Below, one piece after another: positions 1 to 47,395 of a stretch of DNA of 47,395 nucleotides (position 1 is its first letter; the number at the start of each line of letters is the position of its first letter). Below the pieces are notes generated by a model. It was not told the DNA's origin. It did not search any database and saw only the letters and a program-made list of their open reading frames with translations. This DNA comes from an uncultured Candidatus Saccharibacteria bacterium (GTDB lineage Bacteria; Patescibacteriota; Minisyncoccia; Phycocordibacterales; UBA918). The stretch spans positions 1 to 47,395 of the forward strand of contig CAZVFY010000006.1 of assembly GCA_964626635.1 (NCBI GenBank), given 5' to 3'. Made by a program: the position numbers and the translations under genes.

Positions 1-55
1 CTGTGATACTGGCAGTGTGTTCTTGGAGGGGGTGGGGGAGTATGAGGGGATTTAG
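1..55 (+). CDS. 3' end of an upstream paralog of the 178..3585 surface protein (partial)
   Basis: nt 1-48 are identical to 3531-3578; reads CDTGSVFLEGVGEYEGI* versus ...EYEGL*. Confidence 0.8.
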   Translation, partial: CDTGSVFLEGVGEYEGI

Positions 56-177
56 CCTCCGAGCATTCACAGCGTGCACGTAGCAGCTTAGCGTTATACA
101 CAAATTTTAAATTGCGTGTTAATTCTCAGATTAAATACATTATACTGTAATTACCTATTAAATTATCACCTGAAACT

Positions 178-3100
178 ATGCTCCGTACTCGATTCAACGC
201 CCGCACTGCAGCCGCCACCCTCGGCGTAGCTACTATGGCTCTTATCGCATTCGCTGTTATTGCAATCCAGAGCGGTTTATTCACCAACTCGTTGAGCCAA
301 CAATCTGCTGCCGTTGCGCAGAGCGGCACCATGCCAGTGAGTATAGTCCCGACCATTACTAAAGGCCCGGCCCCACTTGGAGTTTTTTTTCGAGCGGAAG
401 GGCTCCCGGGAAGTGATGCTCAAGTGGAAGATCTCATTTTACACAGTGAATTTGAGTGGGATTTCAAAAACTACTACGAGTACACGGCGCTCCCGCCCGA
501 AGCCAACGTACCACGCGAAGCTGGTCGTGCGCGCGGCCAGTTCGCTGCCCACGTCTTTGATACTCCTGGCACCTATAACGTAGAGCTCACCGCCCGCACC
601 CAAGACGGCCGCACCGGCAAAGCTACTGTCCGCATCACCGTTGAAGATCCTGATGTGGTCTATGCTGGTGATAAAACCGCTGTGGTATCCATCAACGGCG
701 ACTTCAGAGGAGCCCCGGCGGGGGCGCGCCAGTTCACTGATGTGTTTGCGGCGGCGGAGTATGTCATTAGCAAAACCGACCGAGACTCCGTAATGCCAGA
801 TATGCGTTTGTTGTTTCGTGCGGGAGAGGAAATACTGGTGGACGATTTTGATCGCGAAATGATCGTAATACGGCAAGCTTTAATAGATAAATTTGGTGAA
901 GGCCCTAATCCCAAATTCACCTTAACGACCAACTCATTGGGTGGGCACGCACTTTTCAATCTTGTCGGTAGTCTTAGCGAACCTTACATGATAATGGCGA
1001 ATATTGACTATACCTCCGCCTTTGACCCAACCAATCCATTTGACACCCAACCATATGCAGGCGAGCTATTTACCGAAAAAGGAAACTTTCGTTTTGTATT
1101 CCATAATGTTAATCTAAAAAATGTAAAGTCTGGATTTGATGTAAAGGATAAATTTGCCATCATTTCCAATTCAAGCGTACAAGACTGGCGCACCTACGGA
1201 ATTATGCGTCACGGTACCGGAGCAGTGATCGGATCTTCAATCCGGCAAAATCCTAATACAGATCTATCACGGGCGGGTAAAAGAGGTAATGAAATTGCTT
1301 TCCACGGCCCGTACCGAACATCTTTTCTCAATAGCCTGGTGATCAGTCGCAGCTACTTTGAAAGTCACAGTGGGTGGTCAAGAGGGTTGAAGAATACCAT
1401 TGCTATACAACCAGCATTACGATTAGGTACATCTGGTCGAGCCTCTAAGACTGACAGTTACGTTCGGGCCTACATTGGCGAAAGCCACATGAAAGGTGGG
1501 AATGGAGTGGTGTCTTCAAATCCCGCAATCGGTTCTCGCATGGCCAATAAAGGGTTAATAGTGATTGCGAACAACTTTATCGAGGGTACTAAAACCACCG
1601 GATCAATTTTTGGTACCTCATATGGCTCGATCGCATTTCGTAACAACATCGGTTACATACCTAAATCTACTGAGGCAGGTATGCCGGTCGCAAGGCAGAT
1701 GACCACCTTCAAATTTAACGAATGGCAAACAATTTCACCGGAAATCGTAAATGGCAGTCACAATTATTACAATAATACTTTCACTTTTTTCTTAGATAAA
1801 CCGCTACGTCATGCTGCTGGTTTCAATGTCATAGAAAAGCCAGCAACACTCACTAACAACTTAGTGTTTGCACCTTACGCTACTGATGAAGCTGGCCCGC
1901 GGGTGAACTTCCAACCTCTTAATTCAGCATTTAGCCCACTGCCAGGCAACCCGGTAATTGGCGCTGCTAGCGGCCGAACAGCATTAATTGATTTTTACGG
2001 TAACCCAAGACCGGCTAGGGCATCGATTGGTGCAGTTGAACCTGGTGCCAATAGTACTTGGGCGCGTCGAGACCTAATCACAGGCACCATATCTTCAGAT
2101 GCACAACCGAAGGTGCCAAGTACTCCAGTAGATAACCAAGACCAAGATGACGGTAGTGGTGACACCTCGTCAGGGTCTGGTGTTGTAGATCAACCGTCAG
2201 GATCTACAGACGATGGTAGCTTGACCCAAGCACCAATTCCGATCAAGCAAGGTTCAGTTGGTAATACTAGTGGCATATTTGCCCGTATTGATGACGTGAA
2301 TCAAAATGGCAAATCAGACCGTGAGGAATGTAGCATTGCTGTGATGCGCTCTCAAAATATTAATGATGATAGAAGCTTCAAGGCGCTTGAAACTGACGTT
2401 CGGAATGGATGTGTAGAAAAAGCTAACAACATTCTAGAGTCAGACCTCTACGATGACGAAGCTTTTGATTTTCCACTTGGTCTCATTGATTTTGAGGTTA
2501 AGGGAAAGCGAGGCGCCACACATACTATAACCACTACATTCAACGGTAATTATGATACATCAAAGTGGGTCTACCGCAAATTTATCAATGGAGAGTACAT
2601 CGACATTTCTGAAAAGGTTACCTACACAAAAGAAAAGGTCGATAGAAACTATATTACACGAGCGACATATCAGGTCCGTGACGGCGGCCCCCTCGACGCA
2701 GACGGTGTGGCAAATGGTATAGTGGTTGACCCCGCTGGACCAGCAATCTTGGCTGAAGAATCTAACACCCCTTCAATCGGTAACAATGATGAAAATCAGT
2801 CTTCAGACGACAATCAGTCTTCAACAGACAGCAGCGAAGATACTCAGCAAGTCAAAGAAAACGAACAGGCTCTAGACGGCGACGTCGACGCCTTTACCGA
2901 CGAAGAATACGATGCCGCTGAAAGTAGTACGAGCAACAGTACCCGCACCAATCGTTCACGCAGCAGTAATAGCAACCGAGACACCGCCCCTACTTTCAGC
3001 TACTCATTCGACAACAACATCTCATTTGTACAGCCTCAGTTCAATGATCCCACTGACGTTCGTAGCTTGGCGCAGTTCCTCAACGACTATGAAGGTGAAT

Positions 3101-3585
3101 CATTAGCGATAGACGGCACCTACAGTAGTGAAGACATTGCCGCGGTCCAACGCTTCCAGCGCAAATACCGTCGTGAAATTCTGGACGTATGGAACCTCAC
3201 CGAAGCCACTGGGTTCGTGGGTATCACCACCCGTCTCAAGATGAACTTCCTCATGAAGGGGCAAACTGCCCAATGCCCCGCCTTCACCGAGTACAACGGT
3301 GGCCGTAGTGGGATCATGAACTCTGCGGAGATTGGCCGCACGCAGCAAATCTTACGTGACCTCGACATGTACAACGGACCAATTAACAACACCTGGGACG
3401 CCGCTACTAACCAAGCCCTCATCGTCTTCCAAGAAACGTTCCGGGAGGTAATGCTCGACCCTTGGAATATCACCGAAGGTACCGGGTACAAGTACAAAAC
3501 CACCAACAAGTTCCTCAACTACTTTGCGGGCTGTGATACTGGCAGTGTGTTCTTGGAGGGGGTGGGGGAGTATGAGGGTTTGTAG
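178..3585 (+). CDS. Large exported/surface protein: N-terminal signal/TM, PKD-like domain, beta-rich passenger, choice-of-anchor-like segments, acidic Ser/Asp linkers, C-terminal peptidoglycan-binding-like repeats
   Basis: 1135 aa; HVFDTPGTYNVELT (PKD-like), DFYGNPRP..SIGAVE, DGGPLDADGVANGIVVDP, DGTYSSEDIAAVQRFQ and WDAATNQALIVFQ (PG-binding-like). Confidence 0.75.
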   Translation: MLRTRFNARTAAATLGVATMALIAFAVIAIQSGLFTNSLSQQSAAVAQSGTMPVSIVPTITKGPAPLGVFFRAEGLPGSDAQVEDLILHSEFEWDFKNYYEYTALPPEANVPREAGRARGQFAAHVFDTPGTYNVELTARTQDGRTGKATVRITVEDPDVVYAGDKTAVVSINGDFRGAPAGARQFTDVFAAAEYVISKTDRDSVMPDMRLLFRAGEEILVDDFDREMIVIRQALIDKFGEGPNPKFTLTTNSLGGHALFNLVGSLSEPYMIMANIDYTSAFDPTNPFDTQPYAGELFTEKGNFRFVFHNVNLKNVKSGFDVKDKFAIISNSSVQDWRTYGIMRHGTGAVIGSSIRQNPNTDLSRAGKRGNEIAFHGPYRTSFLNSLVISRSYFESHSGWSRGLKNTIAIQPALRLGTSGRASKTDSYVRAYIGESHMKGGNGVVSSNPAIGSRMANKGLIVIANNFIEGTKTTGSIFGTSYGSIAFRNNIGYIPKSTEAGMPVARQMTTFKFNEWQTISPEIVNGSHNYYNNTFTFFLDKPLRHAAGFNVIEKPATLTNNLVFAPYATDEAGPRVNFQPLNSAFSPLPGNPVIGAASGRTALIDFYGNPRPARASIGAVEPGANSTWARRDLITGTISSDAQPKVPSTPVDNQDQDDGSGDTSSGSGVVDQPSGSTDDGSLTQAPIPIKQGSVGNTSGIFARIDDVNQNGKSDREECSIAVMRSQNINDDRSFKALETDVRNGCVEKANNILESDLYDDEAFDFPLGLIDFEVKGKRGATHTITTTFNGNYDTSKWVYRKFINGEYIDISEKVTYTKEKVDRNYITRATYQVRDGGPLDADGVANGIVVDPAGPAILAEESNTPSIGNNDENQSSDDNQSSTDSSEDTQQVKENEQALDGDVDAFTDEEYDAAESSTSNSTRTNRSRSSNSNRDTAPTFSYSFDNNISFVQPQFNDPTDVRSLAQFLNDYEGESLAIDGTYSSEDIAAVQRFQRKYRREILDVWNLTEATGFVGITTRLKMNFLMKGQTAQCPAFTEYNGGRSGIMNSAEIGRTQQILRDLDMYNGPINNTWDAATNQALIVFQETFREVMLDPWNITEGTGYKYKTTNKFLNYFAGCDTGSVFLEGVGEYEGL

Positions 3586-3630
3586 GGCATCTGTAATAAT
3601 GTAAGGACCAAGTGGTGCCGACTCGGTGCC

Positions 3631-3945
3631 TTATTGGCCAGGAAATCTTGCCCGTTTTGAAAATGTAAAGTGACGAAGTGGTTTGGCGTGTTGCAGCGTT
3701 TGGTAAAGTGATGAAATATCGTCGGTGTGCACAGCGACTCTTTGTACGCTTTGACCAGAAATCAGTAATTCACAACCGCTAGCAGTTTCGATAACGGTGA
3801 CGAATCTCTGCCCGCCGCGTTTGCTGTTGGTGGTAATGACGCCAGGAGCTATCATTTTAATACCGGGTAACTTTTTGATGATATGCACTACTTGTTGCGC
3901 AGTTTCGGTCAGGGTGGTGTGACTGGTGCCGCGCGGTTTAGGCAT
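3631..3945 (-). CDS. Hypothetical protein, possibly DUF2103-like
   Basis: 104 aa; HTTL...IKMIAPGVI...SVQRV pattern; overlaps the end of the upstream gene, as in an operon. Confidence 0.55.
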   Translation of the reverse strand: MPKPRGTSHTTLTETAQQVVHIIKKLPGIKMIAPGVITTNSKRGGQRFVTVIETASGCELLISGQSVQRVAVHTDDISSLYQTLQHAKPLRHFTFSKRARFPGQ

Positions 3946-4540
3946 ATACAGACACGAGTGTTACACCGATCACCAGCGCGTAGAAGAACAGCCCGGTGCA
4001 AACCGGAATACGCACCCAATTTGTCTGATACAGCGTATACAGCCAGGCCAGTAGACCAATCACCAGTACGGCATCAATCAGGTTAACGATTGGTCCAAAA
4101 TATTCAGGTTCATAATACGAAATGGGACTGCGAAAAATCCAGTCGGTGATTGGCCAAAAATGCCGGTACGCATCAGAATGATGTACGAGAAAGTCCAGCC
4201 CAACGTGTAGTGTGCCAGCAGTCGCTACCCAGCGGAGGATCGGCCACCCGAATAGACAGCCGAGTACAACCCCGAGCGGCCACAGTATAAGCGAGTGTGA
4301 CAACGTAAAAAACGGCGTCCACGCCGAGTCAAAGTACAGCACGTCCCATAGTAGTGCCTGACTCGTTCCAAGGATCAAGCCTTGAACGATGAAAAACGTG
4401 TAGATTGGTACATCGGGCAGCAAACTACCAGCAATGAAAGCAGTCGTGCGCACTCGTTGGAGCGAGGTGGATAGGGTATTGTGGCGATTAGTCCACCGAG
4501 CGAGCGCCCAACCGTACACCAGATGTGAGGGTGTGATCAT
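3938..4540 (-). CDS. Membrane-bound metal-dependent hydrolase (YdjM-like)
   Basis: TPSH, GSLLPD, SHSL, HVGLDFLVHH..RHFWP motifs with TM segments. Confidence 0.7.
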   Translation of the reverse strand: MITPSHLVYGWALARWTNRHNTLSTSLQRVRTTAFIAGSLLPDVPIYTFFIVQGLILGTSQALLWDVLYFDSAWTPFFTLSHSLILWPLGVVLGCLFGWPILRWVATAGTLHVGLDFLVHHSDAYRHFWPITDWIFRSPISYYEPEYFGPIVNLIDAVLVIGLLAWLYTLYQTNWVRIPVCTGLFFYALVIGVTLVSVYA

Positions 4541-4586
4541 GGGCCTAGCCTAACATAGACCAGGTTGATGCACAGCAGTATAAAAA

Positions 4587-4620
4587 GTGGGTCGCGCAGA
4601 CAAATGTCTGCGCGACCCAC
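4587..4620. terminator. Perfect 16-bp inverted repeat, probable terminator for the small minus-strand ORF
   Basis: GTGGGTCGCGCAGACA-AA-TGTCTGCGCGACCCAC preceded by an A-tract (U-tract on the minus strand). Confidence 0.65.
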
Positions 4621-4647
4621 GTTGTGGTGTGTGACTATAGCTGAACG

Positions 4648-4842
4648 TTAGCTCTCTAGGCCACCGCCACCCAAACCACGATGCACGCGGGCAAGCGTCG
4701 CTGCTGCTTCCATCCGCGCATCGAGGTCAGCTTGATCACCGCCGCGGCTGGACTCGAACTGAGCGGGCCCTGTAAATAGCGGATCCTCTCCCACGGTGGT
4801 GCCAGCGGTAGTCGGCGGGTTCGGGTTTGGTAGATCTTTCAT
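4648..4842 (-). CDS. Small hypothetical protein
   Basis: ATG at 4842 with GGAG SD upstream; followed by the hairpin at 4587-4620. Confidence 0.5.
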   Translation of the reverse strand: MKDLPNPNPPTTAGTTVGEDPLFTGPAQFESSRGGDQADLDARMEAAATLARVHRGLGGGGLES

Positions 4843-4909
4843 CAGTATCTCCAGCGTAAGGAACGAACACTGCATTCTACCAAACCTGCGTTCAGTGCCA
4901 GCTACTTTA

Positions 4910-4937
4910 TTGACAACTACTGCTCATTTGCTACATT
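4910..4937 (+). promoter_or_regulatory. Sigma70-like promoter for the rpsS-led operon
   Basis: TTGACA (4910-15), 16 nt, TGcTACATT extended -10 (4929-37). Confidence 0.55.
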
Positions 4938-5200
4938 TACACGCGTTCTACCTCACTCAAGACACCTGGCAGTGGCTTGAAAAACACGAACATATACCAA
5001 TTGATTTGGAACCACGCTGCAGTCTGGCCGTTACCTGTGTTGCTGTGTGGTTCCAAACGAGTGCCGACTGGGTCGGTTTATTACTCTATAAGCATATGAG
5101 GGTGGACGCTAGCGAGTCAGTGTTCTAGTACTTTTAGGCAGGGAAAAGCCAAAAAGTAAGAACTAAATTCATAATAGTCGTTGCACTCCTTTACTCATTT

Positions 5201-5530
5201 ATGTCACGATCACTCTACAAAGGTCCGTACGTTGACGAACGGATACTCAAAAAAATCGACGGCAAGAAGCCAGCCGAAGCTGGTGTCATCAAAATCTGGA
5301 ACCGTGGGTCAGTCATCTCGCCAGAAATGGTCGGCTTTACCTTCGGTGTCCACAACGGCCGCGATCACCTCGAAGTCCAAGTGACCGAAGAAAAAGTCGG
5401 CCACAAGTTCGGCGAATTTTCACCAACCAAGAAATTCTGGCGACACGGCGGTAAGATGCAGAAGGAACTTGATCAGAAAAAGAAAGAAGCTGAAATCGCA
5501 GCCGCCAAGGCCGCCAAAGCAGCTGGATAG
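5201..5530 (+). CDS. rpsS: 30S ribosomal protein S19
   Basis: MSRSLYKGPYVD...VHNGR...VGHKFGEFSPT. Confidence 0.97.
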   Translation: MSRSLYKGPYVDERILKKIDGKKPAEAGVIKIWNRGSVISPEMVGFTFGVHNGRDHLEVQVTEEKVGHKFGEFSPTKKFWRHGGKMQKELDQKKKEAEIAAAKAAKAAG

Positions 5531-5543
5531 TTACACCTATATT

Positions 5544-5891
5544 ATGAAAGCTATTCTCAAAAACTATCGTCAGTCGCCGCGTAAGGTTCGCCTCGTCGCT
5601 GATTTAGTGCGCGGCAAGCGCACCGCTGACGCCCTGACAACGCTACAGTTCGTCGACAAGCGTGCCTCGGGCGCATTCACTAAAGTCATCCAGTCAGCCG
5701 TGGCGAACGCAATCGATCACGGTAAGAACGCCGACACGCTGATGATCAAATCAGTGCGCGTTGACCAGGCACCGACTATGCGTCGCATGATGCCACGAGC
5801 GCGTGGCTCAGCCTCACGCATCAACAAGCGCAACAGTCATATCCACATTGAACTGGCGGAAAAGGCTCTTAAAAGTACTAGTCAAAAATAA
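5544..5891 (+). CDS. rplV: 50S ribosomal protein L22
   Basis: RQSPRKVRLVADLVRG, PRARGSASRINKRNSHI; start moved to ATG 5544. Confidence 0.97.
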   Translation: MKAILKNYRQSPRKVRLVADLVRGKRTADALTTLQFVDKRASGAFTKVIQSAVANAIDHGKNADTLMIKSVRVDQAPTMRRMMPRARGSASRINKRNSHIHIELAEKALKSTSQK

Positions 5892-5894
5892 GGT

Positions 5895-6629
5895 ATGACA
5901 CACGTAGCTCATCCATACATCCAGCGGATCGGTGTCAACCGTAGCTGGAAAAGCCGCTGGTTCACGACCAACCCGGCTAAATTCCGTGAGTACCTGCGCG
6001 TTGATGCAGCGCTCCGTAAATTCCTCAAGACTCGCCTCAAGGGGATGTCAGTTGACTCGCTCGAATTTGAACGAGACCAAAAGTCGATTCGCCTGGTGAT
6101 CCGTACGGCTCGCCCGGGACTGATCATCGGTCGCAGTGGCGAAGGGATCAATCAACTCAAGAAAGACCTTGACCTCTTTTTGCGCAAGCAAAAAATGAGC
6201 GAGAAGCTTGAGCTGAAAATTGATATCGAAGAAGTCCGCTCACCAGAATCATCAGCTCGCATCGTCGGGCAGATGGTAGCCGAAGGTCTCGAGAAGCGCA
6301 TGACCTTCCGTCGCGTCATGAAGCAGACCGCTGAAAAAGTCATGGCCAACCGTGACGTCGAAGGGGTACGCATCATTATGTCTGGTCGCCTCGGTGGCGC
6401 AGACATGGCCCGTAAAGAAGAGATCAAGCGTGGCCGCGTTCCGTTGCAGACACTACGGGCCGACATTGATTTTGCGCGCGTCGAAGCCAACTTGCCGTAC
6501 GGTGTAATCGGGATCAAGATCTGGATCTACCGCGGTGAGGTGTTTGCTGACCGGACTGCCGGCCAACAAGCCGAAGAACCCCGCACCAACACCAGTTCAT
6601 TTACTTGTGCTGACGATCGTCGTAACTAA
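5895..6629 (+). CDS. rpsC: 30S ribosomal protein S3
   Basis: RPGLIIGRSG KH motif, GRVPLQTLRADIDF, YGVIGIKIWI. Confidence 0.97.
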   Translation: MTHVAHPYIQRIGVNRSWKSRWFTTNPAKFREYLRVDAALRKFLKTRLKGMSVDSLEFERDQKSIRLVIRTARPGLIIGRSGEGINQLKKDLDLFLRKQKMSEKLELKIDIEEVRSPESSARIVGQMVAEGLEKRMTFRRVMKQTAEKVMANRDVEGVRIIMSGRLGGADMARKEEIKRGRVPLQTLRADIDFARVEANLPYGVIGIKIWIYRGEVFADRTAGQQAEEPRTNTSSFTCADDRRN

Positions 6630-6635
6630 CCGCGT

Positions 6636-7070
6636 ATGTTATTTCCCAAAAAAGTAAAACACCGCAAGTGGCAAACCCAGCGTAAATCACCGGAGCGCAT
6701 GGATCGTCCAGATACCCGCGGACTGACCGTATCGTACGGATCGTATGGTCTTAAGGCTACGAGCGGCTCACGCGTGCGTAGTAACCAGATCGAAGCCGCT
6801 CGTCGCGTGATCTCACGCACGATGGGCAAGACTGGCCGGTCGTGGATCCGAATTTTCCCGGATCGTCCGATCACCCAAAAAGCTGCCGAAGTCCCGATGG
6901 GTAAGGGTAAGGGTGATCCAGATCACTTTGTATTCGAGGTACACCCCGGTCGCTTGATGTTCGAAATTGACGGCGTTCCCGAAGCCACTGCTCGCGAGGC
7001 CTTTCGTAAAGCCACTGCCAAATTACCAGTCAAAACCAAGTTCGTGACTCGCGAAGACACGCGTATCTAA
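6636..7070 (+). CDS. rplP: 50S ribosomal protein L16
   Basis: QIEAARR, WIRIFPDRPIT, MGKGKG, AKLPVKTKF. Confidence 0.97.
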   Translation: MLFPKKVKHRKWQTQRKSPERMDRPDTRGLTVSYGSYGLKATSGSRVRSNQIEAARRVISRTMGKTGRSWIRIFPDRPITQKAAEVPMGKGKGDPDHFVFEVHPGRLMFEIDGVPEATAREAFRKATAKLPVKTKFVTREDTRI

Positions 7071-7081
7071 TTCAGTCGCTT

Positions 7082-7285
7082 ATGACACACATGAAAGACA
7101 TTCGCGCCAAAAGCGACACCGAACTGTACGAACTGGTACAGACTAGTCGCGAAACTCTCTGCCAAGAACGGTTCAAGGATGCGTACACGCGCAAAGCCAA
7201 TATTATTCACACTGCCAAAAAAGACGTAGCGCGCGCTCTGACTGAGCTGCGCGCCCGTCAGTCACGTAACGCTACTGCAAAATAA
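7082..7285 (+). CDS. rpmC: 50S ribosomal protein L29
   Basis: Position between rplP and rpsQ; KKDVARALT. Confidence 0.9.
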
Positions 7286-7287
7286 AT

Positions 7288-7536
7288 ATGACTGAAACTA
7301 AAAAAGCGGGCGGGCGTACACTACGCGGCAAAGTCGTGTCGAGCAAAATGCAAGACACCATTACCGTCGCTGTCGAACGCTACGTCAAGCACCCAAAATA
7401 CAAAAAGTTCCTGCGCCGCACCAAGAAATATTTGGTCCACAACGCTGGTAACACTGCGACCGTGGGGGATGTGGTCGACATCCGCGAAACCCGTCCGCTC
7501 AGTAAGCGCAAGAGCTTCGTGCTCGTCGCTAAATAA
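7288..7536 (+). CDS. rpsQ: 30S ribosomal protein S17
   Basis: [29 protein letters not shown]. Confidence 0.97.
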
Positions 7537-7542
7537 ACTCGT

Positions 7543-7914
7543 ATGATTCAACCAGAAACAATTGTCAAAATCACCGATAATTCCGGCGGTAAAATCGGTA
7601 AAGTCTTCAAGGTCCTCGGCGGATCAAAGAAGCGCTACGCCGAGCTCGGAGAAATGGTGGTCCTGGCTGTCCAATCAGCTGAGCCACGCAAACAAGTCAA
7701 GAAAAAAGACGTGGTCTACGGTGTGGTCGTGCGACAACGCAAATCATATCGTCGCCGCGACGGGTCGTACGTGTCGTTTGATGACAACGCCGTCGTGCTT
7801 GTCGATAAGGAAAAGAAAGAACCACGAGCGAACCGTGTGTTCGGTCCTATCCCGCGCGAGCTAGCCGAAGCCGGCTACCAGCGTATTGTTAGTCTCGCCC
7901 CAGAGGTCGTGTAG
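7543..7914 (+). CDS. rplN: 50S ribosomal protein L14
   Basis: MIQPET..DNSG, FDDNAVV, RVFGPIPREL, SLAPEVV. Confidence 0.97.
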   Translation: MIQPETIVKITDNSGGKIGKVFKVLGGSKKRYAELGEMVVLAVQSAEPRKQVKKKDVVYGVVVRQRKSYRRRDGSYVSFDDNAVVLVDKEKKEPRANRVFGPIPRELAEAGYQRIVSLAPEVV

Positions 7915-7934
7915 GGGTCGTAATCATTCAATCT

Positions 7935-8234
7935 ATGAAAATTCGAAAAGGAGACACCATCAAAGTCATCGCCGGTAAAGACAAAGGCAAAACGGGTACC
8001 GTACTAATGGCCCACCCCAGCACCAAGCAGGTAACCATTGAAGGCATCAATGTCGTCAAGCGTCACCAAAAGAATCGCCACACGCGTTCGCAAGGGCAAA
8101 TCATCGAGAAAAGTAAGCCAGTCGACGTGTCGAATGTGGCGCTCCTCGAAGGTGATAAAACCGTCCGGGTTGGCTACAGCATCGAGGGTAAGAAAAAGAC
8201 TCGCGTTGCTCGCCCGAGCGGTACAGCGATCTAA
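7935..8234 (+). CDS. rplX: 50S ribosomal protein L24
   Basis: KOW motif GDTIKVIAGKDKGKTG, EGINVVKRH. Confidence 0.97.
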   Translation: MKIRKGDTIKVIAGKDKGKTGTVLMAHPSTKQVTIEGINVVKRHQKNRHTRSQGQIIEKSKPVDVSNVALLEGDKTVRVGYSIEGKKKTRVARPSGTAI

Positions 8235-8259
8235 TTTAAACATCTAGTAATAATCGAGT

Positions 8260-8811
8260 ATGGAATCAGTACAGGCTCGCCTCAAAGAGGTACACAGTGC
8301 ACTCAAAGATACGTTCGGGTACACCAACGTCAACCAAGCTCCCACGATCGAAAAAGTCGTCGTTTCAGTGGGAACCGGACGGATCGAAGACAAACAAAAA
8401 ATCGCCCTTATCCAAGATCGCCTGGCGCAGATCACTGGCCAAAAGCCATCACCGCGCCCAGCCAAGCAGTCCATCGCGGCGTTCAAGTTGCGTGAAGGCG
8501 ACATCATCGGTTACCAGGTCACCTTGCGTGGAGCTAGGATGATCGACTTTCTCAATAAACTCATCCACATCGCATTGCCACAAACCCGCGACTTCCGTGG
8601 ATTGCGCCCGACTTCAATCGACGAGATGGGCAACATGACACTTGGTATCAAAGAGCACACCATCTTTCCCGAGACCCGTGACGAGGAATTGAAAGACGTG
8701 TTCGGACTGTCGATCACCCTGGTAACGAGTGCCAGCGATCGCGCTGAATCAGAAGCTCTCTTACGGCACGTAGGGTTGCCACTGAAGAAAGTGGAAGCTG
8801 CCACTGAATAG
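8260..8811 (+). CDS. rplE: 50S ribosomal protein L5
   Basis: ITGQKP, FKLREG, VTLRG, RDFRG, EHTIFPE. Confidence 0.97.
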   Translation: MESVQARLKEVHSALKDTFGYTNVNQAPTIEKVVVSVGTGRIEDKQKIALIQDRLAQITGQKPSPRPAKQSIAAFKLREGDIIGYQVTLRGARMIDFLNKLIHIALPQTRDFRGLRPTSIDEMGNMTLGIKEHTIFPETRDEELKDVFGLSITLVTSASDRAESEALLRHVGLPLKKVEAATE

Positions 8812-8838
8812 CTACACATCCACAAAGAATATAAGATC

Positions 8839-8868
8839 AGCCCCGGCGCGCATGCGCGTCGGGGCTGG
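8839..8868. terminator. GC-rich hairpin between convergent genes
   Basis: AGCCCCGGCGCG-CAT-GCGCGTCGGGGCT. Confidence 0.55.
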
Positions 8869-8876
8869 TTCGTCAT

Positions 8877-9596
8877 TCACTCGGGTGGCTTCAGGGCAGT
8901 GACGATTTCTTCAGTGGGACGAGGCGTGGTTAGCTGGTATCCGTGTGGCGCTAATCGTTCTTGGAGTAACGCCAATTCACGCTGATGGGCAGATCGCACA
9001 CGATCTTCACGATCTTCGAGCCCGCGCAACAGAGGGGTGATCTCTGCAGCTATTGCACGTACTTCACGCAGCTGTACTTCTAGCTGATTGAGCTGCGTTT
9101 CTCTTTGTGCCAGGAGAGTTTGTGCACTTTCTATAACTTCCTCACCATAGGCGTGGTCCAAATTCTGGCTAGCTACTGACATTTCTGCTGCGAGCAGTAA
9201 AACAGCGTGCTCTGACTCCTGGAACTCGGGCTGTTGTCGCACCCAAGACAAGCGTTCGTTTATGGCATCGAATTGCTGGGGGAGATGAAACATCCCATTG
9301 CGGTCAGCTTCAAATATCCGTGCAAAGGCATGCATCACGTCTTCCATATTGATCTGGAAGTTTGTGCGCGTTACTTCGATCGTTAGCGCCGAACGGTAGC
9401 TGTAAGCGAGGGCTAGTACGATTAGTGCGGTCATGAGCAGCAGCATTTCGACCGTGATCATTTCGAGCAGTTCACGCCATTGAGGCGAGAGCCACTGCCG
9501 TTGCAAATCAGTAATACGTATGAGTAGGTAGCTGGCCGTAGCGAACAGCAGCAACACTGCCACGTAATGTAGAAATATTCTCACTTGAGTCTGCAT
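8877..9596 (-). CDS. Membrane-anchored coiled-coil protein, resembling an alphaproteobacterial family often labelled 'DNA repair protein'
   Basis: Two TM helices, then MEDV..AF....ADR.G.F.L..FD...ERL...LAAEMS and a coiled coil; GGAG SD before ATG 9596; family resemblance is from recall. Confidence 0.6.
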   Translation of the reverse strand: MQTQVRIFLHYVAVLLLFATASYLLIRITDLQRQWLSPQWRELLEMITVEMLLLMTALIVLALAYSYRSALTIEVTRTNFQINMEDVMHAFARIFEADRNGMFHLPQQFDAINERLSWVRQQPEFQESEHAVLLLAAEMSVASQNLDHAYGEEVIESAQTLLAQRETQLNQLEVQLREVRAIAAEITPLLRGLEDREDRVRSAHQRELALLQERLAPHGYQLTTPRPTEEIVTALKPPE

Positions 9597-9728
9597 TAAG
9601 ATTCTCCCAAACTGTGATGTGCGTCTCTTAGTACTAAACCACAAAAAACAAAGATGAGTGTGTTGACTATTATAAATTAATATGGTAGTAAATTAGCGGC
9701 ACTCACGCCAATGACATAGGAGTCAATC

Positions 9729-10694
9729 GTGAAAAAAGTTCCTCTCATCACCATCTTGGCGGCATTTGCCGCCGTTCCCGCTATCGCCGATGTCGTCGGC
9801 CTCCCGCCACTCCCGCCGGTCGCTCCCTACGAGCGTCTGATGGAGCCTGGCGGCGAATTCACCATCTGCACCGGCGGTATCGGCGGTGCCTACTATCGGA
9901 TTGGCGCACAGATCGCCGGCATGATGGAGGCCTACGCCCAAACGGGCAGCTCCTCGATTACCATCGACGATGCCTCGCCTCAGCCGGGCGGTGGTACCTA
10001 CGGCTGCCTCACAGCACTCGCTGAAGGTACGGTCGACGCCGCTATCATCCAGAGCGACGGCCGAGCGATCCTGGCCGATGTCGGTCAGTCCCTGATCGGC
10101 GCGATGGACGTTGCCGGCGCCGTGTTGACCGAGGAGATCGTGACGATCTGCTCGCGTGATAACGACACCGAGGACTTCGGCGACATCGCGCAAACGCGCG
10201 GCGCGCTCATCACCGTCGCCGGCGGTCAGACGTCCGGCACCAATGTGATGCTGAACGTGATCGCATCGGCCGACGGCGGCTATCAGCGACCGGTGTACTC
10301 GTACGAGGGCAACTTCTACGAGGCGGTCGAGGAAGTCGCTCGCGGCGAGGCCGATTGCGCTGTCGGCGTCATGGACATCGACACAGCACCCGTGCTGCGC
10401 CAGATCTCGACCGAGTTCGGTGATCAGGTTCGACTCGTCGGTACCTGGGATCGTGACTTCCGCGATCTAGAGCATCGTGGCGAGCAGGTCTATGGCTGGC
10501 GCGCCGTCCCCGAGGATACGCCCGGCATCCGGGCGCTCCTTGATTGGAACGGCAACGGCCGGATGTGGTCGCCCGAAGTGGTGACCGTCAACGCCATGGT
10601 CGTGTACCGTGAGGGGATGGATGGCTACTACGCCGACATCCTGACGGATGCGGTCGAAGCGGTCGCCAACCTCAACGACGACGTCAAGAACTGA
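9729..10694 (+). CDS. TAXI-type TRAP transporter solute-binding-like protein
   Basis: Signal peptide; TGGIGGAYYRIG, DAAIIQSD, TSGT motifs; GTG start with AGGAG SD; GC-rich codons. Confidence 0.7.
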   Translation: MKKVPLITILAAFAAVPAIADVVGLPPLPPVAPYERLMEPGGEFTICTGGIGGAYYRIGAQIAGMMEAYAQTGSSSITIDDASPQPGGGTYGCLTALAEGTVDAAIIQSDGRAILADVGQSLIGAMDVAGAVLTEEIVTICSRDNDTEDFGDIAQTRGALITVAGGQTSGTNVMLNVIASADGGYQRPVYSYEGNFYEAVEEVARGEADCAVGVMDIDTAPVLRQISTEFGDQVRLVGTWDRDFRDLEHRGEQVYGWRAVPEDTPGIRALLDWNGNGRMWSPEVVTVNAMVVYREGMDGYYADILTDAVEAVANLNDDVKN

Positions 10695-10764
10695 TCTTTG
10701 GCGTTCATATACTGCACGGGCCGGCAATCACGCCGGCCCGTTTTACTACAACAAGGAGCACATC

Positions 10765-11121
10765 ATGCATGGCAACAAGATCACCTGGATCGAGCGAGTG
10801 GGTTTGGCGGTACTGCTGGTATTCGCCTCTGTCTGCCTCTCGTGCGAGCTGTTCGAGGACATTTTGAACCTCGGCTTTGCGTACGACGACTTTTTCTCAG
10901 TCCTGCTGGCCTTATCGGCGTACGCGTGGCTGATCCATGTCATGCGACTGCGTACCTGGCGAACTTACACCGTTGTCGGGCTGCTCGCTATCATGGCGGT
11001 GGTCGACTGGTTCTCCAGCGAGGGGGCACTCTGGGACGAGTTGATAGCGATCATAGCAATCGGCTACATGGTCTACCAGATCCGTAAGGGGTTGTTCAGC
11101 GTTAAGGTATCGCTGGGCTAG
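10765..11121 (+). CDS. Hypothetical membrane protein
   Basis: AAGGAG SD before ATG 10765; four hydrophobic segments; terminator at 11145-11168. Confidence 0.6.
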   Translation: MHGNKITWIERVGLAVLLVFASVCLSCELFEDILNLGFAYDDFFSVLLALSAYAWLIHVMRLRTWRTYTVVGLLAIMAVVDWFSSEGALWDELIAIIAIGYMVYQIRKGLFSVKVSLG

Positions 11122-11219
11122 TAGCCTTTGCAAACAAGCACATGAAGCACGCCTACGGGCGTGCTTTTCTATAAACATTCTATTTAAAGACTTTGATAGA
11201 AGCTTGTTATCATGTTTTT

Positions 11220-11630
11220 ATGAACGAACAACTACTTCAAGCAGTCCGAGAAAGAGTGAGGCTCGGCAACAGCAAGGAACAAATTTATAATGAACTAGGA
11301 TGCGCTGGATACCAAGACAATTTTATTGAATTACTGTACACAAATGCAACACAAACTATGCAGTCATCATCGGTGGCAGATCTGCAGCTGTCGATGTCGC
11401 ACCGTCAGGGTATGCATCCAGCGTTAATTGCGTGTCTACCAATGTTTGTCTTTATCGGTACCATGGTGCTTTGGGGGCTGGTCAATTTAATTTATGGTGA
11501 ATCGGGTTCAGGCTGGTTATTATTTGTTAATACTGTACTTGTCCCATTAGTGTTTGGATTTTCAGTACTGGCGTTACCGGTCTTTATCATTGCGGCAATT
11601 GTAATTGCTGTACGCCGAAAGAAGCGCTGA
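11220..11630 (+). CDS. Hypothetical membrane protein
   Basis: TGnTATCAT -10 six nt before ATG 11220; two TM helices and a basic tail. Confidence 0.6.
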   Translation: MNEQLLQAVRERVRLGNSKEQIYNELGCAGYQDNFIELLYTNATQTMQSSSVADLQLSMSHRQGMHPALIACLPMFVFIGTMVLWGLVNLIYGESGSGWLLFVNTVLVPLVFGFSVLALPVFIIAAIVIAVRRKKR

Positions 11631-11665
11631 CATCGTGAAAAACTATATTAACAAGGCTGTGTTCC

Positions 11666-11828
11666 TTGCCAAAACCATATTTTCGCGTATAGTGTGGGCA
11701 TCGTTCAATCTGTTTGTTAGGGGCAGTTGGGGAAGGCGGGCTTTGCCGCAAGGGATTGCCCGCCGGTATTACGAGGAAGTAAGTCGTCGCATCTCGACGA
11801 AACTGCTTCACCATTAAATTGAATGTAG
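11666..11828 (+). promoter_or_regulatory. Promoter and structured 5' leader of the rpsN-secY operon
   Basis: TTGCCA-16-TATAGT; nested helices 11702-09/11818-25, 11720-28/11801-09, 11735-41/11758-64, 11784-89/11795-800. Confidence 0.55.
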
Positions 11829-12014
11829 ATGGCAAAAAAATCTATGATTGCAAAGGCGGCGCGTCCGCCGAAGTTCAAGTCACGCGTCGTCCGACGCTGC
11901 AGCCAGTGTGGTCGATCACACGGCTACTTACGTGACTTTGACATGTGTCGTATTTGCTTCCGCGAAAACGCACATGAAGGACATATACCAGGAGTAAGAA
12001 AATCATCATGGTAG
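11829..12014 (+). CDS. rpsN: 30S ribosomal protein S14, zinc-ribbon (type Z)
   Basis: 61 aa; RCSQCGR...MCRICFRE...GVRKSSW. Confidence 0.97.
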
Positions 12015-12403
12015 GGGATACAGTCGGCGACTTTGTAGTTCGCCTCAAGAACGCTGGTATGGTGGGACACGATCAAGTATCACTCCCGTACTCAAAATTA
12101 CGTCACGCCATCGCGGACAAGCTGGCGCACGCTGGCTACGTCAGTATGGTCGAGACAGCTGGTGACACACCAGCTACTAAAATGCTGACGGTTGCACTGC
12201 AGTACACCGATGGCGAACACAAGATTCGCGGCATCAAGCGCGTCAGCAAGCCTGGTCGTCGCCTGTACGCAAAAGCGTCCGAGTTGCACCCGGTCAAGTT
12301 CGGCCAAGGGCACCTCATTTTATCAACCCCAGCTGGGATCCTCACCAACACCGAAGCCAAAGAGCAAAATGTTGGTGGCGAACAGCTGTTCATCATCTGG
12401 TAA
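12008..12403 (+). CDS. rpsH: 30S ribosomal protein S8
   Basis: [21 protein letters not shown]. Confidence 0.97.
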
Positions 12404-12405
12404 GT

Positions 12406-12936
12406 ATGTCACGTCTCGGAAAAATTCCAGTAACCATTCCTAGCGGTGTCGATGTGACACTGTCGGATGGTGTACTGATGGTCAAAGGTCCAAACGCTAC
12501 GCTCAGCAAGCCAGTGCGGGATGATGTGGTGATTGACATTACTGACAATGAGGTTGCGATGCAGCCGGGTGATACACCAAAAGCGCGTGCGCTCTGGGGA
12601 ACCTATGCTGCGCACTTGCGCAACATGATCACCGGTGTCACGGATGGCTTTACTCGTGTGTTGCAGATCGAAGGAGTCGGATACCGTGCCGCGGTCGAAG
12701 GCAACACCCTCGTCCTCAACGTCGGGTACTCACACCCAGTCAACATCTCTATCCCGGAAGGCATCACGGCCGAAGTAGTCAAGAGCGACATCACCCTCAA
12801 AGGGTTCGATAAAGATGCGCTCGGACAGTTCGCGGCCGACGTGCGCAAGGTCAAGAAGCCAGAACCGTACAAAGGAAAGGGAATTCGTTACAAAGACGAA
12901 GTTATTATCCGCAAGCAAGGTAAGAAGGCTGTCTAG
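12406..12936 (+). CDS. rplF: 50S ribosomal protein L6
   Basis: [30 protein letters not shown]. Confidence 0.97.
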
Positions 12937-12959
12937 TCTCTGCATCATCTCATCCGCTT

Positions 12960-13307
12960 ATGAACAAACTATCTAAAGCAGCTAGTCGCGCCAAGCGACA
13001 CACCCGCCTCCGACACAAAGTCACCGGCACAGCTGCGCGTCCGCGCCTCGCGGTATTTCGCAGTAACAAGTTCGTGTACGCACAATTGATTGATGACGAG
13101 AACGGTACCACTGTGGCGTCCGCTGACTCACGCACAAATACCGAAGGTACTCGCGTTGAACAAGCGAGCGCCGTTGGTGCGAATATCGCTGAAAAGGCCA
13201 AAGGACTCCAGATTGATTCTGTTGTCTTTGATCGTGGCGGTTTCCGTTACCAAGGGATTGTCGCGGCCCTGGCAGATGCAGCCCGCAGCGGCGGACTACA
13301 ATTTTAA
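12960..13307 (+). CDS. rplR: 50S ribosomal protein L18
   Basis: [24 protein letters not shown]. Confidence 0.97.
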
Positions 13308-13320
13308 TTACTGATTATTT

Positions 13321-14007
13321 ATGAAAGAAGAAACACAGGAAGCTACAACCGGAGTCACACCAAATGATGCGGCTTCACCAGCGGTTGAGCCCGCTACTGC
13401 AGCCAAGGCTGATCACAATAGTGACGCCGCTGCACCCGATGCACCTGTCGTAGATGCAAACACCCGAGAGCGTGGTGCCCGCCCAGCGCGACGTGGTGGT
13501 ACTGACCGACGCGGCGGCAATGACCGCCGTGGTGGTGGACGTCGCCTACGCCGTGGCGGACGCGGAGAGCGCGTCAAGCCAGAATTTGACCAAAAGATTG
13601 TCAGCATTCGCCGCGTCACTCGTGTGATGGCTGGTGGACGACGATTCTCGTTCTCTGTCTCGATGGTGATCGGCGACAAGAAAGGTCGGGTCGGCGTTGG
13701 TGTCGGCAAGGCTGGCGATACGCAACTCGCGATCGAAAAGGCAGTGCGCGCCGCGCGCAAGAATATGATCCAGATTCCTCTGGATGCGGACATGCGTATC
13801 CCTCATGACGTACACACCAAGTACGCTTCGAGCGAAGTGATGATCATGCCGGCACCTGGACGTGGGTTGGTGGCTGGTTCATCGGTTCGTACCGTGCTAG
13901 AACTAGGAGGTGTCAAAGACGTTACGGCGAAAATCTTTTCTCGTAGTAAAAACAAACTTAACAATGCTCGCGCCGCTGTCGAAGCGCTCAAGCAACTGAA
14001 AAAATAA
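13321..14007 (+). CDS. rpsE: 30S ribosomal protein S5 with long Ala/Pro- and RGG-rich N-terminal extension
   Basis: RVTRVMAGGRRFSFS, PAPGRGLVAG. Confidence 0.97.
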   Translation: MKEETQEATTGVTPNDAASPAVEPATAAKADHNSDAAAPDAPVVDANTRERGARPARRGGTDRRGGNDRRGGGRRLRRGGRGERVKPEFDQKIVSIRRVTRVMAGGRRFSFSVSMVIGDKKGRVGVGVGKAGDTQLAIEKAVRAARKNMIQIPLDADMRIPHDVHTKYASSEVMIMPAPGRGLVAGSSVRTVLELGGVKDVTAKIFSRSKNKLNNARAAVEALKQLKK

Positions 14008-14011
14008 GCGT

Positions 14012-14464
14012 ATGCAGTTACACGAATTACAACGCACAACTCCACTCAAAAGCAAAAAGCGGATTGGTCGCGGTGGCAAGCGCGGCAAGACTTCAGGTCG
14101 TGGCCACAAGGGGCAAAAAGCCCGTGCCGGAAACAGCACGCGCCCAGAGTTGCGTGAACACATCAAGAAACTACCGAAATTACGCGGTCACGGTGTCAAC
14201 CGAGCCCAGACGGTAAACGCAGAACGCGTTCTCCCAACGGTGGTAAACGTCGCAGTTTTGGAAGCAAACTTTGAACAGGGCGCAGTGATTACTCCTAAGA
14301 CATTAGTCACAAAGGGTGTCATCGCCAGTGTCCGCCGCAAGGCGCCAGCGGTCAAGATTCTTGGCAATGGTGACCTGACTAAAGCACTGACTATCGAGGG
14401 TTGTACGGTCTCAAAATCAGCCGCCGAGAAAATCACTGCCGCTGGTGGTGCAGTCACTAACTAA
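14012..14464 (+). CDS. rplO: 50S ribosomal protein L15
   Basis: GKTSGRGHKGQKAR, VKILGNG, KITAAGG. Confidence 0.97.
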   Translation: MQLHELQRTTPLKSKKRIGRGGKRGKTSGRGHKGQKARAGNSTRPELREHIKKLPKLRGHGVNRAQTVNAERVLPTVVNVAVLEANFEQGAVITPKTLVTKGVIASVRRKAPAVKILGNGDLTKALTIEGCTVSKSAAEKITAAGGAVTN

Positions 14465-14475
14465 TAATTGGAAGT

Positions 14476-15747
14476 ATGCATACATTCTTCCAAAAACTAA
14501 AGATTGCCTTCACCGAGCCGGCCATCCGCAATCGTATCCTGTTTATCCTTGGGGCTTTGATCGTCTTTCGGGCGCTTGCAGCGATCCCAATTCCTGGCGT
14601 TGATCAAACCGTACTCGAACAATTCTTTGCGAACAATCAATTCTTTAACCTACTCAGTATTTTCTCTGGTGGGGGGTTAGCCAATCTCTCAATTGTGATG
14701 CTCGGGGTGGGGCCGTTCATTACCGCTAGCATTATCATGCAGTTAATGACAGTAATGTCCCCGCGTCTCAAGAGTATGTACCACGAGGAAGGTGAAGCGG
14801 GTCGCGCCAAGTTCACGCAGTACAGCCGACTGCTGACATTACCGCTAGCGGTGTTGCAGGCGTTTGGATTTTTGACGCTCTTGCAGAGTCAGGGGATCCT
14901 GATCGGTCTGACGCCATTTGATTTTGTCGTCAATGTTATCCTTGTTGTCGCAGGGTCAATGCTGCTGATGTGGATCGGTGAACTGATCACTGAATACGGG
15001 ATCGGGAACGGGGTGTCCATCATTATCTTTGCGGGTATCGTGGCCGTGTTGCCACAGTATGCGTCGCAGTTATTCTTTAACTATGACGCGTCACAGTTGC
15101 CACTGTATCTCGGATTTGGTCTAATCGCGCTGGGGCTAATTTACGCCATCGTCTACATGACCGAGGCCGAACGACCTGTGCCAATCTCGTACGCCAAAGA
15201 ATCACGGGCCGGTAACACGTACACACGTAGCGCGTCATACCTACCGATGCGCCTCAATCAGGCCGGTGTGATCCCAATCATCTTTGCGCTGTCGATCATT
15301 TTGTTTCCGCAGATGGTTCTCAATATCCTATCGGCCTTTGATGTGCCGTGGGTAGCCGACGCCAGCGCCGTGATCACGAACTTCACTAATAACCTGTGGA
15401 CGTATGGTATTACGTACTTCATCCTGGTGGTGCTGTTCACGTTCTTCTACACCGCGGTTACGTTTGAACCGGATAATGTCGCCAAGAACTTACAGCGCTC
15501 AGGTGGATTTATCCCGGGTATCCGACCGGGCGCGCAGACTAGCACGTACCTTGGTAACTTGGTAACTCGTCTGACGCTGGTGGGTGCACTGTTCCTCGGA
15601 TTTGTCGCGGTACTACCAGTACTGATGCAGATCGCGACTGGAGTCGCCGCACTGACGATTGGCGGTACGGCCGTGCTGATCGCCGTGACAGTGGTGCTCG
15701 ACCTAATTCGTCGGGTTGATGCGCAGGTGTCGATGCGAGAAGTCTAG
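14476..15747 (+). CDS. secY: Preprotein translocase subunit SecY
   Basis: LGVGPFITASIIMQL, GIGNGVS, GVIPIIFA, IPGIRPG, IGGT. Confidence 0.97.
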   Translation: MHTFFQKLKIAFTEPAIRNRILFILGALIVFRALAAIPIPGVDQTVLEQFFANNQFFNLLSIFSGGGLANLSIVMLGVGPFITASIIMQLMTVMSPRLKSMYHEEGEAGRAKFTQYSRLLTLPLAVLQAFGFLTLLQSQGILIGLTPFDFVVNVILVVAGSMLLMWIGELITEYGIGNGVSIIIFAGIVAVLPQYASQLFFNYDASQLPLYLGFGLIALGLIYAIVYMTEAERPVPISYAKESRAGNTYTRSASYLPMRLNQAGVIPIIFALSIILFPQMVLNILSAFDVPWVADASAVITNFTNNLWTYGITYFILVVLFTFFYTAVTFEPDNVAKNLQRSGGFIPGIRPGAQTSTYLGNLVTRLTLVGALFLGFVAVLPVLMQIATGVAALTIGGTAVLIAVTVVLDLIRRVDAQVSMREV

Positions 15748-15768
15748 TCGCACCAGTCCTTACTGAAT

Positions 15769-15800
15769 AAAACGCACGCCCAATTTGGGCGTGCGTTTTA
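15769..15800. terminator. Bidirectional intrinsic terminator
   Basis: AAAACGCACGCCCAA-T-TTGGGCGTGCGTTTT between convergent genes. Confidence 0.75.
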
Positions 15801-15826
15801 GTGTATTGCCCAAGCCATTTGATCCG

Positions 15827-16456
15827 TTAATACTTATTCTTATACGAATACTTGAGAGGAATGGCGCTGTGTTCAGGTGTCCAGTATTCGCTATTGAGCC
15901 AGCGTTTGTAGCAATCAAAAACGGTCACGGCCACCGAGTACGGGTTATGACGTGAGGTGTCGATCACGAGGTCGAATTGCTTTCTGTTATACGGGTCAAC
16001 GCTGTACAGTTTCTTGAACCGGCGTTGTTCATCCTCCATCCGGGTCCGCACCGTGCGCGCGACGCTCGCCAAGGAAGTGTCGCTGGTTTCAATGCCCGCG
16101 CGCTCGGCACTCGAGACATCATGGTAGATACGCGCGGTCGCTACCTGCAGATCAAGGTCGAGGTATACCTTGAATGATTCTGGTAGCCAATAAAATCCTA
16201 ACCTCGAATCCACCACGATGTCCTCGGTGTCGCTTAGTTGGCGCAACTCTTCATCAATCTGGTCGTCCAAATTATGATCATCGCTCGCCGAGTCGTTGTA
16301 CTCGGCCAGTGTCAGACCATTGCGGCGCAAGACGCGGCGGACCATATCGCCGGACGAATGCCGGGTATAACCGAGTAGCTCAGCGACCTTATCAGCAGTG
16401 GAAGATTTGCCGCTACCCGGCTTGCCGGAGAGGGTAATAATGTGCTTTTTTTGCAT
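15827..16456 (-). CDS. Cytidylate kinase-like (short, archaeal-type) P-loop kinase, paralog 2
   Basis: ITLSGKPGSGKSS, VVDSRLG, FKVYL, DLVIDT. Confidence 0.8.
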   Translation of the reverse strand: MQKKHIITLSGKPGSGKSSTADKVAELLGYTRHSSGDMVRRVLRRNGLTLAEYNDSASDDHNLDDQIDEELRQLSDTEDIVVDSRLGFYWLPESFKVYLDLDLQVATARIYHDVSSAERAGIETSDTSLASVARTVRTRMEDEQRRFKKLYSVDPYNRKQFDLVIDTSRHNPYSVAVTVFDCYKRWLNSEYWTPEHSAIPLKYSYKNKY

Positions 16457-16459
16457 AGT

Positions 16460-17038
16460 TTAACCAAGCAGCCATCGCTGGTACGCATTGGTGATAGTAG
16501 TAATCACGGCGTCTGGTCCGTTGACCGCAGTGTCTACGACTAAATCATAGTTGGCGGTGTTGTAGGGATCGGCTCGGTATAGCGTCTGGTATCGTTTCGA
16601 CTCGCTCGCCAGGCGAGTTTCCAAATCTTGTGCGTAGCCTGCGACATCAGTGGGAATAGTCTCGTGCTCGAGTCGGGCATCATCGAGCGACTCCAGGATG
16701 CGCGCCGCCGCAACGGTCAAATCGAGATCGAGATACACCCGAAACGAGTATGGCATCCAGTGCCAGGCCATTCTTGAATCGACAACAAAATTGTCTTGCG
16801 TGTCACCGAGGTCGCGTAACATACTATCAACCCGCTCGTCGATAGACGTATCGGTCTCGGCTTCTTTGTTGGCGGTCAACAGGTCAACGCCGCGCTCTTT
16901 GCTGATGGCGCGAAAAAAATCACCCGAGGAATAATGGGCTAGTCCCAGCTCGCTGGCGATGCGTTTTGAGGTGGTTGATTTGCCACTGCCGGGCTTACCT
17001 GCGATGGTAATAATTGATTTTTTGGTGTCTGCTGACAT
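16460..17038 (-). CDS. Cytidylate kinase-like (short, archaeal-type) P-loop kinase, paralog 1
   Basis: ITIAGKPGSGKST, VVDSRMA, FRVYL, YDLVVDT. Confidence 0.8.
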   Translation of the reverse strand: MSADTKKSIITIAGKPGSGKSTTSKRIASELGLAHYSSGDFFRAISKERGVDLLTANKEAETDTSIDERVDSMLRDLGDTQDNFVVDSRMAWHWMPYSFRVYLDLDLTVAAARILESLDDARLEHETIPTDVAGYAQDLETRLASESKRYQTLYRADPYNTANYDLVVDTAVNGPDAVITTITNAYQRWLLG

Positions 17039-17119
17039 ATCGTTCAATATCATAGCATCTTACGCACGAGGTATGAAAGTTCTTGTAATTTACCTAAAAC
17101 CGAGTAGACTAGACTTTTT

Positions 17120-17713
17120 ATGACACCAAAAACCGTATTATTTATTGGCCCCCAAGGTTCGGGCAAAGGCACGCAGATCGCCCTCCTCACTAAAGTTATC
17201 GCCGAAATTGACCCCGCTCGACGGATTGTCGATATCCAAACGGGACGTCGATTCCGAGCCCTCGCTGCCAAGAGCGAAACCTTCGCCGACAAGAAAATTG
17301 CCGCGTCACTCGATAGCGGCGCGTTGCAGCCGGACTTTATTACTCACCTCCTGTGGGGACAGGCCATGCTCGAACAGCTTGATCCCAAATCGCACTTGCT
17401 GATCGACGGCTTTCCGCGCACTGCCCACCAGGCCCGGGTACTAGATAACGCGATGACATTTTTCGAGCGAGCGCACGTCGACGTGATCAACCTGGATACT
17501 CCAGACGAGATCGTGCGTACCCGGATGAAGGGTCGGGGCCGCAGTGATGACACACCAGAGGCAATCGACACGCGTTTGCGCTCATACACCAAAGACACCG
17601 TACCGGTACTGGCACACTACGCAGCGCGCGCCCATACGACGGTACATACAATCGATGGTACGATGAATATTGCTGGTGTGCACCAGGCAGTGCGCCAGGC
17701 TCTCGACGTCTAA
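17120..17713 (+). CDS. adk: Adenylate kinase (short-LID type)
   Basis: GPQGSGKGTQ, IDGFPRT, RGRSDD; adjacent to map. Confidence 0.85.
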   Translation: MTPKTVLFIGPQGSGKGTQIALLTKVIAEIDPARRIVDIQTGRRFRALAAKSETFADKKIAASLDSGALQPDFITHLLWGQAMLEQLDPKSHLLIDGFPRTAHQARVLDNAMTFFERAHVDVINLDTPDEIVRTRMKGRGRSDDTPEAIDTRLRSYTKDTVPVLAHYAARAHTTVHTIDGTMNIAGVHQAVRQALDV

Positions 17714-17726
17714 CCATCGCAGTCCT

Positions 17727-18500
17727 ATGATCGCTACCAAAACCCCTGCCCAGATTGCAGAGCTCGCCGAGGCGGGTGCGATTCTGGCAATTATTTTAGA
17801 GACTCTCAAAGGCGCGGCCGTTCCCGGTGTGTCGACACTGGACCTCGATGACCTCGCGCAAGAATTGGCCGCTACTCACGCGGTCGAGCCGATCCTCCTC
17901 GGGTATCACCCGTCATTTGCGCCGACGCCGTATCCAGCCGCAACCTGTATCTCGCTCAATAACTGTGTACAGCACGGCATCCCGCGCGCGGATATCGTGC
18001 TGGCGGCAGGGGACGCGGTGAACATCGATATGAGCATCGCGCACGACGGTATGGTGGTAGACGCCGGACTGACCGTCGGGATCGGTATGATCGATGCTGA
18101 CACTAAGCGATTGATCGAAACCACGCGCGAAGCCCTCGCGGCCGGCATTAAGGCCGCCGTACCGGGCGGACGGATTGGTGACATATCAGCCGCCATCCAG
18201 CGCCACGTCGAATCTCGCGGCCTCTCCGTGGTGCGCGAACTCTGTGGGCACGGCGTTGGCTACGAGATCCACGAAGAGCCAAACATTCCTAACTACGGCA
18301 AGGCTGGCACAGGCCCACTCATCGAAGTTGGGCATGTGTATGCCATCGAGCCCATCGTCAACATCGGTGGCGCCGATGTGGTGTTTGATGACGACGGGGA
18401 TGGGTACGGCGTATACACCGAGGATGATTCATGGAGCGCGCATTTCGAGCACACTGTTGCCATCACAAAAGATGGTCCAAAAATTTTGACAAAACGGTAG
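17727..18500 (+). CDS. map: Type I methionine aminopeptidase
   Basis: CISLNNCVQHGIP, GHGVG..IHEEP, AIEP, SAHFEHT. Confidence 0.95.
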   Translation: MIATKTPAQIAELAEAGAILAIILETLKGAAVPGVSTLDLDDLAQELAATHAVEPILLGYHPSFAPTPYPAATCISLNNCVQHGIPRADIVLAAGDAVNIDMSIAHDGMVVDAGLTVGIGMIDADTKRLIETTREALAAGIKAAVPGGRIGDISAAIQRHVESRGLSVVRELCGHGVGYEIHEEPNIPNYGKAGTGPLIEVGHVYAIEPIVNIGGADVVFDDDGDGYGVYTEDDSWSAHFEHTVAITKDGPKILTKR

Positions 18501-18520
18501 CACTTTGTTAAGCTATTAAA

Positions 18521-18640
18521 GAACGCGGCCGTGTTCGTCTCGATGGTGTCTTGCCTGTAGGAAACCTGCCTCGTGAACTTAGATCCGCTACGTGCGGTCA
18601 GCGCTCCATCACCAACTGGTTGATTGGAGCGCTTTTTTCT
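18521..18640 (+). ncRNA. Candidate small structured RNA or attenuator between map and ndk
   Basis: TTGACA-17-TAAGCT promoter (18486-18514); terminator AGCGCTCCA...TGGAGCGCT plus T-tract (18600-18638). Confidence 0.4.
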
Positions 18641-18641
18641 T

Positions 18642-18670
18642 TTGCAAATCTGTACACACCTCGGTATACT
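18642..18670 (+). promoter_or_regulatory. Sigma70-like promoter of ndk
   Basis: TTGCAA-17-TATACT. Confidence 0.55.
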
Positions 18671-18697
18671 ACGCCGCATACTATAACTCATTATTTT

Positions 18698-19312
18698 ATG
18701 TCTCACGCTCCACACCAAGAACGCACCTTTGTTATGTTAAAGCCTGACGCGGTCCAGCGCGGACTAATTGGCGAAATCATCAAACGCTTTGAAGCCACCG
18801 GCCTCAAGTGCAGCGCCCTCAAGATGTTTATGGCTGACGAAGAAACGCTGTTTGCGCACTACAACAAAAACGACGAATGGTTCATGAAAAAGGGAACTGG
18901 TATTGTTGAGAACTTGACCAAGCAAGGCAAGCCAGTCGAAAAAGAAGCCATCGAGTACGGCAAGGACATCATCCGCCAGAACGCGGTATTCATGATGCAG
19001 TCACCACTGGTGGCGATGGTATGGGAAGGTAACCAGGCTGGCGCAGTGATCAAAAAAATCGTCGGCTCGACCGAGCCAGCGTCATCTGACGTGGGTACGA
19101 TCCGCGGTGACTACACGGTCGATTCGTATGCGCACGCGGCGTACGAGGATCGTGCCGTGCGCAACCTGATCCACTGTACTGACCCCGAAGACGGCCCCGA
19201 AGAAGCCGAGCGCGAGATCAACCTGTGGTTCACTGAAGCAGAAATCATGTTATACACCACTGCCCAAGAGGCGATCATGTACGATGTGAACCTCGACGGG
19301 ACACCTGATTAG
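18698..19312 (+). CDS. ndk: Nucleoside-diphosphate kinase
   Basis: ERTFVMLKPDAVQRGLIGEII, GTIRGDY, NLIH (catalytic His); start moved to ATG 18698. Confidence 0.93.
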   Translation: MSHAPHQERTFVMLKPDAVQRGLIGEIIKRFEATGLKCSALKMFMADEETLFAHYNKNDEWFMKKGTGIVENLTKQGKPVEKEAIEYGKDIIRQNAVFMMQSPLVAMVWEGNQAGAVIKKIVGSTEPASSDVGTIRGDYTVDSYAHAAYEDRAVRNLIHCTDPEDGPEEAEREINLWFTEAEIMLYTTAQEAIMYDVNLDGTPD

Positions 19313-19320
19313 CGAGTGCA

Positions 19321-19418
19321 AATTGCCTACTGCTATTTCTCTGCTGCGGAACTCGCCTAATTATGCCCGCGGCATAGAGCTCAGACAGTCCTAGCGACCT
19401 AAATAGCAGTAGGAAATT
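19321..19418. repeat. Extragenic palindromic (REP/MITE-like) element
   Basis: CCTACTGCTATTT (19326-38) / AAATAGCAGTAGG (19401-13) enclosing GCGGAACTCGC...GCTCAGACAGTCCT. Confidence 0.45.
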
Positions 19419-19489
19419 CTACCGCTCACTGTTTTGAGTCAATTCTCACTACGTATCGAACTGTGTGGTAGTTGTGATAAAATAGTCCT

Positions 19490-19637
19490 GGGACCGCAGC
19501 TCGTATGTTCCGGATATCTATGTTACGGGCTACCTGTAGTCTTGCGACGTGCTGAGGTGCGGACGCGTACTTCAAATAGTCGACGCAGAAAGGGCGCCCA
19601 CCTGATTTTCTTGTCAGGAGCATGCGACTGCGGTCCT
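19490..19637 (+). ncRNA. ssrS: Probable 6S RNA
   Basis: Rod-like fold: GGGACCGCAG/CTGCGGTCCT and TCGTATGTTCC/GGAGCATGCGA closing stem, central bubble, GGGC/GCCC helix, AAAGGGCGCCCACCTG segment, terminal hairpin; TGnTAAAAT promoter at 19475-83. Confidence 0.65.
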
Positions 19638-19677
19638 AACAAAACACACAACCCATTGGGTTGTGTGTTTTGTTTTT
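19638..19677 (+). terminator. Terminator of the 6S-like RNA
   Basis: AACAAAACACACAACCCA-T-TGGGTTGTGTGTTTTGTT plus T-tract. Confidence 0.75.
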
Positions 19678-19682
19678 ATCTT

Positions 19683-19790
19683 CGCAGTAGGTGGAGCCAG
19701 TTTGCGCGTGAGCGGTCGAACGTTAGCGTTCGACACCGAAGAAGTATTCGAGGGAATTAGCGAGCAAGTAAACTGGCTCTACGTACTGCG
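19683..19790. repeat. Long extragenic palindrome
   Basis: CGCAGTA.GTGGAGCCAGTTTGC / GTAAACTGGCTCTAC.TACTGCG with inner GTCGAACG-TTAG-CGTTCGAC. Confidence 0.45.
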
Positions 19791-19804
19791 GTATAATATG
19801 TTGT

Positions 19805-21205
19805 ATGCAATCTTTAGAAAAGAATAACCAAGTAAAATCTAATACTTCTACCTTGGGCTTTTATGGCGGTGTCGGTTCGGTGACCGGCTCGAACTTTATG
19901 TTGGATACTGGCGCGCACGCGTATCTGATTGATTGTGGTCTCGAACAAGGTGATAAATTCGCTGGCGATCGTAATCGTGAACCGTTCGCGTATGATCCGG
20001 CACGAGTGGACGTGTTGTTCGTGACGCACGCGCACGCGGATCACATTGGCCGGATCCCAAAACTCGTACGTGACGGGTTTCGCGGCGTGATCTACTCGAC
20101 TCGACCGACGATGGAGCTAGCGCGGATTATGTTCGATGACGCACTTCATATTATGACCATGGAATCCGAACGAGACGAACTGCCGCTCATGTATAACCAA
20201 GCCGACATTGACCGCGCCATGAGTCAGTGGCAAACCCGTGATTATAACGAGCCGTGGCAAACCGGGGACGTGACCGCCACATTTACGAACGCCGGACATA
20301 TCCTGGGGTCGGCGATGGTCACCCTCGAGCGCGGCGAACGCAGGATCGCTTTTACCGGTGACGTAGGCAATGTGCCACAACCACTGATGGCACCACCTGA
20401 AACCCTGACCAATTGCGACTACATTCTGATGGAAAGCGTGTACGGGGATCGGCTGCATGAAGAAGTGGCCGAGCGCACGGCTATTTTGCAACACCACATC
20501 GAAGAAACCATCCGTAAAAAAGGCACACTGATGATTCCGGCTTTTTCACTCGAGCGCACGCAGGGGATCTTATTTGAGATTAACAACCTAATTGAGTCTG
20601 GCACGGTGCCGAGTATCAAAACCTATCTCGACTCACCGCTGGCGATTCGCGTGACGGACGTGTACCGCGATTCGACCGATCACCTCAAGCCAGCCATTCA
20701 GCAACAGATCAAGAACGGTGATGATATTTTCTCCTTCGAGGGTTTGTCGTTTACCGAGACCATCAAAGAGTCCAATCTCATCCACCAGTACGGTGGACCC
20801 AAGATCATTATTGCGGGGAGCGGCATGAGTCATGGTGGCCGGATCCGCCGCCACGAACAAAAATTCCTGCGTGATACTTCGACCACGCTGCTGCTCGTGG
20901 GCTACCAAACGGTTGGGAGTATCGGGCGACTGCTCCAAGACGGCGCCAAGCAAGTCTGGATCGACGGCGTCGACGTGCGAGTACTGGCAACGGTGGCAAC
21001 GATCCGTGGGTATTCGGGCCACGCTGACCGTAATCAACTGATGGACTTGGTGTACAACGCGACCCTCACCATGAAACCAGAACGAGTGTTCGTCACGATG
21101 GGGGAGGAGCGTGCATCACTGTTCCTGACGCAGCGGTTGCGCGATTACCTTGGATTGAACGCGATTGCGCCCGGAGAAAATGAGGAGATTGAGATTGAGT
21201 TTTAG
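19805..21205 (+). CDS. MBL-fold beta-CASP ribonuclease
   Basis: VTGS, LIDCG, THAHADHIG, AGHILGS, MESVYG, GYSGHAD. Confidence 0.9.
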   Translation: MQSLEKNNQVKSNTSTLGFYGGVGSVTGSNFMLDTGAHAYLIDCGLEQGDKFAGDRNREPFAYDPARVDVLFVTHAHADHIGRIPKLVRDGFRGVIYSTRPTMELARIMFDDALHIMTMESERDELPLMYNQADIDRAMSQWQTRDYNEPWQTGDVTATFTNAGHILGSAMVTLERGERRIAFTGDVGNVPQPLMAPPETLTNCDYILMESVYGDRLHEEVAERTAILQHHIEETIRKKGTLMIPAFSLERTQGILFEINNLIESGTVPSIKTYLDSPLAIRVTDVYRDSTDHLKPAIQQQIKNGDDIFSFEGLSFTETIKESNLIHQYGGPKIIIAGSGMSHGGRIRRHEQKFLRDTSTTLLLVGYQTVGSIGRLLQDGAKQVWIDGVDVRVLATVATIRGYSGHADRNQLMDLVYNATLTMKPERVFVTMGEERASLFLTQRLRDYLGLNAIAPGENEEIEIEF

Positions 21206-21215
21206 TTTAATTAGT

Positions 21216-21614
21216 ATGAAGCAGAAAATATCTATTATCACACTGGGAGTCGCAGATTTACATACTTCCAGAAAGTTTTATGAGGAAACTTTGAAATTTA
21301 ATCCTGTCGACAAGAGCGACAATATTGTATTTTATGACATGGGTACTGTACGACTTGCCTTGTTTCAGTGCGAAGAACTAGCAAAAGATGCAAACGTAAG
21401 TCATGAAGGATACGGTTTTAAAGGATTTACGCTTGCGCACAATTTGGGTAGTCCGACTGAAGTAGATGGACTCTTTAAAAGTTTGGAGCAAGCTGGAGTA
21501 ACAATTGTCAAACATCCCCAAAAGGTCTTTTGGGGAGGGTACTCTGGTTACTTTGCAGATCTGGACAGTAACTTGTGGGAAGTTGCATATAATCCGTTTA
21601 CTGATTTAACATAA
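21216..21614 (+). CDS. VOC/glyoxalase family protein
   Basis: ITLGVADL..SRKFY, FWGGYSGYFADLD.NLWEVA; AT-rich. Confidence 0.88.
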   Translation: MKQKISIITLGVADLHTSRKFYEETLKFNPVDKSDNIVFYDMGTVRLALFQCEELAKDANVSHEGYGFKGFTLAHNLGSPTEVDGLFKSLEQAGVTIVKHPQKVFWGGYSGYFADLDSNLWEVAYNPFTDLT

Positions 21615-21664
21615 AGTCAAACCGCTTGCTGGAAAGCGGTTTTACTTATTCTTCGTGATCAGAC

Positions 21665-22009
21665 TTATTTAACTGCTTCGACAACTCGCTCAAACGCATC
21701 TGGATTCTCGAAGGCAAGAGTCGCGAGGACTTTGCGGTCGAGCTCAATGTTTTTGGTCTTGAGGGCGTGGATGAACCGGCTGTACTTCATGCCGTGCTGC
21801 AGTAGCGCAGCATTGATGCGGACAGTCCATAGTCGGCGGAAGTCATTTTTCTTGTCCTTGCGGTGCGCAAACGAGTGCAGTTGCGCGTGGTAGATCGCTT
21901 CGCGCGCGGCACCGACTTTTTTGCTGCGGGCAAATCGGTAACCCTTTACTTCATCTAGGATGTTGCGGCGGCGCTTTTGCGCCATTTTGCCGCCTTTAAC
22001 TCGGGCCAT
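21665..22009 (-). CDS. rplT: 50S ribosomal protein L20
   Basis: MARVKGG, FRRLWTVRINAA, YSRFI, LDRKVLA. Confidence 0.97.
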   Translation of the reverse strand: MARVKGGKMAQKRRRNILDEVKGYRFARSKKVGAAREAIYHAQLHSFAHRKDKKNDFRRLWTVRINAALLQHGMKYSRFIHALKTKNIELDRKVLATLAFENPDAFERVVEAVK

Positions 22010-22012
22010 AAA

Positions 22013-22255
22013 TTAGTCGTTAGATTCTTTAGATGCCTCGGTCGTGACTTTGGCTTTTTTGCCACCGTTGCCGGGTAGGAAACGAGCCATGTCGCGCGGA
22101 CCTAGTAAATTAGCGAGCGTATTTGTGCGCTTGCGGGCCAATCGCTGCCGACCAGTTTGGCGGGCGTTAAAGTGGTTTTGGCCTGGCTTGCGCGCGACGA
22201 GCTTGCCGTTTTTGGTCACCTTGATTCGCTTGGTGAATGATTTGTTGGTTTTCAT
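22013..22255 (-). CDS. rpmI: 50S ribosomal protein L35
   Basis: MKTNKSFTKRIKVTKNGK...NH; lies between infC and rplT. Confidence 0.9.
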   Translation of the reverse strand: MKTNKSFTKRIKVTKNGKLVARKPGQNHFNARQTGRQRLARKRTNTLANLLGPRDMARFLPGNGGKKAKVTTEASKESND

Positions 22256-22331
22256 AAAGAATATAGATTCGTGTGATCGGGCGATGTGCCGGGGAGACAC
22301 AAAGTGGGGAAACTATAACGTCTTTTGCGAT

Positions 22332-23003
22332 TTAGATCAAGCCGCCCTCGATATCCAACAGGTCATCGAGATCTTTTTTCTTGGATTTGCTCTTAGTCTC
22401 GTCGACGGCGCGTTTTTCAACTTTCTCTTCGATCACTCGTGGTTCGTCTTTGGCGGAGTGCTTGCCGACGCGCTCGAGCGTCGCAGTAAAGCCCTTGGGG
22501 GACTTTTTGATCGGGTCAGCGATTTTGTACTCGGCCGGGATGAGCTTGATGAAGTGGTCGAGCCGATCCTTGAGGAAATCAGCTTCCATGTATTTGTAGC
22601 GACCCCAGAGGAATAGGTCGACCTTAACCCGGTGACCTTCCTTTAGCCACTCGGCCGCCCGACGAGATTTCATTTGTTGGTCGTGTTCGCCTGTACCAAT
22701 TTTTACTTGAACAGATTTGGTTTCCGTTGTATGTGCGTTTTGCTTGGCTTTGGCGGCTTTACGTTTGGTTTCGTAGCGGAACTGCCCGTAGTCAGTGATG
22801 CGAGCGACGGGTGGCTTGGCGTTCGGGCTGATCTCGATTAGGTCGAGCTTGAGCTCTTCGGCCTTTTTAAGCGCGTCACGTGAGGTCATGGTGCCGAGGT
22901 TTTCGTTGTCGGGACCGACCACGCGCAACTCAGCCGCACGGATGGCGCTGTTGATGCGGACGCGGGGTCCTGATTGGGCAAATTTACGGGGGGCTTTTCG
23001 CAA
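22332..23003 (-). CDS. infC: Translation initiation factor IF-3 (TTG start)
   Basis: RINSAIRA.ELRVV, LDLIEISPNAKPPVARI.DYG. Confidence 0.95.
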   Translation of the reverse strand: MRKAPRKFAQSGPRVRINSAIRAAELRVVGPDNENLGTMTSRDALKKAEELKLDLIEISPNAKPPVARITDYGQFRYETKRKAAKAKQNAHTTETKSVQVKIGTGEHDQQMKSRRAAEWLKEGHRVKVDLFLWGRYKYMEADFLKDRLDHFIKLIPAEYKIADPIKKSPKGFTATLERVGKHSAKDEPRVIEEKVEKRAVDETKSKSKKKDLDDLLDIEGGLI

Positions 23004-23141
23004 GGTGAGTGTGTTTTATTGAATAACTACTGTACGTCTGATTGATGCATAGGGCAGACCAGCGGCACAAAAGTAATCAAACTATACAAGGTTAGGCGCT
23101 GACTGACAAGTGGAAGGCCCCGCGGGTGCGGGGCCAACGAA

Positions 23142-23450
23142 TTATCGTAGAACGAGCGCAGCTAGGATACCAAGTGTTCCAATTGCGCTAATGCCCATAG
23201 CTAGCATAAGAATAGCTTCCTTCACTCTTATGCTGTAGCCAATCCCCACAATTTGCAAAATAAGCATTATTACATATGTTTGGAACGATATTCCCACTAT
23301 TGATACCGCCGTCCATGCCTTATAGGTCTGGAACAGTACGGCCGTAGGTTGTAACAATGCGCCCCCAGAAAACAAAAGGTAGAAGAACCGGGAGTTAAAG
23401 AACGGGAGTCGCTGATTGAGCTTCTCCATAACTGCATACGTGGAAACCAT
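23142..23450 (-). CDS. Small 3-TM membrane protein, SemiSWEET/PQ-loop-like; start uncertain
   Basis: Three hydrophobic helices, Q.YK.W...S..GIS pattern, no canonical PQ. Confidence 0.45.
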   Translation of the reverse strand: MVSTYAVMEKLNQRLPFFNSRFFYLLFSGGALLQPTAVLFQTYKAWTAVSIVGISFQTYVIMLILQIVGIGYSIRVKEAILMLAMGISAIGTLGILAALVLR

Positions 23451-23492
23451 TTGCTGAACCTCCTTTGATTTCTTCAATAGAATGTATTTATT

Positions 23493-24992
23493 TTAAATAT
23501 TAGTCAAGTAATCCCACGCCACCTTCATATGCTCCTCTTTTGTCTCCGCCTTCATCCGCTCCAGCATCTTTGGCATCATACGCATGCGGTGGTTTTGCTC
23601 GAATACTGGTTTGTGTGTGTCGATGAAGTGCCAGTACAGCGCGGTCCAGATTACTTCCCAATTCTGGCCGCCGGCTTTCTCGACTGCTGCGCCGCTCTGG
23701 AAGTCGCTCATCTTTTTGATGTAGTTGGCGCCCGAAATGTACGGCTTGGTCGCAAAGCTACCGCCATCTGCGAACTGACTCATGCCGTAGACGTTCGGCA
23801 CCATCACCCAGTCGTACGCGTCGAAGTACATGCCCATGAACCAGCGGTATACGGCGTCGGGATGCAGTTGTGACAGCAACATAAAATTTCCCATCACCAT
23901 CAGTCGGTCGATGTGGTGGGTGTAGCCATGCGTCAGGGCGGTCTGGATGACGTGGTCGACGGGCTTCACGCCAGTCTTGCCCGTCCAGTATGAGTCAGGC
24001 AGGGGGCGGGTATGGCCCCAGAAATTCTGTGAGCGCATTTTTCGTCCGTCGGTTACATAACTGGCACGCATAAATTCCCGCCAGCCAATCAATTGCCGCA
24101 CGAAGCCTTCGAGTGAGTTGATTGGCACGGAGTGTTCTTCTGCGTATGACAGCACCGCATCGAGTACTTCGTCTGGTGTCAGTAGGCCAATGTTCAAGAG
24201 CGGCGAGAGGGCCGAGTGCCACAGGCGTACGCCGCGGGTGGTCATCGCGTCTTCGTACGGTCCAAATGTCTCGAAGCGCTCGGTCAGAAATGTCGTCAGG
24301 TACTCGCGCGCTCCCTCGGCGGTGTACGGCAGCCACAGGGTGGATTCGCCGTAGGTCTCGACTGCAGTGCGTTTCTTGACCTCTGCGACCCAGTCCCGAG
24401 CCGCGACGATCTCGTCATTGCCGTATGCAGCGATGTCTGTCGGCAGGTCGGTGCCCTTGGGAATTTTCTGGCGGTTGTCTTCATGAAACGACCATCGCCC
24501 GCCAGTTGGCTCGCCATCACCGTCGACCAGTACGTCCATATCGAGCCGTAGCTGTTTGTAAAAGCGTACCATGTGTCGCTTACTCTTGATAAATCTGTCT
24601 TTCGTGTTGTTGTGTTCGAGTAGAAACGCCGGTGTTTCGTACCAATGTCGTGTCAGGCCGCTGCCACCAATCGCGCGTTCGAGGTAATCGTCGACGGTGT
24701 CGGCGATGTGTACGTCGGTGACGCCGTCAGCGTGCAACTTTTTAAACACTTCCTCAGTCGTTGGGTAATCGAGGAGAGAGAGGCGGCGAATAGGTTTTTT
24801 TATAGCAAAACCGCGACTCTCAAGGTCACGCTGATACGCGTCCATGGTCAGTTTATGTAATAACAGTTTGCCACGATGAATTGGGTTGTGGGTCAGCACC
24901 AGTGGCTCTTCGACGACGTACACCGCTCGGCCGGGAGTCAATCCTGGATGGTTACTAAATAATTGATGCGGATAGATGACCGTTGCTTCCAT
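23493..24992 (-). CDS. Bacterial (6-4) photolyase/cryptochrome family (PhrB/CryB-like, DPRP domain)
   Basis: IYPHQLF, P.GGRWSF...N, FGPYEDAM, HSALSPLLNIGLL, EGFVRQLIGWREF, HHIDRLM, DAYDWVM.PNVYGM, KPYISGANYI.KMSD. Confidence 0.9.
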   Translation of the reverse strand: MEATVIYPHQLFSNHPGLTPGRAVYVVEEPLVLTHNPIHRGKLLLHKLTMDAYQRDLESRGFAIKKPIRRLSLLDYPTTEEVFKKLHADGVTDVHIADTVDDYLERAIGGSGLTRHWYETPAFLLEHNNTKDRFIKSKRHMVRFYKQLRLDMDVLVDGDGEPTGGRWSFHEDNRQKIPKGTDLPTDIAAYGNDEIVAARDWVAEVKKRTAVETYGESTLWLPYTAEGAREYLTTFLTERFETFGPYEDAMTTRGVRLWHSALSPLLNIGLLTPDEVLDAVLSYAEEHSVPINSLEGFVRQLIGWREFMRASYVTDGRKMRSQNFWGHTRPLPDSYWTGKTGVKPVDHVIQTALTHGYTHHIDRLMVMGNFMLLSQLHPDAVYRWFMGMYFDAYDWVMVPNVYGMSQFADGGSFATKPYISGANYIKKMSDFQSGAAVEKAGGQNWEVIWTALYWHFIDTHKPVFEQNHRMRMMPKMLERMKAETKEEHMKVAWDYLTNI

Positions 24993-25022
24993 ATATATGT
25001 ACAAGTGTATATATTGTATGAG

Positions 25023-25643
25023 ATGAAGCAAGTACTGGAGTACGGAGTCGATGTGGCGGCGACACGCGCTGATCAGATCGAGAAACGGCTATTGTCACAA
25101 GTCGCCCAGCAGACGGCAATGGGTAACGAGCCACGCGTCGTTGATATTGGCTGTGGCGCTGGCGGTGCTGCCACGCGATTGGTCGCTGCCGGAGCGCACG
25201 TGACCGCGGTCGACCGGTGCATTCCTGCAGCAATTAGCTCTACCGCAATTATCAGCTATATTGAGCAAGATGTTCGTGATTGGCTGAATGCCACGACCGA
25301 ACAGTATGACTACTGCCTCCTGAATCGCGTGCTGCACTACTTGTCATATGCCGATGCGCACACTGTAGTGAGCAGTCTGGCGCAGCGGGCAGATTACTTG
25401 TACGTGGGAGTGTCGGGTCTTGGCTCTGATCTGGCGCGCGGGTATCCGACTGCCGCGCACAATGTCGCACACAGACACGGACCACTCGCGCCTGCGGCGC
25501 AACAAACGTTTAGTATCACTGCCGCAGTGACGCTATATCGTGAGTCCGAATTACTAGCCCTCCTAACTGACGCCGGGTGGAGTGCGCGCTGGTCGCGGAC
25601 GACAGATTTTGGGAATGCGATCGCTGAAGCCACGTGTGTGTAA
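25023..25643 (+). CDS. Class I SAM-dependent methyltransferase
   Basis: VVDIGCGAGG, VTAVD, LHYL. Confidence 0.8.
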   Translation: MKQVLEYGVDVAATRADQIEKRLLSQVAQQTAMGNEPRVVDIGCGAGGAATRLVAAGAHVTAVDRCIPAAISSTAIISYIEQDVRDWLNATTEQYDYCLLNRVLHYLSYADAHTVVSSLAQRADYLYVGVSGLGSDLARGYPTAAHNVAHRHGPLAPAAQQTFSITAAVTLYRESELLALLTDAGWSARWSRTTDFGNAIAEATCV

Positions 25644-25709
25644 CTTTGACGCATACAGTAAGTGGTGCGTTACAGTGAGAACACAACTGTTACTCACGAC
25701 AATATATCT

Positions 25710-26696
25710 ATGCCTGCTATCTTTCGAAATCGCGTGTTCAAATACGCATTGTATGCCATTGGCGGACTGCTGGCAGCTGCGATTGCTTTCTGGTTTCTCG
25801 CTAATATGCAATCAAACAGCACGGGATTTTCAAGTGAATCGTTTGATGCAGGTATGGTGCCGGCCGCTTCCCGTGACTTTGGTCGCGTAATAAACGAGCT
25901 CAGTCCGTCTATCCCGCAGCCCAACCCAGCTACTGGTGGCGCAGTCAGTCAGCTTGAGGCCTACGAAACCACTCGTTACGATGTAAGGGCTCGTACCCGA
26001 GCATTCGACGAACTGTGCGCTGCACTGACAGTCCTCAAAGACCGATCCGAAATAAATTTCCGCCAGTTAAACACCTCGACCAACAGTTGCACGGCTACAT
26101 TTTACGTTCCAGACTCCGAGGCGGCCGCGGTCGCAGAAACGCTGCGGGGTTACTCGGGAGTGGAGATCGCGCGCACGACAAATTCGGTGACACGACATCG
26201 CTCGCAGCTGCAGTCACAAGCCAGCATCGTGCGCCAGCAGCTTGCTAGTGTCGAACGCTCATTGGCAGTAGCTGAGACAGAGTTCGACGAAATTGCTGTG
26301 TTTGCACGCGATAGTAACGACGCTGCGACCCTGGCAACGGCCATTCGTGAAAAACTATCACTGATCGACACGCTGACGCAGCGTAAGATTACCCTTACGA
26401 GTCAGCTTGATCGGCTGTTACAGCAATCCGCCGATTTAGAAGAGCGTTTAGGCGTCGCCGAATTCCAAGTCAATGCGTCACGCCTGTTCCCAATCTACGC
26501 CAACGAACGCGCTCAGCAATGGCAGGGAGCTTGGGACGAGCTCAGCAATACATTTACGGATACACTTATCGTATTATCGGCAACATTTGGTATTTTCTTA
26601 CTATGGCTAATCCGAGTAGTTGTCTACGGTGCGGTGGTGATAGTAGTGGTGCGGTTGTTGTGGAAATTTGTACGATTGATCTGGCGTAAGGTTTAA
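25710..26696 (+). CDS. Membrane-anchored coiled-coil protein, DUF4349-like
   Basis: N-terminal TM, central coiled coil, C-terminal hydrophobic helices. Confidence 0.6.
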   Translation: MPAIFRNRVFKYALYAIGGLLAAAIAFWFLANMQSNSTGFSSESFDAGMVPAASRDFGRVINELSPSIPQPNPATGGAVSQLEAYETTRYDVRARTRAFDELCAALTVLKDRSEINFRQLNTSTNSCTATFYVPDSEAAAVAETLRGYSGVEIARTTNSVTRHRSQLQSQASIVRQQLASVERSLAVAETEFDEIAVFARDSNDAATLATAIREKLSLIDTLTQRKITLTSQLDRLLQQSADLEERLGVAEFQVNASRLFPIYANERAQQWQGAWDELSNTFTDTLIVLSATFGIFLLWLIRVVVYGAVVIVVVRLLWKFVRLIWRKV

Positions 26697-26738
26697 GCGG
26701 CTAATTGACAAAAAACCTTTAAATGTATAATTGTACAT

Positions 26739-27743
26739 ATGCATCTATCATACGGACAATTTATTGTGCGCACCTTAATCGTCGCCGCGGTTGCATTAGG
26801 TGTATATGGCCTGTGGCTGGCCGGTACCACGATCGGTATCATTTCCTTTGCCGGACTGTTGGCTATCTGTATCGCTGCACTGACCCAGTGGGCGGCGCGA
26901 CAAACGTCCTGGTCGTATCACAAAATGTTCGCTGCGCTACTACTGCTGAGCGTCCTGCTGGTCGGGGGTGTGAGCTACGCGTTTGGTACGGTACTAAAAT
27001 CACAGGTGGCGAATTTTACCAATGGATTGCCGGCGTTCGTTGACACAACCATGAAAGCGCTGCGCGACGTGCCGTACGGTAATCAGCTGGCCGATAGCGT
27101 CACCTCTCAGGCCAGTACCTTGATTAATTCCTCGACCCTTAGCGATGCCGCGGGGTTGGTCGGAGCACTTGGCAGTGCTGCATTTAATGTCTTGGTGATT
27201 GTGATCATTGCGGGGTTCGTGGCGTACAACGCGCACACGTACAAACGAGTCGTCAGTACATTTGCACCGACGCGAATAGATGGCGATGCGTTACTACAGG
27301 TCACCAAAACCGCCGTAGTATGGTGGATGCTGGCACGGATCGTATCAATGGTGTTGGTAGGGGTGCTGACGTACGTTGGTTTGTGGCTCCTCGGGATACC
27401 GTTTGCGTTTACGCTGGCGGTCATCACTGCGCTCATTTCGTTTGTGCCGAATATTGGTCCCATTTTGTCAGTGATCCCGGCGGCACTGGTCGCCCTGAGC
27501 GTTGGTCCGGCGTATGTGCTGTACGTCGGTCTGTTGTACCTCGGTATCCAAACGCTAGAAAGCAATTTCCTGACGCCGATCATCCAAGAGCGAGCAGTCA
27601 GTACGCCACCGGGCTTGTTGCTGGCGCTACAGCTACTGTTCGCGGTGTGGCTAGGTATTGTCGGACTACTGTTGGCGGCGCCACTCTTGGCGGTCGCGAT
27701 CGCGGTGTATCAGCAGCGGGGGAAGATAGTGAGTGCTAAGTAA
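26739..27743 (+). CDS. AI-2E family transporter
   Basis: Multi-TM; FVPNIGP, QTLESNFLTP, GLLLAAP. Confidence 0.88.
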   Translation: MHLSYGQFIVRTLIVAAVALGVYGLWLAGTTIGIISFAGLLAICIAALTQWAARQTSWSYHKMFAALLLLSVLLVGGVSYAFGTVLKSQVANFTNGLPAFVDTTMKALRDVPYGNQLADSVTSQASTLINSSTLSDAAGLVGALGSAAFNVLVIVIIAGFVAYNAHTYKRVVSTFAPTRIDGDALLQVTKTAVVWWMLARIVSMVLVGVLTYVGLWLLGIPFAFTLAVITALISFVPNIGPILSVIPAALVALSVGPAYVLYVGLLYLGIQTLESNFLTPIIQERAVSTPPGLLLALQLLFAVWLGIVGLLLAAPLLAVAIAVYQQRGKIVSAK

Positions 27744-27750
27744 AATGTAT

Positions 27751-27780
27751 TAGCCCCGCCGACGGATGTCGGCGGGGCTG
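27751..27780. terminator. Hairpin between convergent genes
   Basis: AGCCCCGCCGAC-GGAT-GTCGGCGGGGCT. Confidence 0.6.
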
Positions 27781-27807
27781 TTAGCTGGCGCACCGTATCA
27801 AACCCTA

Positions 27808-28431
27808 TCAACTAATGCACGCATCCTCCATGCTGAGAAAGATATCAGCTATGTCTCGCTGCAGCTTCTCGGCTGAGTTAGCGTGATAGTGGTGGCCGTA
27901 CCCAGGCAAAAAGTCTTGCTGCAGATAGCGACTGACTGGCAGGGTGTCGAGCGAGAGCTTGAAAAGCAGCGTGTCGGCTGGCATTTTCAATTGTACTGGA
28001 GCCCCAACACCATCGGTGATAAACACGATAGCTCTGACATCGCTGTCTCGTAATATGTGTAACGCTATCTGCAGCGCCAAGCCATGATTAGTATTACCAA
28101 GCCGGAGAGTTGGTAGTTTGTCTCTCATGGTGCTGATAAACGTTTGGCGGCTCGCTTCGTTCGTGAGCATGAACGTATGCGGATGATACGCCAACGCCCC
28201 CCAGGGCAGATAGGTCACCTCGGTGTGGCCACATTGGTTCACATACGATTGGACCGCAGCCACAATGGCGGTGGTCTGCGTTCGAATGTTCCCGCTATTG
28301 TGCATGCTGTCACTGTGATCAGCGGCAATCACAATGTGAGACTGCTGACGCCCTTCGGCGTTGGCGGTGAGGTTGCCAGTAGTGGGTAGGTTGGTTAGGA
28401 TTAGTGCAAGAACGATGTATAGAACTCGCAT
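27808..28431 (-). CDS. Secreted von Willebrand factor A domain protein (DUF1194-like)
   Basis: Signal peptide, MIDAS-like DHSDS, GNTN, FITDG; AAGGAG SD. Confidence 0.65.
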   Translation of the reverse strand: MRVLYIVLALILTNLPTTGNLTANAEGRQQSHIVIAADHSDSMHNSGNIRTQTTAIVAAVQSYVNQCGHTEVTYLPWGALAYHPHTFMLTNEASRQTFISTMRDKLPTLRLGNTNHGLALQIALHILRDSDVRAIVFITDGVGAPVQLKMPADTLLFKLSLDTLPVSRYLQQDFLPGYGHHYHANSAEKLQRDIADIFLSMEDACIS

Positions 28432-28534
28432 CACGAACTCCTTCCGTGGATGTATACTATTGACGATAGTAGCGGTGCCGGACACATTTGTAAATAGGAA
28501 AGGGGCCGTCTACGACGGCCTCGCTCACAAGTTA

Positions 28535-28724
28535 GTTACGACCGCAATTGTGCACACCAATAAAACCAAGTTACTTGAGGATATAGAACTGAGTCAGTCG
28601 AAAGCAGCTCTTACTGTACTACATTGATTCGGGTATCACGTTGCCAAGCGCTAACGGTTACCAGTATTGGCAGTACGAGGGGGAGACACTGACCGAACGA
28701 CGCGATCGGATGGAACGGTGGTAA
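28535..28724 (+). pseudogene. Decayed C-terminal fragment resembling a RAMA-like DNA-reader domain
   Basis: Frame 1 ...ELSQSKAALTVLH* then frame-shifted SANGYQYWQYEGETLTERRDRMERW*; no start or N-terminus. Confidence 0.4.
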
Positions 28725-28762
28725 TTGAGTAACTCACCCCTGCGTGCTACTGTAACTACACC

Positions 28763-31700
28763 ATGAGCGCAGCCAGTGACTATATCGCCAAGGTCTCGAC
28801 GCTGTATACGGCGGGCGATAGCACCGAGTACACGTATCGCAGTGCCTTCGAGCGATACCTCGAAACGATCTTTACTCACGCCGACGGCTTTACCGTCCGC
28901 CACGAGAAAAGTACTGGTGATAAGAATAAGCCGGACTTTATCATTCTGCGCGGTGACGTACCGGTGTTGTACCTCGAAGTCAAAAAACCCGGCGAAGACC
29001 TCGACACGATCGAGCGATCAGACCAAGCCGCGCGGTACTTTGGCTACACCAACCTGATCATCAGCGATTACATCGAATTCCGGTTCTATCGAAATGGTCA
29101 ACGCTACGACGAACCGATCAGCCTGGCGACTCTTGACCGCTCGCACTCCGCCTTGATTCCGTGCCTGGGACAAGAAGGCCACCTGGCTGACACCATGCGG
29201 GACTTCGTGAGGTCGCAACGCGAACCGATCACGCGCGGTCGCCACCTGGCCGAGATCATGGGTGGCAAGGCGCGCCGGGTGCGCGACAACGTTGTCGCGT
29301 ACCTCGAGAGCGAGAGCGACCGCAAAGACGAACTCGAACGGATGCGACGGTTTATGCGCGATCACCTAATCGCCGACTTCTCGACCGAGGATTTCGCCGA
29401 CATGTACGCGCAGACGCTGGTGTACGGGCTATTTGCGGCGCGGTACAACGACCCGACGCCGGACAGTTTCTCTCGGGCTGAGGCACGTGACCTGCTACCG
29501 GCGACCAACCCGTTCCTCAAGAGCTTTTTTGACCACATCACTGGTGCCAGTTTCCCGCGCCGACTCGAGATCATCGTCGACGAGTTGTGCGAAGTGTTCA
29601 CCCACGCCGACGTGCGGCAACTGATGGAGGAGTATTTCAAACAAGCCACCCTGGCAGGCGGCGAGGTAGAGTCGCCTGACCCGGTCATTCATTTTTACGA
29701 AGACTTCTTGCGAGAGTACGACCCGCAAAAGAAAGTGGACATGGGCGTGTTCTATACGCCGCTGCCGGTGGTGCGGTTTATCGTACGGGGGATAGATGAT
29801 CTGTTGCAGCGCGAGTTCAGGATCCACGACGGGCTGGCGGATACCGAGCAAATTGAACGCACGGTTGTGCACCAGAACGACAAAGGTAAGGACGTGAAAG
29901 AAACTGTGTCGATGCACCGCGTGCAATTACTCGACGTGGCGGTTGGGACGGGCACGTTCTTGAACGAGGCCGTCCGCCACATCCACAGCAAACGCGCGCA
30001 CAACCAAGGCAACTGGCCAGCGTACGTCAACGACAGTTTGCTGCCGCGGCTGCACGGGTTCGAGCTGATGATGGCGAGCTACACCATCGCCCACCTGAAA
30101 CTAGCACTGACGCTGCGCCAGACGGGCGCCGAAGAGTTCACACGGCGCCTCGGGGTGTACCTATCAAATACCCTCGACGCGCCGCAGGACGTGGCGTTGC
30201 AAGCTGACTTGTTCGGGGTGGTCAACAGTATCGCCGAAGAGTCGCGCCTAGCGAGTGAGGTTAAACGCGAGCGACCGATCATGGTGGTGCTGGGGAACCC
30301 GCCGTACAGCGGTATTTCTCAGAACAAGCATTACACCGACAACGACGCGTACAAAGTCGAACCAGGCGGCGGGCGACTGCAAGAGCGCAAACATTGGCTT
30401 GACGATGACTACGTCAAGTTCATTCGCTTTGCCGAAACCCTGGTGGCGCAAAATGGCGAGGGAGTCATCGGCATGATCACTGCGCACGGGTACCTCGATA
30501 ACCCGACGTTCCGCGGGATGCGCTGGCAACTGCGCCAGACGTTTGACGCGATCTACGTGCTAGATCTGCACGGTAACGCGAATAAAAAGGAGACGGCACC
30601 TGACGGCAGCGAAGACAAAAATGTGTTCGATATCAAAACGGGCGTGGCGATAATCTTCGGAGTAAAAAAGGCGACTGCGACGGACGCCGAGAAGGGTAAG
30701 GGACGCGGGCGGGCGGCGTCTACGACGCCGCCTCAAAAATCAGCGCGGGCGTCTACGCCGCCCGCCCGCGTCCATCGCGCCGACCTGTACGGTAAACGCG
30801 CCCATAAATTCAACGCGCTCGACACCGCCGCGACCCTCGCCGACATCGACTGGGTCGAACTGCCCGCGGACTGCGAAGCCTGGGTTGAAGAAGGCGCCGG
30901 CAAGGCCGCGTACCAGGAGGGATTTTCGGTCGCCGAGCTATTTCCACAGAACACGACCGGGATTGTCACCGCCCGCGACAGTGTCGTCATTGACGTTGAC
31001 CGTGAAGCGCTTGTAAGACGTATAACAACGTTCGCCGAGAGTGATCAGTCTGAATTAGAACTGCGGCAATTTTTGTTCCCTGGTAAGAAAGACGGTAAAT
31101 ATCCAGCCGGAGACACTCGCGGGTGGAAACTGATGGACGCCCGCCAGAAAATTCGTGACCTCGACCACCGCGAAATCATCAAGCCAATTTCGTACCGCCC
31201 GTTTGATACTCGCTATTGTTATTACCACCCAGACATGGTCGACTGGGGGCGGTGGGGATTAATGGAGCATTTCTTGGCAGGGGAGAATGTGGGGCTAGTG
31301 TTTCGGCGTCAGCAACCATCTGAAAATGATCTGTATGTATTTTGTTCAGACAGCATCATCTCCGATGGGTTCATTAGGTCAGATAACAAGGGTAGCGAAT
31401 CAGTTGCCCCTCTCTACCTCTGCGAAAACGGCGAGCGGATCGCCAACCTTGACTCTGACATCGTCGCGGCGATCGAGGGCGTCGTCGGTACGACGACGCC
31501 CGAGGATGTCCTCGACTATGTCTACGCGGTGCTGCATAGCCCGCGCTACCGCGCCACCTACGCCGAGTTCCTCAAGAGCAGTTTTCCAAGGGTGCCGTAT
31601 CCGGGCGGGGGTGGGGGCAAGGGAGGTGGCGGCGCGAGCGTAGCGAGCGCCGCCACTGATCAGGCAGACGAGGCTGACTTTACCGTTACGCGCGACCAGT

Positions 31701-32050
31701 TTTGGGGCTTGGTCGAGTGCGGCCGCCGCCTGCGCGGTCTACACCTGCTGACCGACCCGGCGGTCCGCCGTCCCGTTACCACGTTCCCAGTCGGCGGTGA
31801 CAACGTCGCCGACACGCCGCGCTATGATCACGCCACTAACCGCATCTATTTGAACCCCGACCAGTATTGGGAGGGTGTCCCCGAATCTGTCTGGAACTTT
31901 TATATCGGCGGCTACCAACCCGCCCAAAAGTACCTCAAAGACCGCAAGGGCCGCGCCCTGACCGCCGCCGAGTTTGAAAATTACGAACGCCTCCTCGTCT
32001 CCCTCCACAAAACTATGGAAGTGATGCAGCAAATAGATGAGACGTGGTAG
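28763..32050 (+). CDS. Single-polypeptide restriction-modification enzyme (Type ISP-like C-terminus, Type IIG-like architecture; N6-adenine MTase)
   Basis: N-terminal PD-(D/E)xK (KPDF...LEVK), FYEDFL.EYDP, GVFYTP, LDVAVGTGTF, GNPPY, YRPFD, IGGYQ...KYLKDRKG; no helicase motifs seen. Confidence 0.88.
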   Translation: MSAASDYIAKVSTLYTAGDSTEYTYRSAFERYLETIFTHADGFTVRHEKSTGDKNKPDFIILRGDVPVLYLEVKKPGEDLDTIERSDQAARYFGYTNLIISDYIEFRFYRNGQRYDEPISLATLDRSHSALIPCLGQEGHLADTMRDFVRSQREPITRGRHLAEIMGGKARRVRDNVVAYLESESDRKDELERMRRFMRDHLIADFSTEDFADMYAQTLVYGLFAARYNDPTPDSFSRAEARDLLPATNPFLKSFFDHITGASFPRRLEIIVDELCEVFTHADVRQLMEEYFKQATLAGGEVESPDPVIHFYEDFLREYDPQKKVDMGVFYTPLPVVRFIVRGIDDLLQREFRIHDGLADTEQIERTVVHQNDKGKDVKETVSMHRVQLLDVAVGTGTFLNEAVRHIHSKRAHNQGNWPAYVNDSLLPRLHGFELMMASYTIAHLKLALTLRQTGAEEFTRRLGVYLSNTLDAPQDVALQADLFGVVNSIAEESRLASEVKRERPIMVVLGNPPYSGISQNKHYTDNDAYKVEPGGGRLQERKHWLDDDYVKFIRFAETLVAQNGEGVIGMITAHGYLDNPTFRGMRWQLRQTFDAIYVLDLHGNANKKETAPDGSEDKNVFDIKTGVAIIFGVKKATATDAEKGKGRGRAASTTPPQKSARASTPPARVHRADLYGKRAHKFNALDTAATLADIDWVELPADCEAWVEEGAGKAAYQEGFSVAELFPQNTTGIVTARDSVVIDVDREALVRRITTFAESDQSELELRQFLFPGKKDGKYPAGDTRGWKLMDARQKIRDLDHREIIKPISYRPFDTRYCYYHPDMVDWGRWGLMEHFLAGENVGLVFRRQQPSENDLYVFCSDSIISDGFIRSDNKGSESVAPLYLCENGERIANLDSDIVAAIEGVVGTTTPEDVLDYVYAVLHSPRYRATYAEFLKSSFPRVPYPGGGGGKGGGGASVASAATDQADEADFTVTRDQFWGLVECGRRLRGLHLLTDPAVRRPVTTFPVGGDNVADTPRYDHATNRIYLNPDQYWEGVPESVWNFYIGGYQPAQKYLKDRKGRALTAAEFENYERLLVSLHKTMEVMQQIDETW
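30701..30773. repeat. In-frame palindromic insert inside the R-M gene
   Basis: Perfect 19-bp IR GGACGCGGGCGGGCGGCGT (30701-19) / ACGCCGCCCGCCCGCGTCC (30755-73). Confidence 0.8.
31626..31656. repeat. Second in-frame palindrome in the R-M gene
   Basis: GTGGCGGCGC-GAGCGTAGCGA-GCGCCGCCAC, preceded by a G-run tract. Confidence 0.65.
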
Positions 32051-32068
32051 CTACGGTATGATAATCAC

Positions 32069-32338
32069 ATGAAAAGAATCCTCTACATCCTCGCCTTTGG
32101 CTTACTCGGTCTACTATTCGCAACGCTGGTGCACAGCGTGGTCGAATTGATCGCACTTGAACTAATATTTAGTGACGAGGTCAATGCGGATAGCTGGTGG
32201 TGGCGCGAGTGGGAGATGATCCACGCAATCGGCGCAGCCGGGCTGTGGGCGGGCGGACTCCTCGCCGGGCTGTTTGCTGGATGGCGCTGGTGGGACCAGT
32301 ACGGCAGTCGGCCGGGTGCGTTTGGGTGGCGGCGGTAA
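32069..32338 (+). CDS. Hypothetical membrane protein
   Basis: 89 aa, two TM helices, Trp-rich; TATGAT -10 six nt before ATG. Confidence 0.6.
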   Translation: MKRILYILAFGLLGLLFATLVHSVVELIALELIFSDEVNADSWWWREWEMIHAIGAAGLWAGGLLAGLFAGWRWWDQYGSRPGAFGWRR

Positions 32339-32411
32339 TGAGTTTTGATTGCGCATGGAGATAATTTTTTGTACGGTATAGACAGATGCACCCCGGTATG
32401 AGGAGGGCGAA

Positions 32412-32774
32412 ATGCAAATTCGCGTGCAATGTGAAGTCCTAAAGAATCAAGGTGGAGAAACGTATAATGTGCAGGTCAACGATTATTCTCAAGGAGTGCC
32501 CGAGCAGGAGCTCGGTGAGATTATTGCTCCGCATGTCAATCAAGTCGTTCAGCATTTTGGTTCCGAGCGCGCATCCGGCATAGTTAACATTATGTATGTC
32601 CCGCTCTACGGAATAGCAATAGACGCTCGGCGATTCGATATGTCGCGTATGCACGATAGTGAAAAGCGTAAAATAAAAGCGTTCATACAGGATTACGATG
32701 GGGTAGACATTTGTGTGCCAAACACCGAGCAGCCACTAGCATACCCATGTACGTTCACGTACCACTTCCTGTAA
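32412..32774 (+). CDS. Hypothetical protein
   Basis: GAGGAGG SD; 120 aa; hairpin follows (GGCCGCCCGTG/CACGGGCGGCC). Confidence 0.55.
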   Translation: MQIRVQCEVLKNQGGETYNVQVNDYSQGVPEQELGEIIAPHVNQVVQHFGSERASGIVNIMYVPLYGIAIDARRFDMSRMHDSEKRKIKAFIQDYDGVDICVPNTEQPLAYPCTFTYHFL

Positions 32775-32900
32775 TAACGAAATGGGCCGCCCGTGTCACG
32801 GGCGGCCTTACTATTGTTTATAATAAATTGTATCAAGTCTTGCGCCTACTCTGTAATTTCCAAAAGTTTGTTATCGTGCGTACAGCAAAATTATACGTCT

Positions 32901-33158
32901 ATGTCCAAATCCATTCTGCACCTTGACTTACACCCGATTGCCAAAAATGGGCGAGCGCTTGATGCGGCGCTACATAATCTGATGGACGAGGCCGAGCGCG
33001 CGGGTGCGAGAAAAGCCGAGATCATACCCGGCAAGGGGAGCGGGCAACTGATGAAGCGGATTAAAAAGTTCTTGGACCGGAAAGAAGTCAAGGAGAAATA
33101 CAAACGAGTGGAAATAGATAGTAAAAATCATGGACGATTATGGGTGCACTTTCGCTAG
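32901..33158 (+). CDS. Stand-alone Smr/MutS2 domain protein
   Basis: LDLH, IIPGKGSGQL, DSKNHG. Confidence 0.85.
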   Translation: MSKSILHLDLHPIAKNGRALDAALHNLMDEAERAGARKAEIIPGKGSGQLMKRIKKFLDRKEVKEKYKRVEIDSKNHGRLWVHFR

Positions 33159-33184
33159 CGATGCGTGCGTAGTAGGGTGTAACT

Positions 33185-34675
33185 ATGTCGAGAGATTTAC
33201 GTGCCATTTGGTGGGTCAAGCGGGATTTTCGACTATACGACAATGCCGCGCTTTGTCGTGCGTTGGCTGAGTGTCAGCGGGTGATGCCGGTGTATGTGTT
33301 TGAGCCGCTTGTGTTCGAGGGGCCGGATTGGGGGCAGCCACATGCACAGGCGATTCATGACGGTGTTACCAGTTTGCGCAAAAATTTGCAGCACCACGGG
33401 AGCGATCTGGTAGTGCGGCGCGGCCCGATCCTGACGATTTTCGACGAGTTGTATCGGGCCGCGCCGTTCACGCACCTCTACGCGCATGAAGAGACTGGGC
33501 TCGCACACACCTATGCCCGTGACAAAGCGGTGCAGCAGTGGTGTCGCGATCGTGGCGTTGCGTTTGTCGAAGTACCCACTAATGGCGTGATCCGCGGCCT
33601 CAAAGATCGCGATCATTGGCAGTCATTATTTGCGACGCACATGAATCTACCGCTCAGACCGATTCCCAAAGCAGAATTAAAGGCTCGTGCGGACGTCAGC
33701 GGTTTTGACGTGTTGCCCGGTCGGATACCGAGTCTTAAAACATTAGGTTACATATCCAATAATCAGCTACGCGCAGTGAGCGAGAAGCAGGCGCATGACA
33801 CGCTGCAGGATTTCTTGCGCGTGCGCGCGCATGCGTACAGCGGTGGTATCAGTAGTATGAACACAGCGCCGACTGCCTGTTCCCGGCTATCAGTACACTT
33901 GGCGTGGGGTACGATCAGTCTGGCAACGGTGCTGCGGGCGACTCGCGCAAAGGCGTCCGCAGTTACTCGACAGCCGGATGAATCAGCTGCGCGGGTCAAG
34001 AAAAGTTTGCGTAAATTTGAATCTAGACTGTACTGGCATAGCCATTTTGTGCAGAAGTTTGAGGACGAGGTAGAAATGGAGCAGCGCCCGGTCAACGCGG
34101 TGTTTGCGACCGGATTGCCGTATGTGACCGGCGCCGAGCATGACGCGCGCCTAGTGGCGTGGCGGACGGGACAGACGGGGTTCCCGGCGATTGACGCCGC
34201 GATGCGCTGTTACGCCGCCACTGGCTGGCTGACGTTTCGTTCGCGGGCGATGATCACTAGTTTTGCGACGCACGCGCTGCGCCTGCCATGGCAGACTATT
34301 GTGTACGAGTTAGCTCAACTGATGCATGATTACGTGCCTGGGATACACGTGGCGCAAGTCCAGATGCAGGCCGGCGTCACTGGTACGAACACTATCCGCG
34401 TCTATTCGCCGCAAAAACAGTTAGAAGATCAAGACCCGGATTGTGTATTTGTCAAAACGTGGGTACCAGAACTGGCCGGTGTTTCGGCCGCTGCTATTCG
34501 GCAACACCACACAGAACCGGTTGCAGGTTACTGCGCGCCAATCATAGATTTTGCTGCTGAAACGAAGATTATGAAAGACGCACTTTACGCCAAAAAGAAA
34601 TCATCAAGCGGCAGACATCATGCCAAGCGTGTCTACCAAAAACACGGTTCGCGCCGCCACACTTTCAAAAAATAA
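33185..34675 (+). CDS. DNA photolyase/cryptochrome family protein (full length)
   Basis: WVKRDFRLYDN.AL, CSRLSVHLAWG, RLYWHSHFVQK, WRTGQTGFPAIDAAMR, FRSRAM, DYVPGIH, IRVYSP. Confidence 0.9.
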   Translation: MSRDLRAIWWVKRDFRLYDNAALCRALAECQRVMPVYVFEPLVFEGPDWGQPHAQAIHDGVTSLRKNLQHHGSDLVVRRGPILTIFDELYRAAPFTHLYAHEETGLAHTYARDKAVQQWCRDRGVAFVEVPTNGVIRGLKDRDHWQSLFATHMNLPLRPIPKAELKARADVSGFDVLPGRIPSLKTLGYISNNQLRAVSEKQAHDTLQDFLRVRAHAYSGGISSMNTAPTACSRLSVHLAWGTISLATVLRATRAKASAVTRQPDESAARVKKSLRKFESRLYWHSHFVQKFEDEVEMEQRPVNAVFATGLPYVTGAEHDARLVAWRTGQTGFPAIDAAMRCYAATGWLTFRSRAMITSFATHALRLPWQTIVYELAQLMHDYVPGIHVAQVQMQAGVTGTNTIRVYSPQKQLEDQDPDCVFVKTWVPELAGVSAAAIRQHHTEPVAGYCAPIIDFAAETKIMKDALYAKKKSSSGRHHAKRVYQKHGSRRHTFKK

Positions 34676-34714
34676 CTGACCCACTCTTTTGCCGGGGCAA
34701 AAAGAGTGGGTCAG
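34676..34714. terminator. Hairpin between convergent genes
   Basis: CTGACCCACTCTTTTTG...CAAAAAGAGTGGGTCAG. Confidence 0.65.
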
Positions 34715-34745
34715 TGAAAGTGATTGCTTAATTAACGCTGTAAAT

Positions 34746-35582
34746 TTAGCGCTCGTCACCATCGTACTGGTGCTGCAATTCGTAGGGATAGTCGGGAGTA
34801 GTAGATAGCTTGCTAGATGCCTGATCACCGTTGCCACCAGGCCCGCCGGCCGCACCACCATCAACTACCAGGGTGTGGCCGTTGATGTAGCTGGAGTAGG
34901 GCGAGCACAAAAACGCAATGGCGTGCGCGATCTCATAAGGCGTACCGCGACGGCCCATCGGTACCATACTGGACACAGAGTCTTCTTTGCCTTCGGTCAT
35001 CTGGGTCGCGATCGGACCGGGGGCGATAGAGTTACAACGCACGCCGTTCGGGGCTTGCTCGGTCGAGAGTGTGCTGGTAAAGGCATGGATGTACGCCTTG
35101 GTGCCGGCGTACGGGGCTTGCATCGGTTGTCCGGCAATCCCCGAGATCGAGCCGATGTTGATCAGTTGTCCACCAGCTTCGTTGCGCGCCAGGTGGGTGA
35201 GGCAAGCCTTAGACATGTGAAAGAGGCTGTACACGTTGTCATGCAGCATCGCCTCAAAGTCCTCGGTCGCAAAATCCACCAGCATCGACGCCCCTTGCAT
35301 CGAACTAGCGTTATTAACCACCACGTCCAGTACGCCGTACGCGTCGTGATGGGCGGCCGCGACTGCCATGGCTGACTCGGCGTCATGCAGCGTAGTGGCG
35401 ACGGTGACAACGTCTTGGTCAAATTGATTTTTAATGAACCCAGCGACATTGTCTAGTCGTTCGCTATCGCGATCCACGAGGGTAAGTTTGGCGCCTGCCT
35501 CGGCTAGGATGTAGGCAGTGGCTTCACCAATGCCCGCGGCGGCACCGGTCAGGATGATGTGTTTGTTTTGTAAATTGAACAT
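34746..35582 (-). CDS. SDR family oxidoreductase
   Basis: [26 protein letters not shown]. Confidence 0.9.
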
Positions 35583-35646
35583 ATAATGTTGAGTAGGTAA
35601 GGTAAGTCGCCGATCACGTGCGTGATCGACGACTTGCGTAAGGGTA

Positions 35647-36168
35647 TTAATCTAAGAGTTGGGTTACCAAGAACACGGTGCGTTCTACGTTTACTACGTT
35701 GGATTCATCAGGTTCTAAAGTTTGCCCAGATAAGTCATCGGTATACCGCCCTGAGACTGAGATCGGTTGACCCTGATTTAGATCAATCTCGACTTCTGAT
35801 TCACCCAGGTCATAGGCGTCGTCAAGATACATCAACACGTTGCCACGGTCTGGAGTGTCAACTCGGAAAAGACGGTCCGACACGACTTCGGTAATGGTTC
35901 CGCCACGAATTTCAATTGGATTATTACCAGTTGGTTGGGTGTCGGTGTCTTCGGTGACATCAAGGGCGACAATGGTATCGTTATCGCCCACATTATCTTG
36001 AACGAACTGATCGGCTTGATCAACGATGTCTACGTTAAGGTCTTGGACCTCGTCGGTATCATCGGCGAATAGTTCGACCAAGAAGAATATTAGTGCGAGT
36101 AGGACGAGTAGCCCAATCAGCCACCCGAGCCATGAATTTGAATCTTGCTTTACTGGTTCACTTGCCAT
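35647..36168 (-). CDS. Acidic membrane-anchored hypothetical protein
   Basis: [18 protein letters not shown] then an Asp-rich beta region. Confidence 0.6.
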
Positions 36169-36206
36169 AAATATTTTGATTAGAGAATAATGTGCTGCAG
36201 AGAGAA

Positions 36207-36977
36207 TTAGCGATTACGGTCAGTTTCTTCCACTTCTATATGTTCTTTTTTGACGGTGTCATGTACATGCGCCTCGTCAGTTTCGACAGACTTTTCTAAG
36301 GTGACGTGTTCTTTGGCCACCGTTTCTTTTTGCACGACCGGTACTTCTTCGCGCACAGTCACCTCGGCAATCGTCTCTTCGCTGTCGATTTCACTACCGG
36401 TAGTGCCATCTGTCACCGGAGTGCGAATGACGCGTACGTGTTCCTTACGCACCGGTACGGTCAGATCAACTGACTCAGTCGTGACGAATTTGTGCAACCG
36501 AACCGTGCCGGACTCGACGCTACGCGTGCCCACCGATACTTCTTCTTCGGACCGGGTGACGCCGTGCTCGTTTATTTTGTCGTGGGTATGATCGTGGTCG
36601 TGTCCGTCAGTATGGGCGGTACCATGGTGATCATCCGAGTGTGCGACAGTGTCGTACGTGAGTCCGTAGTATTCGTACAATGCTCGCTCGTCGGCATCGG
36701 ACAGAATTTGCCCTTCGTCGAAATGCGGTGCATCTTTTACGAATGATCGTTCGTAGCCGGTGTACACGTAGTCGTTGTTACCTTCGTGTACGTAGGCAGA
36801 CTCAATTGGCACGTACGTGTGTTTGGTGCCAAAGAAGCCGGTGGTGGTTTCGATCCAAGTGGGTTGTTTGGTTTGGGTGTCGACGTACAGATTATCGATC
36901 GTACCAATTTTTGTATCAGTGGTATCGTACAAATCTGCGCCAATCCATTTATCGTAGGTATCCATAACTAGTTGCAT
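36207..36977 (-). CDS. PRC-barrel + DUF2382 (YsnF/AvaK-like) protein
   Basis: KIGTIDNLYVD, TGFFGTK..VP, VKDAP, LYEYYG; RSEEEVSVG, GTVRLHKFV, VPVRKE, EEVPVVQKETV.KE. Confidence 0.85.
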   Translation of the reverse strand: MQLVMDTYDKWIGADLYDTTDTKIGTIDNLYVDTQTKQPTWIETTTGFFGTKHTYVPIESAYVHEGNNDYVYTGYERSFVKDAPHFDEGQILSDADERALYEYYGLTYDTVAHSDDHHGTAHTDGHDHDHTHDKINEHGVTRSEEEVSVGTRSVESGTVRLHKFVTTESVDLTVPVRKEHVRVIRTPVTDGTTGSEIDSEETIAEVTVREEVPVVQKETVAKEHVTLEKSVETDEAHVHDTVKKEHIEVEETDRNR

Positions 36978-37178
36978 GAGTTAGATGTGTAATATACCTA
37001 TTCAGTGTCAGTGATGGTATGTACATATTGTACATTTATTAATAATTGTTACAACCATTAGATACGGTATATTCGCATCACAGCAAGAGTGTAAAAAATT
37101 GTCAAATAATCTTGACACTATGTAGTCAATCCTGTCGGGAAGGAATTTGGTATAGTCAGGTATAGCTGTAGCTGCGCA

Positions 37179-37337
37179 ATGAACTCTAAAAGACTCAAAA
37201 GTCCTAAGGAAACAAAGGTTTGCAAACAGTGCCACCGTCCCTTCGAGAACCGCAAGGCGTGGCGATTGCGTGGACAGTGGGACAGTGTGCATTATTGTAG
37301 TCAGCGCTGCCGCAAAGCGGCGAAACCCTCGGGATAA
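37179..37337 (+). CDS. DUF2256 family small Cys4 protein (below the ORF-track cutoff)
   Basis: MNSKRLKSPKETKVCKQCHRPFENRKAWRLRGQWDSVHYCSQRCRKAAKPSG*. Confidence 0.8.
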   Translation: MNSKRLKSPKETKVCKQCHRPFENRKAWRLRGQWDSVHYCSQRCRKAAKPSG

Positions 37338-37383
37338 CGTGCTCGTTTGTAACTGGGAACTAGTGATATACTAGGTTTGAAGT

Positions 37384-38388
37384 ATGCCTAAAGAATCCGA
37401 CATCGAAGCCAAGTTAGCAAAGCTCGCCAAACTTGAACAACTGCTCGCCGAGCAGGGGATTGCGGTGGCGGATGAAGAAGTCGAGTCAGTAATCAAAGAC
37501 ATTGATGATGCTGATGTCGCTGATACTGCCGAGACAAACACCGCACCCACGCCAATTGAAACCACTACAGATAAGGCCGAACCAAAATCGACCCGTCGCA
37601 CCAAACGGGCCGCTGCGAAAACAACCGCCACACCTAAAAAGGCTGAGCGAACCACCACCAAGACAGCAAAAAAACCCGCTCCCAAAAAAGCCAAAACCAC
37701 CAAGCAGCCGAAGTCTGCTAAGGTAAATAAAAGCGAGCCAGAAATCAAATCTCCGTACGCGGCCCCTGTCGCTACGTCTACCACAGAGGCGCCAGTCACC
37801 ATAGCTGCCGCCAGCACAGAAACGAAAGGCAGGAAATCGCCTGGTACAGACTCGGCAACAGCTGGGACGCGAAAAGCGCCCACCAAATTTGGTTCATTAA
37901 AAGAGTCAACTCGCCGTCAAAAAGTTCAGGCGTTAGTAGTCGGTGGGCTACTAGTGGCAGGGATCGGGGCATCAGCTGCGGTAGGGGTGTCGGCTGATAC
38001 TGGGCAAATAGATGTGGCTGCAACCATTCGAGACCGTAACGAACGCATGTCAACAATGGTAGAAGTAGAGGGGCCAGTTACGACAGTGGCCGCGCCTCCG
38101 GTGGTGGCTGATGGTGGATTCGTGGCTGCAGCACCAGAGTTCCAAACAACACAATCACCGCCGGTCGCGATTCCATCAAATCAAGATGATAATACAGCTG
38201 CGTCTACTTCAGCTACTAGCAGTAATGATGCAATCGATAACCAGGTAGATGAATCCGGCGCAGAAACTGACATGATCACTGCAGCGCCCATTGCCACATC
38301 CAGTGCGTCGACGACCCAAGACAATTTATTTATGGAGCCTGCAGCAACGAGCTCTAGTACTGATTTAGTTGAAACCACTAATTATTAA
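37384..38388 (+). CDS. Low-complexity single-pass membrane protein (Lys/Ala/Thr-rich cytoplasmic part)
   Basis: Histone-H1-like KKPAPKKAK stretch, one TM, Ser/Thr/Asp-rich tail. Confidence 0.65.
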   Translation: MPKESDIEAKLAKLAKLEQLLAEQGIAVADEEVESVIKDIDDADVADTAETNTAPTPIETTTDKAEPKSTRRTKRAAAKTTATPKKAERTTTKTAKKPAPKKAKTTKQPKSAKVNKSEPEIKSPYAAPVATSTTEAPVTIAAASTETKGRKSPGTDSATAGTRKAPTKFGSLKESTRRQKVQALVVGGLLVAGIGASAAVGVSADTGQIDVAATIRDRNERMSTMVEVEGPVTTVAAPPVVADGGFVAAAPEFQTTQSPPVAIPSNQDDNTAASTSATSSNDAIDNQVDESGAETDMITAAPIATSSASTTQDNLFMEPAATSSSTDLVETTNY

Positions 38389-38430
38389 TAGTTTGGGCGG
38401 GATGATTCGCATCAGTCACCGACATACAGT

Positions 38431-39756
38431 ATGAGCTCATCAAAAGAATCGCAGGACTACTTAAATCCCCGTGAGAAGAAACTTGTCGCAAGTATGCACG
38501 CGGTGGGAATTTTTGGGGTTATGTTTGGGACACTGGTGTTGGTGACACTCATTTACGATGTTTCAAGAGTCAATCTCGGTGGCATATTATTCCTTGTTAG
38601 TGCATTGGCGGCGCTGCTAATTGCAAAAAATGTATATGACAGCCATTTAGTTGATACGAGCGCTGTTACATTGCGGCCCGCCACCAGTCCCGTCAGCAGC
38701 CAAGTATACGCCCAGTTATACGAGAAAAGCCCGGTTCCATATTTTGTTATTGATGCTACTGGTGACGTAGTGTCTTCCAACATAGCAGCGGGTAGGCTAT
38801 TGGGGCAGCAACAAGCAGTATTACTCAAACAAAATATGTTTCGTAATATTAGCATCAGCTCAGACGAACATAAATCTTTCCTGATCGAAAAGTTTCATAG
38901 CGGTATTGGTATTAGTGATGAGCTAGTTAGTCTCCATAAGCCTGACCATAGCCTGGTCTGGGCTCTGATGTCACTGTTTGCTTTTACTAATAGTAGCGGT
39001 GAGAAACAAGGTCTTATGACACTGGTCGACATTACTAAACAGAAGAAAGCCGAGGATGCCAAAAATGAATTTGTGTCACTGGCATCGCATCAGCTACGGA
39101 CGCCGCTAGCTGGTATGAAGTGGAGTGCCGAGCTCCTGCAAATGGAGAATGAAGAAAGCCTGACTGAGCGTCAGCATAAATATCTCAATCGTCTCTTGGA
39201 AAGCGTCGCGCGCATGGGGGTACTGATTGATGATTTCCTTAGAGTCTCTCGCTTTGAATTGGGTAGTTTTACCCCGGACTACCAAACTATCTCTCTATCA
39301 AAATTAGTCAACAATACCTTAGAGGAACAAAGACAAACTGCAGCAAACAAACAAGTCACGCTTTCAACTGATCTGGATCCTAATATTCTTGACATGGTCA
39401 CTGACCCGAACTTGCTACGCATGATAGTGACGAATCTTGTCTCAAATGCTATTAAATATACTGAGTCTGGTGGGTCGGTCACCTTTACCACTAAATTACA
39501 GGATCAATCAGTGCTTATAGTTGTGTCCGATACTGGTATGGGGATCCCAGATGAAGATCAATCACAAATCTTCACCAAATTATTTCGAGCTCGCAACGCA
39601 GTTCGCAATGTGCCAGACGGTACGGGGCTGGGGTTGTATATAGTACGCGAGGCTGTATCAGTGCTACGCGGACGTGTTACGTTTCAGTCTGAATCTGGTC
39701 GCGGTACCACGTTTGAAGTCGGTCTACCACTGTCTGAGCCAGTCGAAACTGACTAA
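38431..39756 (+). CDS. PAS-domain sensor histidine kinase
   Basis: ASHQLRTPL (H-box), NLVSNAIKY, DTGMGI, GTGLGL. Confidence 0.92.
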   Translation: MSSSKESQDYLNPREKKLVASMHAVGIFGVMFGTLVLVTLIYDVSRVNLGGILFLVSALAALLIAKNVYDSHLVDTSAVTLRPATSPVSSQVYAQLYEKSPVPYFVIDATGDVVSSNIAAGRLLGQQQAVLLKQNMFRNISISSDEHKSFLIEKFHSGIGISDELVSLHKPDHSLVWALMSLFAFTNSSGEKQGLMTLVDITKQKKAEDAKNEFVSLASHQLRTPLAGMKWSAELLQMENEESLTERQHKYLNRLLESVARMGVLIDDFLRVSRFELGSFTPDYQTISLSKLVNNTLEEQRQTAANKQVTLSTDLDPNILDMVTDPNLLRMIVTNLVSNAIKYTESGGSVTFTTKLQDQSVLIVVSDTGMGIPDEDQSQIFTKLFRARNAVRNVPDGTGLGLYIVREAVSVLRGRVTFQSESGRGTTFEVGLPLSEPVETD

Positions 39757-40130
39757 GCTTGAACTTTTTCTTGTACTTTTGTGAGCAGCTCTGACATGCT
39801 CCAGTCAGGTTTGAATAGCACATCCTCCGGCGGCAGCGATACTTTTCCCGCGATGACGTCTCTAGATTCAGAGGCGGTCAGGATCATGATTTTGGCTGTT
39901 TGCCCCCAGTTATCAGCGCGAATCTGTCGGTATACCTCGTACCCATCAATGTCTGGTAAACGAATGTCTAACAGGATTAGGTCTGGCTTTTGGGTTATGG
40001 CCAGCGCCACACCTTCGCTGCCGGTCATAGCGTGCAGGGTGCATAATTGAGCCATGGCCAGCAGATCAATCAATAAGTCCGCTAGGTACGTTGAATCTTC
40101 TATTATTAATACGGTTTTAGTATCACTCAT
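39753..40130 (-). CDS. Single-domain response regulator
   Basis: LIIED, PDLILLD, LTA, FKP; convergent with the kinase. Confidence 0.88.
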   Translation of the reverse strand: MSDTKTVLIIEDSTYLADLLIDLLAMAQLCTLHAMTGSEGVALAITQKPDLILLDIRLPDIDGYEVYRQIRADNWGQTAKIMILTASESRDVIAGKVSLPPEDVLFKPDWSMSELLTKVQEKVQA

Positions 40131-40197
40131 GTAATTAGTATACATTTTATCACCGTTGTGCCTAGCCAAAACTATATTTCACAGGCATTATTGCATC

Positions 40198-41340
40198 ATG
40201 CAACCACGTACCCACGCTGCACTGCTCGAGTATGTTGATACGATTGATCCCATTGCGTACCAACGCACCCGCAACCACCACGATGGTGCTGTCACCAAAT
40301 TGTCCCCGTACATTACCCGCGGCGTCATTACCTTGCCCGAAATCCGCGACCAGCTACTATCACGGCACAGCCCTAAGTCAGCGTATAAATTGGTCCAAGA
40401 ACTCGCCTGGCGAGACTACTTTCAGTTGGTTTGGTGGGAGCGAGGTGATGCGATATTCTCTGATCTACGGTTTGCGCGACCTGACGCGTATGGCGAGGAG
40501 TGGGCGCACCATCAGTTAGTCAGTACGGTTATTGCTGGCAATACCGGTATTCAAGCCATTGACGCGGCGGTGCAGGATCTGTATCAGACAGGCTATATGC
40601 ACAATCATTTCCGAATGTTCGTCGCCAGCCTCGCGTGTAACCTCGCCCGCGCGCATTGGCTGCCGATGGGACAGTGGCTATATTACCATCTGCGCGATGG
40701 TGACCCCGCCAGTAATTTTCTGTCCTGGCAGTGGGTAGCCGGCGCCAGTATCAGCAAACGCTACACCATCAGCCAAAGTCTCATCAATAAGTTCTCTTCC
40801 GCCGAGGAACACCAAGCACATACCTACCTGAGTTTTGACCGTGATGACATGTGCCATATCGCGATACCCGCAGAGCTAACTGGCAGTGAACCAATGACGC
40901 TGACGACACCGTACGACAGAGTATCAATCGACCAGCTACCGGCGCTAGTCGGTCGGCCGGTCGAGCTGTACACGCCGTGGACACTGCGGCCGTTGAAAGA
41001 CGGGGCGGAGTCTGACGCGATCCGCGTACTGCTGATTGATCCAAAGTGGTTTGAGCGCTTGCCAGTATCAGCATCCGTGTTGTCATTTATTGTTGAGCAA
41101 GCGCGTGTCGCCTTGTCTGACGTTGTGGTTCATGTTGGTTCGGTGGCGGATCTTGACCTTGCGAGCGCAGCCAGCATTGCGGCCTGGCGACACCAAACAA
41201 ACCAGGGTGACTATGACTGGTCACATCAGTCAGACGCAACGGTTAATTGGCACGATTGGCCACGATTATTCCCGGCGGTGTCCAGGTATCACAAGTCGTT
41301 CTTTTCTTATTGGAAAGCGGTGGAGAAAGGTCTAAATTAG
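40198..41340 (+). CDS. Photolyase-like protein beginning with the FAD-binding domain (short/inverted-domain type)
   Basis: YQRTRN...VTKLSPYITRG, ELAWRDYF, TGIQAID, GYMHNHFRM, DGDPASN..SWQW, all within the first ~190 aa. Confidence 0.82.
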   Translation: MQPRTHAALLEYVDTIDPIAYQRTRNHHDGAVTKLSPYITRGVITLPEIRDQLLSRHSPKSAYKLVQELAWRDYFQLVWWERGDAIFSDLRFARPDAYGEEWAHHQLVSTVIAGNTGIQAIDAAVQDLYQTGYMHNHFRMFVASLACNLARAHWLPMGQWLYYHLRDGDPASNFLSWQWVAGASISKRYTISQSLINKFSSAEEHQAHTYLSFDRDDMCHIAIPAELTGSEPMTLTTPYDRVSIDQLPALVGRPVELYTPWTLRPLKDGAESDAIRVLLIDPKWFERLPVSASVLSFIVEQARVALSDVVVHVGSVADLDLASAASIAAWRHQTNQGDYDWSHQSDATVNWHDWPRLFPAVSRYHKSFFSYWKAVEKGLN

Positions 41341-41371
41341 AAACTAAGAATTAGCAAATGCTAATTTGAAT

Positions 41372-41453
41372 GTGGAATACTTTGTACCAAGTTAAAACCT
41401 CTTTGATTGAAATGGAGGCACCCAACTTTTTAAAGATTGTTGATTTGTGGTGA
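41372..41453 (+). repeat. Cassette boundary site A (core + right arm)
   Basis: GTGGA-N18-AAACC followed by TCTTTGATTGAAATGGAG...ATTGTTGATTT shared with site B. Confidence 0.7.
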
Positions 41454-41514
41454 TAGAAAGAGTACAGCAATTGTTACTCTCTTGGAGCTTGACGTCTCCT
41501 GTATAATTACAGTA

Positions 41515-42024
41515 ATGGAACATAAACATATTAAGGTTCACAATAAAGCAGGTACTATGGGTCACTCAATGAGTGATTTTTATCCACTTATCGGTATTTT
41601 GTCGGTTGTTGTCGCGTTGACTGCTTTAGGGGTGCACTATTTCACTCAAGATTGGGTGCTGGCCTTTATGGGCTATTTCTTCTTGATCTTCGGCTTGCTC
41701 AAAGTAATACGCATTCGTGGATTTGTTGAGGCGTATCAAATGTACGATCTGCTAGCGAAGCGGAGTAAGACATATGCCTACATCTATCCATTTCTCGAAG
41801 TTGGATTTGGTGTTGCTTACATTCTTGCGTGGCAAGTATCATTAGTTTCAGCTGTAGTAGTCCCTATTATGCTCATTGGTGCACTAGGGGTGTACCTGAA
41901 ACTGCGGGAAGGAGAAGAGATTCCTTGTGCATGTCTGGGGACGGTGTTCAAGGTGCCGATGACCTGGGTGACACTCGGTGAAGATTTGCTGATGGCAGGC
42001 ATGGCAGCAATGCTTTTGCTATAA
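41515..42024 (+). CDS. MauE/DoxX family membrane protein
   Basis: FMGYFFLIFGLLK, F...Y.MYDLLA, YPFLEV, IPCACLG, EDLLM. Confidence 0.8.
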   Translation: MEHKHIKVHNKAGTMGHSMSDFYPLIGILSVVVALTALGVHYFTQDWVLAFMGYFFLIFGLLKVIRIRGFVEAYQMYDLLAKRSKTYAYIYPFLEVGFGVAYILAWQVSLVSAVVVPIMLIGALGVYLKLREGEEIPCACLGTVFKVPMTWVTLGEDLLMAGMAAMLLL

Positions 42025-42032
42025 TTACCTGC

Positions 42033-42422
42033 ATGAAAGTCATCGCTAGCCTAATCCTCACTTTTCTTCTCGGTGCAATGTTCGTGAGTTTGTTCCATAT
42101 GTCGATGGGTATGGATATGACTGGTGGTATGACGGATTGCCCATTTATGATTCACGATGAAGTAATATGTTCAATGAACATCGCTGATCATATAGGGGCG
42201 TGGAAATCAGTGTTCCTGGCTGTTGCTCCAACCCTCGTTCTTCTGCTTGCTGTAGCAGGAGCTGTAGCGTTTGTTGCTTCAGTTGCACCACACCTTTTTG
42301 CGCTCAAGCGCAGGTTGATCCCAATATTGCATAAACAGTTACGAGAACGAACGTACGCTTTTTCATATCGACCACTTCAAGAACTGTTCTCCAGTGGTAT
42401 CCTTCATCCAAAACTGTTTTAG
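42033..42422 (+). CDS. Met/Cys/His-rich hypothetical membrane protein
   Basis: HMSMGMDMTGGMTDCPFM...CSM...HI..WK; ends FSSGILHPKLF. Confidence 0.65.
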   Translation: MKVIASLILTFLLGAMFVSLFHMSMGMDMTGGMTDCPFMIHDEVICSMNIADHIGAWKSVFLAVAPTLVLLLAVAGAVAFVASVAPHLFALKRRLIPILHKQLRERTYAFSYRPLQELFSSGILHPKLF

Positions 42423-42462
42423 TGAGCGCCGTCTCTACTTTATTCAATAACCAAAAATTAAA

Positions 42463-43119
42463 ATGAACAATCAAACTATTTTGGTAGCCATCATTGCTCT
42501 CCTTATCGGGGGTATCGGTGGCTACACTATTGCAGACAAAGGCAAAGCGTACGAACAACGAGGATATAACAAGGAAGCGTCAGAAAATATACCAATGGGT
42601 ATGCACCGTATGCCTGACGGCACCATGATGGGTGATGCTGATACTGGCATGGGAGGTATGGGTCAAATGGATCACATGATGGCGATGATGGTTTCCAGTG
42701 AGCGAGAGTTTATCGAAGGTATGATTCCTCATCATCAAGAAGCGGTAGACACAGCGATGGAGGTTATCGAGCGTGGTGGCACAACACCTGAAATCAAACA
42801 GCTTGTTGAAAACATTGTTGTTGCACAAGAAGCTGAAATAGCAGAAATGAAAAAGTGGTATGAGGACTGGTACGGGGAAGTGTATGTAGACAATGGTGAA
42901 TACACGCCGATGATGCGTGAGTTGGAAAATCTATCGGGAGCAGATATCGACCGAGTCTTTCTTGAAGATATGATTGGGCACCACATGGGAGCGATTATGA
43001 TGGCTCGCAGTGTTCAACCATATGTTGAGCACAATGAGATTGCAGAACTAACTCAAGCAATCGTCTCAACTCAGTCTGCAGAAATCGCACAGATGAGGCA
43101 AATGTTACAAGGTCTCTAG
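42463..43119 (+). CDS. DUF305 (CopM-like) Met/His-rich protein
   Basis: MHRMPDG.MM, FIEGMIPHHQEAV, FLEDMIGHHMGAI.MA, Q.AEI.QM. Confidence 0.88.
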   Translation: MNNQTILVAIIALLIGGIGGYTIADKGKAYEQRGYNKEASENIPMGMHRMPDGTMMGDADTGMGGMGQMDHMMAMMVSSEREFIEGMIPHHQEAVDTAMEVIERGGTTPEIKQLVENIVVAQEAEIAEMKKWYEDWYGEVYVDNGEYTPMMRELENLSGADIDRVFLEDMIGHHMGAIMMARSVQPYVEHNEIAELTQAIVSTQSAEIAQMRQMLQGL

Positions 43120-43140
43120 GGAATAAACTTGCTAGATATA

Positions 43141-43298
43141 CAAAAACCGCTTGAATAAGCGGTTTTTGTTTTGGAGCAGAACTTCCATATTCTTCTAAAT
43201 ATTTCCATGTCTGGTGGAGCAGTTTGCTGGAGGTAAGAACCTCTTTGATTGAAATGGAGTGTGCAAATTTCTTGAAAATTGTTGATTTATGGAAATGA
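43141..43298 (+). repeat. Cassette boundary site B (terminator + left arm + core + right arm)
   Basis: CAAAAACCGCTT..AAGCGGTTTTTG hairpin; ATTCTTCTAAATATTTCCATGT (43189-210); GTGGA-N18-GAACC (43214-41); right arm shared with site A. Confidence 0.7.
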
Positions 43299-43409
43299 TT
43301 CACTAGTACTTGACCTTCTGCTTGGTTGAGATCCTAAACTTTCAGGCGCTTAAGGCTAGGACTAGAAACTATATTCTGTGCTATTTTTGTTATGCTAGTA
43401 TTAATAGAT

Positions 43410-43628
43410 ATGGAAATCTTAAAAAAGATATTTTGGGACAAGCCAGAGTCACGTCTTGGTGTAGGAATACTAGTTGGTGCTGCTATTGGTATCGGTATGG
43501 ATAACATTGGTGCAGGAATTGCTATTGGAGTGGCAATCGGTGTCGCTATGTACACCACTAGGAAGAAAACAGAAAAAGAAAGTCCCTTGGACGAAGATGA
43601 GGTTCAAATTAACAACGATAAGGTATAA
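43410..43628 (+). CDS. Small glycine-zipper-like membrane protein
   Basis: GVGILVGAAIGIGMDNIGAGIAIGVAIG. Confidence 0.6.
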   Translation: MEILKKIFWDKPESRLGVGILVGAAIGIGMDNIGAGIAIGVAIGVAMYTTRKKTEKESPLDEDEVQINNDKV

Positions 43629-43636
43629 ATTTAAAT

Positions 43637-43762
43637 ATGGAAAACATCGTATACATTCTTAGTTGGGGTTCACCGCTTGGCATTGGACTCTTCTTGTTCT
43701 TGTTAGCCGCTGGCGCAGGTATCTTTTTTTGGGGAGTGTCTCATCTTAATCAAGATAAATAG
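43637..43762 (+). CDS. 41-aa membrane peptide (below the ORF-track cutoff)
   Basis: MENIVYILSWGSPLGIGLFLFLLAAGAGIFFWGVSHLNQDK*, tightly packed between its neighbours. Confidence 0.55.
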   Translation: MENIVYILSWGSPLGIGLFLFLLAAGAGIFFWGVSHLNQDK

Positions 43763-43764
43763 CT

Positions 43765-44688
43765 ATGCGAGCAGTGCTGGCTGATGATTACGGACCACCG
43801 GAAGTATTGCGTGTTGCGGAAGTTGCCAAGCCATCACCAAAGAAAAACGAGATTTTGATCAAGGTGAAAGCTGCGTCACTTAACTCAGCTGATGTGCGTA
43901 TTCGTGCGCTCGATAGCGGTGACGGCATAAAAGGTGTGCTGGCAAAGATTGTGTTGCGTCTTATGCTTGGCCTCCGAAAACCAAAGCAAATTCACGGTAG
44001 TGTGTTGGCTGGAGTAGTAGAAGAAGCAGGAAGCGAAACGACACGTTTTAAAGTTGGTGATGAAATATACGCTATGACTGGACTCAGCTTCGGTGCATTT
44101 GCAGACTATTGTGCGTTGTCAGATAAGCGAGCGATGGCGTTGAAACCAAAGACAGCGGGTTTCGAAGAAGCTAGTGCGTTACCGTTTGGCGGGAATACTG
44201 CTCTCTACTTCTAGCGTAAAGCTGGGGTGAGTGAAGGTAAGAAGGTTTTAATTTATGGTTCGACTGGAGCAGTCGGGTCGTCTGCCGTGCAGGTCGCAAA
44301 ATATCTCGGTGCTGAGGTAGTAGCGGTTAGTGGACCAGATGGCATGGAATTAACGAGAGAGTTAGGTGCGACAAAGGTGTACAACTACCGAGAAACTTTA
44401 CTAGAAGACATCGAAGGTGCGTTTGACGTGGTGTTTGATGCAGTTGGCAAGGCAACTAAATCTAAAGCAGAACATTTGCTCGCAGAGAATGGGCAATACA
44501 CAACTGTCGATAGTCTTGATGTATCGAAAGAAACTTCTTCAGACCTTGAAGAGCTGGCTCAGATGTATGACGAAGGTTCGTTGGTCGCTACTGTCGACAA
44601 AACTTTTGATCTTGATGAAATTGTGGAAGCAAGTCGATATGTAGATTCAGGAAGAAAGAAGGGGAGTGTAGTGATGCGTATTTCGTAG
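43765..44688 (+). pseudogene. NAD(P)-dependent MDR/quinone oxidoreductase interrupted by one in-frame TAG (44212-14)
   Basis: ORFs 43765..44214 and 44227..44688 are in the same frame; ...TALYF*RKAGVSEGKKVLIYGSTGAVG. Confidence 0.8.
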
Positions 44689-44702
44689 CCACAACAGTGT
44701 AG

Positions 44703-45062
44703 TTATTGCTTCACCGAATGCAACATCAAATCGTTGCCATCTGGATCAGTAAACAGCGCCATAAAACAGACAGGGTTCTCGATGGTTGGAGCTAGGAATT
44801 CTACCCCTCGTTCTTCCAGCTCTTTACGAGCGGCTTCAATATCATCTGTATGAAGGGCAATATGCGCACCTTTTTGCGGTGTAAATGACATGCCCATTTT
44901 CTCTGGTTCCCAAATCGCAAAACAAGTGTCGCCGACCCAAAATTCTGTCTCGGCTTTTTCATCTGGTCGCAGACCGAGGGTTTCCACATAAAATTTCCTC
45001 GAGCGTTCTACGTTTGTTGATGGTATTCCAATAAAGTCTAATTTTGTAATCTGATTTTTCAT
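44703..45062 (-). CDS. VOC/glyoxalase family protein
   Basis: RSRKFYVETLGL, DDIEAARKELEERGV, FTDPDGN. Confidence 0.85.
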   Translation of the reverse strand: MKNQITKLDFIGIPSTNVERSRKFYVETLGLRPDEKAETEFWVGDTCFAIWEPEKMGMSFTPQKGAHIALHTDDIEAARKELEERGVEFLAPTIENPVCFMALFTDPDGNDLMLHSVKQ

Positions 45063-45095
45063 AATATGTAAATTAAATGGCAATAAAGATATGTA

Positions 45096-45731
45096 CTAAT
45101 TCTTGCTAATATCTCGCGCGAGAGTAAAGAACCAGAGGATTTGACTAATTATAAAAATCCCGATTCCTATATCTGCGAGGTAGGGCAGGGCTGAGATAGT
45201 TCCTCCGATAAAAACCAATGTACCAAGGATGCTTGTAGCCATTCCACTAAAGCGTGCCTTGTACATCGCGAGACTTACAAGTCCGGTAAAGACTCCTCCC
45301 ATTAGTTCATTACCTCCACCAAGAGCATCGCCGATAATGTTGATTGACTGCCAGGCTGAGGCAAGCTCATTAGCAGCAGTTCCATTCATGAGAAGGGTGG
45401 TGACTGCCATGGAGATAAACCCGCTGGCAATAAGGATCGTTGCCCAGATCACACCGGTAATTAAACTAAGGAGGCCAAGAGCTGGTTGCTGATTCTTGAG
45501 TTTCAAATATAGATAGGTCGCAAGCAGAATAATTCCAAATGAGAATATAATATATATATGTAGCGTGGTGATGTGAACTAGGACGGAGTTGTTGCTAATA
45601 ATAGTAAGCTGTTCAGTGGCTGACGTTGCACTGTCGTACTTTAATAATCGTAGATATACGAATATACCGCCGATATAAGATAGTCCGCCGTATACCGCGC
45701 TTACGGCGGCGAATTTTTTGAAAAGTGTCAT
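45096..45731 (-). CDS. DUF4386-like multi-TM protein
   Basis: IWATILIASG, ALGGGNELMGG, QILWF. Confidence 0.6.
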   Translation of the reverse strand: MTLFKKFAAVSAVYGGLSYIGGIFVYLRLLKYDSATSATEQLTIISNNSVLVHITTLHIYIIFSFGIILLATYLYLKLKNQQPALGLLSLITGVIWATILIASGFISMAVTTLLMNGTAANELASAWQSINIIGDALGGGNELMGGVFTGLVSLAMYKARFSGMATSILGTLVFIGGTISALPYLADIGIGIFIISQILWFFTLARDISKN

Positions 45732-45750
45732 ATAAAAAGTATACCAAAAT

Positions 45751-45832
45751 AAAAAACCTACTCGAGAGTAAGTTTTTCATTCTTCTATATATTTCTATGT
45801 TTTTGTGGACATAGTGAGTAAAACTTTAAACC
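45751..45832 (+). repeat. Cassette boundary site C (hairpin + left arm + core)
   Basis: AAAAACCTACTC..GAGTAAGTTTTT hairpin; ATTCTTCTATATATTTCTATGT (45779-800, 20/22 match to site B); GTGGA-N18-AAACC (45805-32). Confidence 0.65.
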
Positions 45833-46014
45833 CACTAAAAACCTACTTGGAATCATTCTGGGAGTACTACAACGGTTCAGTTAAGCTACAAAATGTCCTT
45901 GCGGCGCAATAGTTTCATCAGGTTTTGTAGCCACAAGGTAAGTATTGAACCTTGTAGTAAAGATGTAACGCGCGTGACCATTGACATTTACTGCAATATG
46001 TGATACATATATGC

Positions 46015-46915
46015 AATCGCAAGAACGGAGCCAGACATGGAGCGATTATGAGTGAACAGTGCGGGGAGAGAAACGATCTCGGCACTGACACAAAACCTGA
46101 AAGTTGAGTCGCGAGCGCGACAACGCTGGAGGGACGATCGTGGAGGATAGGTATGCAAAAAGCCTCCGCGGTGACACCGCCCAACCCCCTTTAGCGAAGG
46201 ACTGGGGTAATGGGTAAAATGCAGAGAAGAAAAAAGGATGTCCTTTGGGTCGCTGCAGTCGTCCAACAACTACCGACACTGCACAGCATTGTGTTTGCAG
46301 CACGATGTATGACCTACTCGAGAGGTTTTGTCGCCTCGAGTGCAAACGCTGCGATGTGCTGCTTATGGAAGTAGTTACTTATACAAATAAGTGACGGAGG
46401 TAAGCAGTACTGACCGGAAGACAGGCAGTCTTCTTTCCCTGAGCTAGCTTGGGTTCTGAGGAGATTGAGGATGGTGTATCGCCCATCGCTCGCATCGGCA
46501 GATGTGAGAGTAGTCAGATTCTTGACACGGGAATCGGGCCAGGTAGCAGGATGCTAGGTGACGGCGAGTTTAGAGCGGTATGAACATGTGTTCAATCACT
46601 GTATGTATCCTCGACTGTTGCGACAACGCTGCGTTGGTATAAAGCGTGCATCGATAAGACCCAACCAAACTAAAGAGCGACAATCCCAAGCTCGTGTTCG
46701 AACAGGGATAGCTTCATGTCAATACGATCGACAGGGAAGTGCGGTTGCCAGCCACGTTAGTTAAAAAACTGCTGGATACTCCAGGGTGAGCCCCTGGCGG
46801 AAGGAACGCCCTTTCGTTATCAAGACAGTACATATAAAATGCGCCCGCCGTGGGGCTACCACACGGATAACCCAACCCCTCAAGTAACAGTTAGGCTGAC
46901 TTGAGGGGTTTTTAT
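46015..46915 (+). ncRNA. Candidate large (~0.9 kb) highly structured non-coding RNA (GOLLD size class; family unassigned)
   Basis: No credible ORF; TTGACA at 45981; about 20 local helices with G-U pairs favouring the + strand; long-range complementarities; terminator at 46874-46913. Confidence 0.7.
46874..46913 (+). terminator. Intrinsic terminator
   Basis: AACCCCTCAAGT / ACTTGAGGGGTT perfect 12-bp stem plus TTT. Confidence 0.8.
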
Positions 46916-46919
46916 AAGA

Positions 46920-46948
46920 TTGACATATAGTCATTTATATGCTACTCT
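46920..46948 (+). promoter_or_regulatory. Sigma70-like promoter of ppdK
   Basis: TTGACA-17-TACTCT with TG extension. Confidence 0.6.
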
Positions 46949-47013
46949 ATGTTTAGAAAGTGGGTTCCTTGAAAACTCATGAATCAAACCAATCAAACAA
47001 ATAGGAGGGTTCG

Positions 47014-47395
47014 ATGCTCGCAGCATCTACTCAGGGTCGTTCGCGCACCGTGGCCAAGATGGGTCACAATGCGCGTCGACGGCTAATCGTCCCGACGTGG
47101 GGCGATCTTGGCACCACCTCCTACACGCTGGGAGGAAAGGGTCACGGGATCACTCGACTGGCGGCGCTCGGTTTGCCGACGCCGCCAGCGCTCGTGATCT
47201 CGACATCGCTCTGCCGAAGCTACCAGGAGACCGGTCAGTTCCCCAAGCGGTTCAACACCCAGCTTGAGCGCGAACTTAAAGCGCTCGAGCATAAGACCGG
47301 GAAACGCTTCGGCGACCCGGACAATCCGCTCCTCGTGTCGGTGCGTTCCGGGGCCATGATCTCCATGCCGGGGATGATGGAAACGGTGCTGAATG
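47014..47395 (+). CDS. ppdK: Pyruvate phosphate dikinase, N-terminal part (runs off the window)
   Basis: AGGAGG SD; LGGKG, GLPTPP, GKRFGDPDNPLLVSVRSGAMISMPGMMETVLN. Confidence 0.88.
   Translation, partial: MLAASTQGRSRTVAKMGHNARRRLIVPTWGDLGTTSYTLGGKGHGITRLAALGLPTPPALVISTSLCRSYQETGQFPKRFNTQLERELKALEHKTGKRFGDPDNPLLVSVRSGAMISMPGMMETVLN

Follow-up and report, generated by a model that had tools for sequence, protein, structure and literature searches.

Tandem cassette boundaries beside the tmRNA gene of a Patescibacteria lineage read as probable attachment junctions of large serine recombinase elements

The three repeated sites that bound gene cassettes in the window, the whole 47,395-nt stretch of DNA analysed here, are very likely attR-type junctions of large serine recombinase (LSR) elements inserted at the extreme 3' end of ssrA, the tmRNA gene. 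Cassette islands of serine recombinases at this gene represent a rarely described form of traffic, found here in Patescibacteria with tiny genomes.

The motif GTGGA-N18-RAACC occurs in the window at 41372-99, 43214-41 and 45805-32 (sites A, B and C), always on the plus strand. Shuffled windows contained 0.22 matches on average, and one of 100 shuffles reached three. A preceding sequence-only reading had placed the same motif at these three positions, and the window holds no other match. The segment from 41200 to 46000 is AT-richer than its flanks, with a G+C content of about 0.37-0.48 versus 0.49-0.57 immediately to its left.

Site A is preceded by the end of a photolyase-like gene and a hairpin, AATTAGCAAATGCTAATT (41300..41371, plus strand), whose last two bases, AT, form ATG with the G of the core; this left partner is probably the ancestral ssrA 3' flank (B-type arm) of the lineage. 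The element-side half-site P' of A (41372..41399) opens with the core GTGGA (41372-76) and closes with the outer motif AAACC (41395-99); it lies within the 79-nt type I P' arm (unit A, 41372..41450). Its frame 1 reads VEYFVPS and a TAA stop, corresponding to the last seven codons and stop of an LSR in its excised form. Unit B, likewise a 79-nt type I P' arm (43214..43292, core 43214-18), reads VEQFAGGKNLFD up to a stop in frame 1, so that the usual stop is lost. A right arm common to A and B had been proposed at about 55 nt; it is indeed shared, but extends without gaps over all 79 nt (41372-41450 versus 43214-43292), at 75% identity. Site C, on the other hand, is not matched by the unit profile and is no copy of this arm: it belongs to a second, type II P' arm (45805..45912, core 45805-09, AAACC 45828-32), with frame 1 encoding the 35-aa recombinase tail VDIVSKTLNPLKTYLESFWEYYNGSVKLQNVLAAQ and a stop, which would be read only on the excised form. 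To the left of B (43137..43213) stands a terminator hairpin at 43144-43169, followed by a D1-type arm, AACTTCCATATTCTTCTAAATATTTCCATGTCTG; to the left of C (45745..45804), a hairpin is followed by the D1-type arm ATTCTTCTATATATTTCTATGT (B arm). The proposed similarity of these left arms was borne out over 22 nt (43189-43210 versus 45779-45800, 91% identical), as was the presence of a hairpin before each, but the two hairpins differ in sequence.

The A/B unit is present in 58 of the 128 genomes of the genus, 120 of which have tmRNA matches. We found no further copy elsewhere in this genome; across genomes of the genus, 60 stretches, with this window counted in, contain approximately 113 copies. 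Units form arrays of one to five, downstream of ssrA and on the opposite strand. By our tally, unit and ssrA share a contig in 38 of the 58 unit-bearing genomes, where the unit is always on the opposite strand and the 3' side of ssrA, the nearest one 352-6985 nt away. Among metagenome contigs, a tmRNA gene falls within the fetched stretch at 14 of 78 loci, and all 14 have the same layout. The core GTGGA corresponds to the ssrA acceptor end read in reverse complement; the unit has no match to the Rfam tmRNA model, and only 5-7 nt are common to unit and ssrA. The outer motif RAACC begins at nt 24 of the unit in 44 of 73 cases and at nt 19 in 35 of 39 ssrA ends. This position, 5 nt further out than in ssrA, fits the offset between attP and attB under the rule that PMC3783163 gives for serine integrases. 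The earlier comparison of the core with a tRNA 3' end made 5 nt longer was apt and informative.

Judging by their sequence, the left arms of B and C correspond, in reverse complement, to what natively stands 3' of ssrA, terminator included. The family of the B left arm also stands directly after ssrA in about ten genomes, and it is found in a genome without units as well. The 80 nt left of units and the 80 nt left of reverse-complemented ssrA fall into the same few families. In 20 unit-less genomes examined, the core was located in 18, with flanks of type D3 in eight, clearly D1 in one, and D2 in one.

The sequence-only reading described a system without a recombinase and suggested looking for a recombinase gene that overlaps the motif. 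Such a gene exists: in five genomes (G081, G110, G097, G136 and the present one), an LSR gene overlaps the motif at the ssrA-proximal end. The G081 protein, of 544 aa, contains Resolvase and Zn_ribbon_recom domains, has a catalytic domain resembling TP901-1 integrase, and reads through the core into ssrA, as do its homologues in G110, G097 and G136. This genome carries its own ssrA on another contig, C4, adjoined at the contig end by the last codons of such an LSR gene, the final 35 of which give the match at C4:9-113 (69% amino-acid identity); only the last 48 codons, and no full recombinase gene, were found in its assembly. Among 13 public LSR homologues, 12 end in ...DVEM..E..SE, an antisense reading of ssrA, while the 13th is a partial protein; none of the 12 has an intact excised-form tail. 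Viral contigs yielded no hits. In G081, a C-terminal remnant of a recombinase reads ...TNSQDVEDFAPS to a stop into a unit. Of 73 units, 48 have their frame-1 stop at codon 8, and each of TAA, TAG and TGA occurs. Type II arms homologous to site C are found at loci L071, L137 and L078, and type II tails are conserved as protein in four loci. In G110, an 11-kb element is bounded by a type II arm (L078 360) at one end and by the recombinase and ssrA (L078 11316) at the other.

The sequences show an attachment-site anatomy in which attB consists of the ssrA acceptor end (ssrA strand: ...CCATCTCCAC) together with its terminator-bearing 3' flank, and attP falls within the 3'-terminal part of the LSR gene. 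Because of this position, integration cuts off the last codons of the gene, seven in type I (A and B) and 35 in type II (C). The severed codons stay at the far end of the element, and the remaining gene reads antisense into ssrA, ending in ...NSQD and, past the junction, VEMGGIEPPSE... Each junction runs from a host-side arm through the core GTGGA to an element-side arm. GTGGA-N18-RAACC represents the P' half-site, made up of the crossover core, the severed LSR tail codons and the outer recognition motif, and N18 is coding sequence rather than a spacer. From the flank left of A, the array comprises cassette 1, cassette 2 and the start of a type II element, the two cassettes each consisting of a P' arm, cargo and a donor's ssrA flank, with no recombinase of their own.

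Accretion of such cassettes would most likely occur when the LSR recombines attL at ssrA with a distal attR, so that a composite circle is excised; after integration elsewhere, the LSR element could leave alone, dropping the cassettes. Canonical serine integrases, to our knowledge, do not recombine attR with attB, and for this reason we infer the mobilisation of single cassettes only tentatively. Conservative site-specific recombination alone does not explain how a host-type arm first entered a mobile module.

The cargo of cassette 1 (41515..43119, plus strand) encodes a MauE-family membrane protein (41515-42024), a 129-aa membrane protein without a Pfam family match (42033-42422) and a DUF305 protein (42463-43119). 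Cassette 2 (cargo 43392..45731) carries two small membrane ORFs (43392-43628 and 43637-43762) and a Zn-dependent alcohol dehydrogenase (ADH)/quinone-oxidoreductase gene (43765-44688) on the plus strand, the latter interrupted by an in-frame TAG at 44212-14, followed on the minus strand by genes for a glyoxalase (44703-45083) and a DUF4386 protein (45096-45731), families again by Pfam. As first noted, the cassettes encode no recombinase, and none was found anywhere in the window. To the right of the C arm (45913..47395, plus strand), 1.1 kb without an ORF or Rfam match is followed by a gene of the Pfam family PPDK_N (pyruvate phosphate dikinase, N-terminal), of which the 5' part is present, from 47014 to the contig end. 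Here begins a further, larger element that has site C as its far end; it probably continues to the recombinase fragment and ssrA with which C4 starts. We infer this contiguity of the window's contig (C6) with C4, which the assembly does not join, from one contig of one sequencing run.

That the cassettes are modules bounded by the sites, in the order right arm, cargo, left arm, is supported by their recurrence in other genomes, which carry the same modules with 85-92% identity at different array positions, the homology ending exactly at the core. Unit A and the first part of its cargo (41372 to 42211, 844 nt) are 92% identical to G014 (L013), compared with only about 70% for the flanking histidine kinase gene. 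A lone glyoxalase forms a cassette between two units in G004 (L014 7670-7939). What follows one module differs among three genomes, being ssrA, a type II arm or a type I unit, with homology stopping at GTGGA. Furthermore, array L044 contains arms of the D1, D2 and D3 types, which indicates that the arms came in with the cassettes.

A test on reads had been proposed for excised or empty forms. Using contigs rather than raw reads, from four runs of one sample that is probably this genome's source, we found alternative partners at all three cores. In three runs, the partner that meets unit A at 41370 is a recombinase 3' end without differences from C4 19-48; this could reflect a co-existing strain with a different arrangement rather than an excised circle. 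In run X2, one contig joins the C left arm at 45809, through GTGGA, to the genome's own ssrA sequence. The empty site had been predicted as left-of-A plus right-of-C; this contig instead supports an empty site made of a left arm and the 3' end of ssrA, the latter located on C4. In one run, the B left arm is joined at 43219 to a variant ssrA, which may be only the native flank of a related strain. The reciprocal junctions (left-of-A with ssrA; recombinase end with type II arm) were absent from the contigs of the four runs. The first 55 nt of C4 consist of 50 nt of recombinase end and GTGGA, and two contig pairs in the assembly overlap by exactly 55 nt, so that the start of C4 looks like a graph branch at the core. 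Traffic at the ssrA sites is still active in the sampled population.

It is rather unlikely that the sites are dead relics, that is, scars of successive recombinase-bearing elements that have decayed in place, with cassettes that are no longer mobile and are shared through vertical descent with loss or through ordinary homologous recombination following DNA uptake. Such decay would agree with the scarcity of recombinases, which a scan of 226 ORFs around arrays found at only three loci and which adjoin none of the 134 units in 78 metagenome loci. It would also agree with the in-frame stops that mark some units as degenerate and with the broken ADH-family gene of cassette 2, and the 79-nt units and 60-100-nt arms are long enough for homologous recombination. 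However, relics would not be expected to present, in one population, alternative partners at the precise position of each of the three cores, a module far better conserved than the neighbouring kinase gene, shared homology that ends at GTGGA and not within the arms, or three arm types in one array.

The units also contain a second small reading frame, ORF2, which at A (41370..41453, plus strand) encodes the 27-aa MWNTLYQVKTSLIEMEAPNFLKIVDLW before its stop and overlaps the recombinase tail in another frame. At unit B the frame is open, WSSLLEVRTSLIEMECANFLKIVDLWK and a stop ending at 43298, with no start codon at the junction. We consider it very improbable that the unit is simply a stand-alone gene for a 27-61-aa ORF2 peptide with its upstream region, repeated as a multi-copy gene, the likeness of GTGGA to the ssrA end being incidental. 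ORF2 is indeed under strong purifying selection, as 54% of differing codon pairs are synonymous in its frame versus 20% and 6% in the other plus frames; five codons serve for Leu, and both TCT and AGT for Ser. Its 33 matches among public proteins all have a short length of 34-141 aa. Nevertheless, ATG, TTG or GTG occurs at the ORF2 start in only 22 of 73 units, conservation begins sharply at GTGGA regardless of what stands to the left, units lie only downstream of ssrA, the recombinase frame enters the unit and stops at a conserved position, and junction variants fall at the core. Within an LSR attachment arm, ORF2 may still have some role.

Least credible of all is an integron-like system, as in the sequence-only reading, or a classical tyrosine-integrase system, with attC-like sites or displaced ssrA 3' fragments and a tyrosine recombinase elsewhere: the sites are tandem, mostly co-oriented and bound small cassettes, the tmRNA gene is a classic tyrosine integrase target (PMC4383910), and the genome has one tyrosine recombinase gene (C1:23478-23987), but the sites have no long, attC-like hairpin (z-scores -0.85 to -1.34, as the reading itself had expected), the unit is no fragment of tmRNA, no Phage_integrase domain occurs in the 226 ORFs around arrays, and the gene overlapping the site encodes a serine recombinase.

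As ssrA-targeting LSR attachment junctions, the sites invite comparison with several known systems. In the staphylococcal cassette chromosome (SCC), pseudo-SCC and composite islands, also described in PMC3146451, the large serine recombinases CcrAB or CcrC target the 3' end of a single essential gene, and the inserted cassettes form tandem composites in which recombinase-less cassettes with the same repeats are thought to move in trans or with neighbours. All three features have counterparts here, but the SCC target is a protein gene (rlmH/orfX), the recombinase gene does not span the attachment site, and the elements are much larger. SSV-type archaeal integrases have the attachment site inside the integrase gene, so that integration splits this gene and a piece of it stays behind at the element's opposite end; these are tyrosine recombinases, and the split removes a large part and inactivates the gene, whereas here an ssrA-antisense tail replaces only the last seven or 35 codons. 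Integrons and attC clusters without an integrase are also arrays of small cassettes bounded by a conserved site, often with no adjoining recombinase. Our arrays differ from them in the absence of attC hairpins and IntI, in mixed cargo orientation and in their anchoring at ssrA. Islander-type islands of tyrosine integrases share the target gene, tandem arrays and a far-end repeat, which is there a true target-gene fragment; serine recombinases were not known to target such genes according to PMC4383910. In our arrays, no tmRNA fragment makes up the far arm, and a serine recombinase is the enzyme.

The kind of system we observe is already described in its closest precedent, the ssrA islands of Dehalococcoides with DsiB (McMurdie et al. 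2011, PMC3146451), a likeness drawn from the published description. There, tandem islands lie downstream of the single-copy tmRNA gene, and DsiB, a CcrB-like serine recombinase of about 540 aa, is encoded next to the junction on the ssrA side. On the opposite strand, the dsiB reading frame covers about 70 bp at the 3' end of ssrA, and its true stop accordingly depends on the junction partner. About half of the islands lack integration genes, and accretion with neighbours was proposed by the authors (PMC3146451). In contrast, our arrays belong to another phylum, the Patescibacteria (CPR), with genomes of about 0.8 Mb; the shared core is 5-7 nt (GTGGA) plus a shifted outer motif, rather than the 20 bp of ssrA given in that text; and no DsiA, ParB or Mom module, as described there, was found in three elements scanned. 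Cassettes here measure 0.6-4 kb and each has a copy of a host-type ssrA flank, and the far arm encodes the severed recombinase tail and a second conserved ORF.

A scan of both strands of the window located the motif GTGGA-N18-RAACC at three positions and nowhere else, namely site A (41372-41399), site B (43214-43241) and site C (45805-45832). Shuffled sequences contained a mean of 0.22 such motifs, with three reached in 1 of 100 shuffles, which upholds the three equally spaced sites proposed in the sequence-only reading. A and B share a 79-nt arm (75% identity, ungapped; hereafter the unit), and the left arms of B and C match over 22 nt (91% identity). The array segment is higher in AT than its left flank; its contig depth is about 1.3 times that of the left flank in all four sequencing runs considered below, a value that sums contigs and is not readable as copy number. 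The Pfam cargo of the window comprises MauE, DUF305, a Zn-dependent alcohol dehydrogenase (ADH) family oxidoreductase, a glyoxalase and DUF4386, and the same scan detected no recombinase domain in the window. The window is the entire contig C6 of a genome of 841 kb in 17 contigs; the arms occur nowhere else in that genome, and tblastn of the unit returned only A and B. Site C was not matched by the unit profile.

The ADH/quinone-oxidoreductase gene of cassette 2, the interval from B to C, lies at 43765-44688 and is interrupted by a single in-frame TAG at 44212-44214 (...TALYF, stop, RKAGVSEGKKVLIYG...). No variant letter is listed for this codon in the contigs of the sample, and the gene is either a pseudogene or read through. 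At the other end of the window, nt 1-55 equal, in reverse complement, the final 55 nt of contig C16 of the same genome, which points to an inverted repeat or a graph node common to the two contigs.

Relatives do carry the arm. A 9-kb query recovered it (~80 nt) at 80-86% identity, in several copies per genome, from genomes of the same genus, and an 82-nt query placed the unit in 58 of 128 genus genomes. Profile searching of 60 stretches fetched from the genus gave 113 unit copies, arranged in arrays of one to five and with a single orientation within each stretch. Scanning 185,579 species for the pattern, each represented by one genome, yielded 42 loci labelled as Patescibacteria/CPR metagenome-assembled genomes (MAGs), many of them apparently the same contigs as the genus set. 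According to ARAGORN and Rfam, the arrays in relatives adjoin ssrA, the tmRNA gene, with smpB beside it. A tmRNA search across the genus gave matches in 120 of the 128 genomes. Unit and ssrA share a contig in 38 of the 58 unit-bearing genomes, and every time the unit lies on the opposite strand and on the 3' side of ssrA, the nearest copy being 352-6985 nt away; in the remaining 20, the two are on separate contigs or there is no tmRNA match. Metagenomes contributed 78 loci with 134 units, and the layout was identical in all 14 loci whose fetched stretch included a tmRNA gene (distance 407-1247 nt). For the window, a single contig that connects site C with the ssrA of this genome leads us to infer that the array likewise lies downstream of that gene.

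The core of the motif, GTGGA, is the reverse complement of the ssrA acceptor end, TCCAC(CA). The 80-nt stretches lying left of the units, and those lying left of ssrA when it is reverse-complemented, fall into the same few families. The D1 flank, a hairpin followed by ACTTCCATATTCTTCTATATATTTCCATGTCTG, is the left arm of B and C in the window, and the D2 and D3 flanks are other types with a terminator. We examined 20 genomes without units and located the core in 18, finding D3 in eight, D1 clearly in one and D2 in one. Because D1-D3 also lie beside ssrA where units are lacking, they represent native 3' flanks of ssrA.

Two features of these ssrA loci are recorded here as side observations. Many genomes, for example those with the D3-type ssrA flanks of L128, L131, L135 and L143, and also L014, L018 and L028, carry past the terminator an inverted sequence that mimics the ssrA 3' end, consisting of a T-arm-like hairpin with a differing stem and then CCATCTCCAC on the other strand. 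The mimic and the real ssrA end form a long palindrome around the terminator, and the mimic occurs in eight of the 18 genomes that lack units and have a located core. ARAGORN reported atypical tag peptides for two genus tmRNAs, VTTSPTTTSVLLSSHREESGVIA and stop (L057 2253-2653) and VVYDSQAL and stop (L061 242-694), the usual tag being A.K..PSPYANAFGFAPA.A and stop; both tag frames are probably mis-called.

Other genomes contain the same modules, each with its unit, cargo and flank, at 85-92% identity. Cassette 1 is the interval from A to B; unit A and the initial portion of its cargo (844 nt, window 41372-42211) are 92% identical, from the first base, to G014, the closest relative, and the neighbouring kinase gene is about 70% identical. 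A module of an HxlR-family regulator and a 127-aa ORF ends in the same terminal hairpin and D1 arm in three genomes and is followed, in one genome each, by ssrA, by an arm of the site C type (type II) or by a unit of the A/B type (type I), with homology ending at GTGGA. A glyoxalase forms a lone-gene cassette in G004. The presence of D1, D2 and D3 arms together in a single array (L044) indicates that the arms move with their cassettes and that no in-place duplication is involved. Neither cassettes 1 and 2 nor most cassettes of relatives contain integration genes. Just past the last unit of the G014 array lies an ORF with an RVT_1 reverse transcriptase domain (L013 50-880, contig G014:C18), which may derive from a group II intron or a retron. 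Defence or addiction genes are frequent between ssrA and the unit closest to it (L054 3833-7718, L062 1121-4942, L078 552-3311, L053 3105-6918), including Thoeris ThsA/ThsB with a C5 methylase and an LlaMI-type nuclease, an AbiEii-like ATPase with HNH, an MmeI-type enzyme and an HTH/Gp49 pair.

We considered several identities for the unit. A tRNA, tmRNA or other known RNA is dismissed by blank results in the window from ARAGORN and from Rfam at the gathering threshold, and by a comparison of site B with Rfam (E up to 10) that gave terminator-like chance matches alone. That the unit might be the 3' terminus of a longer host gene is dismissed because no longer protein has its words and the 33 public proteins matched by its profile, described below, are all short. 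The reading we prefer comes from a 120-aa remnant of a recombinase C terminus (37% identity) in G081, which reads ...TNSQDVEDFAPS and stop across D4, the recombinase-side arm, into a unit. Unit nt 1-24 thus correspond, in an excised-form reading, to the last seven recombinase codons and a stop. Of the 73 units that can be aligned at their 5' end, 60 start with GTGGA and 48 have a frame-1 stop at codon 8 (TAA in 30, TAG in 17, TGA in 1). In 44 of these units the RAACC motif begins at nt 24, as against nt 19 in 35 of 39 ssrA ends. In serine integrases, the zinc-ribbon (outer) motif lies 5 bp nearer the centre in attB than in attP (PMC3783163). Since the 5-nt shift of RAACC equals this attP/attB offset, we assign GTGGA-N18-RAACC, from its sequence, as the predicted P' (element-side) half-site of a serine recombinase.

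Past the recombinase stop, another frame of the unit is kept as a predicted peptide, ...KTSLIEMEC.NFLK(I/V)VDLW and stop, which we call ORF2. Its codons vary with the residue retained: a Phe is written TTT in 50 copies and TTC in 49, one Leu by five codons, and one Ser as TCT in 67 and AGT in 13. In 76 distinct unit copies, compared as non-independent pairs, the synonymous share of differing codon pairs was 54% in the ORF2 frame versus 20% and 6% in the other plus-strand frames. A long variant of the unit has an additional 51 nt (17 aa), in frame. This piece (...DLVFNDWKEYKNGNTLV...) is absent, single or repeated in tandem, up to four times in public proteins, and always in the ORF2 frame, as in units of L015 (7057), L024, L017, L030, L042 and others and in public proteins P0003, P0011, P0015 and P0018. 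A profile search of 1.84 billion proteins had 33 matches, all of 34-141 aa. The start codon of ORF2 is composed of the two bases before the core and the G of the core; AT is the final dinucleotide of all six recombinase-side arms observed, and a start codon is available at 22 of 73 integrated junctions (ATG 11, TTG 9, GTG 2).

A recombinase associated with the motif, as the sequence-only reading had supposed, was found in relatives. In G081, a 544-aa ORF with Resolvase and Zn_ribbon_recom domains (L053:8522-10156) crosses the D4 arm and the core and continues through 68 nt of ssrA, on the opposite strand; its catalytic domain matches TP901-1 integrase. Homologues overlapping ssrA are present in G110 (40% identity), G097 (as two ORFs) and G136 (truncated by the contig end). 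The genome of the window itself has the last 35 recombinase residues at C4:9-113 (69% identity), overlapping ssrA at C4:49-466, with the last 48 codons of the gene assembled and no more. A serine recombinase gene crosses the core in these five genomes. The frame enters ssrA as ...TNSQD/VEMGGIEPPSE... and stop, where the slash marks the core, and this ssrA-antisense ending occurs in 12 of 13 public homologues, the thirteenth being a partial protein. As the frame runs through D4 into ssrA, D4 is the 3' end of the recombinase gene, that is, the P arm. The excised form, recombinase followed by unit, was seen in none of the 12 public homologues with a C terminus and had no matches in viral contigs, and no recombinase adjoins the 134 units of the 78 metagenome loci. 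Two further large serine recombinase (LSR) genes are present in the genome of the window (C4:23001-24194 and C3:2373-2810; 452 and 443 aa). The former has 22% identity to the ssrA-linked family, and the latter was recognised by its Resolvase domain alone; contig C3 starts with a tRNA 3' half.

Site C combines a D1 arm and GTGGA with an arm unlike that of A and B, whose frame 1 reads VDIVSKTLNPLKTYLESFWEYYNGSVKLQNVLAAQ and stop. L071, L137 and L078 also have host-type flanks that lead into arms encoding homologous peptides, again with RAACC at nt 24-28. In G110, such a type II arm (L078 360) and a recombinase with ssrA (L078 11316) enclose an 11-kb element whose cargo is an MmeI-type restriction-modification gene and a SocA/Panacea gene. 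Because such an arm bounds a recombinase element in G110, site C is the far end of a type II element with a 35-aa recombinase tail, which begins in the last 1.5 kb of the window. In the fetched relatives, homology to the 1.1 kb that follows C extends no further than the type II arm. This 1.1-kb stretch (45913-47013) has no ORF longer than 100 aa and no Rfam match, three weak chance matches being all that Rfam returned on 45700-47200 with E up to 1; it exists in several variants of 90-95% identity in the sample, and the assembly is fragmented there.

The sampled population contains alternative junctions at the three sites. Nine sequencing runs hold the stretch wholly or partly, and four of them, from one sample that is probably the assembly source, have at least 94% of its sampled words. 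RNA runs do not figure among those listed for the stretch, which carries no information on expression. We placed the contigs of these four DNA-derived runs on 40800-47395 and observed loose ends exactly at the cores. At 41370, contigs of three runs arrive from ...TTCACGAGTTTGTGTCTACAAACTCCCATG, identical to C4 19-48, the recombinase end, giving a P–ATGTGGA–unit A junction. At 45809, a contig of one run continues into GATGGGGGGAGTTGAACCCCCGTC of the genome's own ssrA, giving an arm C–core–ssrA junction, and at 43219 a contig of one run continues into ssrA with four differing positions. The population check proposed in the sequence-only reading gave alternative partners exactly at all three cores, in the contigs of one sample. 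A further joint returns from 45756 to 43180 via 19 intervening letters, and could reflect a circle, a tandem copy or the gene order of another strain. The reciprocal products, left-of-A with ssrA and recombinase end with type II arm, were not among the loose ends listed for the four runs; as contigs drop rare variants, this does not argue for their absence. Nucleotides 1-55 of C4 are 50 nt of recombinase end and GTGGA, and two contig pairs of the assembly overlap by exactly 55 nt; the assembler thus probably met a branch at the core. No other contig of the assembly overlaps end to end with the window end or the C4 start. Alternative junctions within one natural population suggest ongoing activity.

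Serine integrases recombine attP with attB and, given a directionality factor, also attL with attR. Indirect evidence comes from a P–core–P' junction and a B–core–ssrA junction in the contigs of the sample. The comparisons establish how attB, P, P' and the junctions are built, the overlap of the recombinase gene, the anchoring at ssrA and the variant core junctions; the order of events would be as follows. The recombinase would integrate elements at the ssrA end, and a composite would be excised when the ssrA-side junction recombines with a distal attR. This would be accretion, as proposed for Dehalococcoides islands (PMC3146451). Later departure of the recombinase element alone would leave the cassettes behind. 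One possibility for the host-type flank at the inner end of a module is a homology-anchored swap of the recombinase-proximal end with DNA of an empty-site strain.

The position of the attachment site inside the recombinase gene implies that the native tail, of 7 aa in type I or 35 aa in type II, exists on the excised circle alone; an integrated recombinase would bear an ssrA-antisense tail. Type I ORF2 would be made from the circle only, its ATG combining the AT of the arm with the G of the core. Given a weak likeness, KTL...EY.NG at equal spacing, ORF2 may be a detached type II tail, and it may steer the direction of recombination. A state switch that joins tail exchange, circle-only ORF2 and cassette exchange is, taken as a whole, a speculative and rather improbable reading. 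If true, ultra-small Patescibacteria would have recombinase-driven cassette exchange anchored at ssrA, and it offers a testable idea, that the recombinase tail and the tiny ORF2 vary with integration state.

Two other classes of mobile system can be set beside the array. A tyrosine-integrase tDNA island would suit the position at ssrA, as tyrosine integrases are the only known targeters of tRNA and tmRNA genes according to a standard island database paper (PMC4383910); it is rejected, as the unit has no Rfam tmRNA match at E up to 10 and shares just the core with ssrA. The integron-like array of the sequence-only reading, suggested by its tandem cassettes, is rejected, as sites A and B folded as single-stranded DNA on both strands gave z of -0.85 to -1.34 and no site-spanning, attC-like hairpin, Phage_integrase (and hence IntI) is absent from the window and from 226 ORFs around arrays, and the single tyrosine recombinase of the genome is on contig C1.

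CPR mobile elements are barely described, and genomes of ~0.8 Mb must somehow gain stress, metal, defence and toxin-antitoxin genes. Here, within one genus, a single tmRNA-gene hot spot has small modules probably stacked and exchanged by a serine recombinase, with a natural attB/attP pair whose 5-nt offset is readable from sequence. Full-text literature searches gave, among the hits listed, no report of ssrA islands of this kind in Patescibacteria. SCC elements work similarly. By its published description, the closest system is that of the Dehalococcoides ssrA islands with the recombinase DsiB. Of the accessory module of the DsiB type (DsiA, RecF-like, ParB, Mom and an embedded tRNA-like locus), Pfam scans of the three recombinase-bearing elements gave no second Resolvase-domain gene, ParB or Mom. 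In the Patescibacteria islands only GTGGA(G/A), 5-7 nt, is shared, with an RAACC displaced by 5 nt; this follows the logic of the DsiB islands with a far shorter repeat. Like the DsiB islands, they are arranged in tandem and in a single orientation directly downstream of the ssrA 3' end (in relatives and metagenome loci), have an LSR of ~540 aa by the ssrA-side junction whose gene overlaps the ssrA 3' end, and include islands free of integration genes within the same arrays, which extends serine-recombinase targeting of ssrA beyond Dehalococcoides.

Follow-up and report, generated by a model that had tools for sequence, protein, structure and literature searches.

What does a stretch of more than a kilobase without a credible gene encode in a genome of 0.84 Mb that is about 92% coding? 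In the window, by which we mean the whole stretch of 47,395 nucleotides that was analysed, positions 45732-47013 hold no credible open reading frame (ORF), in keeping with an earlier note on this DNA, which had described about 1 kb of ORF-free sequence amid dense genes. The longest ORF inside the gap has 99 aa, and the top three are overlapping frames of the minus strand, which is the pyrimidine-rich one. Across the 841-kb assembly the gap ranks second in size; rRNA accounts for the only larger gap and for the two that follow it in rank, which makes this one the biggest ORF-free gap outside rRNA. Our reading, to which we give a probability of about one half, is that positions 46016-46915 of the plus strand form a self-contained unit for a hairpin-rich non-coding RNA of about 900 nt, carried as cargo of a mobile island. 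Repeats, a DGR and a MITE were considered and rejected, since the unit is present as a single copy in the genome.

The ends of this candidate RNA (46016-46915) would be set by a promoter-like box on one side and a terminator on the other. The promoter-like site at 45981-46015 of the plus strand consists of TTGACA (45981-45986) and, after 17 nt, TACATA, and thus combines a perfect -35 with the weak -10 that had been pointed out before; a consensus promoter scan does not list it, because TACATA has no T at position 6. The intrinsic terminator occupies 46874-46915 on the same strand. Its 12-bp G+C-rich stem, formed by AACCCCTCAAGT and ACTTGAGGGGTT (46874-46885 and 46899-46910, pair probability 0.97 in the predicted fold), contains an inner 4-bp stem and is followed by TTTTTAT. 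The T run is found on the plus strand only, as the minus strand reads TTGGGTT after the stem, and the consensus scan missed this terminator because its loop is longer than 8 nt. On re-reading the sequence, the coordinates and motifs of the earlier note, including the 12-bp terminator at the end of the unit, proved accurate. Its own TTGACA box and the strong intrinsic terminator would delimit the transcription of an RNA of about 900 nt.

The folding energy of the unit is clearly beyond that of shuffled sequence, which had been proposed as a check. The plus strand of 46016-46915 has a minimum free energy (MFE) of -327.2 kcal/mol, compared with -286.3 +/- 8.3 in 60 dinucleotide shuffles, corresponding to z = -4.91, and none of the 60 shuffles was as low. 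For the minus strand of the same interval z is -3.81, and a separate built-in shuffle run gave -4.78 (plus) and -3.25 (minus). As controls, five pieces of coding sequence from this contig, each 900 nt long, gave z values between -1.29 and +1.04; for 900 nt of 16S rRNA from this genome, z is -3.16. In sliding windows of 300 nt, z lies between -2.1 and -4.3 for five windows starting at 45900-46350 and is -3.8 at 46650; in upstream coding DNA, windows of that size give about -2.5 to +1.4. The local folding signal is absent from 46500-46799 (z = +0.22), a stretch that overlaps most of the block 46492-46704 in which the sample variants, described below, do not differ. The z value alone is not specific, because a z of -4.96 is also found at 46950-47249, in the 5' part of the neighbouring gene. 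The proportion of G-U pairs adds a strand-specific component: among pairs predicted with p >= 0.8 there are 23 G-U pairs out of 165 on the plus strand and 6 out of 122 on the minus strand, which agrees with the G-U preference for the plus strand that had been claimed. The unit thereby shows what may be asked generically of a large structured RNA, namely a folding energy beyond shuffles and coding controls together with strand-specific G-U pairing.

Most of the local helices listed in the earlier note recur in the MFE fold with probabilities of 0.9-1.0, such as 46057-62/46082-87, 46137-46/46163-72 and 46489-96/46501-08; three are weaker, namely 46781-86/46792-97 (0.52), 46798-804/46810-16 (0.74) and 46848-52/46862-66 (0.54). 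The best-supported local domain lies at 46356-46410 on the plus strand, where an 11-bp helix (46356-66/46400-10) encloses a 9-bp hairpin (46374-82/46387-95) with an ACAA loop, at predicted pair probabilities of 0.97-0.98. The helices of the three hairpins at 46489-508, 46513-39 and 46558-621 are predicted with probabilities of 0.95-0.99. A GNRA loop had been assigned to GGCA at 46497-46500, which is not a GNRA sequence, as its third base is C, and the MFE fold has 21 hairpin loops, none of which is a GNRA tetraloop. From three proposed long-range pairs, TTGGGTC/GACCCAA is present in the MFE fold, whereas the other two are absent, and as a class such pairs do not exceed the shuffles. High-confidence pairs number 165 in the native sequence versus 96.5 +/- 43 in shuffles, with 2 of 22 shuffles higher; for long-range pairs (span >= 300, p >= 0.8) the figures are 30 versus 14 +/- 15, and 3 of 22 shuffles reach 30. 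The predicted nested long-range architecture is therefore not better than chance.

It was further considered whether the unit belongs to a known RNA family. The whole window has no Rfam match at the gathering score, and when all 4227 Rfam families were compared with 45700-47050 at E <= 10, the seven resulting matches were at chance level (E 0.49-7.4) and all fell outside 45981-46915. When 50 candidates from the entire genome were scored with the GOLLD model (RF02032; 416 positions that represent the conserved 3' domain, gathering score 150 bits), none came out at E <= 10. The models of ROOL (RF03087, 574 positions, 99.1 bits) and OLE (RF01071, 616 positions, 50 bits) likewise gave none at E <= 10, and control genomes also gave no match to either; group-II-D1D4-1 (RF01998) has matches only at E > 4 and elsewhere in the genome. 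The proposed scan against GOLLD, ROOL, OLE, introns, RNase P RNA and tmRNA thus yielded no family for the unit, and the Rfam models bear out the absence of hallmarks of rRNA, tmRNA, RNase P RNA or group I/II introns. The RNase P RNA of this organism is encoded on contig C7, the tmRNA on C4 and the rRNA genes on C9, C11 and C15. The idea of a divergent GOLLD-like RNA is not supported, as RF02032 finds nothing in the genome at E <= 10; the unit is not GOLLD-like by any test.

A search of CPR and phage genomes had been proposed, and no homologue from outside the sample came to light. Blastn against the 127 other genomes of the genus and against a 400-genome sample of the order returned chance-level matches only, and a 400-genome sample of the phylum gave the same level, with one 43-nt match that lies within an ORF. 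A covariance model built from the single sequence of 46486-46624 matched only itself in 128 genus genomes (G000 included) and 151 genomes of the class. Phage and plasmid collections contain no match to the unit. Three 20-mers found nothing in viral contigs, and 20-mer pattern scans of genome contigs and of metagenome contigs gave one chance match each, in a coding region; patterns that are shorter or degenerate, or a search anchored on the protein of the neighbouring gene, might reach further. Open-access papers, searched by words, yielded no description of any large RNA from bacteria of this kind or from islands at tmRNA genes.

Bacteria have, to our knowledge, very few large structured RNAs of unknown function, namely GOLLD, ROOL, OLE and raiA. 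GOLLD is found in phage and prophage DNA, often beside tRNA genes, and OLE, with a length of about 600 nt, is encoded in the chromosomes of extremophilic Firmicutes and has protein partners. Many GOLLD members are longer than 800 nt, ROOL is a large non-coding RNA of phages and prophages near tRNA islands that acts as RNA only, and both GOLLD and ROOL form RNA-only cages, which is a recent finding (PMC12286853). The unit resembles GOLLD in size, about 900 nt as compared with the many members above 800 nt (PMC12286853), in its setting within an element inserted at a tmRNA gene, and in the distribution of variation, as GOLLD has a conserved 3' and a variable 5' part and the variants here differ in 46328-46491 and not in 46492-46704. 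It differs from GOLLD in having no RF02032 match, no nearby phage genes, no covariation-supported structure and no predicted GNRA loops, and in its host, a bacterium with a tiny genome from a microbial mat. With ROOL it may share the genomic lifestyle of a large non-coding RNA of mobile elements, whereas the ROOL model has 574 positions and finds no match at E <= 10. OLE is likewise a large structured bacterial RNA, but it is chromosomal, whereas the unit is an accessory, strain-variable locus, and again there is no match at E <= 10. Overall, a new orphan large non-coding RNA borne by an island is a plausible description of the candidate. The more far-reaching proposal would be a founding member of a new class of mobile-island large RNAs in ultra-small (CPR-type) bacteria, an RNA-only machine or cage unrelated to GOLLD and ROOL in sequence and fold and with its core at 46492-46704; we consider this a long shot.

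Evidence for transcription comes from assembled contigs of four sequencing runs, all from one microbial-mat sample of one study, among which X2 is DNA and X3 and X4 are RNA. In the metatranscriptomes, two runs of 39 and 36 million letters, there are contigs over 46071-46426, 46416-46539 and 46510-46704 at depths of 2.9-14.6, and elsewhere in the 12 kb compared there are only two RNA contigs, of 194 nt and 168 nt, at depths of 5 and 2.2. Among the RNA contigs there is also a variant allele with six differences, as well as one that has diverged further. Counting the sequence of the window, the sample contains at least three variants, of which one is about 95% identical to it and another, by a hand alignment, retains roughly 60% identity beyond 46282. 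These contigs carry no information on strand, ends or level, and DNA carry-over is possible, so that they lend weak to moderate support to expression. At 46510 and 46704 the RNA contigs stop where DNA contigs stop as well, so that these positions are branch points of the assembly graph and not RNA ends; the parts outside the RNA contig cover, 45981-46070 and 46705-46915, are uninformative either way. As for the new large RNA proposed in the earlier note, a non-coding and bounded unit that folds beyond controls, has a G-U bias towards the plus strand and lies under RNA contigs has stood up, but its long-range helices remain within chance. That the RNA is functional, where exactly it ends and how it folds beyond the strongest local hairpins are points that we infer.

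The strongest competing explanation is that the unit is a non-functional spacer: the island, acquired recently, would end in junk or decayed DNA that is incidentally transcribed from a chance box, and the folding energy and the terminator would both be left over from, say, earlier terminators, recombination sites or a dead gene. We regard this as somewhat unlikely, and the comparison of sample variants bears on it from both sides. Among the differences listed, none falls between 46492 and 46948, and the 195-nt contig 46510-46704 is identical, with 0 differences, in X2 (DNA) and in X3 and X4 (RNA). The block 46492-46704 of the plus strand, with the hairpins at 46489-508, 46513-39 and 46558-621, hence has no listed difference over at least 213 nt, whereas the variants differ by about 5% on either side, which speaks against a spacer. 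In the domain 46356-46410, a strain variant carries an insertion of TA behind 46379 and a C>A change at 46384, which together widen the loop and do not disrupt the 9-bp stem. Ten substitutions are listed in 46328-46539. The predicted pair is kept in five of them, through G-U to A-U changes at 46358, 46428 and 46458, U-G to C-G at 46440 and C-G to U-G at 46491; two break a weak 2-bp helix, two affect unpaired bases, and 46361 G>A is the only listed one to break a strong helix, with the loss of one G-C pair. The single indel of this region sits in a loop. Four of the ten substitutions strike G-U-paired bases, which account for 27 of the 212 bases.

The codon phases of these variants can likewise be read in both directions. 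In the neighbouring gene (47034-47235), 14 of the first 18 listed differences are at third codon positions by our own count; in the RNA region the variant positions are distributed over the three phases as 5, 1 and 4, which overall is not significant, and this contrast with the gene speaks for a non-coding unit. A post hoc split places 46358, 46361, 46397 and 46424 in one phase and those of 46425-46491 in another single phase, and these two runs would fit a frameshifted coding remnant, or dead gene, of the minus strand, the matching minus frame having the least negative codon score (-1.9). A spacer is further favoured by the orphan status of the sequence, with no homologue in 127 genus, 400 order and 400 phylum genomes, by its location in a variable element with an adjoining split gene, by the long-range architecture within the range of shuffles, by the lack of GNRA loops in the predicted fold and by the RNA depth of 2.9-14.6, which is of the same order as that of the two other RNA contigs (5 and 2.2). 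Against it stand the absence of protein similarity in every frame tested, a z of -4.9 beyond the 16S piece and all five coding controls, and a one-strand G-U bias that is not expected of palindromes in dead DNA; moreover, 1.28 kb of junk is unusual in a genome with about 92% coding sequence. If the unit nevertheless were a transcribed remnant, it would be a warning that a sequence may have a z close to -5 together with a promoter box, a terminator and RNA-seq cover and yet hold no conserved RNA.

We return to the RNA unit as island cargo. At 45737-45812 the native tmRNA-downstream flank is present as a copy, which in reverse complement shows the last tmRNA bases, an AT-rich stretch that is conserved, and a terminator hairpin, and which has blastn matches in the relatives G008, G016 and G004. 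The left edge of an inserted element is marked by this displaced target fragment; in G016 and G008 the element adjoins the tmRNA gene. In our genome the tmRNA is at C4:49-466, at the start of that contig. A DNA contig of X2 joins window position 45809 directly to the 3' part of the tmRNA (C4:49-466), and another contig joins C4:26-48 to window position 41370. To the left of position 45809 the DNA depth is 22-28 and inside the unit it is 10-13, and this drop indicates that about half of the population carries the insert. The unit is located within this strain-variable element, about 200 nt from its left end, and the element itself is inserted at the extreme 3' end of the tmRNA gene.

The cargo of tRNA and tmRNA islands normally consists of protein genes. 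In islands of the Islander/TIGER type, the island edge is marked by a displaced copy of the target fragment (PMC4383910). The element here agrees with such islands in its target, the tmRNA 3' end, in having a displaced flank copy as its edge, and in the alternative junctions found in the sample, namely the empty site and an end-to-end junction; three signs of such an island can be seen, namely a displaced fragment, an intact target at the other end and other cells or strains in which the site is empty. It deviates in that no integrase was found for it, its far end is unassembled and its cargo would include a 0.9-kb RNA. PF00589 has one match in the whole assembly, on C1, and the assembly has a gap from the end of C6 to the start of C4; no phage genes were identified near the unit in the part of the element that is assembled. 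With its own promoter-like box and terminator, the unit resembles "moron"-like cargo, and it would be an autonomous piece of island cargo of this kind, as known from phages, beside a pyruvate phosphate dikinase gene. What the RNA might do for the mobile element can be guessed by analogy with GOLLD and ROOL, which are borne by phages and prophages and are found near tRNA genes: our best guess, in itself rather unlikely, is a structured RNA that acts in its own right as a scaffold or decoy, and a base-pairing regulator is less likely still. Should the island-cargo reading be true, a new and unrelated member would widen the small set of large structured bacterial RNAs, such RNAs would travel as island cargo outside phages, and in so compact a host (0.84-Mb genome) 1.3 kb of non-coding DNA would be hard to call slack.

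Apart from the unit, the dikinase gene is the only cargo known from the element. Its 5' part, cut at the contig end, occupies 47014-47395 on the plus strand (Pfam PPDK_N, E = 8.2e-10), the remainder is not in the assembly, and the gene occurs in 2 of 61 genus genomes (G000 counted). As the unit lies directly upstream on the same strand, it might be a long leader or attenuator of this gene, in which transcription would start at 45981 and the structure would control read-through of the terminator at 46874-46915. The pairing of RNA region and gene is indeed retained in sample variants, with contigs spanning 46675-47030 and 46796-47033. However, a second box of TTGACA and TAnnnT is situated between the terminator and the gene, a putative promoter at 46920-46948 of the plus strand (TTGACA, 17 nt, TACTCT), where ATTGACAT at 46919-46926 is similar to the -35 of the unit. 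A length of 900 nt is several times that of known riboswitch leaders, and no Rfam riboswitch or leader family matches. In addition, an X2 contig joins another terminator hairpin to the sequence from 46911 onward, so that the gene can follow a different upstream sequence, and G009, the other carrier in the genus, has nothing similar upstream of its dikinase gene (49% identity). We therefore think that a leader function is improbable.

That region 46016-46915 is non-coding follows from several lines of analysis, among them the proposed check for a decayed protein gene, which gave no protein similarity and no sign in codon usage. The six read-through frames have no Pfam family at E <= 10. Large protein libraries were compared with three of the six frames: phmmer with one frame against 1.84 billion protein representatives returned no match, and word-seeded HMMER with two further frames returned none at E <= 0.01, the candidates being proteins of 234-748 aa. 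Tblastx against the organism's own genome gave nothing below E = 0.76. The codon log-odds over 45775-46975 are negative in all six frames, in contrast to about +4 to +20 over most of the length of the flanking genes in their own frames. An alternative genetic code was rejected, as TAA, TAG and TGA are present in every frame and no single stop reassignment opens one. Small proteins (e.g. 46210-46374, 54 aa, or 46558-46764, 68 aa) or a gene with an unusual reading rule are very improbable, since the plus strand does hold such short ORFs but codon log-odds are below zero throughout, homologues are missing (six frames in Pfam, three in the large libraries), all three stops occur in every frame with no help from a single reassignment, and table 11 reads the flanking genes normally.

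As to the surroundings, the "cassette array" that had been described next to the unit does consist of tandem segments, but its reading has changed, as these segments are bounded by copies of the tmRNA-downstream flank. A sign of gene decay is also seen in this neighbourhood, where an alcohol dehydrogenase gene is split (43765-44688).

Between the minus-strand gene of a DUF4386-type membrane protein (45096-45731), its left neighbour, and the 5' part of a plus-strand pyruvate phosphate dikinase gene (47014 onward) on its right, a gap of 1,282 bases holds no credible ORF. The assembly (G000) comprises 841 kb in 17 contigs, of which the window is contig C6 in its entirety, and is rated 100% complete. 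According to a crude gene caller trained on long ORFs of the same genome, 92% of the assembly is coding and the gap ranks second by size among the ORF-free gaps; as those ranked first, third and fourth are 23S, 16S and 23S rRNA, no other ORF-free stretch outside rRNA exceeds it in length. A TTGACA box at 45981 and a 12-bp terminator with a T run at 46874-46915, both described in the earlier note, were found on reading the sequence. We think that the unit at 46016-46915 (plus strand) is most likely a real non-coding RNA, structured and about 900 nt long, which is borne on an island, has a promoter-like box and a terminator of its own and lies outside the known families, and we give this reading a probability of roughly 0.5.

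No Rfam family reached its gathering score on the whole contig, in agreement with the earlier impression that hallmarks of rRNA, tmRNA, RNase P and group I/II introns are missing, and a permissive scan of the region yielded chance-level matches only, all outside the unit. The RNase P RNA, tmRNA and rRNAs of the organism are located elsewhere in the genome, in which GOLLD (RF02032), ROOL (RF03087), OLE (RF01071) and one group II model gave no match. The label "GOLLD-like" had to be given up, every membership test with a clear outcome, including the RF02032 search of the genome, having come out negative.

The folding energy of 46016-46915 corresponds to z = -4.91 on the plus and z = -3.81 on the minus strand (60 dinucleotide shuffles), and to -4.78 and -3.25, respectively, in a separate run with 20 shuffles. 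The shuffling check proposed earlier thus places the plus strand beyond five coding controls of 900 nt from the same contig (z = -1.29 to +1.04); a 16S rRNA piece of the same organism gave z = -3.16. The local helices that had been pointed out are present in the sequence and in the predicted fold, and so is the bias of G-U pairs to the plus strand (23 of 165 pairs, versus 6 of 122 for the minus strand, at a pair probability of at least 0.8), which fits an RNA transcribed from the plus strand and disagrees with DNA palindromes. The GGCA loop had been misread as a GNRA loop, a type that is missing from the 21 hairpin loops predicted. The predicted fold is dominated by nested long-range helices, for example 46034-43/46711-20 (p = 1.0), which by the model are not special compared to shuffles: long-range high-confidence pairs number 30 in the native sequence and on average 14 +/- 15 in the shuffles (n=22), of which 3 reach 30, and 2 of 22 exceed the native total of high-confidence pairs. 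A z near -5 is also obtained in the first 300 bases about the start of the pyruvate phosphate dikinase gene. With these two cautions, we regard the folding-energy signal as real but would trust the model for the strong local hairpins only. A 12-mer, GCGACAACGCTG, occurs twice within the unit (46117-46128 and 46620-46631); in the MFE fold its first copy forms a 3-bp hairpin with an ACAA loop (46117-46126) and its second is absorbed into other helices. A third ACAA caps the hairpin 46374-46395.

What defines an ornate RNA is covariation among homologues, and none were found in the searches made. In the other 127 genomes of the genus and in samples of 400 genomes each of the order and the phylum, blastn returned chance-level matches only, and a covariance model built from the single sequence 46486-46624 recovered nothing but itself when 128 genomes from the genus and 151 from the class were searched. 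Phage and plasmid collections contained no match, nor did viral contigs for three 20-mers, and one scan each of genome and metagenome collections gave a single chance match apiece, both in coding DNA.

Four sequencing runs of one microbial-mat sample, two of DNA and two metatranscriptomes, were compared over 35396-47395. The stretches 46071-46426, 46416-46539 and 46510-46704 lie under metatranscriptome contigs with depths of 2.9-14.6, a support that consists of assembled contigs from a single sample and carries no strand, end or level information; only two other RNA contigs, both short, occur in the same 12 kb. From 46033 to the contig end the DNA assembly graph is fragmented into short contigs because variants coexist. 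Five of ten listed substitutions in 46328-46539 preserve a pair of the predicted fold (four change G-U to a Watson-Crick pair and one C-G to U-G), one disrupts a pair of a strong helix, two disrupt a weak 2-bp helix and two affect unpaired bases, while an inserted TA widens the loop of a hairpin whose 9-bp stem stays intact. None of the listed differences falls between 46492 and 46948.

The main rival, clearly behind the structured RNA, is that the region is a transcribed but non-functional remnant of island DNA. The variant positions of the RNA region are spread over the three codon phases as 5, 1 and 4, hence without overall periodicity, and 14 of the first 18 listed differences in the neighbouring gene (47034-47235) are at third codon positions. 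Split post hoc, the variant positions of the RNA region form two runs of one phase each, a hint that counts weakly toward a dead minus-strand gene and thus toward a remnant. It is rather improbable that the region is a leader of the pyruvate phosphate dikinase gene, which starts at 47014, beyond the terminator. Small proteins are the least probable reading: the longest ORFs of the gap are three mutually overlapping frames of 88-99 amino acids on the pyrimidine-rich minus strand, and codon log-odds over 45775-46975 are below zero in each of the six frames, in contrast to positive values for the flanking genes. Reassigning any one stop codon does not open a frame of the region, no Pfam family matched at E <= 10 in six read-through frames (stops as X), one frame had no match among 1.84 billion protein representatives, a word-seeded protein search with two further frames had none at E <= 0.01, and tblastx found none in the organism's own genome.

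The left border of the gap leads to the tmRNA gene, located on the minus strand of contig C4 at its extreme start. On its minus strand, 45737-45812 consists of the last tmRNA bases, the native downstream flank and a terminator; it matches short stretches in three relatives, beside the tmRNA gene in two of them, and a further copy is found at 43140-43219. A sample DNA contig continues from 45809 directly into tmRNA, representing an empty site, and a second junction contig fuses C4:26-48 to 41370, which fits a circular form or another segment order. DNA coverage is 22-28 deep to the left of 45809 and only 10-13 deep across the RNA region. Flank copies, sample junctions and depth drop together show an insertion at the tmRNA gene's 3' end, consisting of one element that varies among strains or of several in tandem; this site is described as a classic island target in an extract of PMC4383910. 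The RNA unit begins about 200 bases within the element's left end; this context is new, and congeners therefore lack the unit. No integrase or phage gene is attributable to the element, and the one PF00589 gene of the assembly is on a different contig. GOLLD and ROOL are carried by phages and prophages near tRNA genes, according to an excerpt of PMC12286853, and their mobile lifestyle is matched by the unit through its location in the element. That it functions like them is a guess from size and mobile context.

In the sample contigs the 3' end of the unit differs in a modular fashion (46715-46796, 46911): one DNA contig is devoid of 46716-46795, a segment with three peripheral hairpins, and another has a different terminator hairpin fused to 46911 onward. 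The pyruvate phosphate dikinase gene (47014-47395), the remainder of which is absent from the assembly, has a G+C content above its surroundings, occurs in 2 of 61 genomes of the genus including this one and diverges by about 5% among the co-existing variants, chiefly at third positions; it was probably acquired together with the element. To the left, 41370-45812 with C4:1-466 consists of tandem segments that have copies of the 3' end of tmRNA and of its downstream flank as borders (41370-41376, 43140-43219, 45737-45812); in this bacterium with its tiny genome, they make up a variable island array located at the tmRNA gene. The segments after 41372 and 43214 seem to be related elements, judging from the 79-nt direct repeat at their left ends (41372-41450 and 43214-43292, 75% identical), which contains a GGAG box and, in its first copy, the TTG start of a MauE-like gene. 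A zinc-type alcohol dehydrogenase gene in the array is broken or frameshifted into two ORFs (ADH_N 43765-44214, ADH_zinc_N 44227-44688).

Both RNase P RNA and tmRNA were detected in this genome, which is rated 100% complete, but a search with the model of small bacterial SRP RNA (RF00169) gave no match at E <= 0.001. Bases 609-1237 of contig C15 have neither an ORF nor an Rfam match. The 23S rRNA gene is distributed over contig ends (L026, C11:1-1829; L028, C15:1-608), and its 3' part comprises 1,243 model positions within 1,829 bases, so that an insertion or intron accounts for the surplus of about 590 bases.
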